Positions 1-64,000 of a stretch of 64,000 nt of DNA are shown piece by piece. A program made the position numbers and the translations under genes. Every line of letters starts with the position of its first letter. Within the stretch, counting starts at the first letter, position 1. Below the pieces are notes generated by a model. It saw only the letters and a program-made list of their open reading frames with translations. It did not search any database and was not told where the DNA came from. The DNA comes from Candidatus Binatia bacterium (GTDB lineage: Bacteria > Desulfobacterota > Binatia > Bin18). The stretch covers positions 2,720,001-2,784,000 of the forward strand of contig OY761159.2 of assembly GCA_963664395.2 (NCBI GenBank). The letters run 5' to 3'.

Positions 1-448
1 TGACCCGACGGAGTTCATCAAGCCTTCTTAAATATCTTGGCGACTCAATAGAGACGCCCTGCCACACATTTTCCGGCCACGGCAGTCTGGGCGCCATCTC
101 TGCGAGTCGTTCTGCTCTTTTTGTGAGGACTTGATAGGTATGCTGCGGCGTTGACACCATGACTTTGAATACTGCTTGGATGAAGTGCTCAGGAACGGTG
201 TCGTGAAAGAGGTCGCTCATACTATTCACAAAGATAAGCCGCGGCTTTTTCCACTTCCGTGGTTGCTCCAATACGTCGTCGTGCAGCGCGACTGAGAAGC
301 CATCTTTGTAGCGAGCTACACCCATTGCCTGGAGCCGCCTTGCCATGCGTTCGGCATAACAATGCTTGCACCCCGGGCTGATCTTGGTGCAGCCTGTTAC
401 CGGATTCCATGTTGCCTCTGTCCATTCTATTGGAGATTGACTCGCCAT
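1..448 (-). CDS. DUF5131 / phage Gp37-Gp68 family protein (3' end runs off window; absent from ORF track)
   Basis: Manual translation from ATG at 448: [39 protein letters not shown]...[11 protein letters not shown]...[20 protein letters not shown]/GCxx[13 protein letters not shown] are family hallmarks. AAGGAGG RBS upstream. Confidence 0.9.
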
Positions 449-549
449 AGTTATGCCTCCTTAGAATATTCGCCTTTTATTCGCCTTTTACTATTCTCCG
501 GCAGCACTCTATGGTTGTCAACCATATTAGAAAATTGTTACATCGCGCT

Positions 550-966
550 TCATGGGTTCGCGGTCGCTACCGTCGGCTCTTCTCCTGGCGGATAGACGTA
601 AATAGCGATGGCTTTTCCTGTCCTATCTGCAGGTACACCAAGGAAGATACTCGCGACTTTGGCACCAGCACCTGGTTCGCTGATCGCGTCGAGAATCACT
701 CCGTTGGCACCCATCTCAGCGGCTTTCTTCCGCATAGATTCGTACATCTGCGGCTCGTTCGTTGAGGCGAAGTTTCCTTTTGAGTGCAGGAGTGCGATTT
801 CTTCGTACTTACCGGGCACCTGATTGGCTGTCCGGTAGAGCTTGACCATCGCCACATTGGTCGTGGCACGGTTCACCCTTGCCGTACCCAACATGGTCGC
901 GTTGGTTGTGACGCAGCCAGCAACAAATGCCAGCCCTACGCATACTGCTACTCGTAGTACTCTCAC
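550..966 (-). CDS. small lipoprotein, hypothetical (YbjQ-like 'RKKAAEMGANGVI' motif)
   Basis: GTG start at 966 after AAGGAGG; hydrophobic leader with lipobox FVAG-C. Confidence 0.7.
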   Translation of the reverse strand: MRVLRVAVCVGLAFVAGCVTTNATMLGTARVNRATTNVAMVKLYRTANQVPGKYEEIALLHSKGNFASTNEPQMYESMRKKAAEMGANGVILDAISEPGAGAKVASIFLGVPADRTGKAIAIYVYPPGEEPTVATANP

Positions 967-1324
967 GAACCCCTCCTTATTATGTGCTGAGGAGAATAAC
1001 CTGCTCAGCACATAACGGGTAGTGCCTCATTTTGAATTACGGTGTGGGTAGGGGCGATGTTCGTCCGTGCCCCGGTCGTCAGGTCAAGTGGCCGCGTTCC
1101 CGCCCGGGCATCCAGAGCCGGTGCCACGCTGGCGGCAGCGGGATTCCTACTTCCGCAGGAATGACGGGAGGTAGGCCTGGACACCTGAGAGGGGATTTCA
1201 AACTGAGGCGCTACCCAAAAACGTATTGTCAAGTAATTTTTTAGGAGAGAAAAGTAAGGCCCTTTAATTCGGAGTGCGGGCTGGGCTGCGCGCTGAGGAG
1301 CGGTGGATCTGAGGACCCGGGACT

Positions 1325-1993
1325 CTAGATCAACCATTTTTCCGTCCGATAGGCCTGTTCCCAAAAGAGATATTCGTACCGACAGCTCTGGATAAAGTGC
1401 TCTTCCCACTGTTTTTGTTCGCCACCGGAACTGTCCTGGGCAAGACGGTCGATCAGGTCAAGCTGCTGCTGGACGTGGGCGCCAAACCCCTCGCCGCTAT
1501 AGGCTTGGGTCCACTCTGCGTAGAGCGGGTCAGTTGGAGGCGTTGCGTTTAGCTTTTTGCCGACTTCCCAATAGATCCAATAACAAGGCAGAACGGCAGC
1601 AACGATTTCAGCCAAGCTGCCACTATGAGCTACTGCGAGAAGATGCCGGGTGTAGGCCTGTGTGACGGGTGCGCGTTCGGTCTGGGCCAAGTCTTGTGGT
1701 GTGAGGCCGAGCTTGTCACTCCAGTTGGTGTGCAGGTTGCGTTCGACCTGGACCACGGTGGCCGCATGTTCGGCGAACATATGGAGTACATCTAAAGAGG
1801 CGGCCTTTGCTCCGCCTAGGCATAGGACACGGGCGAAATCCTGTAAGTACAGATAATCCTGCTGAACAAAAAAAAGAAAGCGCGGGCGGCTGAGCGTGCC
1901 GGCTCCGAGTTCTTTGATAAAAGGATGGGAAAAAATGGCCTCCCAGATGGGTCGCGCGGCGGTGCGTAAGGTGTGATGAAAGGTCTGCGACAT
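1325..1993 (-). CDS. tenA: thiaminase II / aminopyrimidine aminohydrolase
   Basis: HPFIKEL, QQDYLYL, catalytic LPCYWIY, YEYLFW motifs. Confidence 0.92.
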   Translation of the reverse strand: MSQTFHHTLRTAARPIWEAIFSHPFIKELGAGTLSRPRFLFFVQQDYLYLQDFARVLCLGGAKAASLDVLHMFAEHAATVVQVERNLHTNWSDKLGLTPQDLAQTERAPVTQAYTRHLLAVAHSGSLAEIVAAVLPCYWIYWEVGKKLNATPPTDPLYAEWTQAYSGEGFGAHVQQQLDLIDRLAQDSSGGEQKQWEEHFIQSCRYEYLFWEQAYRTEKWLI

Positions 1994-2022
1994 GAAGAAC
2001 TGTTCCCTTCCGTTATAGCGAA

Positions 2023-3090
2023 CTAGGCCGAGAGCTGTTTCAAGGCTGGCAAGACTTCGCGATTAAAGAGTGTATCGTGAAGCGTCAGATGAAAGCACTC
2101 GACCCCAAGCTGATGAAACTCTTGTACACGTTGCAAGATGGTATCCGGACTGCCGATTAAGCCGCTGGCATAGCCTTCATTGGAGTCGAGCATGGCGAGC
2201 TTGTTCTCCTTGTCTGCCCACATGCCTTGCGCGCCGCTGACCCGCTTGCCTCGGCGTTCCAGTAGGGTCTCATCGACCGCATTTATCATCGTCGTGATTT
2301 CTGCCGCGGCTTCCGCATCCGTGCGCCGACACAGGGGGATGGAGTAGAGGGCAAAGCGGAGCTGGCGGCCGGTTTTTGCGGTCCGTTTGCGAACGGCCTC
2401 GATGATGCCGGCTATTTTTTCTGGGGAGCCGCCGTTTAAGAACATCCAGTCCGAATGGTGGGCGGCCATATTCATTGCCGCCTCGGATTGTCCGCCCTGA
2501 AACACCTCAAGCGAGCTGACTGGGCGCGGTTCAAGTCGCAGGCCATTGACCTGATAAAAGCGCCCGGCAAACGAAAACTCTTCGTGCGTCCAGGCGCCCC
2601 GCAGGATTTGGATGAACTCGCTCGTCCGGGCGTAGCGTTCATCGTGTTCGATGAGTTCGGCCCCGTACATTCCAAACTCGGCCTCATGCCAACCCGAGGT
2701 CACATTGATTGACCAACGGCCATGGGTGAGACGGTCAAGCGTAGCACTCCATTTCGCAATAGGGGCCGGCAGAAAAAATCCCGGATGAATGGCGGTAATC
2801 AAGTGGATGTGCGTAGTGTGTGCAGCATAGAAATCCGTCATCGCCAGGCAGTCGTATGAAGATCCCTCAATCTCCTCCCCCGTCCCCCACCAGCGTTGGG
2901 CAACGAGCAAGTAGTCAACGCCTAAGGCCTCAGCCTTCTGGACCGGGGAGAGTAAACGCTTCACCAGAGCAGGACCGGACCGGCCGGTATGGGTGAGTAC
3001 CCCCTTTGGCTCCTCCCCTTTGGCTTTCCGTGTCAGGTCTGGAGCGGCAAGGGCGGTTGGGGCCCAGGTACATGTTTTGATGGCTGCCAT
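2023..3090 (-). CDS. LLM-class flavin-dependent monooxygenase, SfnG/SsuD-like
   Basis: GRWSINVTSGW, HDERYARTSEF, FQGGQSEAA, GLIGSPD. Start moved to MAAIKT (3090) to avoid overlap with the upstream gene. Confidence 0.85.
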   Translation of the reverse strand: MAAIKTCTWAPTALAAPDLTRKAKGEEPKGVLTHTGRSGPALVKRLLSPVQKAEALGVDYLLVAQRWWGTGEEIEGSSYDCLAMTDFYAAHTTHIHLITAIHPGFFLPAPIAKWSATLDRLTHGRWSINVTSGWHEAEFGMYGAELIEHDERYARTSEFIQILRGAWTHEEFSFAGRFYQVNGLRLEPRPVSSLEVFQGGQSEAAMNMAAHHSDWMFLNGGSPEKIAGIIEAVRKRTAKTGRQLRFALYSIPLCRRTDAEAAAEITTMINAVDETLLERRGKRVSGAQGMWADKENKLAMLDSNEGYASGLIGSPDTILQRVQEFHQLGVECFHLTLHDTLFNREVLPALKQLSA

Positions 3091-3133
3091 AATCGATATG
3101 CTGTAAGTAAGGGGGGGCTCTGCCTGCCGTGCG

Positions 3134-3790
3134 TCACACAAATCGCAGCTCGGCATCGAGTACGCCGTCTTCATACTGGGCTACGATATACCCGCCCGCC
3201 GCAAAGGGACCGGCGTTCAGTATTTTTGTGCGTCCGATCATATCGACTCCTGGAGACTCATGGATATGACCCGTGATGCATAAGTGAGGCTGCTGTTCCG
3301 CGATGAATTGGCGGACGGCTGGGCTGCCAACCGGTCTTCCATCAGTGAGCCGGTCGAGCTTGGTCGCATAGGGTGGCGTATGACAGACCATAATATGACA
3401 CGCGGCAGGCGGAATAGCGGCGACTGCTTGTTGCAGGACGTGCCACAGTACTTCATCCGTATACTCTAACGGGGTCTGGAACGGAGTCAGATTTGACCCC
3501 CCGCAGCCATAGATGGCGACGTCGCCATAGCACTGATGTTCCCCATGCAAGCTCACCCGTTCAGCCTGGAGAAATGGAATAGTCTCTGGCTGGTCCAGGT
3601 TGCCCGGTAGTGCCCGGACTGTCGGACAGTATGTTTGAGCGGTCCGAATCACGTGCCGGACGGCGTGCGGCCCCCCAAAGTTTGTCAGATCACCCGAGAG
3701 AAGAACCACATCAGCGCTCGTTAGCTCCAGGCTGATTGTTTCCATTTGCGCGGTGGCCATATGTATGTCGCCAAACGACACGATCTTCAT
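3134..3790 (-). CDS. calcineurin-like metallophosphoesterase (Icc-related)
   Basis: DIH, SGDLT, PGNLD, HTPP, GHIHE motifs. Confidence 0.9.
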   Translation of the reverse strand: MKIVSFGDIHMATAQMETISLELTSADVVLLSGDLTNFGGPHAVRHVIRTAQTYCPTVRALPGNLDQPETIPFLQAERVSLHGEHQCYGDVAIYGCGGSNLTPFQTPLEYTDEVLWHVLQQAVAAIPPAACHIMVCHTPPYATKLDRLTDGRPVGSPAVRQFIAEQQPHLCITGHIHESPGVDMIGRTKILNAGPFAAGGYIVAQYEDGVLDAELRFV

Positions 3791-3953
3791 GAAGGGCGCC
3801 TTGCGGAAAGAAAAGAAGGAGGTTCTTTTGGACTTGTAATGGATTCCGGTGTGAGGGTCAACGCATAGGCAAGAGGGTTTGCCCTGACACTGCTCTTGCA
3901 AAAGTCATCAGAATCAGGAAATACTACTGGGACCTCTGGAATATAGTGCGTTT

Positions 3954-4250
3954 ATGCCGAAAAATATCAGATCGAAAGTGCTCGCTATTGGTCGTCCATT
4001 GCGAGTGGAGATTGAGCTTGATGGTGAATGGCTCGAACGCCTCCGTGGGATATTGCAGGGGATGGAGGAAGGAGAGGGTTCCTACCCACTTCATCGTTAT
4101 CTCGAAGAACTCCTGGAAGCGGATATCGTCTACCGGGAAGGCGATGTGCGGCATCGTAGACGGTTTGTAGAACGAGAAGCGCTTATCCGCTGGGTCCGTG
4201 AACAACGGCTGTATGGCCAGACTCCACGCACCTCCGCGAATAAGCGTTAG
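3954..4250 (+). CDS. hypothetical protein
   Basis: 98-aa ORF filling an intergenic gap with protein-like composition; no recognisable motif. Confidence 0.55.
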   Translation: MPKNIRSKVLAIGRPLRVEIELDGEWLERLRGILQGMEEGEGSYPLHRYLEELLEADIVYREGDVRHRRRFVEREALIRWVREQRLYGQTPRTSANKR

Positions 4251-4349
4251 TGGCGAGGGATAGTGACCGTTTCCTTGCCACGCTCGATACCTAGGCTTCC
4301 CGAATAGGATTGACATAATGCCCCATAGGCGGTCAATCACTCTCCGTGT

Positions 4350-5102
4350 ATGAGCTTGGCCAATCTGCGTATAGTTCTTGTCCGGCCGAAATATTCCGGC
4401 AATATCGGCGCGACCGCACGGGCTATGCGGAACTGTGGGATTGATGAGTTACACCTCGTAAACCCGGACCCAATACAGCAGGATGTGGCTGCCGCGCTCG
4501 CAGTCCACGCCAAAGACGTTCTGGATACTATGCAGATACACCGGTCCCTTCGTGCGGCCGTCAGCCCCTGCGGTCTCGTTGTTGGGACAACGTGCCGAGC
4601 CGGCTTGTATCGAGAGGGCGCGGACGCTCTTGAGAGCCGTGCGCCCGAAATTGCAGCAAGCCTCAAAAGAAATCGTGTGGCGCTCGTTTTCGGCCCGGAA
4701 GACAGCGGATTGACCAATGAGGATTTACTCTGTTGCCACACATTACTGACGATCCCAACCGACCCTGGGTTTGCCTCACTGAATATTGCGCAGGCTGTCC
4801 TGCTGTGTTGCTATGCTGTTTTCCGCAGGGCACGGCATACAGCGGATGTTGATCCACCTGTATTAGCGCCTTCTGAGCGGCAGGAATTGATGTACGCAAA
4901 GCTCAAAGCTGCTCTCTTACAGGTCGGCTTTCTGCCCCAGGACAATCCTGACCACATCATGCTCGCCCTTCGTCGTATTTTTGGCAAAGCCGGCCTGGAA
5001 GATCGCGACGTCCGTATCCTGCTCGGCATTGCCCATCAAATCGAGTGGTATGCCAAAGGGGGATGGCAGCGCCGGGAACAGGCCGAGCATAGGTCGTCAT
5101 GA
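4350..5102 (+). CDS. trmJ: tRNA (cytidine/uridine-2'-O)-methyltransferase, TrmJ/LasT SPOUT family
   Basis: IVLVRPKYSGNIGATARAMRN, LVFGPEDSGLTNEDL, SLNIAQAV. Confidence 0.9.
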   Translation: MSLANLRIVLVRPKYSGNIGATARAMRNCGIDELHLVNPDPIQQDVAAALAVHAKDVLDTMQIHRSLRAAVSPCGLVVGTTCRAGLYREGADALESRAPEIAASLKRNRVALVFGPEDSGLTNEDLLCCHTLLTIPTDPGFASLNIAQAVLLCCYAVFRRARHTADVDPPVLAPSERQELMYAKLKAALLQVGFLPQDNPDHIMLALRRIFGKAGLEDRDVRILLGIAHQIEWYAKGGWQRREQAEHRSS

Positions 5103-5121
5103 TGCACAGCGGCATACCACG

Positions 5122-5165
5122 TTGAGCGAAGGTTGAGCCAAGATTGGGCAAGAATTGAGCCAAGA
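5122..5165 (+). repeat. 4 x imperfect 11-bp direct repeat (TTGAGCCAAGA)
   Basis: ttgagcgaagg/ttgagccaaga/ttgggcaagaa/ttgagccaaga, immediately before the GTG at 5168. Confidence 0.7.
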
Positions 5166-5167
5166 TA

Positions 5168-5380
5168 GTGGCTGAGATCATTTACTTACGGAAGATTATA
5201 CAGGCTCGCCGTCGCGAGCAGGAGCAAGAGTCTGCAACTCGTTGTGTGGAGATTGTGGAGAAGAGTCTGCGTCACCACATAGAGGAGTTTGCGCACGCCC
5301 CGCCACAGGAGTGGGCGGTCCGCGCCACAAAGATTCGTAAGCTCGGGGAAGTATTGGAGTATTCAACAAACCTGGTCTAG
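5168..5380 (+). CDS. small hypothetical protein
   Basis: 70-aa ORF MAEIIYLRK..., helical composition. Confidence 0.6.
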   Translation: MAEIIYLRKIIQARRREQEQESATRCVEIVEKSLRHHIEEFAHAPPQEWAVRATKIRKLGEVLEYSTNLV

Positions 5381-5446
5381 ACCACGATATCCATCTGTTT
5401 TCTTCAGGCCCGCCTATGTTTGTGTGAACGAGAAGAAAGGAACGGC

Positions 5447-6031
5447 ATGGCAAAAGCAGCCCCACAATCTACGAGCAAAACAGCAGCAAAAAAGACGGTC
5501 GGAGCGAAAAAGACGGCAAGCCGTCCGCGGAAAAGTCCGGTCAGGAAACCTGCGGTCACGAATGATCCGTCGGTCCATGAAGCGATTCTGACATTACAGC
5601 AACGGCTCGAAACGTTGGAGGAAAAGCTTTCGCAGGGCTTGACTGCATTCGTGGCTGAGGTCGAGAAACTCCGCTCTGTGACCGACCCTCCTCGATCCGG
5701 CTTGACCGAGGAAGCTCTTGGATCTCTCTTCCAAGAGACGCTGCAGAAGAATATCGAGGAGCACATGGAACCAGTGACGACCACGCTCCGACGTATTGAA
5801 GAGCGGGTTGGTTTTATTGGGAATCGTTTGAAATCGTCAGGCGGAGGAGGGAAGAATAAGTCGTGGCGCCGGGAGCAGTCGCCAAATGCTCGTCCTAAAG
5901 GACCAAATCCCCCCCGCTCAGGGCAGAACCAAGGACAGGATTGGACGCCTCCATCGGCAGCCTCGGTCCAAGGGCATTTTGCACCGCGTCCAGTGAGTCT
6001 GGATCACTTGGCCCGGGAAGATGACGAATAG
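5447..6031 (+). CDS. hypothetical protein with Lys/Ala-rich N-terminus, coiled coil and disordered C-terminus
   Basis: AAAGGAA RBS before ATG 5447; MAKAAPQSTSKTAAKKTVGAKK... Confidence 0.7.
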   Translation: MAKAAPQSTSKTAAKKTVGAKKTASRPRKSPVRKPAVTNDPSVHEAILTLQQRLETLEEKLSQGLTAFVAEVEKLRSVTDPPRSGLTEEALGSLFQETLQKNIEEHMEPVTTTLRRIEERVGFIGNRLKSSGGGGKNKSWRREQSPNARPKGPNPPRSGQNQGQDWTPPSAASVQGHFAPRPVSLDHLAREDDE

Positions 6032-6064
6032 GGCGGGGTGTTGGCTGCGGAGAATATCGGAATG

Positions 6065-6535
6065 CTAGTCGACAGCGTGTGGGTCCGCTCGGAGCGCAAT
6101 ATCACGTAGAAAAGCGTTCAGCCTGCGTTTGTCTTTCTCCAGAGAAAGAAAGAACTGGGTGGCTTCGGGAAGATCCGGATCCCAAGAAATGGCCTGCTCG
6201 TTATACCGTTGGGCCAGGGCTTGGCCATCCTCAAGGTCGTGAATAACCCGGGACCAGTGATTGTGTCCTCCTTTTGGTGCAGCCTCTTCTGCACTACACT
6301 CGCCCTCCAACTCTACGATTTTATCCTGAATACGTTTTGTAATGCGCTCCTGCTCTTTTGCTGCAGTATGAAGTTGATCCGTGCCGGATTGATGGGGCGA
6401 AAGCTCTGCATGCGCGAGGATTTGCTGGGCGAGCTGTTTTTCTGCCCGATAGCTCATCACGAGTACTGGTAATAACTGGTGTGGATCTTTATGTTGTGGC
6501 TCTTCGGAGCCAACAAAGCGTTGCCAAAATCCCAT
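6065..6535 (-). CDS. hypothetical protein, possibly ferritin-like four-helix bundle
   Basis: 156-aa all-helical ORF; TTGACA-17-TACTTC candidate promoter at 6581-6553. Confidence 0.6.
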   Translation of the reverse strand: MGFWQRFVGSEEPQHKDPHQLLPVLVMSYRAEKQLAQQILAHAELSPHQSGTDQLHTAAKEQERITKRIQDKIVELEGECSAEEAAPKGGHNHWSRVIHDLEDGQALAQRYNEQAISWDPDLPEATQFFLSLEKDKRRLNAFLRDIALRADPHAVD

Positions 6536-6671
6536 AGTTTTCTCCCGGACCGGAAGTACCGTGCTGGGTATTCCTTGTCAAGGTCGGAAACTGTCCGGTT
6601 TCTTGCTTCCTTCTTTTTCGATGATAAGCTAGTATGATACATAATCGCAGCACGTATAAGAAGGAAGCATA

Positions 6672-6881
6672 ATGGCACGTATTACGGTTGAAGACTGTCT
6701 CGCCCGGATCCCGAATCGATTTGAACTCGTTGTCGTCGCAGCGCAGAGAGCGAAAGATCTCCTCAAAGGAGCGCCGCCGCTGGTTGCCTCAGACAATAAA
6801 GAAGTGGTAACTGCCCTGCGTGAAATTGCTGATGGAAAAGTGTGGAAGGAGGGAGCCCAGGAAGCGATTGAAGAAGGGTAA
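6672..6881 (+). CDS. rpoZ: RNA polymerase omega subunit
   Basis: [33 protein letters not shown]. Confidence 0.97.
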
Positions 6882-6923
6882 CGGAGTTCTCTTCTTTGCT
6901 TTTCGCTTTGCGATAGAGCTCTT

Positions 6924-7946
6924 ATGAAACGTGTGGCAAAAGATAAAGATCCCGTTCCCGTTCTCGCCGAACCTGAACTCGCCGAATCTGTGCCGGTCGA
7001 GCAGAAAGAGGAGTCCGAACCGCCCATCGAAATCGGTGTCACCACCGCCGCCGAGACTGATAAGATGGAGACGGCTCTCATCCCCACAGATTCTCTCAGT
7101 CGTTACATGGCAGAGATCCGTCGCTATGCCCTGCTCTCCCCTGAAGAGGAGCACGAACTGGCGGTCCAGTATAAAGAGTACGGCGATGTTCAAGCCGCCT
7201 ACCGGCTCGTCACCGCAAACTTACGCTTAGTGGTCATGATTGCCCGGAGATATCAGAGGGCATTTCAAAATCTGCTCGATTTAATCCAAGAGGGCAACGT
7301 TGGGCTTATGGATGCGGTTCGGAACTTTGACCCGTACCGGGGCGTCCGGTTTCCCTCCTATGCGGTCTGGTGGGTGCGGGCGTATATCATTCGTTACATT
7401 ATGAATAATTGGCGTATGGTGAAGCTGGGTACGACCCAAGCCCAGCGCAAACTCTTTTTTAATCTGCAAAAAGAAAAAGAACGCCTGGAAGCCGAGGGGT
7501 TCTCTCCCGAGCCAAAGTTGCTCGCCGAAAAGCTGAGGGTGAAAGAACGTGAGGTCGTGGAGATGGAACAGCGCATGGCAGCGCGGGACCTGTCTGTTGA
7601 TACGCCGATTAACGCGGGTGACGAGTCCGCAACGTTTCTCGACTTCCTCGCGGATCAGGGCTTAAATACAGAGGAAGAAGTCTCGGGGGCAGAGTCCCGA
7701 CAGTTGATTCGTCACAAGCTCGCCGCCTTTGCCCGGACCTTGGAAGGCAAGGAGGACGTGATATTTAATCAGCGCCTCCTTGCCGAAGAGCCCCTGACGC
7801 TTCAGGACATTGGCGACCGGTACGGCATTAGCCGTGAGCGGGTGCGCCAACTCGAAAGCCGGCTCAAGAAAAAGTTAAAGGAATATTTAGTCCGCGAGCT
7901 GCCAGACCTGACGGATTTCAATGTTGGCCTGACTGATGCGAGGTAA
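6924..7946 (+). CDS. rpoH: RNA polymerase sigma-32 factor
   Basis: DLIQEGNVGLM region 2; RpoH box TTQAQRKLFFNL; region 4 GISRERVRQLE. Confidence 0.93.
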   Translation: MKRVAKDKDPVPVLAEPELAESVPVEQKEESEPPIEIGVTTAAETDKMETALIPTDSLSRYMAEIRRYALLSPEEEHELAVQYKEYGDVQAAYRLVTANLRLVVMIARRYQRAFQNLLDLIQEGNVGLMDAVRNFDPYRGVRFPSYAVWWVRAYIIRYIMNNWRMVKLGTTQAQRKLFFNLQKEKERLEAEGFSPEPKLLAEKLRVKEREVVEMEQRMAARDLSVDTPINAGDESATFLDFLADQGLNTEEEVSGAESRQLIRHKLAAFARTLEGKEDVIFNQRLLAEEPLTLQDIGDRYGISRERVRQLESRLKKKLKEYLVRELPDLTDFNVGLTDAR

Positions 7947-7992
7947 TTTTTCATATTGCCAGAGAGCAGAGAATCGGTTTATGGTGTGAACT

Positions 7993-8730
7993 GTGCAAGA
8001 ACTCGATGCCGGCATCGTCATCATTGGAAACGAAATACTGTCCGGGAAGACGGTCGATACCAATTCGTCCTTCTTAGCAAAGGAGCTCCGACAGGTTGGA
8101 GTGACCCTGAAGCGGATCGTCGTGATTCCGGACGAACTCGATATTATCGCCGAGACGGTGCGCGATTTTCACCACCGGTTTGATATAGTCTTTACGTCAG
8201 GCGGTGTTGGCCCAACGCATGACGACATCACCATTGAAGGGGTGGCGCGAGCCTTGGACCGAAAGGTCATTCGCCATCCCGTGCTAGAGGGAAAATTACG
8301 AGCCTATCTCAATGGCCGGCCTGCAAATAGCGCCTATCTCAAGATGGCGGAAGCGCCCGAAGGGGCTGAGCTGATCGAAGACGGCGCAGTCCGCTTCCCT
8401 ACAATCAAAGCAGAAAATGTGTATGTCCTGCCTGGTATCCCGGATATTTTTCAGCAGAAATTCTTCGCTCTCAAGAGTCGCTTCGCTGCTGATCCCTACT
8501 ATCTCAAAGTGCTCTATACACGCGAATACGAGAGCGTGATTGCGGGGTTCCTGAATGAAACATTACGTGCGTATCCGGACTTGATGCTCGGGTCGTACCC
8601 GAAGAATAACGATCCTGAGTATCGGGTGAAAATTACCCTTGAATCGAAAGATAAACAGTACGTTGTGCAGGCTTTTCAACATTTGCTCACGTTGCTCCCC
8701 GAGGGGTGTGTGGTGAAAACAGAAGGATGA
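7993..8730 (+). CDS. CinA N-terminal-like molybdopterin-binding-domain protein (COG1058)
   Basis: IIGNEILSGKTVDTNS, SGGVGPTHDDIT, LPGIP; no PncC domain. Confidence 0.88.
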   Translation: MQELDAGIVIIGNEILSGKTVDTNSSFLAKELRQVGVTLKRIVVIPDELDIIAETVRDFHHRFDIVFTSGGVGPTHDDITIEGVARALDRKVIRHPVLEGKLRAYLNGRPANSAYLKMAEAPEGAELIEDGAVRFPTIKAENVYVLPGIPDIFQQKFFALKSRFAADPYYLKVLYTREYESVIAGFLNETLRAYPDLMLGSYPKNNDPEYRVKITLESKDKQYVVQAFQHLLTLLPEGCVVKTEG

Positions 8731-8740
8731 GGAGGATGTC

Positions 8741-9112
8741 ATGGGAAAAACGTTATCTGTCATGCTGTGCGGAAGTGTGCTGGGGCTGATGCTGAATGCT
8801 CCGCCACCTGTGTCGGCCGCCTCCGACTATCTCGAAGATGCCGGAATCGGAACGGCGACCGTCGTCGCCAACGTGTTCTACATACCGGCCAAGCTGACGT
8901 ATGCCACGCTGGGCGGCATTACCGGCGGTCTGGCCTATGTGCTGACCGGGTCCAATCTTGAGATCGCCGAACGGGTGTGGAAGCCGTCCATGGGCGGAGA
9001 CTATATTGTAAAGCGGAAGCACATCCAGAGGGAGGAAACTCTCTACTTCAGCGCGCCTCACCCCCGGACGGCTGAGGGGGGCATCACGTCGGAGCCACTC
9101 CCGGCGTACTGA
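8741..9112 (+). CDS. hypothetical exported/membrane protein
   Basis: GAGGAGG RBS; signal-like leader; hydrophobic Gly-rich segments. Confidence 0.7.
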   Translation: MGKTLSVMLCGSVLGLMLNAPPPVSAASDYLEDAGIGTATVVANVFYIPAKLTYATLGGITGGLAYVLTGSNLEIAERVWKPSMGGDYIVKRKHIQREETLYFSAPHPRTAEGGITSEPLPAY

Positions 9113-9132
9113 CCCGTCCTGAAGAGTGTTGC

Positions 9133-9744
9133 ATGAGCAGGATACGACTGGGCCTTGGCATCGGTGTGCTGGTGCTGCTTGGCCTGGGCGTGTGGGGAGG
9201 TGTCTCTTTCCAGCGGATGCGTACAGCGGCGCTGCAATGGGAGGGGCCGGTCGCGGAAATCCTCAGCGAACGGCTCGACAAGCGCGCCGATACCATGACG
9301 ATGGAGTTCACCTCCCGACTCGATGCCCCGTTGGCCGACATCTGGCAGGCATTTTCCGAGCCGGAACGGAGCGCGGAGTTCAGCGAGACCATTCGCGTAT
9401 CTCGCCTCCTTCAGGCTCAGGGCAACCGGAAACTCATCCTTTTTGAGATGGTCATGCTTGGCCAGCCACAGCGGCTGAGCATCCAGTTCACCTTTCTGCC
9501 CGCAGAAAACCGGGTCCGTATCCAGAGCATCGAAAGCCAGCTCAGCGACATTCAGGGCGAATACCGCTTCACGCCTTCGCCGGACGGAACCAAAACCCTA
9601 CTGACCTACACCGGTACGCTGAGAGACAAGGTCAGCCTGCCGGTCCCTCTAGCCCTGCAAAAGAACGCCGCGCGTGAAAGCTTCGTCTCCACCGTACGTG
9701 CTTTGAAGAAGGGTGTGGAGAGTCAGAATACGGCTGACTCATAG
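9133..9744 (+). CDS. membrane-anchored SRPBCC/START-like (polyketide cyclase) domain protein
   Basis: N-terminal TM; 'APLADIWQAFSEPE', 'GEYRFTPSPDGTKTLLTY' fit a helix-grip fold. Confidence 0.65.
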   Translation: MSRIRLGLGIGVLVLLGLGVWGGVSFQRMRTAALQWEGPVAEILSERLDKRADTMTMEFTSRLDAPLADIWQAFSEPERSAEFSETIRVSRLLQAQGNRKLILFEMVMLGQPQRLSIQFTFLPAENRVRIQSIESQLSDIQGEYRFTPSPDGTKTLLTYTGTLRDKVSLPVPLALQKNAARESFVSTVRALKKGVESQNTADS

Positions 9745-9804
9745 CCCGGTAGCCGGATTATCATATCGAACGCGCGCGCAGTGACGCGCGCCAAGCCGTC
9801 GCAC

Positions 9805-10299
9805 TTACTCTGAGGAGGGTGCGGCGGCGAGGACCTCCGCCTTATGTTCCCGCAGGAACTGCGCGACATCTTTTGAAGCGCGGAGCAGAATCTCGATATA
9901 GGCGACGTCGGCACTCGCTACGCCGGCCAGCGCGTGATGATAGGCACCCAGGGCGGCTATGAGGTCGGTCTGGCGGTCCGGGATTACTTCAAATTTTTCC
10001 GTCAGACAGGCGTTAATGCCTTCCGCCAACGCATCGAAGGTTTCCTGCTCGACGCCTTCGGTCGTCCCTGAGACCAACTCCTGCCAGAGCAGCTCGATGG
10101 CGTGCCGCGCAGGGTGATCGCGCCGTAGGCCGGCGCTGAGCTGGTAGAGTTGATTGGCGAGGGGCTGCCAGCGCGCGGGACGTTTGTGGGAGACTAAGGC
10201 GTTGGCCTTCAGCAAACGTGCATGGAAGACATTGAGACTATACTGTTCAGTTAAGAGACGAATAATCGTATCAAACTCATGTGAAGTGACGTGGGCCAT
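9805..10299 (-). CDS. hypothetical protein
   Basis: AAGGAA RBS before MAHVTSHEF; helical. Confidence 0.6.
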   Translation of the reverse strand: MAHVTSHEFDTIIRLLTEQYSLNVFHARLLKANALVSHKRPARWQPLANQLYQLSAGLRRDHPARHAIELLWQELVSGTTEGVEQETFDALAEGINACLTEKFEVIPDRQTDLIAALGAYHHALAGVASADVAYIEILLRASKDVAQFLREHKAEVLAAAPSSE

Positions 10300-10473
10300 G
10301 GTGTTCCTTTCTGACGGTATCCGGGCTCGGTTTGGTGACTCGTATGCCAGTAATCGCGCGATCATGACAAAAACCCGTGCCGCTCGCAATGCACTCGTTT
10401 TCTTGCCCCCCGTCCAGACTTGGTCTAAAGAAGAGAGAGCTGTGGTTGGACACTAAAAAAGAGAGGGAACAGG

Positions 10474-11193
10474 ATGACGACAGACCACGAAAAAATTCTT
10501 GAAATTATCCGCTTAAAAGATCAGGCTCCGCTTGTCCTGGCGCGCGGTAAAACCGCCCTGCTGGTGATTGATATGCAGCGTTATTTTGTCAGCCCCCATT
10601 ATCCGCTGATGCAAACCTTTGAGAAATTGGTCCCAGGGGTGAGCGCCGCCTACTGCGAGCGGGTCAATGCGTCTGTCATTCCCAATATCAAGCGTTTGCT
10701 GGACTGCTTTCGGGCCCGGCTGATGCCGGTTATGTACACTGCCATTGGCACCTGCTTGAAGGACGGTCAGGATTTGAATTCCATGTGGAAGGCGCTCGAT
10801 CAGCTCAGCCTGGACACGATTGGTGAACGCATGTTTCCCGCGGTTGACGAGCCGAGCTGGCAGATTGATGACAGCGTCGCGCCGCAGCCGGGTGAACTGG
10901 TTGTGAATAAAACCTCGAGCGGGACCCTGAACTCGACCATGCTTGACCAAACGCTGCGCAATATGGGAATTGAATCGCTCTTGATCTGTGGGGTGACAAC
11001 GGATGTGTGTGTCGAAACCACGGCCCGAGACGCGGCTGATCGGGGCTTTGACGTCACCATCGTCGAGGATGCCTGCACGGCCTTCAGTTCGGACCTGCAC
11101 CGCGCGGCTCTCCAGGCCTTCAGCTACGCATTCGGCCGGGTGCGCAAGACGCACGAGTTAATGCATATCGTGAACACCGCAGAGGAAGTATGA
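10474..11193 (+). CDS. isochorismatase-family cysteine hydrolase
   Basis: LLVIDMQ (Asp), VNKT (Lys), GVTTDVCVETTARDAADRGF (Cys) triad. Confidence 0.92.
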   Translation: MTTDHEKILEIIRLKDQAPLVLARGKTALLVIDMQRYFVSPHYPLMQTFEKLVPGVSAAYCERVNASVIPNIKRLLDCFRARLMPVMYTAIGTCLKDGQDLNSMWKALDQLSLDTIGERMFPAVDEPSWQIDDSVAPQPGELVVNKTSSGTLNSTMLDQTLRNMGIESLLICGVTTDVCVETTARDAADRGFDVTIVEDACTAFSSDLHRAALQAFSYAFGRVRKTHELMHIVNTAEEV

Positions 11194-12389
11194 AAGCACT
11201 GGTCTTTGCCAAGACAGCATCCAAAGATGCGCCTCCGGCCCCGGACTTTTTGCCCGGCCTGTCCAATCTCCAGTTACGCGAGGTGCCAACTCCCGATCTG
11301 CCCAATGAACGCTGGGTGGTGGTCAAGAGCAAAATCTCCGGCATCTGTGGCAGTGATCTTGGCTTTTTGCAGTGGAAGCCTATGCCGGCGGCAGAGCCGT
11401 ATTTCGAGCTGCCTATGATTCCCGGCCACGAACTGTTCGGTGAAGTAGCTGCGGTGGGCAAGCGCGTTCGCGGGCTCCATGTGGGCCAACGAGTGACTAT
11501 CGATCCCACGCTCGGCTGTCGTGAGCGTGGCTTTCGGAAGCTGTGTCCGCAGTGCCGAAACGGCAACCCTGGGATTTGTGAACATATCGCTGAGGGGCTA
11601 CTTCGTCCCGGGCTGTTAATTGGTATTTGTCCCGACACCGGCGGCGGCTGGGGTGAATACTTTGTTGCCCCCGCGCACCGTCTGACCCCCTTGCCGGATG
11701 CGATTGATGATGATGAGGCCTCGCTGATTGAACCGTTTGCCGTGTGTCTTCGTGCGGTTCTCAATAATCCGCCGCGACGCAAAGAACTGGTGGTTGTCAT
11801 CGGCGCGGGGACTATTGGTCTCATGAATATCGCCGCGCTCAAGGCTATTGAGCCGTCCTGTCGGGTGGCATGTATCGCCAAGTACCCGTTTCAGGCCAGA
11901 CTGGCGCGCACACTTGGTGCCGATCACATTATTGATGCCCAGAAGCATGATGTCATGGCCCAGGTGGGTGAACTGGCCCAAACCAAGGTCTATCCGCTCT
12001 CCGGCGGTGGTGCGGTTTTGGCCGGTGGGGTGCGGCTGGTGTACGATACAATCACCAACTCAGTGACGTTAAACCAGGCCCTCCGCATGGCGCAAGGCAA
12101 GGGGGCGGTTATTGTGCTCGGTTTGGCCGCCATGCCCGAAGGCGTTGACTGGACGCCGACCTGGATGAAAGAAATTTCCATCGTTGGCAGTCTGACCTAT
12201 GGGGCTGAGACGTTTCGGGGCAAACGTCAGGATACGTTTGTTCGAGCGGTTGAACTACTGAAGCGCCGGCGGGCGGACCTGCGCGCGGTCCGTCCGCGCA
12301 AATATCCGCTTGAGCAGTTTCGACAGGCGCTGACCGAAGCCGCCAGCAAAAAGACTTCGGGGGCGGTCAAGGTGTCGTTTGTGCCCTGA
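11190..12389 (+). CDS. zinc-dependent alcohol dehydrogenase (MDR, sorbitol/threonine DH-like)
   Basis: GICGSD, GHE, structural Cys cluster, GAGTIG; ATGA overlap with previous gene. Confidence 0.92.
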   Translation: MKALVFAKTASKDAPPAPDFLPGLSNLQLREVPTPDLPNERWVVVKSKISGICGSDLGFLQWKPMPAAEPYFELPMIPGHELFGEVAAVGKRVRGLHVGQRVTIDPTLGCRERGFRKLCPQCRNGNPGICEHIAEGLLRPGLLIGICPDTGGGWGEYFVAPAHRLTPLPDAIDDDEASLIEPFAVCLRAVLNNPPRRKELVVVIGAGTIGLMNIAALKAIEPSCRVACIAKYPFQARLARTLGADHIIDAQKHDVMAQVGELAQTKVYPLSGGGAVLAGGVRLVYDTITNSVTLNQALRMAQGKGAVIVLGLAAMPEGVDWTPTWMKEISIVGSLTYGAETFRGKRQDTFVRAVELLKRRRADLRAVRPRKYPLEQFRQALTEAASKKTSGAVKVSFVP

Positions 12390-12423
12390 CCGCCCCCGAA
12401 AGGAAGAGAGATTCTACCGGCGT

Positions 12424-12804
12424 TTATTGCAGGGCTGCCATCAACGGGGCAATTGTGCCGCTATCAAAATAATCGCACCATGTGGTGATTTTGCCGTCGG
12501 TGATGGTAAAGACGCCGAGGACAGGCAGCAGCACCTGAACGTCCCCTTTGACCCAGGTCTCCAGGCGCTCATTGGTGACGACATCGCCGGATGAGGCCGT
12601 GTGGGTGATCTCCATCTTTTGGAGTAAGTTTGCGCCGACAAAAGGATCAAGGACCTCACGCACACCGGCATGGCCGGTCACCGGAGCCCAAGGCATGTTG
12701 TGGTACAACACGTCCGCTGACAGATAGGACACCACCTTGCCCATATCTCCACCGCCCAATGCATGACAGAATTCAGTCACGAGCTGTTCATTTTCAGCGC
12801 TCAT
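12424..12804 (-). CDS. limonene-1,2-epoxide hydrolase / SnoaL-like protein
   Basis: YHNMPW..VTG, NERLE, LPVLGVF..DGKITTWCDYFD. Confidence 0.85.
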   Translation of the reverse strand: MSAENEQLVTEFCHALGGGDMGKVVSYLSADVLYHNMPWAPVTGHAGVREVLDPFVGANLLQKMEITHTASSGDVVTNERLETWVKGDVQVLLPVLGVFTITDGKITTWCDYFDSGTIAPLMAALQ

Positions 12805-13014
12805 ACGTTCTCCTTTTTCTCCTCTGCTGGTGTCTCGCTAGCATAGGGGCGTATTGGCTGCAAGCGTGAGTACATGTTGCGATATGCTCTTTTGCGTATA
12901 AAAATATGCGCCTCCTTGGTGTGTGTATTGCACTGGGCGGGCTGATTGTGCAAAACATGTCTGGCGGCTACCTCTTGGCAACCGGTGGAACCGGCCCCTT
13001 GCCTGTCTTTTTTT

Positions 13015-15372
13015 ATGCGTGAGCGCGACCTCCTGGCTTTAGAGTTCGACAAAGTCCTTCAGCTTCTGGCCGACTGCGCCTTGTCGTCCGCTGGTCAGGA
13101 AGCCTGCCTGGCCCTCCGGCCACAGATTGCCGAGCCGTTGGTCAGAGAAGACAGCGAGCGAACGTGGCAGTGCTTTCGTGTCGTGGAAGAACGCCTGAGC
13201 CTGCCGCTTGGAGCGTTCCCTGATATTCGTCCGACGTTTGAGTGGGCTGACCACGGAGGCGCTGCGCTTGAGGGACAAAAGCTCCTCGACATCCTGGCCG
13301 TTGTGACACGCTCCCGACTCCTTGCCACGTTTTTCCGCCGAGATGCAGCCGGGTTCGACCGTCTGAGGGGGTATGCCGGCCGTCTCCCAGCTTTGCCCGA
13401 CCTGGAGGCTGCCTTGCAGCGCTGTCTGGACGAGAACGGGACACTCAAAGACGCGGCAAGTCCGACCCTCCGTTCACTGCGGCGTCAGGTCCACGCCCTG
13501 GCAGACGACATTGAACAACGCCTCCAACGCACCCTGCGCTCAAGCGAAGCCAAGGATACCGTGACTGACCATTTTGTCACGATTCGGAATAACCGTTTTG
13601 TCATTCCCGTCCGGCCAAATTTTCAGGCTCGTTTACCGGGGATCGTACAGGATCGTTCTGGGTCGGGCGAAACGGTGTTCATCGAACCGCTGTTTGCGGT
13701 CGAACTCAATAACAGGCTGCTGCTCGCGCAGAAAGAAGTGACGGCTGAGGAACACCGGATTCTGAGCTGGCTGACTGCTCTTGTTCGGGAGCATCTCGAT
13801 CAGCTCAAGCAGGCGTTTGCAACCTTGACGGAAATCGATGTCCTCCACGCCAAGGTTGTTTTTGCCCACAAATACGGCGCAACACAGCCACACTTTGGCT
13901 CGGCCATCCAACTGCGTTGTGCGAAGCATCCGTTGCTGACGGCCTCGAACAAATCGGTTGTCCCCATCGATTTGATCCTGCCGAACGATAAACGGGGGCT
14001 TATTATTACTGGTCCGAACACGGGTGGAAAAACGGTTGCCCTGAAAACCTTGGGCCTCATATGCCTCATGGCGCAGACCGGCTTTTTGATCCCGACAGAC
14101 GAAGCCAATGAGCTGCCTGTCTTTCGGAGTGTGTTTGCCGACATTGGTGATGCCCAGTCCCTGGAGCAGAGCTTATCCACCTTCTCGGCCCATATTACCA
14201 ATGTCCGTGAGATCCTTGCCGCCCTGTCAGAGCCCGCGCTGATACTCCTTGACGAACCCGGTGGCGGAACAGACCCGGCCGAAGGGGGCGCCTTGGCCAA
14301 TGGGCTGCTCACCTTTTTGAAAGAACGCCACGTGGCACTTGCGGTTGCCACTCATCTGAATCCGGTCAAACTCTTTACCATGGTGGACGGGAGCTATCAG
14401 ATTGCGGCGGTCGCTTTTGACTTGGATACCCTCCAGCCGCGGTATCAACTCCAATACGACGTGATAGGCCAGAGCCTCGGGCTGCCCATGGCCCGTCGCC
14501 TCGGTTTACCGGAAGAAGTATGTAGGGCGGCAGAAGCGACATTGTCTGGTGAGGCCCGTCAGTTTTCTGAAGCGCTGGCCCGGCTCGAAGCATCCTCTGC
14601 CACGCTGGAGCGCGAACGGACCCGGATACAGGCGGAACGTGAACAGCTGACCGCCCTGCGTATGCGCCAACAGCAACTCCTTGCCGAAGCCGAGGAAAAA
14701 CGCCGCCAGGTCTGGCAGGACGAGGTGCGCGAAGCCAAGCTGCTGGTCCGACAGGTACGTGCGGAAGGCCGCGAGGTCGTCGCGCAGCTCCGCAAAAACC
14801 TACAGACGCCGCGGGTCTCGCCCGGCACCGCCCGCCGAGACCTTGCGCAGTTCTTGCATGAGCAGGAAAAGGGGATCAAAGCAAAAGAGCAGCTATTCCA
14901 GACCGAGACGGTCTCCGATACGCCCCCGCCCCAGATTGGAGATGAAGTCGAGATCCGCAATGGGAAAATTCAGGGAACCCTACTGACGATCAACGCCACC
15001 AAAGCCCGGATTCGTCGAGGTGGAATGACGTTTGAAGTTCCCACCGCCCAAATCGCTCCAGTTCACGGTGCGTCCAAGCGCAAACAGGCGCCGAGCGTTC
15101 GTGTTGCAGTAGAACGCTCGGCGTCAAGTCGGCCTGAAATCAATTTACTCGGCCTCCGGGTTCGGGAGGCGCTGCCTCGGCTGGAAGTCTTCCTGGATCG
15201 GGCCATCCTCAGTAATCAGCCGTCGGTTCGTATCGTGCATGGTATGGGAACCGGTGCGTTGAGGCGGGCGATACGAGAGTATCTATCCGATTCGCCCTAC
15301 TGCGCATCCTTTGACGAAGCTCCTCGAAGTGAAGGGGGCGGGGGTGCCACTGTGGCGGAACTCTCCTCATGA
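13015..15372 (+). CDS. mutS2: endonuclease MutS2
   Basis: LEFDKV start, SGSGETVFIEP, Walker A ITGPNTGGKT, DEPGGGTDP, C-terminal Smr (IVHGMGTGALR, EGGGGAT). Confidence 0.95.
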   Translation: MRERDLLALEFDKVLQLLADCALSSAGQEACLALRPQIAEPLVREDSERTWQCFRVVEERLSLPLGAFPDIRPTFEWADHGGAALEGQKLLDILAVVTRSRLLATFFRRDAAGFDRLRGYAGRLPALPDLEAALQRCLDENGTLKDAASPTLRSLRRQVHALADDIEQRLQRTLRSSEAKDTVTDHFVTIRNNRFVIPVRPNFQARLPGIVQDRSGSGETVFIEPLFAVELNNRLLLAQKEVTAEEHRILSWLTALVREHLDQLKQAFATLTEIDVLHAKVVFAHKYGATQPHFGSAIQLRCAKHPLLTASNKSVVPIDLILPNDKRGLIITGPNTGGKTVALKTLGLICLMAQTGFLIPTDEANELPVFRSVFADIGDAQSLEQSLSTFSAHITNVREILAALSEPALILLDEPGGGTDPAEGGALANGLLTFLKERHVALAVATHLNPVKLFTMVDGSYQIAAVAFDLDTLQPRYQLQYDVIGQSLGLPMARRLGLPEEVCRAAEATLSGEARQFSEALARLEASSATLERERTRIQAEREQLTALRMRQQQLLAEAEEKRRQVWQDEVREAKLLVRQVRAEGREVVAQLRKNLQTPRVSPGTARRDLAQFLHEQEKGIKAKEQLFQTETVSDTPPPQIGDEVEIRNGKIQGTLLTINATKARIRRGGMTFEVPTAQIAPVHGASKRKQAPSVRVAVERSASSRPEINLLGLRVREALPRLEVFLDRAILSNQPSVRIVHGMGTGALRRAIREYLSDSPYCASFDEAPRSEGGGGATVAELSS

Positions 15373-15989
15373 AAGTCTCTACTCGCGACGCCTTAGCCGA
15401 CCTGCTGCTTGAAGCCTTGGACGATGCTGCGACAGCCGCCACGTTGCGCCGGCTTGTCGCCTACGCACGAACGTGCGAGGCGGGGCCTCACCCGCTGGCG
15501 ATGGATGCGGTGCTGCGGTCTGCGCTCACTCCGGAGTTTGATTCAGAGTGGCAAGCCATCAGAGCCAAACTCCTTCAATATGGGGCAGCCCTGGACGCTT
15601 GGTCCGGGGCGCCCGGAACCTTAGCTCTTGATGGTGTCCTGCAGAAAAGTGTTGTGCTCTTTAACCATCAGCTCTTCTTTGAAGTGCATGAAGTCCTGGA
15701 ACCGCAGTGGATGCAAGAGCAGGGCGAGGTCAAAATATTCCTGCAAGGGCTGATTCAGATTGCCGTCGCGTTCTATCATCTCGGACGTGGCAACCTGGCG
15801 GGAACCCGCTCTCTTCTGCAGGAGGGGCTGATAAAGATATCCCCACACTCACCCACATGTCTTGGTATTGAATTACAGGATTTTATTGCCGGGCTTGAAG
15901 TATGCCGGGAGGTGGTATCAGGTCTGAGTCCTGATACGTTCAAGCAGTTTTCCATGGACTTGATTCCCCGGATGCAGCTCATAGCGTAA
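15369..15989 (+). CDS. DUF309 domain protein with N-terminal extension
   Basis: LFNHQLFFEVHEVLEPQW, LQGLIQIAVAFYHLGRGN. Confidence 0.85.
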   Translation: MKVSTRDALADLLLEALDDAATAATLRRLVAYARTCEAGPHPLAMDAVLRSALTPEFDSEWQAIRAKLLQYGAALDAWSGAPGTLALDGVLQKSVVLFNHQLFFEVHEVLEPQWMQEQGEVKIFLQGLIQIAVAFYHLGRGNLAGTRSLLQEGLIKISPHSPTCLGIELQDFIAGLEVCREVVSGLSPDTFKQFSMDLIPRMQLIA

Positions 15990-16012
15990 TCGTTCTCCAC
16001 TGATGCACTGTC

Positions 16013-16489
16013 ATGCAAGTTGATCGGCTCATTATCACGGCCCGAGTACAGGCCGTCCGGGGCACGCTTTCGAGTGCCGCACTTGTGAAGGGTATTGCGG
16101 ACGGAACGTGTGGTGCCCCGGACAGTATTCTCCTGGCAACGGGCGAAGTCGGAGCCGGAGAGAGGTGTGTTCAAGCGGTCGAGGCGCTTCGGCAGCACGG
16201 CATTGTCGGCGTTATTGCGCCAGCCTTTTCCTGGCCGTTCTTTCGGCTCTGCCTCCATACCGGTCTGCCGCCTCTGACCCTCTGGGAAGCAGGTGAAATT
16301 CGGACTGGCGATCGGTTACGGATCGATGTGAATATCCGCATAGTGAAAGCCATGAGCGCCGGTACTCGGTATCCGATTCGGGACCTGTCTGAGCTCCATA
16401 TCGAGATTCTGGCCTGTGGCGGGATGGAAGGCTATGTGCGGGCGCGGCTGGCGGAACAGCACCTGGCGGCCTCCTCGGCGGACAGGTAG
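16013..16489 (+). CDS. divergent LeuD/aconitase small-subunit-like protein
   Basis: VIAPAFSWPFFR..HTGLP, TGDRLRID, EILACGG match LeuD; canonical GCGSSREHA motif absent. Confidence 0.65.
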   Translation: MQVDRLIITARVQAVRGTLSSAALVKGIADGTCGAPDSILLATGEVGAGERCVQAVEALRQHGIVGVIAPAFSWPFFRLCLHTGLPPLTLWEAGEIRTGDRLRIDVNIRIVKAMSAGTRYPIRDLSELHIEILACGGMEGYVRARLAEQHLAASSADR

Positions 16490-16540
16490 GGACGCGGGAA
16501 CCTCGCCCCGGCGACCGGCGGCCACTCCTCCCCTGAATGA

Positions 16541-16570
16541 GCTTGAACGAGCTTGAACGAGCTTGAACGA
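16541..16570 (+). repeat. 3 x 10-bp tandem repeat GCTTGAACGA
   Basis: Directly visible, intergenic. Confidence 0.95.
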
Positions 16571-16635
16571 GCCGGTCGTATTCTCCCTTTTCCCTCTTCC
16601 TTGCGACTGGTAGCATACGCTCAGGGGCTACTGAT

Positions 16636-18873
16636 ATGCGACGCATTCGAGACCTGCGGAAATATGAGCTACCAGACTCTTTGCTTGAAATCTGGGAACA
16701 CCAGCAGGGCGAATTTCTTTTACCCGTGCAGGAAATTGCGGTGCAGCGCTACGGGCTCTTTGACGGCCGCAGCCTCGTTATCTCCTCTCCGACGTCATCC
16801 GGCAAAACGTTTGTGGGCGAAATGGCGGCGATGCGCGCCGCCTTTGCCGGCCAGCGCGTACTCTATTTGACGCCGCTGCGCGCGCTGGCGGAAGAAAAAT
16901 ATGAAACGTTTCGGGCGCGTTATGGAACGTATGGCGTAAAGGTAGTGGTGGCGACGCGTGATAGACGCGAGTTTGATCAAGACATTGAACGCGGCGACTT
17001 CCAGCTGGCTGTTCTGGTGTATGAAAAACTCGCCCAGCTTCTTGTCCGCCATCCGCATGTGCTGCGGACCGTCGCCCTCGTAGTGGTGGATGAGCTTCAG
17101 ATGCTGGGCGATCCGGAACGGGGCTCCGGGCTTGAACTGACGTTGACAAAACTCCTCAGTTCAGCGCCGCGTCCGCAGCTTCTGGGACTCTCCGCTGTCC
17201 TCCGCGAGGCTGAGCAGGTCGCTGAATGGTTGGGTGCCGATCTCCTCTTACAGGATGAACGGCCGGTTGAACTCTACCGTGGCGTGGCGCTCGGTGACCG
17301 TTTTCGCTACCGCACCTATAACACGGGCGAAGAAGGCGAGGAGCAACTGGCTTGTATCGAGTCAGACGACCCGCACGAAATTTTATTTGCTCACGTCAAG
17401 CATCTTGCACAGCGGGGAGAGCAAATCCTTATCTTTCTGAAAGGCAAACGTGATACTGTCCGGTGCGCCTTGGAACTGGCTGAAGAATCCGAGTTGCCGC
17501 CGTCACCCGCCGCGCTGGCGGCGCTCGAACCGCTCGAAGAAACGTCCCTCAAGACACAGTTGCGGGAGGCCCTTGGTGGTGGTGTGGCGTTTCACCATGC
17601 CGACCTGACCTCAGCCGAGCGTGGGATTGTTGAGTCAGCCTACCGCCAGGGCGAAGTGCGGGTCATCGCGTGTACCACAACACTGGCCTTTGGGGTGAAT
17701 CTGCCGGCCTCTACGGTGTTCATCGAAGCAGTCAAATGGGACATGGATAAGCGGACGGGCACGGCGATCGAAGTCCCGCTCTCCTGGGCCGAATATGAAA
17801 ATATCTCCGGTCGGGCCGGACGGCTCGGATTTCACGAAGGATTTGGCCGGTCCATCCTGATTGCCACCAATCAGTTCCAAGCTGACTTATTGTGGCGAGG
17901 CTATGTCATGGGCGAGCAAGAGCAGTTTACGCCGGCACCGGGCCAGACCGGACTCGCGGATCGTATCCTCAATCTGATCGTTTCCAAAATCTGCCTTTCG
18001 ACCGATGAACTCCACGCTTTTTTGGGCCTGACCTATCTCGGATTTCAGCGGCGCGGCAATACCGTTCATGTCCCGAACCTTGCCCCGAACCTTGCCCCGA
18101 ACCTTGCCCCGGACGAAGCAGAGCAGGCGCTGAACGTTCTCATGAAGGCTCAGCTTATCAATCGCAGTGAGGACGGGCGGCTGGAAGCGTCAACGCTGGG
18201 AGAGGTTGCCGCCCGCAAAGGCATACGCGCCGCAACCGCGGTGAAACTGGCGCGCTTCTTTGAGTCCGCCCAGGGACGCGACGTGCCCGAGCTTGAACTC
18301 TTTTATGCTCTGAGCCTGACCGAAGACGGCCAAAAAATGCAGATTCCTTTGTCGTCTGCCGAACACCGAGGCCGGGGATACGAAAGCAAAGTGGGCGAGT
18401 GGATACGCGAACGAGGCTATGAGCCGGGCGACGATCTCCGGAAACTCCTCAACGCCCGCATGCTGCCGACAACCCAAGAGGCTCGGTCGGCAAAGCTTTC
18501 GCTGCTGCTGCTGGGCTGGATTAATGGGGATGGGTTGTCGTCTTTGGAAAACCGCTGCCAATGCTACGCCGGAACTATCCTCACCCTGGCGGATGAAGTC
18601 AGCTGGCTTGTGGATGCCGCGGCAGAGATTGCCGAGGTCATGGGTTGGGCTCCGGCCAAACAATTGTCTGAACTCGCAGAACGGGCGCGATTTGGTGTTG
18701 ATCCGTCGAGCTTGGAGTTGGCGCGGGCGCACCTGCCCGGTCTCAACCGTGAAGAAGTACAGGCGCTGGTGTCTGCTGGTTTCGATTCGCCGCGGGCTGT
18801 GCGCGAAGCGCCCCCGGAAGTCCTGGAGCCATACTTGTCGCCGAAGCAAATTGAGTCGCTCCGCACGTGCTGA
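16636..18873 (+). CDS. Ski2/Hel308-like SF2 DExH-type helicase
   Basis: LLPVQ Q-motif, PTSSGKT, PLRALAEEK, DELQ, LSA, FHHADL, TTTLAFGVNLPA, SGRAGRLG, winged-helix STLG, C-terminal HhH-like region. Confidence 0.92.
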   Translation: MRRIRDLRKYELPDSLLEIWEHQQGEFLLPVQEIAVQRYGLFDGRSLVISSPTSSGKTFVGEMAAMRAAFAGQRVLYLTPLRALAEEKYETFRARYGTYGVKVVVATRDRREFDQDIERGDFQLAVLVYEKLAQLLVRHPHVLRTVALVVVDELQMLGDPERGSGLELTLTKLLSSAPRPQLLGLSAVLREAEQVAEWLGADLLLQDERPVELYRGVALGDRFRYRTYNTGEEGEEQLACIESDDPHEILFAHVKHLAQRGEQILIFLKGKRDTVRCALELAEESELPPSPAALAALEPLEETSLKTQLREALGGGVAFHHADLTSAERGIVESAYRQGEVRVIACTTTLAFGVNLPASTVFIEAVKWDMDKRTGTAIEVPLSWAEYENISGRAGRLGFHEGFGRSILIATNQFQADLLWRGYVMGEQEQFTPAPGQTGLADRILNLIVSKICLSTDELHAFLGLTYLGFQRRGNTVHVPNLAPNLAPNLAPDEAEQALNVLMKAQLINRSEDGRLEASTLGEVAARKGIRAATAVKLARFFESAQGRDVPELELFYALSLTEDGQKMQIPLSSAEHRGRGYESKVGEWIRERGYEPGDDLRKLLNARMLPTTQEARSAKLSLLLLGWINGDGLSSLENRCQCYAGTILTLADEVSWLVDAAAEIAEVMGWAPAKQLSELAERARFGVDPSSLELARAHLPGLNREEVQALVSAGFDSPRAVREAPPEVLEPYLSPKQIESLRTC
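18072..18107 (+). repeat. 3 x 12-bp in-frame tandem repeat CCCGAACCTTGC (PNLA x3)
   Basis: Directly visible inside the helicase gene. Confidence 0.95.
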
Positions 18874-18909
18874 GCGGCTCTTCCGTAATCCTGGACAGAG
18901 CTGCATTCT

Positions 18910-20427
18910 ATGACTATCCCTTCGACTATCCCTTCGATCCCTTCGACTATCCCTTCGACTATCCCTTCGACTATCCCTTCTGTCGTTTTGGAACTGGCCC
19001 TCCAGACCCTGGAAGCCGAATCAGTTGCTCCTGATAGCCTGGTGTCCTTTCGTGCGACGCTGAATACAACCGAGCCGGTCGCTGAGGCGAATCGCTTACA
19101 CTGGTATGCGAATGAGCAGGTCTGCATAGAACGTTCTACTTACGGAACGCTCACCTTCTTTTTGCCTGCCGGAGGCGCGAGTGCATCTCCACGTCGTCTG
19201 GGGACCTTTGATCGCCATGGACGTTTACTCTCACTTTTTTTCTATTCCGCTGACGGTCTGGTGCAGAAGTTTAAGGTGCGCAATGTAGACGGCCACTTTC
19301 TCGGTGTCGTACGAGGCGCCGCCTCTCATCTGGGCTGGGGCAGGTCTGACGTTATTGGGGCGTTGGCAGGTGAGGGCGGCTTTGAGATGGCCCGGACACT
19401 CACCTTCTTCCGCTCAGTCTCGTATGAAGACTTGGATACCTTGCCGCCATTAGATGACCCGATGTGCCTCCCGCCCGGTGGCGGGGCAACCATCTTAAAC
19501 GTGCTTGCGCGGTTGGGGCAGGACCAGGAAAAACAAACGCTCCGCTATTGCGGGCCGTATCCCAGCGATCAGCTCTTTTTTACCCTTCGAGAGTCGTTCA
19601 CCTGTGGTGGCGAGGTCGGGGCCAATCGTGAACGTTTCACCCAAGAGGCAGAGGCGGCAGCCCTCCACATGACTATGGTTGAGGCCGCAGTAGACTGGCA
19701 GCCCGCGCCGCACGAACGGTTTTATCCAGCCGCGCACACGTGTGCGCAACTGCGGAACGGAGTCGAAAAAGTCTACGATCACGGCCATACCTATTACCGG
19801 CCCGACCTTGTGGCCGAAGCCCATCGGCTCCGCGTGCTCCAGACTGAGGAGGGTCAACACCGCTATATCGCCAGCTTGACCATATTGGGACAAGCGCTTG
19901 AGGATCACCTTATCCTGGATGAACAAGGAGAGATTCTCGAACGCCTCCCGAACCCCTCGCGGCGTTCTCTGCGTGGCGACCCAGTCCTCTCCCCGGACTG
20001 GAAGGCAGCGCTTGTTCGTCTGATTGCAGCAGAAAGCACATCGCTGCTGCACATCGCGCTGTGGCCGGTGATGGATGAGCTGACCATCATGTGGGGCACG
20101 GTGAATAAAGAACTGTGGGCGCTGAGTGGCAATGAACTCGTTTTGCACGCGGGCATGATCGCTGTCCATCGGGAGATGCAGAGCCGGGCAAACAGCGCGG
20201 GCGAAAAACTCTTGCTCGCCGCCCGGTTTCTGTCCGAATTAGCTCGGCTGATTGGTCCCTTGATTCGCAGCCGCGCCCAAGCCCAATTAGCCAGCCTCTC
20301 GCCGGCTGACCAGAATGTGGCGCTGCTGTTCGCTGCCCCGGACACGCCAGGGCTGTCGGATAACGAACTGCGGGCGTTTCTGATGGGTCTCGCGCAGGGA
20401 GAAGAACTGCCGCTGGTGGTAGAATAA
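18910..20427 (+). CDS. hypothetical protein (505 aa)
   Basis: Long ORF co-oriented with the helicase; no family recognised. Confidence 0.75.
   Translation: MTIPSTIPSIPSTIPSTIPSTIPSVVLELALQTLEAESVAPDSLVSFRATLNTTEPVAEANRLHWYANEQVCIERSTYGTLTFFLPAGGASASPRRLGTFDRHGRLLSLFFYSADGLVQKFKVRNVDGHFLGVVRGAASHLGWGRSDVIGALAGEGGFEMARTLTFFRSVSYEDLDTLPPLDDPMCLPPGGGATILNVLARLGQDQEKQTLRYCGPYPSDQLFFTLRESFTCGGEVGANRERFTQEAEAAALHMTMVEAAVDWQPAPHERFYPAAHTCAQLRNGVEKVYDHGHTYYRPDLVAEAHRLRVLQTEEGQHRYIASLTILGQALEDHLILDEQGEILERLPNPSRRSLRGDPVLSPDWKAALVRLIAAESTSLLHIALWPVMDELTIMWGTVNKELWALSGNELVLHAGMIAVHREMQSRANSAGEKLLLAARFLSELARLIGPLIRSRAQAQLASLSPADQNVALLFAAPDTPGLSDNELRAFLMGLAQGEELPLVVE
18912..18980 (+). repeat. 5 x 12-bp GACTATCCCTTC plus one 9-bp variant (TIPS repeats)
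   Basis: Directly visible at the start of the CDS. Confidence 0.95.
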
Positions 20428-20543
20428 AGGGCAGCATTTACGCCAAATGCGAGAGAAGGAGCGGCAAGAAGAGCACCCTGGAATGGTTTCAGTTAGCCAT
20501 TGGCAGCGGCTTATTTATCTCACTCGCTGTCCTGACCTGGGGG

Positions 20544-21461
20544 TCACTCGGCACTCGCGGCGGGATAGCGGCCTATAGTCTTTGCCGCTCTGACCGTCTG
20601 GCAGTGGGCGGTCACAATTCTATTGATATCCCGCGCGTAGCCGCCGCCTAAGGTCACAACAAGCGGTATGCCTGCCCGCCGGGCGAATGCGCACACGAAC
20701 CGATCCCGTTCCCCAACCCCGGCCATCGACAGCGCCAGTTTTCCGAACCGGTCGCCCCGGAGCACATCCACTCCAGCCTGGTACAGGATCAGGTCTGGTC
20801 TGGCTTGTTGGAGTAGTACAGGCAGGCTTTCTTCCAACAAACCTAAATACTGCTCGTCCGTCGTTCCATCCGGCAGCGCGATATCCCACGAACTCTGTTC
20901 TTTGTGGGCTGGGTAGTTATTTTCTCCGTGCATGGAAAAGGTGAAGGTATCAGGGTCGGTCTGACACAACGCAGCCGTGCCATTCCCTTGATGCACATCG
21001 AGATCAATAATCAGGGCACGGCTGATACATCCATCCGCGCGTAGCCGCCGCAGGACAATGACCAGGTCGTTAAAAACACAGTAGCCCTCGCCGTGGTCGG
21101 CAAACGCGTGATGGGTGCCTCCGGCGAGATTAGCCGCAATCCCATCTCTGAGTGCTGCCCGGGCTGCTCCAAGCGTTCCGCCAATTACGGCAAACGCGCG
21201 GTGGACGAGTTCCTGGGACCACGGCAAGCCGAGGCGGAGCATGGCCTTGCGCTCCAACGTCCCGTTGATAAAGGCGTGGACATACGCCGGCGTATGCACG
21301 CGAAGAATATCTCCGGGGGCTATCGGCTGCGGCTCAACGATTACATCCGGAGTGAGGATGCCCTCGGCCAGTAGCCGTTCCGGGACCAGGCGATATTTAT
21401 CCATGGGATAGGAGTGATTGCCCATGGGCGCAGTGTAGCGAGCGGAAGTAAAGGCGTGCAT
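20544..21461 (-). CDS. histone deacetylase family protein
   Basis: AGGTHHA, GYCVFND, DLDVHQGNGT, YQAGVD, LGGGY. Confidence 0.95.
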   Translation of the reverse strand: MHAFTSARYTAPMGNHSYPMDKYRLVPERLLAEGILTPDVIVEPQPIAPGDILRVHTPAYVHAFINGTLERKAMLRLGLPWSQELVHRAFAVIGGTLGAARAALRDGIAANLAGGTHHAFADHGEGYCVFNDLVIVLRRLRADGCISRALIIDLDVHQGNGTAALCQTDPDTFTFSMHGENNYPAHKEQSSWDIALPDGTTDEQYLGLLEESLPVLLQQARPDLILYQAGVDVLRGDRFGKLALSMAGVGERDRFVCAFARRAGIPLVVTLGGGYARDINRIVTAHCQTVRAAKTIGRYPAASAE

Positions 21462-21489
21462 AACGAGTCACAAGTCGACTTTCCGCGGC

Positions 21490-22038
21490 TTATCGTCTCT
21501 TCATTGCATCAATCAGCGCTTGGACATGTGTCACCTGTACGACACGCCACAGACCTTCGGGGGTATAACGGAGTCCGATTTCAATCTCTTCGCCGTTTCT
21601 GAGTGGGACTGGAAAGTAACGCACCTGCTCACGCGTTTCTCCGCCGACCAGCGCTCCAACGACTGCAATCGTCGGGATCTGCGGCAGTTCCTGATCCGGG
21701 TTTTGAAACGCTTGTCGTACGGCAAACGTTACTCCTGCCTGGGCGATATCCTGGGCATTCCGAGCCAGACTCCTGAGCCCCTTTTGCAGGAGATTGGCCA
21801 GTGAGCCCTGCGACGGTGAATCCTGCTGTTGCGGGACATCCGGTGAGCCGTGCCCCAACTCCTCAAGGGCATGGCCGACAACACTGCCAATATCGACATA
21901 CTGCGTAAAGGTCTCATAGTTGCGCGTCTTGAGAGATTGTTGGATTTGATAGACGGAATAGGAGGCTGTCTGCATCCAGGCGTAGACTCCACCCAGCCCG
22001 AGAAGAACAGAAATCACGATCACTCGCAAGCTTTTCAT
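21490..22038 (-). CDS. DUF2939-like membrane-anchored protein
   Basis: N-terminal TM, then 'YSVYQIQQSLKTRNYETFTQYVD'; C-terminal 'WRVVQV'. Confidence 0.6.
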   Translation of the reverse strand: MKSLRVIVISVLLGLGGVYAWMQTASYSVYQIQQSLKTRNYETFTQYVDIGSVVGHALEELGHGSPDVPQQQDSPSQGSLANLLQKGLRSLARNAQDIAQAGVTFAVRQAFQNPDQELPQIPTIAVVGALVGGETREQVRYFPVPLRNGEEIEIGLRYTPEGLWRVVQVTHVQALIDAMKRR

Positions 22039-22193
22039 GTACGCCATCATACGTGAGGAATATCCGGTACGGAATGTGGGGCGCGGATGAAGTCTGACGA
22101 GGGCAGGATGTGTGATCGCTTGACAGGCGTGAGGACGAGGGCCACAATCCGCACGCTGCATGATGGAGCGAAGTTAAGATGGAGCGAAGTAAT

Positions 22194-23081
22194 ATGCAAA
22201 CCATAGGCATTCTCTACCCCGGTGATATGGGCCATAATGTCGGGCGTGTGCTGAAAGAAGACGGCTTTTCAGTCGTGACGACGCTACTCGGTCGGAGCGA
22301 GCGGACGCGACAGCTCAGCACCCAAGCCGCGCTAACCGAGCTCGATTCCATGGCGGCAGTCGTTGAGCAGGCGGATATCGTCCTCTCAATTATTCCCCCA
22401 ACGGCAGCACGAACCGTCTCGCACGATTTTGCAAATGCCGTCCGGCAGGTGAACCGGACGCCGTTATTTATCGACGCGAATGCCGTGTCGCCGCTGACCG
22501 TTTGCCAGGTCGGTGAGACTATTCGCGCAGCGGGATGTAACTTTCTGGATGCCTGCATTATCGGTCCGGCCCGGGATGTGCGGGGCCGCTGCACGTTTTA
22601 TGTCAGCGGTCCGCGGGCCGAATTGTTTGAGTCGGCTCTTGGACACTCGCTCCGCACCCACCTTTTGGGCGACACGATAGGCCAAGCCTCTGCCTTTAAG
22701 ATGTTGTTCTCCGGCCTCAACAAAGGATTGGTTGCCGTGTTGAGTGAACTGACGGTGGCGGCACAGGAATATGGTTTCCTGGATGAGCTGCTCGCCTGTT
22801 ACATCGAGCTTTTTCCGGGCGTCATGCAGTCGCTGGAATGGCTCGTGCCGACCTATCCCTTTCATGCCGCCAGACGGGCTGAAGAAATGCGTGAACTGGC
22901 CGAGACGCTCGAACACGTGCAATCTTCCTCAGTCATGGCGCGAGGGACTCAGCAGACTTTGACTGAGATTGGCCAGCTCAACCTGGCTGAGCGGTTCCCG
23001 GAGCATGGAGAGCAGGACTGGACCATGCGTCAAGTCCTTGACGCTCTCGGCCAATGTGGCGCGCTGAAACGGAGTTCCTGA
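22194..23081 (+). CDS. NAD(P)-dependent oxidoreductase (6PGD/HIBADH-like, DUF1932)
   Basis: IGILYPGDMG, DANAVSP, ASAFKMLFSGLNKG, HAARRAEEM. Confidence 0.88.
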   Translation: MQTIGILYPGDMGHNVGRVLKEDGFSVVTTLLGRSERTRQLSTQAALTELDSMAAVVEQADIVLSIIPPTAARTVSHDFANAVRQVNRTPLFIDANAVSPLTVCQVGETIRAAGCNFLDACIIGPARDVRGRCTFYVSGPRAELFESALGHSLRTHLLGDTIGQASAFKMLFSGLNKGLVAVLSELTVAAQEYGFLDELLACYIELFPGVMQSLEWLVPTYPFHAARRAEEMRELAETLEHVQSSSVMARGTQQTLTEIGQLNLAERFPEHGEQDWTMRQVLDALGQCGALKRSS

Positions 23082-23151
23082 TACTGTCCGTATTCCACTA
23101 TAACTGTCCGGGCGCATAGAGTTCGGGCTTGTGTCTGTGGCTCGTTTCTGC

Positions 23152-23180
23152 TTGACACGCAGAGGGCATCAGGCTAGAAG
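23152..23180 (+). promoter_or_regulatory. candidate sigma70 promoter
   Basis: TTGACA-17 nt-TAGAAG upstream of the ferritin-like gene. Confidence 0.4.
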
Positions 23181-23238
23181 ACGCTTAAATGTTCCAATAA
23201 TGAACGCTTGAGTAAAGCTAAAAAATAAGGAGCCTCCC

Positions 23239-24234
23239 ATGTCATACACGCATACCGTGCAGGCAACCTCCGATGCAATTTTCACGCAACTGCTTGATGT
23301 CCAAGACCAGGACATGCGCAATCTGTACGAGAAGGCCAAACGTGACCAATGGAATGCCTCGACTGACATTGACTGGGACAACGGGGGCGACCCGGATTGT
23401 GGTATTTTACCCGACGGCTTGATTGACATTTACGGTACAAAATACTGGGACAAGCTGGACGACAAGCATCGACTCGACCTCAATCGGCACTTCTCCGCCT
23501 GGCGGATCAGCCAGCTCATGTACGGTGAGCAATTTGCCTTAATGGTCTGTGGTCAGATTGCCAATGTGGTTCCGGGTATCGACTCGAAGTTTTTTATGGC
23601 CACTCAGGTCGCTGATGAGGCCCGCCACTCAGAGGTGCTGGCCCGCTATCTGTACGACAAAGTCGGTGTGACGTATCCGCTGACCGCGAACTTAAAGAAT
23701 CTGTTCGACCATATCCTGGCCATGCCGCAGTGGTATCTCAAGACCGTGGGCACCCAACTCGTGGCGGAAACATTGGCCGTGTCACTGTTTCGGATGCTGG
23801 CAGACCACAGCCCGGACCCGTTAATCAGCCAGATCTGTCGCCGCATCCTCTCTGACGAGTCTCGTCACATGGGTTTCGGGATGCTCAGTCTGCCCGACCA
23901 AATACAGGAGTTGTCGGAGAAAGAGCTCGAAGAAGTCGAAGACTTTGCCTGCGAAGCAACCGCCGGACTCCTGCAGGGACAATTCCCCAGAGAAGCGTAT
24001 GAAGCAGTTGGCTTTACCAAGGCCGAGGTCGAAGACATCCGAACCATGCGCCACAAAGTTGCCAAAAAGAACGAATATGTTGCGTTTCGGACCTTCTTTA
24101 AGAAAGATTTTCATGCCGCCTTGTGGAGCAATATGGGGAAAGTCGGCCTGCTGAGTGAGCGGGCGATTGAGAAGCTCGGAACGATGGGCATTGCCGCTCC
24201 ACAGGAACAGCAGCGAGAGCAAGCCGCAGCGTAA
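23239..24234 (+). CDS. ferritin-like diiron protein (AurF / N-oxygenase-like)
   Basis: YGEQ, DEARH, VAE, DESRH diiron ligand pattern; AAGGAG RBS. Confidence 0.85.
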   Translation: MSYTHTVQATSDAIFTQLLDVQDQDMRNLYEKAKRDQWNASTDIDWDNGGDPDCGILPDGLIDIYGTKYWDKLDDKHRLDLNRHFSAWRISQLMYGEQFALMVCGQIANVVPGIDSKFFMATQVADEARHSEVLARYLYDKVGVTYPLTANLKNLFDHILAMPQWYLKTVGTQLVAETLAVSLFRMLADHSPDPLISQICRRILSDESRHMGFGMLSLPDQIQELSEKELEEVEDFACEATAGLLQGQFPREAYEAVGFTKAEVEDIRTMRHKVAKKNEYVAFRTFFKKDFHAALWSNMGKVGLLSERAIEKLGTMGIAAPQEQQREQAAA

Positions 24235-24244
24235 GGGCGGACAT

Positions 24245-24273
24245 GTAGGGGCGAGTTTCAAACCCGCCCCTAC
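24245..24273. repeat. GTAG-type REP-like palindrome GTAGGGGCGAGTTTCAAACCCGCCCCTAC
   Basis: Imperfect palindrome just after a stop codon. Confidence 0.8.
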
Positions 24274-24302
24274 CAATCGCACAGGCAAAAGGAGGGGCTA
24301 TC

Positions 24303-25082
24303 ATGGGTGAATTTGTTGAGGTTGCACAGGCCAGAACACTGTCCGGGTTGCGACTCGTGCTGTCGCTCGGTGTGCCGGGTCCGTGGAGTGAGGCCGCCAA
24401 GGGCATTCTGTACGTCAAAAAAATTCCCTATGTGCGCGTCCGTCAGGAAATCGGCGGCGCCAACACGGAGCTGACCGAATGGACCGCGCAAGCGACCGCA
24501 CCGGTTACGGTCTGGAACGATGAACCGCCGCGCTCAACCTGGATAGAGCAGCTCCTTTTGGCCGAGCGCCTGCAACCGACGCCGGCCTTGATACCGGACA
24601 ATATCGAGGACCGGATGCTGATGTTCGGCTATTGCAACGAGCTGTGCGGCGAGCATGGCTACGGCTGGTCAAAACGCCTGATGCTGCTCAATCCGATCCT
24701 GACCAACGCCGACGCGGAAGAATCGGCGCGGGCCTTCGCCTCTCATCTGGGCAATAAATACGGGTATGAGCGAGCGGAAGCAGAGGCGGCGCCGGCTCGG
24801 GTAGCCGAAATTCTGAAAACCCTCAGCACCCGCTTGGAGCAACAGCACAAAAATGGCAGTAAGTTTTTTATTGGAGACCAGTTATCCGCCCTGGACATTT
24901 ACTGGTCAACATTTGCCGCCCTCATCCAACCGCTGCCGCACGAACTGTGCCCGATGCCCGCTGCCTTTCGGACTATGTACACCAATACCGACCCGGTCGT
25001 GCAAGCCGCGGTGAAGCCGATACTGCTCGAACACCGCGACTTCGTCTATCACGAATACCTTGAGCTGCCGATTGATTTGTAG
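24303..25082 (+). CDS. glutathione S-transferase-like protein
   Basis: PGPWSEAAKGIL..KKIPY N-domain; FFIGDQLSALDIYW C-domain. Confidence 0.8.
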   Translation: MGEFVEVAQARTLSGLRLVLSLGVPGPWSEAAKGILYVKKIPYVRVRQEIGGANTELTEWTAQATAPVTVWNDEPPRSTWIEQLLLAERLQPTPALIPDNIEDRMLMFGYCNELCGEHGYGWSKRLMLLNPILTNADAEESARAFASHLGNKYGYERAEAEAAPARVAEILKTLSTRLEQQHKNGSKFFIGDQLSALDIYWSTFAALIQPLPHELCPMPAAFRTMYTNTDPVVQAAVKPILLEHRDFVYHEYLELPIDL

Positions 25083-25122
25083 GCCGATTTCGCAAGAAGC
25101 TGGCAGCGAAAGGGGTGACCTT

Positions 25123-25392
25123 ATGGCCGTCAGCCAGACCAATGCCCACAAGAAGGTGGATAAGATATTGCAAAAGCTGAACACGCTGGAAAACAACGAC
25201 AAGGCGTTGGCCAAGCAGACCAACTATCTGGCGCAACTGGTGGTGCTGGCCAAGCAGGACTCTGCTCGCCAGCATCAGGAATCACAGGCCATGCTGCGAG
25301 AAATGGGGCAAATGCTCCCGGAAATGAAGCAGTCCTCTGACCGGACAGAAGAACGGGTGGCGACCATTTTAGCCGAGACGAGGCAGCACTGA
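25123..25392 (+). CDS. small coiled-coil hypothetical protein
   Basis: AAAGGGG RBS; heptad-like composition. Confidence 0.55.
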   Translation: MAVSQTNAHKKVDKILQKLNTLENNDKALAKQTNYLAQLVVLAKQDSARQHQESQAMLREMGQMLPEMKQSSDRTEERVATILAETRQH

Positions 25393-25481
25393 AGCCGTTA
25401 CTCCATCCCCCATTCTGGGGGTGACTCCGGGAGGGCTAGTGGGCATAATGCCCAAAAACAATTTTCCTGAGAGGAACTTCC

Positions 25482-26951
25482 ATGTTCTTTTTACTTCGTC
25501 TTTGCTTTTGGCTTGTCATCTTTCTCCCGTCTCTGGTTCATACTGAAGTGCTGGAGAATCCGGGTAACGATAATTCTTATTCTGGCATTGGGGCCATCTC
25601 GGGCTGGAAGTGTGAAGCCAACGGACCGCTCACCGTCCGCTTTTACGATGAGGACATGATGCCCATTAGTGACTTTATTCCTCTGGCCTATCTCAATGAG
25701 CGCTCCGACACCGCCGAGGTCTGCGGAGATACAAACAACGGCTTTGTCGCTATCTGGAACTGGGGAATACTCGGTGATGGGACCCATACCGCCGTGGCTT
25801 ACGATAGTGAGGAGGAGTTTGCGCAGAGTACATTTAAGGTGACAACCCTGGGAGAAGAATTTGTGGAGGGAGCGCGTGCCAACGTCAGTGTCCCAGATTT
25901 CCCCGTCCCAGGAGAAACCGCTCACTTTGTCTGGAACGAAGGGACGCAACACCTGGAAGTCGACTACCTCAGCGCGACTGCTCCATCACTTACGCAGAGT
26001 CCTAATGATCTCCTCGGAACGTGGCGATTTACCACAACGTACAGGGGTGAAGAACACACAGACAACAGGGGTAAAGAACACACGGATGACTGGATGTTCT
26101 CCAGTATAGGAACAACGCCTGATGTCGTTCCTATTGCTATAGGTCTCGCAGAATCACGATATCCTGCCCAAGGCGGATATATCCAAGATGTTGCCCCGGA
26201 CCTGAACTGTAAATATGACTATGTAGTCTACTGGGTATCTTCACTTTCCTGCAATATTCTGGCCTTTAATCTCGCATCATCAACGAGAGGAGACGGGATT
26301 CGTGCATTCGCACGACCCGATGTACTGCGATATTTTTACAATTCTCATTCTCGACAAATCGATAGAGGAGGAAAATGGCGAGCGCTGACAAACGCTCCAA
26401 ATGCCTCGGCCATCGATGCTTTAACCACCATAGAAGAAGTGAAGGAAAAGGTCTGGCATTTTACCCTCTCCTATCAGGATGCCGCAGGTGTAGGTCACGA
26501 TTCGTATTATGATGCAATCGCTGCAACAGATTACAGCATAATCCCCGAGACAGATTATAGAAAATGGATAATCGATATCGGAAAGGTGCGGCTGGAGTGG
26601 GATATTGTAGCAGCCAACAAGAGTATCATCACAAATGAAGATGGTACGACGCATACGCGTCTCGCTATCAATGTCAGGCCGGGGGCAAGAGTGCGAAATA
26701 ATATGGATGGCTTACCCTTCTCGCCGCTTGATCTGGACCAAAAAATACGCGAAGCCATGTCCGTGGTCCAGGTAATCGAACCTTATTCGTGCGGACCATA
26801 TGTGATATATAGTCCTGAGAACGATGCCATTAGTTCTGAGAACAACGTCATAACAACAGTGGTCCGTACCCGCTCCCCTCGGCTGGTCAGTAGGGCAGAA
26901 CCGCAGGACGGAGACGCCCTGCTCAGGGCAGTGGAAGAAGTGTGCGAATAA
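25482..26951 (+). CDS. secreted protein with N-terminal 'LENP...SGIG.ISGW.C' module
   Basis: Signal peptide; first ~140 mature residues are homologous to the two C-terminal modules of the peptidase at 27108-27996. Confidence 0.8.
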   Translation: MFFLLRLCFWLVIFLPSLVHTEVLENPGNDNSYSGIGAISGWKCEANGPLTVRFYDEDMMPISDFIPLAYLNERSDTAEVCGDTNNGFVAIWNWGILGDGTHTAVAYDSEEEFAQSTFKVTTLGEEFVEGARANVSVPDFPVPGETAHFVWNEGTQHLEVDYLSATAPSLTQSPNDLLGTWRFTTTYRGEEHTDNRGKEHTDDWMFSSIGTTPDVVPIAIGLAESRYPAQGGYIQDVAPDLNCKYDYVVYWVSSLSCNILAFNLASSTRGDGIRAFARPDVLRYFYNSHSRQIDRGGKWRALTNAPNASAIDALTTIEEVKEKVWHFTLSYQDAAGVGHDSYYDAIAATDYSIIPETDYRKWIIDIGKVRLEWDIVAANKSIITNEDGTTHTRLAINVRPGARVRNNMDGLPFSPLDLDQKIREAMSVVQVIEPYSCGPYVIYSPENDAISSENNVITTVVRTRSPRLVSRAEPQDGDALLRAVEEVCE

Positions 26952-26984
26952 TAGGACGGTGAATTCATACCTGAACAGGCAGGT

Positions 26985-27012
26985 GTAGGGGCGGTTCGCG
27001 AACCGCCCCTAC
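26985..27012. repeat. perfect 28-bp GTAG REP-like palindrome GTAGGGGCGGTTCGCGAACCGCCCCTAC
   Basis: Perfect inverted repeat between convergent genes. Confidence 0.85.
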
Positions 27013-27107
27013 TTCTCCCAAAAAGGGCAAATATATGGCGGCCAACCAGACCGGACGGAGGAACGGGTCGCGGCAATTGTAGCCGAGGCTCGTAAGCCTT
27101 AACCCCT

Positions 27108-30100
27108 TCACTGTAGCTCGGTAATGACAAAATTCTGCGAAGCCTGTTGCCATTCAACAATGACATTCGTTCCCTGCTTTGGAAAATTCGGTAGCCTATA
27201 GGTTCCGCTGACTCCAGTCAGAAACTCCGTTCCTAGCGTTGTCACGGTAAACCTTGCCCGGCCAAACTCCCGGCCATCGGCTAAGGCACGCACCGTATGG
27301 GTTCCGTCACCCAGCAGAGTTCCAGTTAAACAGCAGGCCAAAGCCATTATTCGTATCGCCACAGACCCCCGCCGTGTCGCTACGAATGGTCCCATAGCCG
27401 GCCTTCAAGGTCAGGCGAGCATTGATTTCGATCTCGACCTTCTGGGCGTCACACACCCAGCCGGAGAACAGGCCGATCCCGCTCTGAAACGAGCTGGGGG
27501 AGGGATTTTCTAAGGTGCCACGCGGACCGCCGGTCGCGGCTTGCGTGAGGGTGGCGTTTGCCGGGCTCACGACGCTGCTCAGCGCGGGGTGTCGGGACTC
27601 GGTAATCACGAAGTTCTGCGACGCCTGTTGCCAGTCAATCCGAACATTCTGATTAGCGTGTGGAAAATCGCCTAAGGTGTAGGCTCCGCTGGCTCCGGTC
27701 AGGAACTCTGTTCCCAGCGTTGTCACGGTAAACCTGGCTCTGCCGAACTCGACCCCATCGGCCAGGGCACGCACCGTATGCGTGCCATCTCCCAGTAGAT
27801 TCCAATTGAAGAGGAGTGCAAAGCCGTTATTGCTATCTCCACAAACGCTAGTCGTGTCGCTCCGAATGGTCCCGTACGCGGCATTCAGTCGTGTCGTCCC
27901 GTTAATTTCAATTTCAACTCTTTGAGCGTCACACACCCAGCCGGAGAACAGCCCGATCCCGCTCTGGAATGAGCCTGCTCCCGGATTCTCTAACACGCCA
28001 GTGAGGTTCGAGCGAGAACTCGGACGGCGGTAGATCACGCCATAATTAGCGTTCTCCAACCACATTGATGCTTGACCCTGTGGCGTAATATGATCGGCGG
28101 CTAATGGCTGTCTGAACAGGGAAAACCCGCTCGAAACACTCGGGTCGCGTTGTGTGAACACAAGTGCCGAATCGTCGCCAGTGTACCCAGGCACGCTAAA
28201 GTCGCCAGTGACTGTCGCAATAGGCGCGGTCTCTCCGGTATTCAGATCGGCAGCATAGACAGTCGATTGATTCCGGGCCTCATCAAAGACATCAAAGGTC
28301 AGAAAATTATCGCTGTTTTGGCTCAGGGCGGGAAAGCCAATATTAAGACCACGGATGGGTGGAATCAGAGCCAAGTTCGTTCCTGTTTTAAGATTCAAGG
28401 CGTACAGGCTCCATTGTCTCAGCCGAGAGCCATCGCTGAAGGCCACAGCATTGAGGGCATCGTAGACCAGCCACTGCCCGTCGAGTGTGAAGTCCATGGC
28501 GTCGGCCTGAAGGATGGTGTTTGTTCCAGGACCGTCATACGCCGGCGCCCTCAGGGTGAAAGTCTTCGGCTCATCCGCCCCCAAATCAATAACGCTGATC
28601 CTGTTATCCGAGTTGCCCTGAGCATCCAGAAGAACAAATCCAAACAACTGGCTATCGGGCGACATGGCAACAGAATGGACCAGGCCAGGGTATCCGAGAC
28701 AGCTTTCCCCGCTACTATCGGTGCTGACGAGGCAGACATCATTTTGGGCATTGACAAAGACGGCCAATTCGCCGTTGCGGGAGACGGAGGGACGGGCGGC
28801 AGCCACGATAGCATTGGCAAGTTGAGAGCCGTGTGCTTCGTCGCCGTGAGCGTCTTCGCGTCGCCCCAGCCGGAAATTGCCGAATTCGTCCCGATACACG
28901 AAAAGGGTGGAATCCGGCCCTCGAACGCTGGGGATAGCCGGTGGGTCCGGTGTGGGCGGAGCAGAGTCGGAAATCTCGACCGCATCAAACGCCTCGGCCG
29001 TTTTCCGGGCTTGGATTGATTCCGAACCAAAGAGTTCTTCCGCAGCTTGAATACAGGCCAGGCGGGCGTCAACAAACTGCGAATTTCGGACCAGATGGAC
29101 GGTCAGTGCGCGGTAGAAAATCCGCTCGGCATCGCGCAGGCCAATGGCTCCGTCGAGGCCGGCTGCGAGCAAATAAAAAGCTCGGTTGGGAATACTGCTG
29201 TTGAAGTGAACGCCGCCCTCGTCCTCTTGCGTATAAATAAACTCGCTCATTTTAGTTGGATACGGTCTGTGGCCGTCGAAGGCGAGAGCGGCGGGGTTCT
29301 TCATATTGCGTACCGGTGTGCCTAGCTGCTGGCCAACAAGCCAGTCCGGCCTGCCTGCGGTCCGGGCTTCGATCATCTCACCAAAGATGTCTGCAAACGA
29401 CTCGTTCAGCGCACCAGGCTGGTTTTGATAGATCAGATTCGCCGAGTACTGGATGACAGCGTGGGTCAATTCGTGGCCGACCACATCGAGCGCCCCGGCA
29501 AATGGGAGCCCATCACCAAATCCCAGCACGGAGCCATCCCAGAATGCATTGTACCGAGACTCTCCACCGATACGCACAATCGCTGGAATCGTCGCGCCCT
29601 GACCATCAAACGAACTCCGGTTGTGCCGCTCACGGTAATAGTCGTAGGCTTGAGAGAGATTGTACGACGCACTGACTGCATCGGGCAGCCAACCCGAGGT
29701 TGGGCTGGACGACCAGATGAGAGGGTATAATGGCGTTAAGGTCGGCAGGAATTCCAGGTTCAGCGCATCGCGGACCCAAATAACGCCACTCTCATCTAGA
29801 GGGTTGAACATCGGCTTACTGGTATTGACCATCCAAAAAAGACCGCTCTCCTGCCAGACGTTGAGCCGCCGGGTCCGGCCGAACAGGTCCACGCCCGAGC
29901 CCGCAACCTGCTGGTGCATGACCAGACTATAGGCGGTCAGTTCGGCGCCGTTGACGGCATCAATGACCACCAGCCAACGGGAGGTCAAATCGATGGCCAA
30001 CTCCAACTTCCAGGCCAGTCGGGGCGGGGTGTCGCCCGGCGCATAGATGATGAGCTCGGAGGCGCTGACCTCGGCTTTCGCCCCGTCAGTCAGCCCGGTT

Positions 30101-30810
30101 CGGGCGTACTCGGCTGCGGCCGCTTCGTCGAGAACAGGAGCAGTCCCGAGCTTTTTGGGCGTGGGCACGAACGCCCCATTCATCACATCGACATGGCCCT
30201 CCGGGCTGAGGTGCACGATCACATCGGCCGGCCAGACGGGCACGCCTCGATACTCCTGCTGAAAGCGCAGATGCGTCCGGCCAAGCTCGTCGGTGTGCCG
30301 ATGGACCAGGACAAGTTCGGCGTGCGGGTCGTCCAGACGCAGCAGGTCGCAATTCGTGCGTAGAAACGTCCGGGCGGTCGTGAGCTGCGGATCGCTCCCT
30401 GTGGAAAAACCGTACTGGGCGCGCTGTAAAACCTCGCCCTTGATCTGGCGCGGCGTTCCGGCCAGAGGGCGCACGACCACCGAAACCTCACCGGGACAAC
30501 GGGTCTCAAGCTCGGACAGAGCTTGGCTCTGCTCGGGAGTAAGCTGGGGGGTGAATGGTGCCGCCGCTTGGAGGTCGGCCAGACGTTGGCGGAGACGCTC
30601 AGCCAACTCTGCCGCCCGCGGGTCCGGGTCAACTTCTAATGGCTCGCTCGCCGGAGCCAGCGTGTTGGGCTGAAACAGCGGATAGAGACGCAACGCCGGG
30701 GTATCGCCGCCGGCCAGATTCCGACTCAGCAGGAGAATCGCCAGCAGAACGATGCCACAGCCAAACGCTCTTCTCAGGTGCCCCTGACGCTGTTTCCGAC
30801 GAGCAGTCAT
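27108..30810 (-). CDS. M4 (thermolysin-like) metallopeptidase: signal-FTP-PepSY-M4-propeller-like-2x LENP module; +1 frameshift at ~27318 in the last module
   Basis: HLRFQQEYRGVPV (FTP), IDAVNG (PepSY), NAFWDG, GHELTH, GALNESFAD, GGVHFNS. ORF 27108-27395 continues the last module in another frame. Confidence 0.9.
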
Positions 30811-31574
30811 AGCCTTTTGTTCTGTATGGCTGACAGTTGTTGCAGTATGGTGCCCGTCTGAGCATCAATCATCATCTCCCACCCTTCGGCCAAACTCAGA
30901 AGAGCCAGAACGCGATAGGCCAGACGTGGAGCTTTGCCTTCCGCCGCAAAGATCACGAGTGCAGCCTGACATTTGAGACATCCGGCGAGGGGTTTTCCCA
31001 GATGATTCGCGGCCCGTTGCAGGGCAGCCTGGTTTGTCAGGCTTGGGTCGATAGACAGATTGTGCGGAGTTGGAATATAGCGCCCCTGGATGAGGTAGAC
31101 CTGCCTGTCGGCGTTGAGGTGGACAAGCAGCTCGGCGGCCCAGACCGGAACGTCGTGAAAGGTCTGCTGGAGGCGGACATGGGTCAGCCCCAGATTGTCG
31201 GTCTTGACTGATTGCAGCTGTAGTTCGTCGGCTGGCTGAGTGAGCCGGAAATCAGCCCGGTAGGCGTGAATGAACGCGCGGGCAAGGTCTCCAAATTGAT
31301 TGTTTGCTTGCAGTTGGGCGAAATCTGGGTCGTGCTCCAGATGCTCGGAAAGATTAGGGGCTTTCAAAAAGGTGATCGTTCCCAGCCGCGGGTCACGCCG
31401 GATTTCCGTCCGCGCCGGAAAGGTGTTCACTGCTGCTGATAGCCGAGGGCTGCTTGGCTGCACTGGCATTGTGAGTGGTCGTTTTGGCTGAGCCTGTACG
31501 GCGCTACAGGCAATAACCGAAAGCGAGAGCACGAGAAGGACAGGCCGTGCTCTGGAATGGCATAGGGCCATCAA
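30807..31574 (-). CDS. stand-alone M4-propeptide (FTP+PepSY) protein, exported
   Basis: TDNLGLTHVRLQQTFHDVPV, RLAYRV..MIDAQTGTIL; no HExxH; 4-nt overlap with the peptidase start. Confidence 0.85.
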   Translation of the reverse strand: MMALCHSRARPVLLVLSLSVIACSAVQAQPKRPLTMPVQPSSPRLSAAVNTFPARTEIRRDPRLGTITFLKAPNLSEHLEHDPDFAQLQANNQFGDLARAFIHAYRADFRLTQPADELQLQSVKTDNLGLTHVRLQQTFHDVPVWAAELLVHLNADRQVYLIQGRYIPTPHNLSIDPSLTNQAALQRAANHLGKPLAGCLKCQAALVIFAAEGKAPRLAYRVLALLSLAEGWEMMIDAQTGTILQQLSAIQNKRL

Positions 31575-31588
31575 TTATTTGCACCCGA

Positions 31589-32050
31589 CTACTCAAAGCC
31601 GACAATGCGAACGTCTTCGAGTCGAAACTCGCCGTCACGCTGCGCGTACCAGCCGGTGAGTTCAAGCGGGGTGCCGGGCTGGGCCTGGGCAATTTTTGCG
31701 AGTGTGTCTCGCGGGCCGGTCACATCAAGGTCGGCTTTTCGCTTGCCAGCCCGGTGCAGGAAAATTTGACGTGGAGTGAGTTGGGGTGAATTCGGTGCGC
31801 TGACATTCGTGACTTCGAGCTGGAAGTCGCCCCGATAGCCGGTGACGCCAAGCTGAATGACTGCCAAGGCATCCGGGGCCGGGTCGGTATTCAGAAAACC
31901 GGTAACCACGACCTTAAAAGGAAAACGCCGGGTCTTGGCCGAGGGGCGATCCCCGCCCACGCCCGCCCCACCTTGTGCCAGGACAGACGCTGTGGGCAGC
32001 AGGCTCAGGCAACAGACGAGCAGCAGCGCTTTCAGAATAAGGTGAGACAT
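31589..32050 (-). CDS. hypothetical exported protein
   Basis: GGAGG RBS; signal peptide ending ASVLA; beta-rich. Confidence 0.7.
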   Translation of the reverse strand: MSHLILKALLLVCCLSLLPTASVLAQGGAGVGGDRPSAKTRRFPFKVVVTGFLNTDPAPDALAVIQLGVTGYRGDFQLEVTNVSAPNSPQLTPRQIFLHRAGKRKADLDVTGPRDTLAKIAQAQPGTPLELTGWYAQRDGEFRLEDVRIVGFE

Positions 32051-32060
32051 GCAAACCTCC

Positions 32061-32552
32061 TCACGCGGTGCTTTTTTGAATGGACCGGGCTAACAAATCG
32101 AGGGCCGTGTGAGTGAACGCCCACATGTTCGCTTCCCGATCCGGGCTTCCGGTCTCTAATGTCAACGTTTCTTCAACTGGCCCTGTTACCGCAAAACAGG
32201 CATGTCCGGCAGCGTCACCATAGCTGTTACCGGTTGGTCCGGTGGCTCCTGTTTCACTCAGTCCCCAGGTCGTCTCAAAACGCTCCCGCACCTGACGAGC
32301 AAGACGCAGCGCATACTCCTCAGTACTCGCTCGCACGCCCTCAAGCGCTTCGTCAGGCATCGCCAGAAGTGACCGCCGCGCCTCATGGGTATAGATCACC
32401 CCGCCGCCCAGGAAATACGCCGACGCTCCGGGCACTGTCAAGAGTGCCGCCGAAATCAAACCTCCGGCTGAGGATTCGGCCACCGCAATCGTGTGTGTAT
32501 GTGTCTTGAGAAGCTCGCCAACCGTACGGCCTAATGTCGTTAAATTTTTCAT
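32061..32552 (-). CDS. CinA C-terminal / PncC (NMN deamidase)-like protein
   Basis: IAVAESSAGGLI, PGASAYFLGGGVIY, SETGATGP. Confidence 0.88.
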   Translation of the reverse strand: MKNLTTLGRTVGELLKTHTHTIAVAESSAGGLISAALLTVPGASAYFLGGGVIYTHEARRSLLAMPDEALEGVRASTEEYALRLARQVRERFETTWGLSETGATGPTGNSYGDAAGHACFAVTGPVEETLTLETGSPDREANMWAFTHTALDLLARSIQKSTA

Positions 32553-32609
32553 AGCGCCCTTTTACTGTGAGTAGAGAGGAATAAAAAGCCCAGGAGGGCA
32601 AAGGTATAT

Positions 32610-33575
32610 TCAGGCAGTGGGCGTTGTCTTTCTTGCGCTTTTCTTTGCCGCTCGGTCCAACCACGTCAACGCCGCGTCAATAAACGGCGGCAGGCTTTTG
32701 TACAGCCGTACTGGCAACGGAAGGGCGCGCAGGGCGGCGGCAAGCTGGGCGGCGCGGTCTGGCTGGGTGGCAATGTGAGCGAGGGGTGTGACGTAGACGC
32801 GGATGGTGAACAGGATGTCTTTTGTTTGCGGCAGACGGCGGAGGGTCTGGCGTTCCATTCGCAGCCAGAGGGTGTCCCCGGCATTCTCTGGCGTGATGGC
32901 AGCGTTGACCCCTTTTCGACCATGCCCGGTCGGCTGAAAAAGGGTCGGGTCGTCCATGAGGCTCCAATTGAGCCGCCAGACTGGCTTATCGACTTTCAGC
33001 CGCTCAAAAAACTTGTCCATAGTTGGGGCGAGCTGGTCTGCATAGCCGGGAATCGGGGCGTGAATCGTATTGAGTGGCTTGCCAATTTTGTCCGTCAAGC
33101 GCCAGCGTGTCGGAAAGCATAAAGACGCGCCGACCAGGTGGTAGACCTGGGTGTGCGCCTGCCACTGCATGAGACACATATCCTCTTGGACAAGCCGGCC
33201 GGCCAGGTCGAGTGGATGCAGGCTCGTGGTGTGAATCTCCCACTGCTGGCCTGTGGCAAGATTCTCGATCCGGTCTCCACTTCTTCCACTTCTTCCACTT
33301 CTTTTGTACATCTCCGGAAATCGAGTCGGGAGATGCTCAACGAGCAACGCCAAAACTTCGGCTGAACTCGGCGCTGCCTCAGGCAGGGCGGCAAAGACCT
33401 CGCCGTAACGTTCGGTCAGGAGGCGTTCTTTCTCTTTGAGTTCTCCGGCGAAATGTGTATCAGATTCGATCCAGTCGTTGAGGTCGAGCGGCATGAGCCC
33501 CATTGAGAGCCGAAACGGTCCGGCCTTGAATGGGGCGTAGTCAGGTGGAGACACATGTGAGGCTGGAGTTGTCAT
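32610..33575 (-). CDS. heme-dependent oxidative N-demethylase alpha-subunit-like (DUF3445)
   Basis: LVQEDMCLM, LCFPTRW, IHAPIP, WRLNW, LRMERQTLRRLP, LFTIR. Confidence 0.85.
   Translation of the reverse strand: MTTPASHVSPPDYAPFKAGPFRLSMGLMPLDLNDWIESDTHFAGELKEKERLLTERYGEVFAALPEAAPSSAEVLALLVEHLPTRFPEMYKRSGRSGRSGDRIENLATGQQWEIHTTSLHPLDLAGRLVQEDMCLMQWQAHTQVYHLVGASLCFPTRWRLTDKIGKPLNTIHAPIPGYADQLAPTMDKFFERLKVDKPVWRLNWSLMDDPTLFQPTGHGRKGVNAAITPENAGDTLWLRMERQTLRRLPQTKDILFTIRVYVTPLAHIATQPDRAAQLAAALRALPLPVRLYKSLPPFIDAALTWLDRAAKKSARKTTPTA
33276..33302 (+). repeat. 3 x 9-bp in-frame repeat TCCACTTCT (RSG x3 on minus strand)
   Basis: Directly visible. Confidence 0.9.
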
Positions 33576-34966
33576 CAGTCTGCTACCGGAGCTGCTGCCT
33601 GCTCTTTTTTCTTACGCTGCGCCGCGAAAATATCAATCTCCTGCCATATGTCCCGGGAGAATCGCCACCACAGGCCAAAGCCAAACAGGGAGACGTTGAT
33701 GGTGCCGGCCATCCACGGTCCCAGGGATTCGAGATGGGTAAAGAGCACGGAACCAAGGCTGAGCGGCGTGAATACACACAATAAAAGCGTGACAGTCAGG
33801 CCGGCAATCCAATGCGTGTCTCCCGCACCACGCAGGGCTCCGGCAAAGGTAATGCCCATACCATCAAAAACTTGAAGCAGGGCGGCGCATATCAGTAAGG
33901 TGCTGCCGATCTGGATGACGGTCGGATCTTGGCTGAAAAAACCGATGAAAGAGAAGCGAAACAGGAAATAGCACATGCCCATCAGAGCCATATAGGACAT
34001 GGCCAAAAAGAAGGCTTCATACACGCGTTGTACGGCCAGCTCAGGCTTTCCTTCTCCAATATAGCGGCCAACCAGCGCGGTCAGCGCTTGGCCGAGTCCA
34101 AGCGCCGGCATGAATGAGACCGTCATGTATTGAATAGCGATATTACTGGCGGCCAAGTGCTGCTTGCCAAACTGGCCAACCATTAAGATGATTAATACGC
34201 CCCAGCCCAAGACATCCAGGGCCATTTGCGTCCCAGCCGGCCAGCCAATGTGCAGTAACTGGCGGGCGGATGTCCAGCACGGCTTCCAGCCCGCTCGCGT
34301 GGTAAACCGGGCTGCGTAAGACTGGGAGAGGAACACCCAGAAGAGCACCGTAAATTGCACGATAAAGCTCAACACCATAGCCAGGGCTGCCCCCCTGAGA
34401 CCCAGGGCCGGCACACCGAATTTTCCAAAGATCAAAGTATAGGCGAAAATGATGTTGGCGATATTGGCAATAACAGCGGCGCCTAGTGGGACCTTGGGCC
34501 TGTGCAGCCCGTAGAAGAATCCACTCAGCGCGCCGATGGCAACCGAAAAGCCGATACCCCAGAGCCGGACGCGGAAGTAGACGACTTCAAGCACAACAAT
34601 GTCCGGCTCATGTCCGAACAGGGAAAAGAAGTAGGGCGCCGCCGGCCACAAGGCAAAGACCACGAGGCCAACAAAGACACTCAAATACAGAGCCTGCCAG
34701 GCGACGACTGAACCTTCGTCCGGCGCACCCCGACCCAACGCCTGGGCGACAAAAGTACTGACACACTGCGTAATACCAAGTGGGAAGGCGGTGAGGGTAT
34801 AGGCGATCACTCCAGCCGGCATGGCTGCGGCGATTTCAGCCGTACCGACCTGGGCCACCATCCAGGTGTCAACAAAGCCGATCACCGTGAGCGAGGCCAT
34901 CGACATAATAATCGGGAAGGCAAATTGCAGGATTTCGTTGAGCCCGGTTCGGGTGGGAATAAACAT
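33575..34966 (-). CDS. MATE family efflux transporter
   Basis: FVDTWMVAQVG, FGVPALGLRGAALA, GALRGAGDT; ~12 TMs; TGATG overlap with the next gene. Confidence 0.92.
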   Translation of the reverse strand: MFIPTRTGLNEILQFAFPIIMSMASLTVIGFVDTWMVAQVGTAEIAAAMPAGVIAYTLTAFPLGITQCVSTFVAQALGRGAPDEGSVVAWQALYLSVFVGLVVFALWPAAPYFFSLFGHEPDIVVLEVVYFRVRLWGIGFSVAIGALSGFFYGLHRPKVPLGAAVIANIANIIFAYTLIFGKFGVPALGLRGAALAMVLSFIVQFTVLFWVFLSQSYAARFTTRAGWKPCWTSARQLLHIGWPAGTQMALDVLGWGVLIILMVGQFGKQHLAASNIAIQYMTVSFMPALGLGQALTALVGRYIGEGKPELAVQRVYEAFFLAMSYMALMGMCYFLFRFSFIGFFSQDPTVIQIGSTLLICAALLQVFDGMGITFAGALRGAGDTHWIAGLTVTLLLCVFTPLSLGSVLFTHLESLGPWMAGTINVSLFGFGLWWRFSRDIWQEIDIFAAQRKKKEQAAAPVAD

Positions 34967-35027
34967 AACGGTTTGCAGTGAGAGAGGGTTTTGTATAGGC
35001 AGATGACAGTGTAATTTCCAGGTGTGT

Positions 35028-36251
35028 ATGGCAGACCAGTTTGACCTTATCATCATTGGCGGTGGAATCCTTGGCCTGGCCACTGCCCTGGACGTGACCC
35101 GCCAATACCCCAGGATCAAACTTGGGGTCCTCGAAAAAGAGGCTCGCCTGGCGGTGCATCAAACCGGGCATAACAGCGGGGTTATCCACTCCGGGATTTA
35201 TTATAAACCCGGCTCTCTCAAGGCCCGGACCTGCGTGATCGGCGGAAAGCTGTTGACCGAATTTTGTGAGCAACACGATATTCCTCATGAACGGTGTGGG
35301 AAAGTCGTTGTGGCAACGTCACAAGACGAACTCCCCCGGCTTGAGGAACTGCACCGGCGCGGCACGGCCAACGGGGTTGAGGGCCTGGAAATGATCGGAC
35401 CCGAGCGGCTGCGCGAACTCGAACCACATGCCGCCGGCATCCGCGCCTTATATGTCCCCCAAACAGGTATTATTGATTATGTGCGGGTAGCTGAGCAGTA
35501 TGCCGCTCTGGTTCAAGAAGCTGGGGGCGAGATTCAGTGTGCGCGACAGGTGCAGAACATTGTCTCGACTGATGGTCACCTGGTGGTGGAGACTTCCACG
35601 GGAGCTGTCCATACGCGGGCAGTCATTAACTGTGGCGGTCTCCAATGTGACCGGATTGCGCAGATGGCAGGCGCAGAGCCGGCACTGCAAATTGTTCCAT
35701 TCCGAGGTGAGTATTATACGATTGCACCACCCAAACACTCTTTGGTGAACAATCTCATCTATCCGGTTCCAGACCCGGCCTTTCCTTTTCTTGGCGTGCA
35801 TTTCACACGGACCATGGCTGGTGAAAGGGAAGCTGGTCCGAATGCGGTGTTGGCATTTGCCCGAGAGGGCTATCAGTGGGCAGACCTGGTCCCGCAAGAG
35901 TTATGGGAAACGTTGCGCTTCTCGGGTTTTCGGACGATAGCGCGCAAATATTGGCAGACTGGTCTTGGAGAAATATACCGCTCTTTGAATAAAGCCGCTT
36001 TTCTGCATGCCCTCCAGCGCCTTCTGCCGGAGCTTCAGGCACAAGACTTACTGCCGGGCGGCAGTGGCGTGCGTGCCCAAGCTATTTCAGCCGACGGTGC
36101 CTTGGTGGACGATTTTGTCATCACCAGCTCGCCGCATGCCGTCCATGTGCTGAATGCTCCCTCGCCAGGCGCAACCGCTTCGCTTGCCATCGGGCAGCAG
36201 ATTGTGAGGCAGGCTGCACAGGTGTTCTCGTGGAGGACGGAGCCGTCTTGA
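35028..36251 (+). CDS. lhgO: L-2-hydroxyglutarate oxidase
   Basis: IIGGGILG, HQTGHNSGVIHSGIYYKPGSLKA, YPVPDPAFPFLGVHFT, NAPSPGATASL. Confidence 0.93.
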   Translation: MADQFDLIIIGGGILGLATALDVTRQYPRIKLGVLEKEARLAVHQTGHNSGVIHSGIYYKPGSLKARTCVIGGKLLTEFCEQHDIPHERCGKVVVATSQDELPRLEELHRRGTANGVEGLEMIGPERLRELEPHAAGIRALYVPQTGIIDYVRVAEQYAALVQEAGGEIQCARQVQNIVSTDGHLVVETSTGAVHTRAVINCGGLQCDRIAQMAGAEPALQIVPFRGEYYTIAPPKHSLVNNLIYPVPDPAFPFLGVHFTRTMAGEREAGPNAVLAFAREGYQWADLVPQELWETLRFSGFRTIARKYWQTGLGEIYRSLNKAAFLHALQRLLPELQAQDLLPGGSGVRAQAISADGALVDDFVITSSPHAVHVLNAPSPGATASLAIGQQIVRQAAQVFSWRTEPS

Positions 36252-36320
36252 GAGGGGAGGGGAATACGAGCGGCGCACGTTCCATTGGTCTTGCACGTAT
36301 TCATGTATCAAGGTGGGGGG

Positions 36321-36824
36321 ATGTTGAGTCGAGTTTTTGTTGGTATCGGGTCCAATCTTGGCAACCGCCGGGCGTACTATCAAAAGGCGCTCGACATGAT
36401 TGCCGACCTGCCTCAGACGTCCATTGTGAAATGCTCTTCGTTGTATGAGAGCGAGCCTCTCGGGGATGCAAAGAACTGGTATATCAATGGCGTGATTGCA
36501 TTGGAGACCGAGTGTACCCCCCCGCAGCTCTTGAGTCGCCTGCAAAAAATCGAGTTGGCGCTAGGACGCAAGCGGACGGCTCAGACAAAAAAATGGGCGT
36601 CACGCACCATTGATCTCGATATCTTACTTTTTGACAATGACGTTGTGGATGAAAAGAAATTGAAGATCCCGCATCCCGAAATGCACCGGCGTCGGTTTGT
36701 CCTTTTACCCCTCTCTGAACTGGCTCCGCAGTGTGTTCACCCCCACCTCGGTTCGACCGTGACCGAACTCCTGGTCGGTCTTGTGGACGACAAACAGGTC
36801 CTGCGCTTGGCTTCAAACGGTTGA
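36321..36824 (+). CDS. folK: 2-amino-4-hydroxy-6-hydroxymethyldihydropteridine diphosphokinase
   Basis: IGSNLG, RTIDLDILLF, IPHPEMHRRRFVLLPL. Confidence 0.95.
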   Translation: MLSRVFVGIGSNLGNRRAYYQKALDMIADLPQTSIVKCSSLYESEPLGDAKNWYINGVIALETECTPPQLLSRLQKIELALGRKRTAQTKKWASRTIDLDILLFDNDVVDEKKLKIPHPEMHRRRFVLLPLSELAPQCVHPHLGSTVTELLVGLVDDKQVLRLASNG

Positions 36825-36876
36825 GCGAGAAAGGGCGGCAGATTGCTGGCAGAGGCCGCGTGTGACTGGAACCTGC

Positions 36877-37338
36877 TTATTCGGCAGCCAGGAGCGTCTC
36901 GACTCGCGCTGCCTGGTCTCGGACCGCCTGGGTCTGAGACCGAAAATGATCGAGGCTGCCAGGCTGAACGCGGAGTCGATCAGCCTCGGTGACGAGGCTT
37001 TCATACACATCCAGGAGCTGGTTAAAAGCGGTCAGCGAGGGCCGGTCGGCGTAGCGCTGGGCCACAATGCGGGAAAAGTCCCGCGCCCGTTCGAGCGGAT
37101 ACAAGAACTCGTTCATCATGACTGGGGCCAGCGTGTCGTTGTCTTCCAGGATCCGGTTCATTTTGTCGGTCATCGCACACATGAGTTCGATATGCGTGTG
37201 TACGAGTTTTTCGTACTTGAGCCAGTAGCATCCTCCCAGACTGCACGGCAGAATAAGACACAGCAGGATGCTGACTCGAACCAGCCGTTGGGGGGCGAGA
37301 GGCCGGGCTTGACGATTAGGAAACCAGCGGCCTAACAT
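36877..37338 (-). CDS. hypothetical lipoprotein
   Basis: Hydrophobic leader with LGG-C lipobox; start uncertain. Confidence 0.55.
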   Translation of the reverse strand: MLGRWFPNRQARPLAPQRLVRVSILLCLILPCSLGGCYWLKYEKLVHTHIELMCAMTDKMNRILEDNDTLAPVMMNEFLYPLERARDFSRIVAQRYADRPSLTAFNQLLDVYESLVTEADRLRVQPGSLDHFRSQTQAVRDQAARVETLLAAE

Positions 37339-37474
37339 AGTAGAAAAAGAATACTCCTGAGCATCACTCGAAGAATGATGCTCAGCTCTCGGTGTAGAGT
37401 GAAAATGAGGAAACGTACCAACATCTGCATGTCTGTTGATGGCACATTTACTCATTTCAAGTAAGTGGTCTTCC

Positions 37475-38959
37475 ATGTTCCAACTTCCTTCCATTTATTT
37501 TGAACGGCTCCTTGAAAGTTCTCTCGACACCGTGATTGCCGTTGATCATCGAGGTCAAATCATCTTTTACAACGACGGGGCGAGCAAGACCCTTGGCTAT
37601 ACCCGAGAGGAGGTCAAAGGGAAACGTGTCAAGCTCTATCCCAGCATCGAAGAAGCCCGGCGGGTGCTGGAGGTGATGCGCAGCGAGGAGATTGGGGAGA
37701 AGGGCAAGGTCAAGAGCTTTGAAACCGCCCTGGTCGCAAAAAGTGGAGAGCGTATCCCAGTCTCTTTCTCGGGCTCGATTATTTACGACGAAAACGGAGC
37801 AGAAATCGGTTCGATCGGCTTTCACCGCGACCTGCGTGAGATCCGTTTGCCGCCGGGGTATTTTGAGCGGCTGCTTGAAAATTCACTCGATATCGTGATT
37901 GCGCTCGACCACAAGGGCCAGATTATTTTTTACAACGATGGGGCGCATCAGACTCTCGGCTATACCTCACAAGAGATCCATGGCAAGCGCGTCTGGACCT
38001 CCGTCTACCCGAGCCTTGACGAGGCGCGACGTGTCATGGAGGCAATGCGGGGCGAAGAGATCGGCGCGAAGGGAAAAGTGAAGAATTTCGAGACCGCGCT
38101 CGTGACAAAGAGCGGCGAGTACATCCCAGCCGCGCTTTCCGCGTCGATTATTTATGATGACGACGGGAAAGAGGCGGGCTCAATCGGCTTTTTGAAAGAC
38201 CTGCGAGAGATCCGTCAGCGAGATCAGTTAGCCACCCTGGGTGAATTAGCCGTTGGTCTGGGACATCGGATCAACAACCCGCTTGAGGTCATCTTCAATA
38301 ATCTGGACATTCTGACCAAACACATGGCACAGAGCTTTTCGGACGAAGAATACGTTGTCCAAGAAGAACGCGTGGAATCCATCCAGCGGGAGCTGGCGAA
38401 GATCCTCGGGATTGTCTCCCGTATTGACGATATGGCCCACGGTGAGCGCTATGATACGACTGAGTACCTGCACGGCTCTCGGATGGCAGACCTCGGTCGG
38501 GATGAAGTGGTTACTCCCCATGCCATTGGTGTCCGGCCGGCAACGCAGATACTGGCCGGCCTGCGCCTCTTGGTGGTCGATGATGATCTTGGCGTGTGCT
38601 ACTCGTTGCGTGATTTATTGACCGAAGACGGCTGTAGCGTTGAGGTCGCGACCAACGGGATTGAGGCGCTGAAGATCCTTGATCGGAATTTTCTGGGCCA
38701 GAACCCTTTCCACCTGGTGCTGAGTGACGTGGTGATGCCTGACTTAGACGGATACGATCTCTACATGGAGGCAAAGGAGCGTTACCCAGAACTGCCTGTT
38801 GTCCTGATGACGGCCTATTTTTACGACAAAGACCACGTGATCAAACGGAGCCGTCTGGAAGGATTGGAGGACGTCTTATTCAAGAAGCCGGTTGATCCGG
38901 ACCGGCTGAAAGAAATGATCCTCAAGCTGTGTAAACCCGAAGAAGCGAGTCAAGTATAG
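37475..38959 (+). CDS. PAS-PAS-HisKA-REC signalling protein lacking an HATPase domain
   Basis: Two near-duplicate PAS/PAC domains; H-box GLGHRINNPL; receiver VVDDD..LSDVVMPDLDG..MTAY..KKP. Confidence 0.88.
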   Translation: MFQLPSIYFERLLESSLDTVIAVDHRGQIIFYNDGASKTLGYTREEVKGKRVKLYPSIEEARRVLEVMRSEEIGEKGKVKSFETALVAKSGERIPVSFSGSIIYDENGAEIGSIGFHRDLREIRLPPGYFERLLENSLDIVIALDHKGQIIFYNDGAHQTLGYTSQEIHGKRVWTSVYPSLDEARRVMEAMRGEEIGAKGKVKNFETALVTKSGEYIPAALSASIIYDDDGKEAGSIGFLKDLREIRQRDQLATLGELAVGLGHRINNPLEVIFNNLDILTKHMAQSFSDEEYVVQEERVESIQRELAKILGIVSRIDDMAHGERYDTTEYLHGSRMADLGRDEVVTPHAIGVRPATQILAGLRLLVVDDDLGVCYSLRDLLTEDGCSVEVATNGIEALKILDRNFLGQNPFHLVLSDVVMPDLDGYDLYMEAKERYPELPVVLMTAYFYDKDHVIKRSRLEGLEDVLFKKPVDPDRLKEMILKLCKPEEASQV

Positions 38960-39078
38960 CCTCTTGCGGCGATACTCCTCCCGGTGGCAACGAACCGTCC
39001 TCCCCGCGGTTCAATCTTTTCCTTCTCAATACTGGACGGAACTGCCTGAAAAATCTATTCTTTAAGCTGGAAACATTC

Positions 39079-39107
39079 TTGACGCTCCACCAGGGTCGAG
39101 GTATAAA
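39079..39107 (+). promoter_or_regulatory. candidate sigma70 promoter of pckG
   Basis: TTGACG-17 nt-TATAAA, ~60 nt upstream of the ATG. Confidence 0.55.
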
Positions 39108-39166
39108 GAAATCTTATCGTTTTCTGTCATAAGTATTAGAATCTACCCTTATCCAGAGGAGACCAA

Positions 39167-40912
39167 ATGCCAACCCCACTCGAACAATGGGTCGAAGAGA
39201 CCGCCCAACTCACGCGGCCAGAGAACGTCCACTGGTGTGACGGCTCGGAAGAAGAAAATCAACGCCTGATTGAGGGCATGCTCGATGACGGGACCCTGAT
39301 GGCGTTGAACCAAGAGCAATATCCGAACTGTTATTTACACCGGAGTGATCCCAAAGATGTCGCGCGCACCGAGCACCTGACCTTTGTGTGTACACGGGAA
39401 AAAGCAGACGCCGGTCCGAATAATAACTGGATGGTCCCAGCGGAGGCCAAGGAAAAAGTCGGCGGACTCTTTAAGGGTGCAATGAAAGGCCGGACCTTAT
39501 ACGTCGTGCCGTATATCATGGGGCCGGTGACGTCTCCCTATAGTCAGGTTGGCGTAGAAATCACGGATAGCCCCTACGTCGCAGCCAGTATGCGCATCAT
39601 GACCCGCATGGGCAAGGCTGCACTTGAGCGGCTGGGTTCGTCAGAGAATTATGTCCAGGGCCTCCATTCTCTAGGAGACCTCAGCCCTGACCGCCGGTTT
39701 ATCATGCACTACCCTGAAGACCGTGCGATTTGGTCCATCGGTTCCGGCTACGGTGGGAACGCGCTGCTTGGGAAAAAGTGCTTCGCTCTACGGCTCGGGA
39801 GCTATATGGCGCGTGAGGAAGGCTGGCTGGCCGAGCATATGCTGATCATTGGCGTTGAAGAGCCGAGCGGCCGCACGACGTATATTGCGGCCGCATTCCC
39901 CAGCGCCTGCGGAAAAACGAATCTGGCCATGCTGATCCCACCGGAGAGCCAAAAGGGCTACAAAGTCTGGACGGTGGGCGATGATATTGCCTGGATGCAT
40001 CCCGGTCCGGATGGACGGCTGTGGGCGATTAATCCGGAGGCCGGGTTTTTTGGCGTTGCGCCGGGAACAAACTCTCACACAAATCCGAACGTCATGACGA
40101 CCGTCGCCAAGAACTCGATTTTTACGAATGTCGCACTCACTCCGGACCGCACTCCGTACTGGGAAGGCATGGACGGCGGTCCGCCGGCCGAGGCAATCGA
40201 TTGGCAGGGCCAGCCATGGACACCACAGTCTGAGGGCAAAGCCGCCCACCCCAACTCTCGCTTCACCACGCCGGCCCGACAGTGTCCGGTCATGTCTTCA
40301 GAGTGGGAATCTCCCCAAGGGGTGCCGATTTCGGCCTTCCTCTTTGGTGGCCGCCGCGCGGGTTTGATCCCCCTCGTCTATCAGTCTTTCAACTGGCAGC
40401 ACGGGGTGTCGCTTGGCACGACGATGGCCTCTGAAACAACGGCGGCGGCGACCGGAAAAGTCGGTAAGGTCCGGCGTGATCCCATGGCCATGTTACCCTT
40501 CTGTGGCTACAACATGGGCGACTATTTCGGCCATTGGCTCAACATGGGTAAAAAGATCGCAAATCCACCCAAAATTTTTCGGGTAAACTGGTTCCGGACG
40601 AATCAAGAAGGCAAACTTCTCTGGCCCGGCTTTGGAGAAAACCTGCGGGCGCTGCGTTGGGTTATTGCCCGGGTGCACGGTGAGGTTGGAGCTCGCGAGA
40701 CCGAAATCGGCTATCTGCCGCATATCAACGATATTGATACGACCGGTATTGATGTCTCGCCGGCAGTGCTCGACGAACTCCTCAGCGTGGACCGTCCGGG
40801 CTGGGTAAAAGCGGCAGAGAGTCAGCGCGAATTCTTTGAACAGTTCGGGGACCGACTCCCGCAGGAGCTGTGGCAAGAAAACGCGGCGCTGGATAAACGG
40901 CTGCAAGCCTGA
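39167..40912 (+). CDS. pckG: phosphoenolpyruvate carboxykinase (GTP)
   Basis: GSGYGGNALLGKKCFALR, AFPSACGKTNLAM, VGDDIAW, HPNSRF. Confidence 0.97.
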   Translation: MPTPLEQWVEETAQLTRPENVHWCDGSEEENQRLIEGMLDDGTLMALNQEQYPNCYLHRSDPKDVARTEHLTFVCTREKADAGPNNNWMVPAEAKEKVGGLFKGAMKGRTLYVVPYIMGPVTSPYSQVGVEITDSPYVAASMRIMTRMGKAALERLGSSENYVQGLHSLGDLSPDRRFIMHYPEDRAIWSIGSGYGGNALLGKKCFALRLGSYMAREEGWLAEHMLIIGVEEPSGRTTYIAAAFPSACGKTNLAMLIPPESQKGYKVWTVGDDIAWMHPGPDGRLWAINPEAGFFGVAPGTNSHTNPNVMTTVAKNSIFTNVALTPDRTPYWEGMDGGPPAEAIDWQGQPWTPQSEGKAAHPNSRFTTPARQCPVMSSEWESPQGVPISAFLFGGRRAGLIPLVYQSFNWQHGVSLGTTMASETTAAATGKVGKVRRDPMAMLPFCGYNMGDYFGHWLNMGKKIANPPKIFRVNWFRTNQEGKLLWPGFGENLRALRWVIARVHGEVGARETEIGYLPHINDIDTTGIDVSPAVLDELLSVDRPGWVKAAESQREFFEQFGDRLPQELWQENAALDKRLQA

Positions 40913-40937
40913 AGAGGGACCTCAGCCCCAAGTCACC

Positions 40938-41624
40938 ATGGTCCGCATTACAAAAGTTTATACCCGGACGGGTGATACAGGTTCGACCCGACTCGTCGGG
41001 GGCAAAAAGGTCGCCAAGGATGCGGCCCGTATCGCTGCCTATGGGACGATAGACGAACTCAACTCTGTTGTGGGCCTGGCCCGGGTGTTCAACGACGACC
41101 TGAAGCAAGAACTGCCGGCCGCCAAACAGTTAGACGATATTTTCCGCCAACTTCAAAATGAGCTGTTCGACCTGGGGAGTGAACTTGCCACGCCGTCGGA
41201 CTTTTCCTACGAGGGCATGTTTCGAGTCAGTGAGCAGGAGGTGAAGAGCCTCGAACGCCTCATCGATTCGTGCCAGAAAGACCTGGAGCCACTCAACTCT
41301 TTTATCCTGCCCGGTGGCGGCAAAGTGGGCGGTTTCCTGCATCAGGCCCGAACCGTCTGTCGGCGGGCCGAACGCGATATCCTGCGACTCTCGCGCGAAG
41401 AAGAGGTCAGCCCCTGGCCGCTCACCTATGTCAATCGACTCAGCGATCTGCTGTTCGTCCTGTCCCGCTGGGTGAGCCACAAGCTGGGCGAGCCGGAATA
41501 TCTCTGGGAGCGTGGCCTGCGCAGCAGTGAGCGAAAAGCTGCTCGGTCCGGCAAAGCAAAAACGGCAAAACCCACCCGCAGAGCCAAAAAAGCCGTGAAA
41601 AAACGCGCACAAAAGGGGACGTGA
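40938..41624 (+). CDS. pduO: PduO-type cob(I)alamin adenosyltransferase with Lys-rich C-terminal tail
   Basis: KVYTRTGDTGST, YGTIDELNS, RTVCRRAER, YVNRLSDLLF. Confidence 0.92.
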   Translation: MVRITKVYTRTGDTGSTRLVGGKKVAKDAARIAAYGTIDELNSVVGLARVFNDDLKQELPAAKQLDDIFRQLQNELFDLGSELATPSDFSYEGMFRVSEQEVKSLERLIDSCQKDLEPLNSFILPGGGKVGGFLHQARTVCRRAERDILRLSREEEVSPWPLTYVNRLSDLLFVLSRWVSHKLGEPEYLWERGLRSSERKAARSGKAKTAKPTRRAKKAVKKRAQKGT

Positions 41625-42307
41625 TGGCCGAGTCTTCCCTGTATTTCAAACAAATTGAAATTGGCCCGATGCAGAACTTTGCCTACCTGATTGGGGATAC
41701 GGCCACACGGGAGGCGGTCGTTATCGACGCCGCCTGGGACATTCCCGCCATTATCCGGACCGCGGAACACGACGGCTTCAGCATTACCCAAGCGCTGGTG
41801 ACCCACTATCACCAGGATCACCTGGGCGGCGATTTGTTCGGCACCCACATCCAGGGAGTGGTTGAACTGCTCGAACAGGTGAAAGCCAAGGTGTATATCC
41901 ACAAGGCCGAGTCCGAATTTTTGGGCCGCCTGGTCGGCCTGTCCGATTCCGACATCGTTCAGGTCGAGGGCGGTGATACGACCGCTGTGGGCGCTCTCAG
42001 CATCAAGTTCATTCACACCCCCGGACATACGCCCGGCTCACAATGTTTTCTGATTGAGAATCGCCTGGTGGCCGGTGACACGCTGTTTATTAACTCGTGC
42101 GGCCGGGTGGACCTGCCGGGCAGCAGCCCGGAAGATATGTATTCGAGTCTGCAAACGCTCTCGCAACTGGCGGACGAGACCGTTCTCTATCCCGGCCATA
42201 ATTATGCTTCTCAGCCCTGGGATAGCCTGGGTGCCCAAAAACGTCACAATATGTATCTGCGTCTCAGCGCCAGGGGACGCCAGGAATTTCTGGCCGCCCT
42301 GAGATAA
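41621..42307 (+). CDS. MBL-fold metallo-hydrolase (glyoxalase II-like)
   Basis: THYHQDH, HTPGHTPGS, GDTLF, YPGH. Confidence 0.9.
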   Translation: MMAESSLYFKQIEIGPMQNFAYLIGDTATREAVVIDAAWDIPAIIRTAEHDGFSITQALVTHYHQDHLGGDLFGTHIQGVVELLEQVKAKVYIHKAESEFLGRLVGLSDSDIVQVEGGDTTAVGALSIKFIHTPGHTPGSQCFLIENRLVAGDTLFINSCGRVDLPGSSPEDMYSSLQTLSQLADETVLYPGHNYASQPWDSLGAQKRHNMYLRLSARGRQEFLAALR

Positions 42308-42327
42308 ACGGACACAAAGGAGCACGG

Positions 42328-43386
42328 GTGCGTATCCGGAAAAAGCGCGGTAATTTTCTCGAAGACTTCTCTGTTGGTCAGTTGTTTCGGCACAAGGTCG
42401 GGAAAACCGTAACCGAAGGCTTGTTTAACGCCTTTACGGAGTTCGGCATGACCACCAATCCGCTGTCGAAAAACTTGCGCTATGCCGAACAGTACGGTTT
42501 CCGTGGTCTGATTGCCCCGCCCGGTTTGGTGATGAATATCGTTTTCAGCCAAAGCGTTGAAGATATTTCGGAAAACGCGCGGGCCAATCTCGAATACCGC
42601 GATATGCGCTTTGGCGCCCCGGTGTATATCGGCGATACGATAGAGGTTGAGACGACCATCCTCGGCATCAAGCCCTCCTCGCGGGACCACGATCGAGGCG
42701 TTGTGCACGTCCAGACGACCGGCCGCAACCAGCATGGCGAAATCGTGCTGACCCTGCAACGCAAGGTCCAAATCTGGAAAGATAATACGGACACTCGGAT
42801 CGAAGAGGCAGCCCTGGCCGAAATACCAGATATTCCCTGCGATCTCGTCGTACCGGAATATGACAAGAGTCGGCAGTACAAAGACCTGGCTCACCTGGCC
42901 AATGCCGATACCTATTTCGAGGACTTTCAGCCCGGCGACACGCTCGAACATTCCCGTGGACGGACGGTGACTACTGCCCACATGGAATGGACCGCCCTAT
43001 TGGACAACACCTCTCAGGTCCACTCCAATCAATACCTGATAGACCAGAATCCGGAGCGCTATATTGGCGGTCAGCTGATCGTCTATGGCGGGATTCCGTT
43101 TAATCTCTGCCTCGGTTTGTCCTGTCCCGACGTTGGCGATAATGCCGTCGGAGACGTGCGCTATGTGACCGGCCGCCACACGGGCCCGGTTTTTGTGGGT
43201 GATACCGTCTTCGCCTCGATTGAAATAACCGGCAGCCGTGAGTATCCCGGTCGGCCCGACCTGGGTATTGTCGAGACCACCTTGCACGGTCATAAATTTA
43301 TCCGAAAAGACGAGGATTGGGAAAAGACCGAGATTTTCTATCTCGAACGTGAACTGGCCGTAAAACGGCGCAGCCATTACGCCTGA
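42328..43386 (+). CDS. mch: mesaconyl-C1-CoA (2-methylfumaryl-CoA) hydratase, double MaoC domain
   Basis: GNFLEDFSVGQLFRH, DISENARANLEY, YFEDFQPGDTLEHSRG, NTSQVH, IVYGG; sits with mcl/ecm/mcd. Confidence 0.8.
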   Translation: MRIRKKRGNFLEDFSVGQLFRHKVGKTVTEGLFNAFTEFGMTTNPLSKNLRYAEQYGFRGLIAPPGLVMNIVFSQSVEDISENARANLEYRDMRFGAPVYIGDTIEVETTILGIKPSSRDHDRGVVHVQTTGRNQHGEIVLTLQRKVQIWKDNTDTRIEEAALAEIPDIPCDLVVPEYDKSRQYKDLAHLANADTYFEDFQPGDTLEHSRGRTVTTAHMEWTALLDNTSQVHSNQYLIDQNPERYIGGQLIVYGGIPFNLCLGLSCPDVGDNAVGDVRYVTGRHTGPVFVGDTVFASIEITGSREYPGRPDLGIVETTLHGHKFIRKDEDWEKTEIFYLERELAVKRRSHYA

Positions 43387-43456
43387 GCGTACAATCAAAG
43401 AGCCCTCAAAGAACCGCATTGCTTTTCACCCGGACGGCTGACAAAGCGCCAACACG

Positions 43457-44629
43457 ATGACATTCCGCCGGATCGTCTGGCCATTGGCGATTGCAGAAAC
43501 GCTGGTATGGGCGGCGCTCTACTATTCGTTTCCTGCCCTGCTGCTTGAGTGGGAACGCGACCTGGGGTGGTCGAAAACCGAGCTTGCCGGGGCGCTGACG
43601 CTGGCTTTGGTTACCTCGGCGCTGCTCGGGCCCATGACCGGGCGCTTGATAGACCGTGGTTTCGGACGGGTCGTCTTCAGCGGCAGTGCGGCTCTGGGGG
43701 CCGTGCTATTGGCCGGCCTCTCGTGGGTTGAACATCTGTGGCAATTCTACTGTGTGTGGTTCGGCATTGGCGTGGCGATGGCCGGCACGTTATACGACGC
43801 GTGCTTTTCCCTGCTGACACATGCCCTGGGCGACGAGGCCCGCAAGGCCATTACCCTCGTCACCCTGGTGGCCGGTTTTGCCGGGACACTCGCCTTTCCG
43901 AGTATCCATGTATTAGTCGGCTGGGTTGGCTGGAGAGACGCCGTTGTCATTGTCGCCGGCGTTGAGCTACTGATTGCCGTTCCCCTCATCTGGAAGGCGT
44001 GTCAGCGTGCCGACCACTATCAGGCCGACCGCCGCCCGGCAACGAGTGACCATACCGGAGCGGCAGTGCTCAGGGCTCCCGTCTTCTGGCTGCTCGCCGT
44101 GGCGTTTGGCTTGGCGAATTTGGAACATTTCAGCCTGCTGACCCATCTCCTGCCTTTGCTTGCTGAACGGGGTCTGTCGGCTGAAGCCGCGGTGCTGACG
44201 GCCTCTTCGATCGGACCCATGCAGGTGGCGGGCCGCCTGGCTATGTTGGCAGTGGAGAAATACGTGTCAACGTTGTGGATTGCGGTTGCCTGTTTCCTGG
44301 CCATGACCGCCGCCGCCACCGCTCTCTTTTTCGCTCAGAGCGTGGCGGTACTGCTCCCCTTCTTCGTCATTCTCCAAGGTGCGGGGATGGGAATGACCAG
44401 CATACTCCGCCCGGTGATGACCGCCGAACTGTTGGGCAGAGCCAATTTCGGGATCGTGTCCGGATTCTTGGCTATCCCGTCGATCCTGGCCGCAGCCCTC
44501 GCCCCAACCCTTGCCGCGATTGTGTGGCGAGTGGGGGGATATGAAACGGTCATCTTGATAGCAGCAGCTACGACAGTGGTCGGGCTGGGCTGTGTCAGCA
44601 GCATACCGCTGCTGGCGTTCCGGCGTTGA
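43457..44629 (+). CDS. MFS transporter
   Basis: GRLIDRGFGR motif A; ~12 TMs. Confidence 0.9.
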   Translation: MTFRRIVWPLAIAETLVWAALYYSFPALLLEWERDLGWSKTELAGALTLALVTSALLGPMTGRLIDRGFGRVVFSGSAALGAVLLAGLSWVEHLWQFYCVWFGIGVAMAGTLYDACFSLLTHALGDEARKAITLVTLVAGFAGTLAFPSIHVLVGWVGWRDAVVIVAGVELLIAVPLIWKACQRADHYQADRRPATSDHTGAAVLRAPVFWLLAVAFGLANLEHFSLLTHLLPLLAERGLSAEAAVLTASSIGPMQVAGRLAMLAVEKYVSTLWIAVACFLAMTAAATALFFAQSVAVLLPFFVILQGAGMGMTSILRPVMTAELLGRANFGIVSGFLAIPSILAAALAPTLAAIVWRVGGYETVILIAAATTVVGLGCVSSIPLLAFRR

Positions 44630-44785
44630 TGGGTGCTGCAAAATCTGAAGGTTCGGAGGGTCAAGAGAGCGGAGTGAAAGCGGTCCGACCTCACCTCTAT
44701 TCCGTGTTGCTCCTCCTATCTCGGTTCGTTATGATACCCTTCTTGTCGGAAATGCGGATACGCCTGGCACGGGAGGGAACATCGT

Positions 44786-46303
44786 ATGGCACTCTTGGAC
44801 CGAGCCGAATGGTATGACATCGCCCGCGACACCAATTGGACTCCAAAGTATGTCACTGAAGACGAGCTTTTCCCCGAAGCACAGAGTGGCACGATGGGCT
44901 TACCGCTTGAGGTGTGGGAGAGTTACGATGAGCCCTATAAAGTAACCTATCGTGAGTACGTTCGGACTCAACGTGAGAAGGACGCCGGGGTGTATTCGGT
45001 CAAAGCCGCGCTCCAGCGGGCCAATTTTTTGGACAAGGCCGCGCCGGGCTGGGTGAGTATCCTCAAGCTGCACTACGGCGCGTTTGCCACGCTGGAGGCC
45101 ATGGCGTCGAGCGCGGAGTCTCGCATGGCCCGCTTTGGCAAGGCCGGTGGTCTGCGCAACATGGCGACCTTTGGCTCGCTGGACGAGAATCGCCACGGTC
45201 AGATTCAACTGTATTTCCCGCACGAACACGTCCACCGCAGTCGGCAGTTTGACTGGGCTACCAAGTCGATGCACACCAACGAGTGGGCTGTGATTGCTGC
45301 CCGCCATCTATTCGATGACATTATGGCTGGCCGCGACGCAGTTGGTGTAGCGCTGATGCTGACCTTTGCGTTTGAGACCGGATTTTCCAATGTACAATTT
45401 CTTGGTCTTGCGGCCGATGCCGCTCAGGCGGGCGATATTTCCTTTTCCAATCTCGCCTCGAGTATTCAAACCGACGAAGCGCGGCACGCCCAAATTGGTG
45501 GCCCGGCTGTGAAAATCCTGATTGCAAACGGGAAGAAGAACGAAGCCCAGCGACTAGTTGATATTGCCATCTGGCGGGCTTGGACCTTGTTCGCCACAGT
45601 GACCGGTCCATCCATGGATTATTACACCCCGCTCGACCGCCGCGAGAAATCCTTCAAAGAGTTCATGCAGGAGTGGGTCTTTGGCCAGTTCGAACGGACG
45701 CTCATCGACATTGGTCTGGAACGCCCCTGGTATTGGGCCACCATGCTGGCAGACCTCGATACCCGCCATCACGGTATGCACGCGGGCATCTGGACCTTTC
45801 ATAAATCGGTCTGGTGGGATGTGCCGCCCGGCATCAGCCGGGCCGAACGCGCCTGGTTGGAGGAGAAATATCCCGGCTGGGAAGAGACCTGGGGGGCGCA
45901 TTTCTGGGACCCGATCATTGCCCGCTTCCTGAAAGACGGCCCGGTCGATACGGTGCTGCCAACAATGGTGCAACTGTGCAATATGGCTCAAGTGCCGATC
46001 ACCGGCACGCCAGGCTGGACCCCGGGTAAGACCGGTCGGCCCTTGCAGGATTTTCCGCTCGAACACGAAGGACGCTTGTATCATTTCGGCTCGGAGGTGG
46101 ACCGCTGGATTTTTCAGCAAGATCCGGACCGCTACAAAGATCACCTGAGCGTTGCCGACCGGATGGTGGCCGGGATGATCCAGCCGCCGACCCTCGAAGG
46201 GCTGCTTGACTACTTTTCTCTCAAAGAGGGAGAACAGGGGGAAGACGCCCTCGGGCACAGCTGGTTGGAAGAGTATCGCCAAGACCAGGTCCAGGCCGCC
46301 TAG
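44786..46303 (+). CDS. tmoA: toluene/aromatic-alkene monooxygenase hydroxylase alpha subunit
   Basis: Colinear with TmoA/TouA; diiron ligands E104, E134, H137, E197, E231, H234; C-terminal YHFGSEVDRW. Confidence 0.93.
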   Translation: MALLDRAEWYDIARDTNWTPKYVTEDELFPEAQSGTMGLPLEVWESYDEPYKVTYREYVRTQREKDAGVYSVKAALQRANFLDKAAPGWVSILKLHYGAFATLEAMASSAESRMARFGKAGGLRNMATFGSLDENRHGQIQLYFPHEHVHRSRQFDWATKSMHTNEWAVIAARHLFDDIMAGRDAVGVALMLTFAFETGFSNVQFLGLAADAAQAGDISFSNLASSIQTDEARHAQIGGPAVKILIANGKKNEAQRLVDIAIWRAWTLFATVTGPSMDYYTPLDRREKSFKEFMQEWVFGQFERTLIDIGLERPWYWATMLADLDTRHHGMHAGIWTFHKSVWWDVPPGISRAERAWLEEKYPGWEETWGAHFWDPIIARFLKDGPVDTVLPTMVQLCNMAQVPITGTPGWTPGKTGRPLQDFPLEHEGRLYHFGSEVDRWIFQQDPDRYKDHLSVADRMVAGMIQPPTLEGLLDYFSLKEGEQGEDALGHSWLEEYRQDQVQAA

Positions 46304-46322
46304 CAGGGGTTGTAAGGCCCGT

Positions 46323-46610
46323 ATGGCACAGATTCCCATTGTCCATAATCTGCATCAAGAGTTTGTCCTGTATGTCTCCATCGTCGATACAGAGAATACG
46401 ATGGACGAAGTGTGCCAGACGGCAGCCCGGTTGAGCATTGGTTTTGAGAAAAACCAGCAGCCGGATGCGCCCCTCCGCGTGCGGAAAGTAGGTGCTGAAA
46501 AACCGTTTCCCCGCGACATGACGGTTGAGGAGGCCGGCATCACGCCGATGACGAGCCTCGAACTCTTTTATGAAGCAGCCGAGTCGGCTTCGCCCGAGCC
46601 TACACCATGA
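46323..46610 (+). CDS. tmoB: monooxygenase hydroxylase gamma subunit
   Basis: VDTENTMDEV, PFPRDMTVEEAGITPM; position after alpha. Confidence 0.85.
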   Translation: MAQIPIVHNLHQEFVLYVSIVDTENTMDEVCQTAARLSIGFEKNQQPDAPLRVRKVGAEKPFPRDMTVEEAGITPMTSLELFYEAAESASPEPTP

Positions 46611-47599
46611 GTACCGAATCCGAACCTCTCAAGCCACTGCGGACCTGGAGTCATCTCGTCGGTCGCCGCCGTCGCCCGAGCGAATATGAGATTGTCTCGA
46701 CCAATCTCATGTACGACGCCAAGAATGCGGAGTCTCCGTTTGAGCTGGGGCCGAATATCCCGCTCTCCAAGTGGTTCAAAAAATACCGCCACGGCTCGCC
46801 TCTCACCGGTCGTGATTGGGAGGAGTTCCGCGACCCTGACGAACTGACCTACCGCGCCTACAATATTCTGCAAGACGGCCAGGAGACCTATATTGAAGGG
46901 CTGTTCGACGAACATAACGAGCTCCAGTACGATGCCGGACTGGATGCCGCCTGGGCTGATGTCCTGCAGCGCTTGTATACGCCGGCCCGCTATCTGTTCC
47001 ACACCGTGCAGATGACCTCGCATTATCTGGTCCAGATTGTGCCATCGAGTACGATTCGGAACTGCGCAACCTATCAGGCTGCAGATGCGCTCCGGTGTGT
47101 GTCCCATATTGCGTATCGGACCGCCGAGCTTAAAAAGACCTATCCGGACAGAGGATTTGGTACGACTGAGCAAGAGGCGTGGGAAAACGCCGCAGTCTGG
47201 CAAGGCTTCCGTGCGCTGATGGAAAAGGTCTTGATCGCCTATGATTGGGGCGAGAGTTTTGTCGTCCTGAATCTAGTGGCAAAGCCGGCAATTGATGAAG
47301 TACTCCTGCGCCAACTTGTGGCCACAGGCCGTCGGCAGGGTGACAGCTTGCTCGGCCTCATTGCCGATTCCGAATATCGTGATGTCCGGCGCTCCAGAAC
47401 CTGGAGTACAGCCCTCGTCCGCTTTGCGGTTGAACGACCCGAAAACGTGGCTGTAATACGTGGCTGGGTGGAGAAGTGGCTCCCTCTGGCCGAACAGGCT
47501 ATCGACTTATACTGTCACGCGTTACCCGACAGTCCGCAGGCCGCGGCCGCGGCCAAAGAGGCCGTTCATGATTTTTTACGATCTCTCGATTTAGACTGA
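46607..47599 (+). CDS. tmoE: monooxygenase hydroxylase beta subunit
   Basis: LKPLRTWSHL..RRPSEYEIVS, FRDPDELTYR, YDWGESF. Confidence 0.93.
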   Translation: MSTESEPLKPLRTWSHLVGRRRRPSEYEIVSTNLMYDAKNAESPFELGPNIPLSKWFKKYRHGSPLTGRDWEEFRDPDELTYRAYNILQDGQETYIEGLFDEHNELQYDAGLDAAWADVLQRLYTPARYLFHTVQMTSHYLVQIVPSSTIRNCATYQAADALRCVSHIAYRTAELKKTYPDRGFGTTEQEAWENAAVWQGFRALMEKVLIAYDWGESFVVLNLVAKPAIDEVLLRQLVATGRRQGDSLLGLIADSEYRDVRRSRTWSTALVRFAVERPENVAVIRGWVEKWLPLAEQAIDLYCHALPDSPQAAAAAKEAVHDFLRSLDLD

Positions 47600-47613
47600 C
47601 TTCACCCCAGAGC

Positions 47614-47952
47614 ATGGCGTTCACCCGAGTCTGTAGCCTCGACGATGTATGGGAGGGCGATATGGCCGCGTATGAGGTTGACGGGCAAGCCATCATCTTA
47701 GTCTATCCCATCGATGGTGAGGTCGCCGCCCTTCAGGGCTTCTGTCCGCATCAACAGTCCTCCTTAGCTGAGGGCGATTTCGATGGTCACACGCGGCTGA
47801 CATGCAGCGCCCATGAGTGGCAGTTCGATGTCACGACGGGCAAAGGGATCAATCCGGCAGACTGCGAACTGGCCCGCTATCCCGTCAAAATCGAGCATGA
47901 CGAAATCTATGTGGACGTCGTTGGCATCGCGCCAAGGCGCGTCGGGGTGTGA
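47614..47952 (+). CDS. tmoC: Rieske ferredoxin of the monooxygenase
   Basis: CPHQ...CSAH Rieske motif; GKGINP. Confidence 0.92.
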   Translation: MAFTRVCSLDDVWEGDMAAYEVDGQAIILVYPIDGEVAALQGFCPHQQSSLAEGDFDGHTRLTCSAHEWQFDVTTGKGINPADCELARYPVKIEHDEIYVDVVGIAPRRVGV

Positions 47953-47967
47953 GTTGCGAGGACAGAT

Positions 47968-48267
47968 ATGGGTGAAAAGACAGGCAATAACAAAGTCGGC
48001 CCGGTGCTCAGCGCCGGGGACATTGCGGACGCGGCAATTGACGCCATCTACCAAGACAACCCGGACAAAGACGTGCGGGTTGAAAACCACCACGCCTACA
48101 TTCGGGTCGAGACCGATACCGAGTGCATCATCCGGCGCGAGACCATGGAGGCCACCCTCGGCCGTCCGTTCCACATGCAGGAACTCGAAACCGTCCTGAG
48201 TTCTTTTGCCGGACAGATCGAAACCAGCGCTCACTATATGCGCTTCTATCTGACGAAGAAGCTCTAG
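47968..48267 (+). CDS. tmoD: monooxygenase effector/coupling protein (MmoB/DmpM family)
   Basis: NKVGPVL, DNPDK, AYIRV, LGRPF, LSSFAGQI. Confidence 0.93.
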   Translation: MGEKTGNNKVGPVLSAGDIADAAIDAIYQDNPDKDVRVENHHAYIRVETDTECIIRRETMEATLGRPFHMQELETVLSSFAGQIETSAHYMRFYLTKKL

Positions 48268-48291
48268 GGTCTTTGTACGAGCAGGATCACA

Positions 48292-48331
48292 TCCCCTCTT
48301 GGGAGGGGTGGCGCGTAGCGCCGGGGTGGGT
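48292..48331. repeat. REP-like element TCCCCTC..GGAGGGG..GGGGTGGGT (reverse copy at 62069-62106)
   Basis: Two near-identical copies in the window. Confidence 0.75.
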
Positions 48332-48444
48332 TTCGGGCCGCAGCTTTCCGCGTTGGGAAAGAGAAGGCGGCTCAAGCGGACAAAGTTGGGGTGTGGGCGC
48401 CAGTTTGTTGCGCTGTGGCAATGGCGTAAGGGCGAAAGCGGATT

Positions 48445-49224
48445 ATGCAGGCTAAAGAGATGTTAAGTGAGGAGCAAAAACAGTTTTACCGCGACCAACT
48501 CCGGTCGGCCCGAAACGTTGCCCTGGCGGACGCCGAGGGGTTCATGGCTGTCGTTTACACGCTTGAGTTGATGGGCCAACAACTGGTGGGCAAGATATGT
48601 ATGGGCCTTGGTGAATACAAAAAGAAGTTGAAAGGCGTGGCCAGTTTATCTTCCCTGGCCCATAAGGTCGATCCAACGTACCACGTCAAATTTTCTACCC
48701 TATTCGATGAATTGAAGGATGCAAGGAATGATGCCGTGCATCAAGGTGCTTACGCACGGATACTTACCGATCATGCTGTGGATATTACAATCATACTTGA
48801 GGACGCGCTTATGTCAGGATTCTCCCAGGTTTCGCAGTTCATGGTCCGAGATGTAGTCGAAGCCAAGCCGTGGCAACCCATCAGTTACGTACGACAACAA
48901 ATGTTGAAATATAGCTTCTCTTATCTCCCCATTCAGCATGAGGAGACTTGGAAACTGATCCCTGAATACTCGGTTGCGAAATATCTTCGTGGTTGTTCCC
49001 CAAAAGAACGAGAAATACGGCTCGTCACCATAATTGAAGACGCCATCAAAGAAAGCAAGGGGAACGATAGGCTCCGCGTTCTATCGGCGAAGACCGTATG
49101 CCAGGAAAAGAAAATCGATGGCAGCGACATATTGAAGTGTGTAGGTACGAAACCGATCCTTGTCGTTGATCCCGACCGTGAAGATGAACTGGTAGGAATT
49201 TTAACCGCCGCCGATATCCTATAG
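48445..49224 (+). CDS. putative HEPN domain fused to a CBS pair
   Basis: Helical N-domain with R94-N-D-A-V-H99; CBS-like 'VSQFMVRDVV..FSYLPI' and 'LVGILTAADIL'. Confidence 0.65.
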   Translation: MQAKEMLSEEQKQFYRDQLRSARNVALADAEGFMAVVYTLELMGQQLVGKICMGLGEYKKKLKGVASLSSLAHKVDPTYHVKFSTLFDELKDARNDAVHQGAYARILTDHAVDITIILEDALMSGFSQVSQFMVRDVVEAKPWQPISYVRQQMLKYSFSYLPIQHEETWKLIPEYSVAKYLRGCSPKEREIRLVTIIEDAIKESKGNDRLRVLSAKTVCQEKKIDGSDILKCVGTKPILVVDPDREDELVGILTAADIL

Positions 49225-49457
49225 AAAAAAGCGACCGACTCTCCTTGATCCAGTAGTCCGCCGCGCGGGGCGACCAGGGGGAGGGTTGGGCCGCCGCCGT
49301 TCCGTGGTGCAGCCTTATGCCGGCTCAATCAGTTGAAGAATTGTTTCCCTCCCTGCAATCCTTCCCTTTTTTATTACTCTCTTGAGTATTTTTACTCGGG
49401 AGAGTAAATGCAACCGCTAAAATCCTTCCAACCCTGTGCGTGGCTCTTGCTAGAGGG

Positions 49458-49489
49458 AGGTCGGATTACGCTGCGCTAATCCGACCTGC
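49458..49489. repeat. REP-like palindrome AGGTCGGATTACGCTGCGCTAATCCGACCTGC (related copy at 62027-62057)
   Basis: Inverted repeat; second, diverged copy after miaB. Confidence 0.75.
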
Positions 49490-49500
49490 GGGGCTGACCG

Positions 49501-51147
49501 CTACGCCAACAAGGTGCGCGCAATCACCTTGAGTTCCAGAATAGGTTTGACGCCCTCAAAAATGGGCAGCACCAGGGCGTCCACGACATAGCGCGAGATG
49601 GCGTACTCTTCGCCATAGCCCCAGCCGCCGTGAATGAGCTGGCCTTCCTGGGTGACCCACACCGCCACATCGCAGGCCAGCAGTTTGGCCATGGCCGCGG
49701 TTAGTGTGGCCGCCTCGTCTTTATCCATGGCTGGTGCGGCGGCATAGGTAATTTGGCGCGCCGCGCTAATATGGGCGGCCATGCGGCCCAGCTTGTACTG
49801 GGTGAGCTGGAAGTCGCCCAGCGATTTCTTAAACTGCTTGCGCTCGGCCGCGTAGGCTGCGCTGACCTCCAGCGCGGCTTGGGCGAGCCCGGTTGCCCGC
49901 CCTCCGGTCTGGAGCCGTCCCGCGGCAAAGCCGGCCATCTGCAAATAAAAACCTTTATTCAGCCCAGCCTCTCCACCAACGAGGTTTTCGGCCGGGACGA
50001 AATATTTATCGAGGTTCAACACATAGGAATGCATCCCCCGGTAGCCCAGGGTCGGAATGGCGTCCCCCTGGAGCACACCGCCGGTCTCCTGTTGCATCTC
50101 AAACGAATGGCCCGCAAAAGCGTCTTTTTCAACAATGAATAATGACAGCCCGCGTGCACCGGAGCTGGTGTCCGGGTTGGTGCGGGCCAGTAGGGCAATG
50201 ATGTCGGCCCGTCCGGCAAACGTGCACCACGCCTTGGCCCCGTCGATCACAAAACCGCTTTGCCCGTTGAGCGTGGCCGGCTCGGCGCGGCATTTGACCG
50301 AGGCGACGTCGGAGCCGGTGTCCGGCTCGGTTACGGAAATGGCGACCATTAACTCTCCGCTGGCAATCGGTGGCAGCCATTTCTTCTTCTGGTCTTCGGT
50401 GCCGCCGCGTAATAGGGCCTTGGTCAGAATTTCCGGTCGGGTGATCAGACTGCCGGCCACGCCGAGCGAGGCCGCGGAGAGTTCCTCGGTGGTGATAATC
50501 ATGGCCAGATTGCCCATGCCGCCGCCGCCGTACTCTTCGGGCACCGACATGCCGAAATAGCCCAACTCGGACATGTTTTTGATCACGGATTCCGGAATCA
50601 GCTCGTCGTTGCGATGGACACGCTCCGCAATGGGCGCGACCTCGCTCTTGGCAAACTGACGCACCGAATCCCGCGTCATTGCCGCGATATCACTCTCCAA
50701 CCACGAGTGATTCACGCCTTTTGTCGCCAAAACGGTCTGACCGATCGCGCGGAAGCGACTCTCACGCGCGCCGTCCCGGATGGCGGCCCTGACCTGGGAC
50801 TGTCCGAGCGTGTCGTTCAGAAAAGATTCATCGAATCCGAAATCTTCAATATGGGTGCTGACTTGTGCGGCCAAGCGCTGGCCGACTTCGGCGGCAAACC
50901 CCAGAGCCATACTGGCCGTATGGCCGTTTTCGTCGGCGCGGTTTTCTCCGGCGGCCTGGGCATAGTGCAGGCAGGAGCGGGCGGCCTCGACCTCGGTCGC
51001 CAGATAGGCCAGCCGCTCGGCGTGAACCTGATGGTCATCGATGCCCTTGCCGTTGTCGGTCAGGCTGCGGCCGTGCTGGAGCGCCTCGTCGCGGACTTTT
51101 TGGAGCGCGTCAACGATCAGGCCGGTCTGTTGGAGTGTGTCGGACAT
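49501..51147 (-). CDS. mcd: acyl-CoA dehydrogenase with N-terminal extension, probable (2S)-methylsuccinyl-CoA dehydrogenase
   Basis: AAGGAG RBS before MSDTLQQ; TEPDTGSD, LGYRGM, IHGGWGY, IFEG; ~550 aa with N-terminal extension; divergent from mcl-ecm. Confidence 0.78.
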   Translation of the reverse strand: MSDTLQQTGLIVDALQKVRDEALQHGRSLTDNGKGIDDHQVHAERLAYLATEVEAARSCLHYAQAAGENRADENGHTASMALGFAAEVGQRLAAQVSTHIEDFGFDESFLNDTLGQSQVRAAIRDGARESRFRAIGQTVLATKGVNHSWLESDIAAMTRDSVRQFAKSEVAPIAERVHRNDELIPESVIKNMSELGYFGMSVPEEYGGGGMGNLAMIITTEELSAASLGVAGSLITRPEILTKALLRGGTEDQKKKWLPPIASGELMVAISVTEPDTGSDVASVKCRAEPATLNGQSGFVIDGAKAWCTFAGRADIIALLARTNPDTSSGARGLSLFIVEKDAFAGHSFEMQQETGGVLQGDAIPTLGYRGMHSYVLNLDKYFVPAENLVGGEAGLNKGFYLQMAGFAAGRLQTGGRATGLAQAALEVSAAYAAERKQFKKSLGDFQLTQYKLGRMAAHISAARQITYAAAPAMDKDEAATLTAAMAKLLACDVAVWVTQEGQLIHGGWGYGEEYAISRYVVDALVLPIFEGVKPILELKVIARTLLA

Positions 51148-51315
51148 GCAGTTCTCCTTAATGAAAGCAGAAGAGTGCCGAGAAAATATCACTCGGACAC
51201 ACATCCGCCTAGGGAGGTTGGGCGAGTGGCATGAATCTGATAGAGGAGGAGCCTTCTGTTTTCGTGACCCTGACAGACCGCCGACAAGAAAGAGACTGCC
51301 ATAGAGGAGGACCGT

Positions 51316-52353
51316 ATGTTCGTACTTGATGGGGGAAAACGTTTCGTCATTCCCCGCACTGAGATGACTTATCCCGGCCATAGCATGAAGCTCCACCGCA
51401 ACGCGGCCGACCCGGTTAAAGCACCGGTTGACCATGTGATGATGGATTTTGAAGACGCCTGCCCGTACGAGTTCAAAGGGCCGCAAAGTCGGCAGTGCGT
51501 GGTCGAAGCGCTCAATACTCTGGATTTTGGCAAGAAGGTCATTACCGTGCGGCCCAATAATATCCGCTCTGAGTTTTTCCTGGGCGACCTGGAAGCCATC
51601 GTGAAAGGCGCGCCGGATAAATTTCACGGCATTATCCTGCCCAAGACGCACGGGCCGGACGATATCAAATACGTTTCCAACCTGCTCGATACGTTTGAAA
51701 AGGAAGCCGGCTGGAAATCGCGGGTGCAGATCGAATCCCTGATCGAAATCCCCCAGGCCATTCTGAACGCCTACGCTATTGCGACCGCTTCGGATCGCAT
51801 GGCGGGTTTAATTTTCGGGATAGCCGACTTTGCCGCCACCCTCGGCATTCGTGAAGTGGTCAAAGACCAGAACATTAATTTCCTGTACTCCAAGCAAGCC
51901 GTGGTGGTAGCGGCCAAGGCCGCCGGGTTGCATGCGGTTGATAATGTTTATCTGCCGTTGTGGCGGAAAAACGACCCCGAGGAAAAAATCAAGGAAATCG
52001 AGGCGGGCCTGCGGGACAAAAACATTGGCGCGGCCAATCTCGGCATGGACGGCACCTGGGTCATCCACCCGCAGCAGGCCGCCATCGCCAACGCCTGCTA
52101 CACGCCCAACGACGCGCAGGTCAAATATGCCTCCCGCGTCCTCGACCTCTACCACGAGAAGGGCGGCGGCTCGATGCCCGACCCGGAAACCGGCGAGATG
52201 ATCGACGAGGCGACCATCAAGATCGCGCTGATGGACCTGGCCAAGGCCGTTCAGGCCGAGGCCGTCGAGCCGGCCTACTTGGCCGAACAGGCCGCCAAGA
52301 GCAAGACCATCACCGGCTACGATATTCTGGAACAGATGCGACGGGTGGGATAA
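51316..52353 (+). CDS. mcl: malyl-CoA/beta-methylmalyl-CoA lyase (CitE family)
   Basis: PRTEMTYPG, MMDFEDA, TVRPN, LIE, FGIADF, WVIHPQQ, MIDEAT; EMC context. Confidence 0.8.
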   Translation: MFVLDGGKRFVIPRTEMTYPGHSMKLHRNAADPVKAPVDHVMMDFEDACPYEFKGPQSRQCVVEALNTLDFGKKVITVRPNNIRSEFFLGDLEAIVKGAPDKFHGIILPKTHGPDDIKYVSNLLDTFEKEAGWKSRVQIESLIEIPQAILNAYAIATASDRMAGLIFGIADFAATLGIREVVKDQNINFLYSKQAVVVAAKAAGLHAVDNVYLPLWRKNDPEEKIKEIEAGLRDKNIGAANLGMDGTWVIHPQQAAIANACYTPNDAQVKYASRVLDLYHEKGGGSMPDPETGEMIDEATIKIALMDLAKAVQAEAVEPAYLAEQAAKSKTITGYDILEQMRRVG

Positions 52354-52396
52354 AAGTCTGAAAGTCATAAAACCTGCGCACGATTAAGGACGCCAC

Positions 52397-54370
52397 ATGG
52401 AAAAAGATCGGCCTTGGGTCATGCGAACCTATTCCGGCCACTCGACCGCACAGGCGAGTAATGAACTCTATCGGCTCAATTTGAGTAAAGGCCAGACCGG
52501 CCTGTCGGTTGCCTTCGACCTGCCGACGCAGACCGGCTACGACAGCGATCACGCCCTGGCGCGCGGGGAGGTTGGAAAAGTCGGCGTCCCGATTTGTCAT
52601 ATCGGCGATATGGAAACCCTGTTTGCTGATATTCCGCTCGGCCAGATGAATACCTCCATGACGATTAACGGCACGGCGGCCTGGCTGCTGGCGCTGTATC
52701 TTGCTGCGGCTGAGCGACAAGGGGTGGAGCCCCAGGCCCTCCAGGGTACGACGCAGAACGATATTGTGAAAGAATACCTGTCGCGGGGCACGTATATCTT
52801 TCCGCCCGAGCCGAGCCTGCGTCTTATGAGCGACGTGATCACCTATACGGTCAAAAATATTCCCAAATGGAACCCGGTCAACGTGTGCTCCTACCATCTC
52901 CAGGAAGCCGGTGCCACGCCGGTTCAGGAAGTCGCCTACGCACTGTGTACGGCTATTGCTGTGCTCGACACGGTGCTCGCTTCCGGGCGGCTCGACGCTG
53001 CCGAGTTTGCCGCTGCGGTCGGGCGGCTCAGCTTCTTTGTGAATTCCGGCGTCCGCTTTATCGAGGAGGTGTGTAAGCTGCGCGCCTTTGGTCAGCTTTG
53101 GGAGGAGCTGACGCGTGAACGCTACGGCGTCGAGAATCCAAAGTTGCGCCGTTTTCGGTATGGCGTACAGGTCAATTCTCTGGGGCTGACCGAAGCACAG
53201 CCGGAGAACAATATCCCTCGGATTGTCCTGGAGACTTTGGGCGTAACGCTCAGTAAGGATGCCCGTTGTCGGGCCATGCAGCTCCCGGCCTGGAACGAAG
53301 CGCTGGGATTGCCGCGCCCGTGGGACCAGCAGTGGAGCCTGCGGATTCAGCAGATCCTGGCCTTTGAAACCGACATTTTGGAGTACGGAGATATTTTTGA
53401 CGGGAGCAAGGTTGTTGAGACAAAAACGAACGCGATTAAAAACGCAGCCTGGGCAGAGGTCGAGCGTGTGACGGAAATGGGCGGAGTGATTTCCGCCCTG
53501 GGCTATATCAAAGAGCAGCTCGTGGCGAGTCATACCGAACGGGTGCGCAATATCATTGCCGGGGACCACGTTGTTGTCGGTGTCAACCAGTTTACCGAGA
53601 CCGCGGACTCTCCCCTCTACCGCGGTGATTCGTCGGCTATTCTTAAAGTAGACGAGGCGGCCGAGCGCGACCAACTCGCGCGCCTGGAAGCGTTTCGCAC
53701 TACGCGCAATCAGGCTGAGGTGGCTACGGCTGTCTCCGGTCTGCGCGCTGCGGTCCTCAATGGTGAGAATATCATGCCGGCTTCCATTCACTGCGCGCTG
53801 GTTGGTGTGACGACGGGCGAGTGGACGCAGACCTTGCGCCAGATTTTTGGAGAATTCCGAGCGCCAACCGGTATTGGTGGAGCTGCGGCCGTGCGAACGG
53901 TCAATGGAGAGGCCGCGGGGGCACTTGAGGAACTGCGGGCGAGAGTCCGCAAAAGTGCCGCTACGCTCGGACGTCCGCTCAAGGTTCTGATCGGTAAGCC
54001 GGGCTTGGATGGACACTCTAACGGTGCCGAGCAAATCGCCGTCTGGTGTCGCGACGCGGGCATGGAAGTCGTGTACGAGGGCATACGTCTGTCGCCTGAA
54101 CAGATCGTGACGAGTGCGCGGGATGAAGGCGTCCATCTGGTCGGTCTGAGCATCCTGTCCGGCTCTCACCTCCGACTTGTCCCCGAGGTGCTTACCGGCC
54201 TGCGGGACCAAGGACTGGCCGATGTCCCCGTTGTCGTTGGCGGTATTATTCCCGAGGACGATGCGGAAAACCTGCGGCAGGCCGGCGTCGCGCGGGTCTA
54301 CACCCCCAAAGATTTTGAAATGCTGCGCATTCTGTCTGATATGGTCGAGGTGGCTGAGGCGGCGGCATAA
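52397..54370 (+). CDS. ecm: ethylmalonyl-CoA mutase (MeaA)
   Basis: PWVMRTYSGHS, RYGVQVNSLGLTEAQPENN, KPGLDGHSNGAEQI B12-binding motif typical of Ecm rather than Mcm. Confidence 0.93.
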   Translation: MEKDRPWVMRTYSGHSTAQASNELYRLNLSKGQTGLSVAFDLPTQTGYDSDHALARGEVGKVGVPICHIGDMETLFADIPLGQMNTSMTINGTAAWLLALYLAAAERQGVEPQALQGTTQNDIVKEYLSRGTYIFPPEPSLRLMSDVITYTVKNIPKWNPVNVCSYHLQEAGATPVQEVAYALCTAIAVLDTVLASGRLDAAEFAAAVGRLSFFVNSGVRFIEEVCKLRAFGQLWEELTRERYGVENPKLRRFRYGVQVNSLGLTEAQPENNIPRIVLETLGVTLSKDARCRAMQLPAWNEALGLPRPWDQQWSLRIQQILAFETDILEYGDIFDGSKVVETKTNAIKNAAWAEVERVTEMGGVISALGYIKEQLVASHTERVRNIIAGDHVVVGVNQFTETADSPLYRGDSSAILKVDEAAERDQLARLEAFRTTRNQAEVATAVSGLRAAVLNGENIMPASIHCALVGVTTGEWTQTLRQIFGEFRAPTGIGGAAAVRTVNGEAAGALEELRARVRKSAATLGRPLKVLIGKPGLDGHSNGAEQIAVWCRDAGMEVVYEGIRLSPEQIVTSARDEGVHLVGLSILSGSHLRLVPEVLTGLRDQGLADVPVVVGGIIPEDDAENLRQAGVARVYTPKDFEMLRILSDMVEVAEAAA

Positions 54371-54449
54371 CGGCCGCTCAGCCAGCGTACTGAACAATCC
54401 ACAGGAGCGGCCCGATCTGCTCCGCATCCCTTATCCGTCGCCTCTGTTT

Positions 54450-55424
54450 GTGACACAGCCATCCCACAGCACTGTTGCCGCTCTGGTCGATTTTAATCGC
54501 CGGGCTATTGCGCGGGTGCTCAACCTCCTCGAAGACCGGCGTCCAAACCGTCAAGCCCAAGCGCTGACGCTGCTGGATACCCTCTCGGCCCTGCCCGTAT
54601 CGGCCCATGTCGTTGGGCTGACCGGTCCGCCCGGCGTGGGCAAAAGCTCGCTCATCTCCCGGCTGATTGAGTCGCAGGCCGGCCGCCGGGTCGCCATTAT
54701 TGCGGTCGATCCGTCGAGTAAGGTGTCGGGCGGAGCGCTATTGGGTGATCGTGGCCGGATGCAGTTATCGGCCGAGGTGTATGCCCGTAGTTACGCGGCG
54801 CGGGACCGGCTGGGGGGCCTGAGTCGGGAGGCGTGGGCGGCTGTTTTTCTGCTGCGACATTGCTGTGATCTGATTCTCGTCGAGACGGTTGGGGTCGGCC
54901 AAAGCGAGACCGATATTGCTACCCTTGCCGATACCACCGTCCTGGTCGTCCAGCCATTTGCCGGTGACCTGCTCCAGTTCATCAAGGCCGGGGTGATGGA
55001 GATCCCGGACATTCTGGCCGTGAATAAGGCGGATAATCAGGCGCTGGCTCAAAAGGCGTTGTCCGATACCCAGGCGGCGCTCGCCTTGGCACGGCGTCCG
55101 ACCCCTCCTGAGCCTGAAGCATGGGACAGTCCGGTACTGGCCGTCAGTGCGGCAACCAATCTGAATATTGACGTACTCAATCAAGCCATCAGCTCGCACC
55201 ATCAGCATCTGCAATCGACAACTGACATGGAGAAGAAACGCGCTGCTCAACACCTGGAGTGGGGGATTGGAGAAATACGCCACGAGGTCGGGCAACGCGG
55301 CCTGGCCGCCCTGGGCGGCGTTGAGGGTGTGCGCGCGGCCTGGAATCGGCAACCCGCGCACTGGAGTGTGGTCCGCAAGCTCGCCGCTCTGCTTGAGCGC
55401 GTTCAATATCGGACCTCATGGTAG
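54450..55424 (+). CDS. meaB: MeaB/ArgK GTPase chaperone for B12 mutases (start uncertain)
   Basis: GLTGPPGVGKSS, AVDPSS..GGALLGDR, ETVGVGQSE, KAGVMEI, NKAD. Confidence 0.9.
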   Translation: MTQPSHSTVAALVDFNRRAIARVLNLLEDRRPNRQAQALTLLDTLSALPVSAHVVGLTGPPGVGKSSLISRLIESQAGRRVAIIAVDPSSKVSGGALLGDRGRMQLSAEVYARSYAARDRLGGLSREAWAAVFLLRHCCDLILVETVGVGQSETDIATLADTTVLVVQPFAGDLLQFIKAGVMEIPDILAVNKADNQALAQKALSDTQAALALARRPTPPEPEAWDSPVLAVSAATNLNIDVLNQAISSHHQHLQSTTDMEKKRAAQHLEWGIGEIRHEVGQRGLAALGGVEGVRAAWNRQPAHWSVVRKLAALLERVQYRTSW

Positions 55425-55446
55425 GGGCAACCCCCTGTGGTTGCCC
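55421..55446. repeat. GTAG REP-like element GTAGGGGCAACCCCCTGTGGTTGCCC
   Basis: Identical reverse-complement copy at 59245-59270 and near-identical copy at 60620-60646. Confidence 0.85.
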
Positions 55447-55475
55447 CTTGTGAGGAAAAGGATCAGGAGAGGGAA

Positions 55476-56648
55476 ATGTATCAAGCGTCTCTGTATATAA
55501 TACGCGCCGGGCTCGTCTGTATGGTCAGTCTGGCGCTGTGCGCGACGCCGAGCTCTGCTCAGGACACTGAGGCCGAGCAACTCTGGGGGCAGTGCGGTGG
55601 GCAGCAACACCAGCCCAAAAAGCGGCAGTGTTACCACGCCGGGCTGGAAAAAATCCTGCGCACCCAGGGCACTGAACACGCGCTGGCCACGCTGGACAAG
55701 CTGACACAGCGGGACCCTGACGTGTTGCGTGACGCTCACCCCTATACCCATCATCTCGGCCGGGCATCATTCGCATATTATCAGGATGTGGCCGAGGCAT
55801 TTGCCCGCTGCCGGGAGACCTTCTGGTCGGGCTGTTATCACGGCGTGCTGGAAGGCTATCTGCGCAGTCTGCCCGAGGTGCGGGCTGACACCATAGCCGC
55901 GGTGTGTACCCAGGAGATTGATGCCTGGCAGTCCACGTTTTTGCAGTATCAATGTCTGCACGGCCTGGGGCACGGCCTGACCTTATATTTTGATTACCAA
56001 CTCCCCGCCGCACTTGAAGGCTGCGATGCCTTAGCCTCGCCCTGGGAGCGCGAGTCGTGCTACAGCGGCGTCTTTATGGAGAATGTCGTGGCCTTTCTGC
56101 AGCCCCATCACACGCATCAGGAGGGACATCAGAGCCACGCCGACCGTCCCAGAAGCTTACTCCGGCCGGAAGACCCCTTGTATCCCTGTACGGCGGTGGA
56201 CGAAGCCTACCAACGGGCCTGTTACCGGATGCAGTCTTCAGCCATCCTGGCCTTTTCGCAGTACGATTTCACAAAGGCTTTTCAAGTGTGCGCCGGCGCG
56301 CCGGCCGCATTTGTGACTGTCTGCTATGAAAGCCTGGGTCGCGATGTGAGCGGGTTCACGATGCGTGATGCTGAGAAGACTATGGGCCTGTGCCAGCAGG
56401 GCAGCCCGGAACAGGCCACCGCCTGTCTTGTTGGTGCGGTGAAAGATTTTATCTTGACCCACGCCGACCCGCAGCGTGGACTCGCATTTTGTCGGCGGCT
56501 TGACGACGCTTCAAAAGAAGCGTGTTACGCAGCGACCGGTGAGGTCCTCTTGTCGCTATATCCGGACAACCAACAACGAGCCCAGTCCTGTGCCCAAGCG
56601 GAGCAGGACTATATTGAAGCCTGCAAAGCTGCTGCGGCCGCCTTGTAA
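55476..56648 (+). CDS. secreted Cys/His-rich repeat protein
   Basis: Signal peptide; HPYTHHLG, GCYHGVLE, CLHGLGHG, CYSGVFME, CYESLG repeats. Confidence 0.8.
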   Translation: MYQASLYIIRAGLVCMVSLALCATPSSAQDTEAEQLWGQCGGQQHQPKKRQCYHAGLEKILRTQGTEHALATLDKLTQRDPDVLRDAHPYTHHLGRASFAYYQDVAEAFARCRETFWSGCYHGVLEGYLRSLPEVRADTIAAVCTQEIDAWQSTFLQYQCLHGLGHGLTLYFDYQLPAALEGCDALASPWERESCYSGVFMENVVAFLQPHHTHQEGHQSHADRPRSLLRPEDPLYPCTAVDEAYQRACYRMQSSAILAFSQYDFTKAFQVCAGAPAAFVTVCYESLGRDVSGFTMRDAEKTMGLCQQGSPEQATACLVGAVKDFILTHADPQRGLAFCRRLDDASKEACYAATGEVLLSLYPDNQQRAQSCAQAEQDYIEACKAAAAAL

Positions 56649-56675
56649 CAATTCCCAATCCCGAGCCCCCAATCC

Positions 56676-57533
56676 CTACCCATACTCATAAAACCCCTTG
56701 CCCGTTTTTTTCCCTAAATAATGCGCCGCGACATAATTGCGTAGCAACGGGCAGGGGCGGTATTTGTCGTCACCCAGGCCGTGATGCAGGCGTTCCAAGA
56801 CCGCCAGGCAGGTGTCCAGCCCGATGAGGTCGGCCAGGGCGAGGGGCCCCATGGGCTGGTTGGTGCCGAGCTTCATCCCCTGGTCAATATCCTCCACACC
56901 GCCCACCCCTTCGTATAAGGCATAGATCGCCTCGTTGATCATGGGCAGCAGGATGCGGTTGACCACAAAGCCGGCGTAGTCCTTGGCCTGAATCGTGGTT
57001 TTGCCCATTTTCCTGGCCAACCCATTAATGGCGGTATAGGTCTCGTCAGCGGTGGCCAGGCCGCGCACAATCTCGACCAGTTGCATGACGACCGGTGGGT
57101 TCATGAAGTGCATGCCAATGACTTTTTCCGGTCGGTTGGTGACCGCCCCGAGCTGGGTCAGTGAGATGGACGAGGTGTTGCTGGCCAGGATCACCTCTGG
57201 CCGGGCGATGTGGTCGAGCTTCCGAAAGATATCCTCCTTGATTGCGGAGTCTTCCGGGGCGGCCTCGATAATGACGTCGGCAACCCCCAGGTCTTCGAGG
57301 ACGGCTGTACCAGCCAGCCGACCGAGAATGGCGCGTTGCTCATCGAGCGACAACTTGCCCCGGTCGGTCAGGCGCGCGAGTCCCTTCTGGATGTTCCCCA
57401 GCGCGCGGTCAACGATCTCCTGGTTGACGTCGTACAGCAACACCGCCATGCCCGCTTGAGCGGCAACCTGACCGATCCCGCTCCCCATTTGTCCTGTGCC
57501 AACAATCCCGACCGTTCGAATATCCATGGTCAT
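56676..57533 (-). CDS. hbd: 3-hydroxybutyryl-CoA dehydrogenase
   Basis: VGTGQMGSGI, ASNTSSI, GMHFMNP, PMGPLALADLIGLD, LGKKTGKGFY. Confidence 0.93.
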   Translation of the reverse strand: MTMDIRTVGIVGTGQMGSGIGQVAAQAGMAVLLYDVNQEIVDRALGNIQKGLARLTDRGKLSLDEQRAILGRLAGTAVLEDLGVADVIIEAAPEDSAIKEDIFRKLDHIARPEVILASNTSSISLTQLGAVTNRPEKVIGMHFMNPPVVMQLVEIVRGLATADETYTAINGLARKMGKTTIQAKDYAGFVVNRILLPMINEAIYALYEGVGGVEDIDQGMKLGTNQPMGPLALADLIGLDTCLAVLERLHHGLGDDKYRPCPLLRNYVAAHYLGKKTGKGFYEYG

Positions 57534-57549
57534 ATTCCGCTGAGGTGAA

Positions 57550-58266
57550 TCACTGCTCGGTGCCGCCGCCGGGGTGGAGGGTACCGTTTTTTCCCGTCTG
57601 CGAGCCTATCCACACCTCGCCTCCCTCGTACAGTTCTTTCTTCCAGATCGGGACCGTTTCCTTGAGCTGATTGATCGCGTAATGACACGCCTCAAACGCG
57701 GCGTGGCGGTGACTGGAAGACACGGCTATGGCCACACTGGCCTGTCCAATATCGACCCGGCCGAGCCGATGTATCATGGCGACTTTTTTCACCGGCCAGC
57801 GCTCCAGGACCTCGTGTCCAATCTTGCCCATCTCTTTCTCTGCCATGCCGGGATAACACTCGTATTCCAGCCGGATGACCCGCCGACCGTCATTGCTGTC
57901 TCGGGTCGTACCGACAAAGGTTGCCATGGCGCCCGCACCGGGGTCGGCCACAAAGGCGGTCAACTCGTCCAGGCGAATCGGGTCCTGGGTGAGCGTACAG
58001 GACAGACGACTGTCTGCCCCAACGCCCCCACTCACGGGTGGGATAAAGGCCAGCTCATCGTTATCGTGCAGGGGATGATCGCCATCGACGTATTCCTGGG
58101 CGACGGCAAAGGCGAGCGAACGCTCAACTTCTGCTAGCGCCGGCTGCTCGTGTTTGAGCGCCTCCCAGACCGTCCTGACCGTTGCGCCTTCAGGCACTTC
58201 ACGGCTGTCTTCACTGCGGCCCAGCCGCTCTCGGAGCGAAGCAAAAAAGCGTAACCTAATGTGCAT
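57550..58266 (-). CDS. moaX: fused molybdopterin synthase MoaD-MoaE (MoaX-like)
   Basis: FFASLRE...FIPPVSGG (MoaD), then GAMATFVGTTR, HRLG, HRHAAF, PIWKKE (MoaE). Confidence 0.92.
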   Translation of the reverse strand: MHIRLRFFASLRERLGRSEDSREVPEGATVRTVWEALKHEQPALAEVERSLAFAVAQEYVDGDHPLHDNDELAFIPPVSGGVGADSRLSCTLTQDPIRLDELTAFVADPGAGAMATFVGTTRDSNDGRRVIRLEYECYPGMAEKEMGKIGHEVLERWPVKKVAMIHRLGRVDIGQASVAIAVSSSHRHAAFEACHYAINQLKETVPIWKKELYEGGEVWIGSQTGKNGTLHPGGGTEQ

Positions 58267-58774
58267 GGCGTTCCCCCCGGAGCAGGAACATCATATGGCC
58301 GAGCTCGGGCAGGACGAGTTTGGTCATGCCCAGTTCGACCGCGCCGGTTGAGCCGGGCAAGGAAATAATGACCTTGCCGTTCGCAACCCCCGCGGTGGCG
58401 CGGGTCAACATGGCCGAAGCGCCAATATCTGCGTAACTCAGCATACGGAACATCTCGCCAAAGCCGCTGATTTCTTTTTCGAGCAGGCTCTGGATCGCCT
58501 CGAACGTCGTATCGCGCGGCGCAATACCGGTCCCGCCATTGGTGATAATGGCGTCAACCTCGGGCTGGGCCAGGAGGGCCTGCACCACCGTCGTAATCTG
58601 CTCCGGTTCGTCTTTAAGAATCTGATACGAGACAACCGGCTGACCCTGCTCGGCCAGGAGTTCTTTGATGCGTCTGCCGCTCGTATCCGTCTCTTCGGTG
58701 CGGGTGTCGCTCAGGGTGATAATTGCGCACCGAACCGTTCGGTGGGCTTTGCCTTTATGCTCTGTCACAGCCAT
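58256..58774 (-). CDS. moaB: molybdenum cofactor biosynthesis protein MoaB/MogA
   Basis: ITLSDTR..DTSG, NGGTGIAPRDTT, GFGEMFR, LPGSTGAV. Confidence 0.92.
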   Translation of the reverse strand: MAVTEHKGKAHRTVRCAIITLSDTRTEETDTSGRRIKELLAEQGQPVVSYQILKDEPEQITTVVQALLAQPEVDAIITNGGTGIAPRDTTFEAIQSLLEKEISGFGEMFRMLSYADIGASAMLTRATAGVANGKVIISLPGSTGAVELGMTKLVLPELGHMMFLLRGERHAH

Positions 58775-58855
58775 AGCTCCTGTGTATATACTAGTTGAAG
58801 CCAAGATTGTGAACGACTCGGGGAACGAGACGCGGACGCAAAGAGAGGGATATCC

Positions 58856-59203
58856 ATGCCTGAAAAAATAAAAAAACTGGATCAACAGCGCCACGAACTC
58901 AAGGCGCTCCGGTATCTCTTGGAGAACCATCCGGCAAGTATGCAAAGCCGCGACGGTCTGCCCAGCCGTGAGGATTTCCAGATAGGGGAAAATCGATGGA
59001 TTTTTGACGTCCTACTCACAGCAACAAGCCAGGAGGAAGCCGTCCGCGCAATTGAAAACCTTGATCTTGAAGAGACTGAAGTGGAGTCCTTCCTGCGTCT
59101 CGGCGGGCAGTTCTACCACAGTTATCCCGACATGGTGAAAGAACGGGGCCAGGATTTTCGAGAGGGAAAAATTGAGGTTGTTGACCCCAGCGAGTGGGAA
59201 TAG
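58856..59203 (+). CDS. hypothetical protein (weak resemblance to DnaB N-terminal/DnaG C-terminal helical domain)
   Basis: GAGG RBS; 'ELKALRYLLENHP...EDF...NRWIFDVL' pattern. Confidence 0.55.
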   Translation: MPEKIKKLDQQRHELKALRYLLENHPASMQSRDGLPSREDFQIGENRWIFDVLLTATSQEEAVRAIENLDLEETEVESFLRLGGQFYHSYPDMVKERGQDFREGKIEVVDPSEWE

Positions 59204-59244
59204 CACAAGGACACGCCAGGCCATATCCTTCCCTCTGAGGAGCC

Positions 59245-59337
59245 GGGCAACCACAGGGGGTTGCCCCTACGTTTATTCCCTCGCCCCTTGGGGGAGGGCC
59301 TGTCCTGAGCAGAGTCGAAGGGGGCCAGGGTGAGGGG
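59245..59337. repeat. composite REP-like element with a nested third element
   Basis: Same two-part structure as 60620-60697, plus an internal CCTGTCCTGAGC..GTCGAAGG segment. Confidence 0.8.
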
Positions 59338-59351
59338 TATCCGCGTCCCGC

Positions 59352-60266
59352 TCAGACCCGAACATACGAGCCCGGCAGCGCCATGCCGGCGCATTCTTCC
59401 GGATGCAGCATCTCAGCAAGAATTTCCGCACTCTCCACAATACGTGGCCCAGGCCGGTTATAATAGGCATTGCCGTCTGCCACATATACCCGGTTGTGTT
59501 GTACTGCCGGGAGCGTCTGCCAGTGTAGATGCGCCGTCAGCTGGGGTAGGTCTGTTTGCGATTGTGGAATTTTGAAACCGCACGGGGTGATAACGATAAC
59601 CTCGGGTTGATAGGCGACGAGGGCCTCCCAGGTCACCGTTGGTGTATGCGCGCCTGCCTCAACAAGGCCATATTCTCCACCCGCAATATCGACCAGTTCC
59701 GGAATCCAGTTGCCTGCGGCCATGAGTGGGTCGAGCCATTCCAGACAGGCCACGCGCGGACGGGGAAAATGCTGCGTCTTTTGTTCGACTTTCCCGAGAC
59801 GTTCTTTTGAATCCTGAATCAGCGCTGCCGCATTTTCCTCTCGACCTGTGGCCAGGGCGACATGACGGATATCTGTCCAGATATCACTGAGTTTCTCCGG
59901 TCTGAGTGAAACGACAGTCACGTCCGGAGTCAGAAAACACTGCACGGCGTTTTCAACCTCGGGCAGGGAAACGGCGCACACTTCGCATTGATCTTGTGTC
60001 ACGATGACATCGGGCTTCAACCCTTGCAATACTTCAGTCTTCAGACGATAGACGCTCAGCCCCTCCTGCACAATCTCACGGACCCGGGTATCGATATCGC
60101 TACTCGTCCCACGGGGATCGAGTTTGGGTTCGGTTAAGATGGGGAGACCTGCGACGTCTGAAGGGTAGTCGCATTCATGGGAGACGCCGACCAGGTGCTC
60201 GCGCAGACCAAGCGCGCATATAATTTCCGTACTACTTGGCAGGAGTGAGATAATGCGTTCGACCAT
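59352..60266 (-). CDS. cobalamin/Fe-siderophore-binding protein (BtuF-like), no signal peptide
   Basis: RIISLLPSSTEI..LVGVSHECDYP, TQDQCEVCAV, NRPGPRIVES. Confidence 0.85.
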   Translation of the reverse strand: MVERIISLLPSSTEIICALGLREHLVGVSHECDYPSDVAGLPILTEPKLDPRGTSSDIDTRVREIVQEGLSVYRLKTEVLQGLKPDVIVTQDQCEVCAVSLPEVENAVQCFLTPDVTVVSLRPEKLSDIWTDIRHVALATGREENAAALIQDSKERLGKVEQKTQHFPRPRVACLEWLDPLMAAGNWIPELVDIAGGEYGLVEAGAHTPTVTWEALVAYQPEVIVITPCGFKIPQSQTDLPQLTAHLHWQTLPAVQHNRVYVADGNAYYNRPGPRIVESAEILAEMLHPEECAGMALPGSYVRV

Positions 60267-60286
60267 AAATTTCCAGTTGCTCTCTT

Positions 60287-60469
60287 TTACATGAAAGTAC
60301 GCGACTCAGGGGCCTCGTCCGGTTCCACCTTTTCGCCACAGGCTGAAGCGCACGCAGTGCATACATAAGCAAATGTATTTCCTTCAGGCTGGATACTGTG
60401 TAACTTCTTGTGGACCGGCATGGCTCGGCGACATTGCGCACAGTACAACAAAGATGCCTCAAGCTGCAT
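60287..60469 (-). CDS. small zinc-ribbon protein
   Basis: CAQC...CTAC pairs, 60 aa. Confidence 0.7.
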   Translation of the reverse strand: MQLEASLLYCAQCRRAMPVHKKLHSIQPEGNTFAYVCTACASACGEKVEPDEAPESRTFM

Positions 60470-60619
60470 CCCATTTTCTTTTGCCAAGACTGTTCTCCTC
60501 GGACAATACTGGGGCCGAGCAGGTCTGCCGCCGGCTGCCTCGACCCGCCTACCCGACACCGAGGGCTCCACTATAGCCGTTGCGTTGCGGCTGGGGAACG
60601 GCTACAAAAATTCTCGGAC

Positions 60620-60697
60620 GGGCAACCACAGGGGGATTGCCCCTACATTTACATTTATTCCCTCTCCCCTTGGGGGAGAGGGCCAGGGTGAGGGGGG
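60620..60697. repeat. composite REP-like element (GGGCAACC..CCCTAC + CCCTCTCCCCTTGGGGGAGAGGG..GGGTGAGGGG)
   Basis: Second copy of the element at 59245. Confidence 0.8.
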
Positions 60698-60716
60698 CTC
60701 GACTCGGACATCACGT

Positions 60717-62030
<1,314 letters not shown>

Positions 62031-62119
62031 GTCGGATGAGCGCAGCATAAGCCGACACCTCTCCTAATACCCACCCCGGCCTACGGCCACCCCTCCAAGG
62101 AGGGGAAAAGCACGGAGGG

Positions 62120-62473
62120 CTAATCCAGCAACTCCAGCACCTTTTCAGACGGCCGGGCGATAACTGCCTTTTGATCCTTGATTATAACCGGGCGTTGCAT
62201 CAGCTCAGGATGCCGGAGTAAGACCTCGACCACGGCTTCGCGCGTCACATAGTCGTCCGCGTTCAGACCGAGTTCCTTGAATTTTTTGTCCTTACGGACC
62301 AGTTCCGCGGGTTCATCCGGCAACAGGTCCAGAAAATGTTCAAAGTCTCCTCTGCTGAGGGGGTTCTTGAGATACTCAATCACGTCGAACTCGACGTCGC
62401 GCTCCTGTAAAATATCGAGCGCTCCGCGTGACTTGCCTCAACCGGGATTGTGATACACAGCCAGCTTTGCCAT
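62120..62473 (-). CDS. arsC: ArsC-family (glutaredoxin-type arsenate reductase-like) selenoprotein, Sec at codon 12
   Basis: AAGGAGG RBS, ATG 62473: MAKLAVYHNPG-TGA-GKSRGALDILQERDVEFDVIEYLK...LMQRPVI..VIARP. The TGA aligns with the catalytic Cys of HNPxCSxSR. Confidence 0.85.
62399..62422 (-). promoter_or_regulatory. candidate bacterial SECIS hairpin
   Basis: mRNA GCGCUC-GAUAUUUUACAG-GAGCGC, stem starting 15 nt after the UGA, loop starting with G. Confidence 0.6.
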
Positions 62474-62579
62474 AGCGTCAACCTCCTTCATACTCGTCGC
62501 GCTTGCCAGCTTACCGAGTTGGAGAGCGGACGGCTAGACCGGATTGGCAACGGACCCGACAGCCGGCTACAATTCTCGT

Positions 62580-63995
62580 ATGGATACCCAAAAAACCCGG
62601 CAATTTGTCGAAGCCACCTGGGAGAACAGTATCATCCCAACCCTGACGGAATACCTGGCCATTCCCAACCAATCCCCGGCCTACGACCCGGACTGGCAGA
62701 CGAACGGCTATCTGGACCAGGCGGTTGACCTCATCGCCGGCTGGATTCGCAGCCAGGCGGTTCCTGGTCTGAGCCTTGAGGTGGTCCGGCTTGCAGGCCG
62801 CACGCCCCTCCTCTTTATCGAGGTGCCGGGCGATTCGTCCGAAACCGTACTGCTCTACGGCCACCTGGATAAGCAGCCGCCCATGGACGGCTGGCATGAC
62901 GGGCTCGGCCCGTGGCAACCGGTTCTGAAAGACGGCAAACTGTATGGGCGTGGGGGCGCCGACGATGGCTATGCTGCCTTTGCCTCTCTGACCGCCATTG
63001 CGGCGCTTAAACGCCAAGGCGTTCCGGTTGCCCGCTGTGTGGTCATTATCGAAGCCTGCGAGGAGAGTGGCAGTGGAGATCTGCCCTACTATATGGACGC
63101 CCTGGCCGAGCGCATCGGCACGCCGAGCTTCGTTGTCTGTCTCGACTCGGGCTGTGGCAACTACGACCAGCTCTGGGTTACGACTTCTTTACGCGGTCTG
63201 GTGTCGGGTAATCTATCCGTTTCCACCCTCACCGAAGGGGTCCACTCGGGCGCGGCCAGCGGCATCGTCCCTTCAACCTTTCGTATCTTACGCCAACTCC
63301 TGAGCCGCCTTGAAGACGAGCGGACGGGGGAAATCCTGTCGTCCGAATTTCAGGTTGAAATACCGGCCGAACGGCTCCAACAGGCCCGGACAACCGCGAC
63401 CGTTCTGGGACAGAGCGTCTCGGCAGAATTTCCGTTTCAGCCCGGAGCCCAGGCGGTGACGGCCGATATCCGTCAGCTCTTACTCAACCGGACCTGGCGA
63501 CCCCAACTCGAAATTACGGGCGCGGCCGGCTTGCCGGCGCTTGATCAAGCCGGCAATGTGCTGCGGCCCGTTACTGCGGCCAAGGTGTCGCTGCGGATTC
63601 CGCCGACCCTGGACGCGAACGCGGCTTCAGCCGCTTTACGGCAGCTCTTGGAGCATGATCAGCCCTATGGCGCGCGGGTTTCCTTTGCGCCTGAATGGAG
63701 CGCGTCCGGCTGGAACGCCCCGCCGCTCGCTCCTTGGCTGGAGAATGCCTTGAATAGCGCCTCGCAGGAATTTTTTGGCAAAGACGCGTGCGCCATAGGT
63801 GAGGGAGGGACGATTCCCTTTATGGCCATGCTGGGTGAAAAATTCCCCGAGGCCCAATTCATGATCACCGGGGTGCTTGGGCCCCACTCGAACGCCCACG
63901 GGCCGAATGAGTTTCTGGAACTCTCGATGGGCAAACGGCTGACCGCGTGTGTGGCCCGCGTGCTGGCGGAACACTACACGGCCCTGGGCAGGTAA
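62580..63995 (+). CDS. M20/M25/M40 family metallopeptidase (dipeptidase-like)
   Basis: YGHLDKQPP, LYGRGGADDG, EACEESGS, CLDSG, NAHGPNE. Confidence 0.93.
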   Translation: MDTQKTRQFVEATWENSIIPTLTEYLAIPNQSPAYDPDWQTNGYLDQAVDLIAGWIRSQAVPGLSLEVVRLAGRTPLLFIEVPGDSSETVLLYGHLDKQPPMDGWHDGLGPWQPVLKDGKLYGRGGADDGYAAFASLTAIAALKRQGVPVARCVVIIEACEESGSGDLPYYMDALAERIGTPSFVVCLDSGCGNYDQLWVTTSLRGLVSGNLSVSTLTEGVHSGAASGIVPSTFRILRQLLSRLEDERTGEILSSEFQVEIPAERLQQARTTATVLGQSVSAEFPFQPGAQAVTADIRQLLLNRTWRPQLEITGAAGLPALDQAGNVLRPVTAAKVSLRIPPTLDANAASAALRQLLEHDQPYGARVSFAPEWSASGWNAPPLAPWLENALNSASQEFFGKDACAIGEGGTIPFMAMLGEKFPEAQFMITGVLGPHSNAHGPNEFLELSMGKRLTACVARVLAEHYTALGR

Positions 63996-64000
63996 GGGGC

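Follow-up and report, generated by a model that had tools for sequence, protein, structure and literature searches.

A putative adenine-nucleotide-gated ribonuclease of the HEPN-CBS architecture in Candidatus Binatia that resembles the anti-phage protein DS-11

In the stretch of Candidatus Binatia DNA analysed here (hereinafter the window, 64,000 nucleotides in length), a gene for a 259-amino-acid protein (48445..49224, plus strand; defined by the ORF call, homologues and a structural model) sits among metabolic genes, and the question that it raises is what a protein that appears to join a HEPN-type helical domain to a pair of CBS domains might do for the cell. The first-pass annotation described an AT-rich gene between REP-like elements, and this description is accurate: the gene has a GC content of 0.482 (GC3 0.54), compared with 0.55-0.62 (GC3 0.63-0.75) for its ten neighbours, and belongs to the 2.2% of the 2,939 ORFs of at least 200 amino acids on contig C1 (median GC 0.573) that are equally AT-rich. 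By blastn, the palindromic repeat upstream (48290..48334, no strand assigned) is matched about 90 times across the genome, and the one downstream (49455..49495, no strand assigned) about 45 times; both fold as hairpins and they represent two different families. Since both families are common genome-wide, they are not a special mark of this gene, and we rejected them as an indication of mobility.

The flanking genes, neither of which belongs to the putative system, encode a TmoD-like monooxygenase coupling protein on the left (47968..48267, plus strand; Pfam MmoB_DmpM) and an acyl-CoA dehydrogenase on the right (49501..51150, minus strand, start approximate; identified by Pfam), so that, judging by ORF calls and Pfam, there is indeed no adjoining antitoxin, nucleotidyltransferase or cyclase. 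The gene lies 177 nt downstream of a tmoA-B-E-C-D-like cluster and is convergent with the dehydrogenase gene. A scan for promoters and terminators at the gene returned matches at chance level. RNA run X1 yielded two short exact contigs within the gene, for which DNA carry-over is a possible source, and runs X2 and X3, both of a different strain, yielded none within it. Several other features of the window are worth recording. The cluster at 44786-48267 encodes a soluble di-iron aromatic monooxygenase of the tmoA-B-E-C-D type, with no adjoining reductase gene seen; downstream of the HEPN-CBS gene, at 49375-49410, lies a near-perfect inverted repeat of 15 bp that genomes G006 and G007 share; and the gene at 55437-56648 encodes a Cys-rich protein of 403 amino acids that is apparently secreted and to which Pfam assigns nothing at E <= 1.

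The model of the full-length protein has a pLDDT of 92.8, and the N-terminal domain (residues 9-122; 48469..48810, plus strand), when folded alone, is all-helical with a pLDDT of 92. The L40-E41 pair and the R94-NDAV-H99 motif noted at first reading are both present in the ORF and the model, with the Rx4H motif following helix 83-96. Such a motif is common by chance (among 8,589 arbitrary 124-residue windows of the genome, Rx4H occurs in 17.7% and R[NDH]x3H in 2.1%), so its presence alone means little, and it is invariance across homologues that counts. We identified 251 homologues among 1,166 candidates. In an alignment of 102 sequences (the protein itself and homologues of at least 225 residues, out of 121), the motif R94-N-D-A-V-H99 (48724..48741, plus strand) retains R94, N95 and H99 in every sequence, as it does in all 80 genome loci, which answers in the affirmative the question of whether R94 and H99 are conserved; R[NDS]x3H is present in 256 of 256 further homologues. 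The other positions that are invariant in the alignment are the upstream glutamate E41 (48565..48567, plus strand), G101, R105, H110 and E119. E41 is kept in 75 of the 80 loci, four of the remaining sequences being truncated and one having another residue, and, unlike R94, N95 and H99, neither H110 nor H80 is kept throughout these loci.

Whether this domain adopts the HEPN fold, as originally proposed, was addressed by structure and profile comparison. In a VIA search of 48,161 chains, ranks 1-10 are occupied by six HEPN proteins and four nucleotidyltransferase-associated helical domains, which we take to belong to the same clan as HEPN: the C-terminal domain of ANT-4 (Z 8.4, rmsd 3.6, 103 residues aligned) ranks first, accompanied by the HEPN protein AF_0298 (Z 8.1, rmsd 4.2, 109 aligned), YutE (Z 8.1), HepT toxins (Z 8.0, 7.9 and 7.6), the sacsin HEPN domain (Z 7.0), HI0074 (Z 6.9), Csm6 (Z 6.7) and a nucleotidyltransferase-like protein (Z 6.5). 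Unrelated helical bundles begin at Z 6.5, and the range of 6.5-8.4 is middling for a helical bundle, given the tool's own note that values below about 13 may reflect a common arrangement. Foldseek found no match to the N-domain model at E <= 0.001; Pfam gave no significant HEPN match for the protein or for 74 N-domains (best, HEPN_Apea, E 0.06); a profile search of the PDB for HEPN returned nothing significant; and the best score in the ESM Atlas, 0.80, is at the chance level. A profile comparison with hhalign, however, aligned the domain to the Swt1-like HEPN domain of the DS-11 family at 61% (E 8e-5, 71 columns). Because all ten of the top VIA matches come from one clan and the motif is invariant, we consider the N-domain likely to be a HEPN domain.

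The C-terminal part (residues 125-259; 48817..49221, plus strand) was described from the outset as a CBS pair, and a tandem CBS fold is what both Foldseek (E 1e-6) and VIA (Z 13.3, rmsd 2.8, 112 aligned) recover; indeed, CBS matches fill the whole-protein fold searches. The Pfam match in the protein itself lies below the cut-off (E 1.7e-4), and 80 of 81 homologues match CBS at E <= 0.5. Two conserved segments stand out. In F158-S159-Y-L-P162 (48916..48930, plus strand), located by residue conservation and by alignment to the DS-11 family, position 158 is aromatic in 101 of the 102 aligned sequences and P162 is present in all 102. In G251-I-L-T-A-A-D257 (49195..49215, plus strand), D257 is found in 97 of the 102, and a motif of the G251-T254-D257 type occurs C-terminally in 216 of 244 further homologues. 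We take the GhhTxxD signature at residues 251-257 to be the likely ribose-phosphate motif of a CBS site, and presume that F158-S159-x-L-P162 and G251-x-x-T254-x-x-D257 together form one nucleotide site, the other CBS site appearing degenerate. CBS pairs are described as adenylate sensors in the DS-11 report and the references that it gives (PMC13092281), and, judging from its sequence, the CBS pair of this protein is likely a candidate nucleotide-sensing module.

The protein is predicted to be a homodimer. With two ATP molecules included, the predicted dimer scores 0.72 compared with 0.00 for the best control, the score mark being one that 20 of 30 known homodimers and one of 23 monomers reach; given that many CBS dimers have been solved, the pass may come from likeness to them. 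The runs agree for 93% of the contacts, with pLDDT of at least 83. For the most part, the predicted contacts are between CBS domains, and R94-H99 is absent from the confident contacts. In addition, I116 and E119 in the last HEPN helix are predicted to pack on Q151 and L154 in a CBS helix of the partner chain; E119 is invariant, Q151 and L154 are nearly so, and positions 116, 119, 151 and 154 are among the most conserved.

The first-pass annotation knew of no characterised example of such a protein, and this statement does not survive a comparison with the literature. DS-11 (Science 2026) is a validated one-protein CBS+HEPN anti-phage system, the defence function of which is lost with the Y157A substitution and with HEPN catalytic mutants, and the gating ligand of which is stated to be undiscovered (PMC13092281). 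Fusions of HEPN with CBS (+HD) were predicted to be ligand-regulated RNases already in 2013 by Anantharaman et al. (PMC3710099). The protein resembles DS-11 (DefensePredictor; E. coli WP_000257686.1; NCBIfam NF053863) in several respects: in each case, a single gene without a partner encodes a predicted dimer that combines a CBS pair with a HEPN domain carrying RNDxxH, and F158 aligns with Y157 of DS-11 (DS-11 numbering counted by eye). The architectures differ, however, DS-11 being a 365-residue protein with an extra N-terminal domain followed by CBS (134-241) and HEPN_Swt1 (252-359), whereas the order is reversed in the 259-residue protein described here, with HEPN at 9-122 and CBS at 125-259.

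The protein scores 12.4 bits on the NF053863 model, compared with the cut-off of 260 and 391.5 for a true member, and across 61 genomes of the phylum this model found nothing above the cut-off. In hhalign comparisons with 121 DS-11-family proteins, the CBS pairs align at 96% and the HEPN domains at 61%, with no match to the DS-11 N-terminal domain (0.4%). The cross-profile medians for CBS are 14 and 9.5 bits, whereas ordinary CBS proteins score 17-46 bits on the DS-11 CBS profile. The CBS pairs thus are no closer to each other than generic CBS domains, and the idea of a circular permutation of DS-11 is not supported. With ordinary CBS proteins scoring above the cross-profile comparison, the two proteins, although they would share one logic, belong to different families that probably originated by separate fusions; the profile match between the HEPN domains may reflect an ancient link.

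Three other known systems invite comparison. The Swt1-like class that includes alr3009 and the Pelobacter protein gi 118580987 also has HEPN fused to CBS and is predicted to consist of ligand-regulated RNases; in a comparison by description only, members of this class may carry an HD domain whereas the present protein does not (PMC3710099). The HepT/SO_3166 toxins of HEPN-MNT pairs provide the closest catalytic solved folds (Z 7.6-8.0), but there is no MNT antitoxin for this gene in the window, and its regulation would use the fused sensor instead. Csm6 and Csx1 (CARF-HEPN) similarly join a nucleotide sensor to a HEPN RNase; the Csm6 fold match is weak (Z 6.7), the PADLOC Csx1 match covers residues 57-103 at E 0.024, the sensor is CBS rather than CARF, and no CRISPR or cyclase gene is found among the immediate neighbours. 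EF1724 figures in PMC7701990 solely as a protein with CBS domains that matters for fitness. A literature search, which left subscription papers and bioRxiv supplements outside its scope, found no paper on a HEPN-first HEPN-CBS family.

The N-domain profile matches 880 clusters (at 50% identity) at E <= 0.001 and 706 at 1e-10, and among 256 homologues examined, HEPN precedes CBS in all 244 that hold both domains, the other 12 being short or ending early. Among the best 80 of 89 matches, the named hosts are Ca. Binatia (the closest, 70%), Acidobacteria, Cyanobacteria, Planctomycetes, Verrucomicrobia, Chloroflexi and others. Homologues occur on 14 plasmid records, whereas a search of 50,697 phage records gave none. 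A few rare long forms (P0310, P0374, P0380, P0416 and P0295) carry extra N-terminal domains: an unannotated one with 'YFGD..D' (twice), a nuclease-like one, DUF6946 (P0416) and a HicB-like piece (by the name given in the source), the nuclease-like motifs of P0380 and P0416/DUF6946 being seen by eye. Separately, proteins of about 590 residues at L132:1468-3243 and in L133, with an N-terminal CBS pair and scores below the DS-11 cut-off, represent a further CBS-HEPN architecture, with an internal RNDLAH in the case of L132.

Within the genus, the gene is accessory and moves horizontally, being patchily distributed, with gains and losses. Five of 24 congeners match, three with intact genes (one of these with two copies) and two with fragments, and none of 16 more distant relatives has the gene. 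Judging by Pfam and inspection of ORF translations by eye, the intact congener copies lie after comM, an amine oxidase gene and hpaB, and none after tmoD, so that the genus shows four distinct sites of insertion. Across the family, homologues have a lower GC content than their surroundings at 77 of 80 loci, by a median of 8 points. In G006, the same site with the same leader contains a 34-codon HEPN-CBS remnant followed by a piece of an MFS gene (L111:532-740); this segment of 101 nt derives from the MFS gene that precedes the monooxygenase cluster, where it corresponds to window 43916-44016.

A link to the monooxygenase operon was considered and rejected: of 27 congeners, 19 possess the operon, yet not one of these 19 has an intact HEPN-CBS gene beside tmoD. 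In four of the 19, tmoD is joined directly to the acyl-CoA dehydrogenase gene (13 of the 19 loci were read over 5-8 kb). The slot between these two genes holds, in G021, the PADLOC candidates PDC-S05 and PDC-S31 (DUF2971) and a Tle1-like gene (L114:4510-7866). In G001 (L115:4493-7645), tmoD is followed by an AAA ATPase gene, a gene for a 487-residue pAgo/PIWI protein two genes on, and a MazF-like gene; pAgo, MazF, VapB-like or HicA genes follow tmoD in G001, G002, G004 and G005, which have another right flank. A two-component system follows tmoD in three congeners, and nothing notable in the remainder. The G001 pAgo protein scores 802 bits and matches only the C-terminal part (687-1121) of the long PADLOC pAgo model.

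Does the family keep company with defence genes? ORFs at the 80 loci were called with a simple program, and Pfam was run on 150 of the 153 that adjoin a homologue and on the full set of 144 that come second. Restriction, methylase, GmrSD, Mrr, NOV, Schlafen-helicase or BREX genes account for 14 of the 294 neighbour ORFs at E <= 1e-6 (15 at 1e-5), spread over 12 of the 80 loci, whereas 150 of 155 control ORFs from 20 regions include none, or one if an SNF2 helicase is counted (Fisher p 0.003-0.025, with the defence classes assigned by hand and control regions that are not taxon-matched and cannot separate a defence island from any accessory region). PADLOC applied to 20 hand-picked neighbours, from the homologue side only, adds ZacA and PglZ. 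By contrast, no recognised defence gene occurs within two ORFs in 67 of the 80 loci, and toxin-antitoxin genes show no excess (12 of 294 neighbours versus 5 of 150 controls, p 0.8). An excess of restriction and BREX genes is therefore seen near the homologues, at a minority of loci; given the defence-free majority, the hand-assigned classes and the unmatched control, we rate this excess as genuine but modest. No Cas family was detected among the 294 ORFs, adenylate/guanylate cyclases match two of them compared with one of 150 controls, and a nucleotidyltransferase adjoins a homologue in one of the 80 loci. A conserved partner gene was sought and rejected, as no partner recurs and the largest neighbour cluster (trypsin-like/Sel1 proteins, 10 of the 80 loci) varies in side and strand; this fits the stand-alone character originally attributed to the gene. 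The commonest immediate neighbours are genes for trypsin-like peptidases and Sel1/TPR proteins, at 9 of the 80 loci and in mixed orientation (L015, L021, L022, L023, L034, L039, L026, L030 and L074).

We regard it as fairly probable, by analogy, that this protein is an adenine-nucleotide-gated anti-phage RNase working like DS-11. The predicted HEPN ribonuclease would be kept silent in a homodimer held by CBS-CBS contacts until an adenine nucleotide linked to infection occupies the CBS pair, one ligand per chain at the F158/S159...T254/D257 site; the packing of I116/E119 on Q151/L154 of the partner offers a plausible route from the ligand site to the nuclease, in which the two Rx4H motifs would build one active site. 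Because DS-11 Y157A loses defence, ligand binding would switch the enzyme on, and therefore the trigger would more likely be a shift from ATP to AMP, ADP or Ap4A, or a cyclic nucleotide, than ATP itself. Once active, the HEPN domain would cut cellular RNA, conceivably tRNA or mRNA, arresting the cell and probably aborting phage infection, as for DS-11. Of the one-gene sensor-effector first envisaged, the HEPN-CBS anatomy, the invariant motif, the stand-alone accessory character and the defence leaning thus stand, and the novelty does not, in view of DS-11 and the 2013 prediction.

An energy- or stress-sensing RNase, that is, a dormancy switch gated by AMP, ADP or Ap4A that regulates RNA turnover regardless of phage, is an unlikely alternative. 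In its favour, CBS pairs are adenylate sensors (references in PMC13092281), ligand-regulated RNA stability was proposed for HEPN-CBS fusions in 2013 (PMC3710099), defence genes are missing near most loci, and a same-strand gene, often a housekeeping one, precedes 34 of 73 homologues at a distance of at most 60 nt (by crude ORF calls). A physiological regulator, however, would hardly be expected to be patchy, AT-rich, repeatedly lost and found at changing sites, and the excess of restriction-type neighbours also speaks against this view.

That excess, together with the near-exclusive presence of RM, GmrSD, Mrr or BREX genes among the defence neighbours and the nuclease-like N-terminal motifs (by eye) of the rare long forms P0380 and P0416/DUF6946, could be taken to indicate a back-up guard of restriction, on the model of PrrC/RloC, in which the RNase fires on blocked restriction or disturbed nucleotide pools and would pay off chiefly in the company of RM or BREX. 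This seems quite improbable, as such a neighbour is present in only 12-13 of 80 loci, the kinds are unrelated, no partner cluster recurs, and none adjoins the gene described here. We give equally little credence to the notion that there is no ligand gating, the CBS pair serving purely to hold the dimer together or the N-domain binding RNA or protein without cutting. The mostly CBS-CBS interface of the predicted dimer, the divergence of the CBS pair (under the Pfam cut-off) and the seemingly degenerate second site are compatible with it, but R94, N95 and H99 never vary, and the family retains both F/Y-S/T and GhhTxxD, matching the position that DS-11 needs for defence.

Under the preferred reading, that of a DS-11-like gated RNase, the CBS+HEPN concept is already published, and what is added is a separate, HEPN-first family. 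This smaller, separate family, with the reverse domain order and the same key aromatic residue, would be a second test case for DS-11 gating, and it could serve as a nucleotide-switched RNase. The family would also widen the catalogue of defence genes beyond PADLOC 2023 and NCBIfam 2026, which miss this gene. More tentatively, the approximately 880 clusters from many phyla might constitute a second, independently assembled family of CBS-gated RNases, in effect a one-gene, AMPK-like immune sensor that responds to declining energy charge, or to a so far undescribed adenine nucleotide made during infection, and shuts the cell down. If this is true, a protein of 259 residues that consists of sensor and nuclease alone would offer the easiest way to the DS-11 ligand, and CBS-HEPN immunity would have arisen twice.

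Follow-up and report, generated by a model that had tools for sequence, protein, structure and literature searches.

The minus-strand gene at 62120..62473 of the window, the whole stretch of 64,000 nucleotides analysed here, very probably encodes an R773-type arsenate reductase with selenocysteine (Sec) at residue 12, whose UGA codon would be read through a two-hairpin SECIS with the distal hairpin, H2, as the SelB part. With TGA translated as U, the frame contained 117 codons and a stop. It started at the ATG at 62473-62471 (minus strand), 8 nt downstream of the Shine-Dalgarno sequence AGGAGG (62482..62487, minus strand), and read MAKLAVYHNPG, the TGA at 62440-62438 and then GKSRGALDILQERDVEFDV, remaining open down to the stop at 62120. 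The UGA (62438..62440, minus strand), here read as selenocysteine, is codon 12 and corresponds to the catalytic Cys12 in R773 ArsC. The strong ribosome-binding site, the ATG, the UGA and the 117-aa frame described in the sequence-only reading were all present in the sequence, and GGAGG upstream of the start was retained in the same-genus orthologues. As that reading had also reported, the plain ORF track listed a GTG-started fragment of 87 aa (62120..62383, minus strand) as the sole product. This fragment is an artefact, because the UGA was taken as a stop, and its product would be without the entire HNPxUxxSR active site. The further claim that standard annotation misses such genes held for plain ORF callers, which truncate the gene, but family-aware annotation need not miss it, since Sec-containing arsenate reductases are already listed among the selenoprotein families.

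Profile searches and structural alignment indicated that the gene product is an R773-type (glutaredoxin-coupled) ArsC with Sec at the Cys12 position. Pfam PF03960 (ArsC) matched residues 7-114 with 52.5 bits (E 6e-14, gathering cut-off 24), and the NCBIfam equivalog TIGR00014, scored with C substituted for U, matched over its full length (2-114 of 114) with 105.1 bits, 0.95 bit short of its cut-off of 106.05. The best structure matches were arsenate reductases. Residues 1-116 were colinear with residues 1-116 of R773 ArsC in PDB entries 1jzw and 1i9d (E about 4e-18), with U12 placed on Cys12 of YHNPaCGtSR and R60, R94, and R107 placed on the same-numbered arginines. This residue-for-residue alignment and the Pfam match bore out the earlier assignment to an ArsC-family reductase with UGA at the Cys12 position. 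The catalytic motif was H8-N-P-G-U12-G-K-S-R16, which is HX3CX3R with Sec for Cys. Among the 61 colinear unique homologues, which were left from 87 after a motif-position filter had removed 26, R16, R60, R94, and R107 were invariant and H8 was present in 60. The HX3CX3R motif and the triad of Arg60, Arg94, and Arg107 are given as distinguishing classical ArsC from YffB in the accessible part of PMC3169414. Membership of the Spx/MgsR/YffB group was considered and rejected, with a TIGR01617 score of 55.7 against 75.05, Spx models far under their cut-offs, and the Arg triad present.

Forty related genomes were searched with stops read through. An orthologue with exactly one in-frame TGA was found in 23 of the 24 other genomes of the genus at 76-93% identity (24 matches, as one genome carries two), and the 24th, a genome that is 65% complete, gave no arsC match. 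The TGA was also found in one order-level relative (71%) and one class-level relative (57%), and four class-level relatives (54-73%) had no stop and carried TGT or TGC at codon 12. In the extracted loci the TGA was always codon 12, in the context YHNPx-[U/C]-G[KQ]SR. The 89 unique homologous genes, obtained from 110 fetched loci including 80 additional named loci, comprised 53 with TGA and 36 with TGC or TGT, and replacement was exclusively by Cys codons. The ribosome-binding site, the ATG and the 11 codons before the TGA showed protein-level conservation across genera and phyla. A quick tree of 86 unique proteins contained at least six switches between Sec and Cys, two of them forced by well-supported branches, in a poorly resolved topology with 46 of 83 inner branches unsupported. 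The alignment with Cys homologues that had been proposed as a check thus gave an alternation of TGA with TGC/TGT at codon 12, a pattern that at the level of sequence is the classical Sec/Cys signature. UGA-12 is almost certainly decoded as Sec by SelB and Sec-tRNA-Sec.

The Candidatus Binatia genome (5.04 Mb, 95.9% complete) contained the corresponding machinery. Genome profile searches found tRNA-Sec (66.7 bits; ARAGORN anticodon TCA) adjoining selA (526 bits), as well as selB (390 bits) and selD (316 bits), all above the curated cut-offs and with SelD fused to a Pyr_redox_2 domain; the earlier supposition that the organism has SelABCD, for which a search for these four genes had been named as the check, was confirmed in this way. 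In addition to arsC, at least 12 other selenoprotein genes were found, namely one DsbA-like, five CMD/AhpD-like, one AhpC/Prx-like, two UGSC-family, and three GrdB-like genes. A Pfam domain spanned the in-frame TGA in 9 of them, and one of the GrdB-like genes (L146) had no Pfam match and was a paralogue of the other two. These genes came from a scan in which 10,764 TGA sites were reduced to 372 by a coding-potential filter and to 42 with a Cys no more than 4 residues away. Comparison of 20 of the 42 with Pfam gave 11 that fit a family, the paralogue L146, one case of two adjacent genes in one frame (L157), and 7 without a family. The figure of 12 is a lower bound because the Pfam comparison covered 20 of the 372 candidates. 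In 10 of the 12 genes, the lowest-energy G-loop hairpin lay 17-21 nt from the UGA. In L147 its distance was 13 nt, or 17 nt in an alternative register, and in the Prx-like gene it lay at 58 nt, followed in energy by CCUGC[AGUU]GCAGG at 16 nt. The loops of these genes were GUC, GUU, GGU, CGUGA, CGUGG, AGUCU, AGUU, GGC, and others of this kind. No Sec formate dehydrogenase was found in the genome, as none of its 11 molybdopterin-oxidoreductase matches had an internal stop.

Two hairpins followed the UGA of arsC. The hairpin nearest to it, H1 (62399..62422, minus strand; +19..+42), consisted of GCGCUC (62422-62417), a 12-nt loop GAUAUUUUACAG, and GAGCGC (62404-62399), and is the proposed structured spacer. 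Its stem started 15 nt past the UGA (21 nt by bSECIS spacing), and its simple-hairpin energy was -9.4 kcal/mol. The 6-bp hairpin with a 12-nt, G-starting loop at 15 nt that had been noticed earlier was present as described; its stem has five G-C pairs and one U-A pair. The 66-nt stretch around H1 gave z = -2.21, and 6 of 200 shuffles folded at least as well; H1 is real but modestly better than chance on energy. The mean MFE of +10..+54 was -17.1 in the 53 Sec-type and -16.5 in the 36 Cys-type unique genes, so folding energy alone says nothing for H1. The distal hairpin, H2 (62382..62397, minus strand; +44..+59; loop 62388-62391), started 1 nt past H1, lay 46 nt from the UGA by bSECIS spacing, and had a simple-hairpin energy of -7.0 kcal/mol. 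Its sequence, ACGUCG[AGUU]CGACGU, encodes D-V-E-F-D-V and forms a 6-bp stem with a 4-nt loop, in which G at the second position was followed by U (by G in four variants); H2 is the proposed SelB-binding SECIS core.

The accessible part of PMC13188914 describes a bSECIS model with an apical loop of 3-9 nt, an upper stem of 4-16 bp, and an MFE of -7.5 kcal/mol or lower (Fig. 2 legend), with G in the first two loop positions, usually then G or U, and with the loop 16-37 nt away from the UGA; a subset of selenoprotein genes is stated there to fail this model. Neither hairpin of arsC agreed with the consensus, since H1 had the right distance (21 nt) with a 12-nt loop and H2 lay at 46 nt with -7.0 against -7.5 kcal/mol.

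Comparative analysis singled out H2. It was the sole helix that a fixed-column search found retained in 80% or more of the Sec-type rows, and RNAalifold returned H2 alone. In 79 distinct rows of class A, the group that holds most Sec-ArsC genes, 99.6% of H2 cells were paired, a value that is partly circular because class A was delimited partly by H2. By a non-circular criterion, H2 was found in 81 of 100 unique Sec-type segments and in 4 of 36 Cys-type segments. Within the 79 class A rows, pair 45-58 was C-G in 64, U-A in 14, and unpaired in 1, and pair 46-57 was G-C in 66, G-U in 9, A-U in 3, and unpaired in 1; pair 44-59 was G-U, A-U or G-C. Changes were two-sided at two H2 pairs, and the G-U pairs formed on the sense strand only. 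Given the many G-U pairs, H2 fits a sense-strand RNA and not a DNA palindrome. In the 36 Cys-type rows, 86.1% of H2 cells were paired and covariation was not above that of shuffles. The covariation of H2 may rest on few independent events because these are related sequences on a weakly resolved tree, and the U-A state at 45-58 was found mainly in one group. As a single anecdote, L091, a Cys-type gene nested in a Sec clade with 99% branch support, had lost the 45-58 pair.

The H2 loop AGUU was also the loop of the Prx-like selenoprotein gene in the same genome. By its sequence, the H2 loop is of the same kind as the other SECIS loops in the genome, unlike the H1 loop. A whole-genome scan for H2-like hairpins 3' of an in-frame TGA gave 17 matches, and arsC alone lay in a credible coding frame, so H2 is not a sequence motif common to the selenoprotein genes of this genome. 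In one class A gene (L178), the loop changed from AGUU to CGUG and the encoded residues from EF to AC, with the stem and the N-G-U-N pattern retained.

The use of synonymous codons also pointed to H2. In class A, where 54 of 81 genes were colinear and the measure was the fraction of same-residue pairs with different codons, the synonymous difference was 0.00 at codons 27-29, and the lowest 4-codon window, which started at codon 26, reached 0.034 against a background of 0.555; a caveat for H2 is that V-E-F-D is encoded by G/C-ending codons, which are favoured in a GC-rich genome. A smaller earlier set, made up of 36 of the 53 Sec-type and 27 of the 36 Cys-type unique genes, agreed with this for the Sec-type genes, and its Cys-type genes showed values of 0.10, 0.29, 0.01, and 0.28 at codons 27-30. 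The sequence-only reading had proposed a SECIS-like hairpin directly after the UGA. That hairpin, H1, exists and its spacing is right, but it is probably not the conserved SelB-type element, as covariation, synonymous constraint, and the G-U loop are carried by H2.

When all genomes were scanned for the pattern Y-H-N-P-x-TGA-x-x-S-R, at least 80 loci were returned, and among those listed 69 were ArsC-like and 11 were chance matches. Sec-ArsC genes of a second type, class B, came from Acidimicrobiia and had the context NPH-U (...NALAVAEE). The invariant hairpin of these genes, CCUURGC[GGUC]GCYGAGG, was 23 nt away from the UGA, and +44..+59 showed no conservation. Their synonymous minimum, 0.058 in the window from codon 18 against a background of 0.484 (16 of 16 genes), fell on this canonical hairpin, which also showed a compensatory change from UUG/GCC to UUA/GCU, and codons 27-30 were free (0.31-0.75). 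Class B and the Binatia gene are alike in protein family, in Sec position, and in having one invariant G-loop hairpin under synonymous constraint, and differ in that the class B hairpin sits at the canonical 23 nt, where the Binatia gene has H1. On these sequence patterns, class B is a reciprocal control to the H2 pattern of class A.

Three genes with unusual arrangements agree with a spacer role for the hairpin nearest to the UGA. L232 has a 7-codon insertion whose extra 21 nt were placed by the fold inside the spacer hairpin, and AACAUCG[AGUU]CGAUGUU followed 1 nt past that hairpin, 67 nt from the UGA. In L198 the spacer hairpin was followed directly by GCUCCAC[AGGUC]GUGGAGU, 52 nt from the UGA. 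L164 had no H2 and carried GCGCUGC[AGUU]GCUGCGC at the canonical distance of 22 nt. The median MFE of +4..+43 was -14.9 in class A, -10.8 in Cys-type genes, and -12.4 in shuffled sequences, a difference that the p-values overstate because the rows are related. The number of unpaired exterior bases separating the UGA from H2 did not discriminate among the same three sets (medians of 7, 8, and 6, respectively).

H1 is probably a structured spacer. It would loop out 24 nt and so bring H2 to roughly the usual distance from the ribosome, leaving a path from the UGA to H2 of 15 nt plus 1 unpaired nt and then the 6-bp stem, which is near the usual geometry. H2, with its loop A-G-U-U, would be the SelB-binding part of a two-hairpin element, and such an element is likely to be the decoding signal of this gene. 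We also lean, with more reserve, towards a general form of this model, in which most Sec-ArsC genes, those of class A (from Binatia, Acidimicrobiia, gammaproteobacterial, and other MAGs), rely on a bipartite SECIS. Its SelB-binding hairpin would be 46 nt away from the UGA (52 and 67 nt in one gene each), beyond the range of the bSECIS model, and its variable spacer hairpin would bridge to the ribosome and absorb insertions. If this is true, a bacterial SelB would be able to act across an intervening structure, and gene finders based on the SECIS would mis-assign or miss such elements.

The genomic context of arsC was also analysed. The gene was solitary, with a divergent M20 peptidase gene upstream and a convergent MiaB-type radical-SAM gene downstream. 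No other R773-type ArsC was found in the genome, and a search of this 95.9% complete genome for pI258-type ArsC gave none at E <= 0.001. One ACR3 arsenite pump (373 bits) was located 1.4 Mb from arsC; its neighbours were an MgtE-type transporter on one flank and, on the opposite flank, a response regulator followed by a phosphate-selective porin. Neither arsC nor ACR3 lay within an ars operon. The glutathione synthetase gene gshB was present (406 bits), and the chemistry of R773 ArsC is coupled to glutathione and glutaredoxin. In the proposed mechanism, the selenolate would attack arsenate held by the Arg triad, the resulting Se-As(V) adduct would be resolved by glutathione and glutaredoxin, and arsenite would be exported through the single ACR3 pump. 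We regard this sequence of selenolate attack, glutathione/glutaredoxin resolution, and exit via ACR3 as the likely function. Arsenate reduction via a Se-As intermediate is the most likely chemistry because of the intact Arg triad and the context of ArsC, ACR3, and glutathione synthetase.

Other explanations of the UGA and of its hairpins were weighed against these data. If the TGA were a true stop, the locus would represent a decaying gene or a truncated protein of 87 aa, and a variant code could also place another residue at codon 12. The plain ORF finder, which gives the 87-aa fragment alone, would agree with a stop, but the ribosome-binding site, the ATG, and the 11 codons before the TGA are conserved, and the 87-aa product lacks the active site. 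Moreover, TGA occurs in 53 of the 89 unique genes and is otherwise replaced by Cys codons, a Pfam domain crosses the TGA in 9 other genes, and the Sec machinery is present, so that a pseudogene, a truncated protein, and another code were all rejected as contradicted by the comparative data, and an explanation of this kind is extremely improbable. A complete genome without Sec machinery, together with a decayed copy beside close relatives with TGC/TGT, had been named earlier as the observation that would count against a selenoprotein; the machinery was found and the TGA was kept with conserved flanks. It is also unlikely, to a lesser degree, that H1 (+19..+42) is the functional SECIS and that H2 is kept by protein constraint on the beta-2 strand, by mRNA stability, or by ribosome pausing. 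H1, at 21 nt from the UGA with a 6-bp stem and a G-starting loop, fits the spacing and G-in-loop rules, with the loop limit relaxed to 14 nt a hairpin at its position was found in 27 of 41 Sec-type genes and less often, in 7 of 36, among Cys-type genes, and the SECIS-like hairpins of class B and L164 sit at the H1 position. Against this, the 12-nt loop of H1 exceeds the 3-9 nt of the model, starts with G and then A instead of G or U, and is unlike the loops of the 12 other SECIS elements of the genome. The register of H1 shifts between clades, with 72.8% of its cells paired across the 79 class A rows, and the synonymous difference at its codons 18-23 (0.37-0.76) is near the class A background of 0.555. 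The third base of codon 26 covaries with the first base of codon 31 in H2, which protein constraint alone does not explain. H2 as the SelB-binding part, with H1 as its spacer, is the arrangement that we prefer.

The protein could also be a selenoprotein of ArsC fold that acts on a substrate other than arsenate, such as another oxyanion or a thiol/selenol redox partner. The solitary position of arsC, the distance of 1.4 Mb to an ACR3 gene that lies outside any ars operon, and the TIGR00014 score just below the equivalog cut-off would be in keeping with such a role, and the accessible part of PMC13188914 describes most of these predicted selenoproteins as functionally uncharacterised. However, the full HX3[C/U]X3R motif and the triad of Arg60, Arg94, and Arg107 are invariant, and the YffB-type relatives that do not act on arsenate are without them. 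The gene is also the sole R773-type ArsC in a genome with no pI258-type enzyme at E <= 0.001 and with both ACR3 and gshB. A different substrate is therefore doubtful, although less so than H1 as the functional SECIS, and reduction of arsenate remains the preferred function.

A Sec-containing arsenate reductase has been described before. In the accessible part of PMC1088965 (Zhang, Fomenko and Gladyshev 2005), an arsenate reductase with a UxxS motif is one of 15 new selenoprotein families of the Sargasso Sea, with 14 sequences, and the accessible part of a 2026 review (PMC13188914) lists the Sec arsenate reductase under TIGR00014 with a GenBank accession and calls the functions largely uncharacterised. 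The statement in the sequence-only reading that Sec-containing ArsC proteins had been predicted from metagenomes and were little studied agreed with both sources, as far as their accessible text goes. The family has been catalogued since 2005, so the Binatia arsC counts as a further member of it and not as a new kind of selenoprotein. The accessible text of the 2026 review and of the BSepDB paper contained no mention of Binatia, and the accessible literature on Binatota and selenocysteine yielded nothing related. The distal SECIS arrangement may already be drawn in the figures of PMC1088965.

These results extend the lineages of the Sec-ArsC family, which is not known to have been studied at the bench, to Candidatus Binatia, where one genome carries at least 13 selenoprotein genes. 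Within this family, the decoding hairpin appears to occupy one of two places, the canonical distance or a site about 25 nt more distal that a spacer hairpin precedes, and in each class the synonymous-site constraint shows which of the hairpins is important. The two classes would thus provide a direct and cheap test of the reach of SelB and of the structure that it tolerates. They also call for caution, in that a hairpin just past a UGA need not be the SECIS.

In comparison with known systems, the Binatia gene shares with the catalogued Sec arsenate reductase family (COG1393/TIGR00014), as described in the accessible sources, the fold, the U-x-x-S at the Cys12 position, the widespread Cys homologues, and an origin in bioinformatic prediction, and differs in coming from Candidatus Binatia. 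With the ArsC of the E. coli plasmid R773, the predicted protein is colinear over residues 1-116 and has in common the HNPxCxxSR motif and Arg60, Arg94, and Arg107, and its chemistry is expected to be coupled to glutathione and glutaredoxin as well. It differs from this enzyme in having Sec for Cys12 and in its length of 117 instead of 141 residues, with the C-terminal extension missing, and R773 ArsC, unlike the Binatia gene, sits in an ars operon. As for the decoding signal, H2 resembles the consensus bSECIS (E. coli fdhF type) in its 6-bp stem and its G[G|U] loop pattern, but it is located at 46 nt instead of 16-37 nt, with a variable, separate hairpin filling the gap. The same distance of 46 nt sets H2 apart from the hairpins of the 12 other selenoprotein genes of the genome, which lie at 16-21 nt.

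Outside the window, the genome scan combined with Pfam revealed that the organism's own genome has at least 12 more selenoprotein genes containing an in-frame TGA, a count that is a lower bound since 20 of the 372 scan candidates were checked and more may exist. These genes were located on contig G000:C1 of this genome at 422867-424216, 550285-550911, 1127970-1128566, 1853420-1854229, 2616090-2617244, 3753672-3754619, 3805986-3806528, 2437368-2438096, 2067031-2067624, 1752070-1752681, 984585-985163, and 2428967-2429626 (loci L143-L153 and L156). Five of them were CMD/AhpD-like with the motif CxxU, three were GrdB-like with UPxC, two belonged to the UGSC family, one was DsbA-like, and one was AhpC/Prx-like with WUPYC. 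All 12 carried a G-loop hairpin about 16-21 nt 3' of the UGA.

The tRNA-Sec and selA genes lay on opposite strands at G000:C1 2573200-2574840, separated by a gap of ~450 nt and located ~147 kb from the window; selB and selD were sited elsewhere. A 755-aa protein encoded at G000:C1 4506180-4508447 (locus L018:1390-3657, minus strand) has SelD as its C-terminal half and a pyridine nucleotide-disulphide oxidoreductase domain (Pyr_redox_2) as its N-terminal half, and no in-frame stop was present in this fusion gene.

In the relative genome G001 (record OX638322.1), the same arsC gene was present twice, at C1 86036-86386 (L056) and 5139999-5140349 (L054), close to opposite ends of one 5.18-Mb contig; the gene does not look truly duplicated, and the doubling seems to come from a circular assembly whose overlapping ends were left untrimmed. 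Three MAG records (L071, L072, L115), whose arsC was 76-85% identical to the Binatia gene, were titled "uncultured Enterobacteriaceae bacterium", and one genus member was titled Thermodesulfobacteriota. The titles of these arsC-bearing records look unreliable.

In the window, the ORF at 57550-58266 on the minus strand, which combined a ThiS/MoaD-like domain with MoaE, is a fused molybdopterin synthase, and a MoCF_biosynth (MogA/MoaB-like) gene came next at 58256-58765. Among the molybdopterin oxidoreductases of the genome, none of the 11 PF00384 matches (L132-L142) had an in-frame stop, and its selenoproteome is therefore without formate dehydrogenase, the commonest selenoprotein of bacteria.
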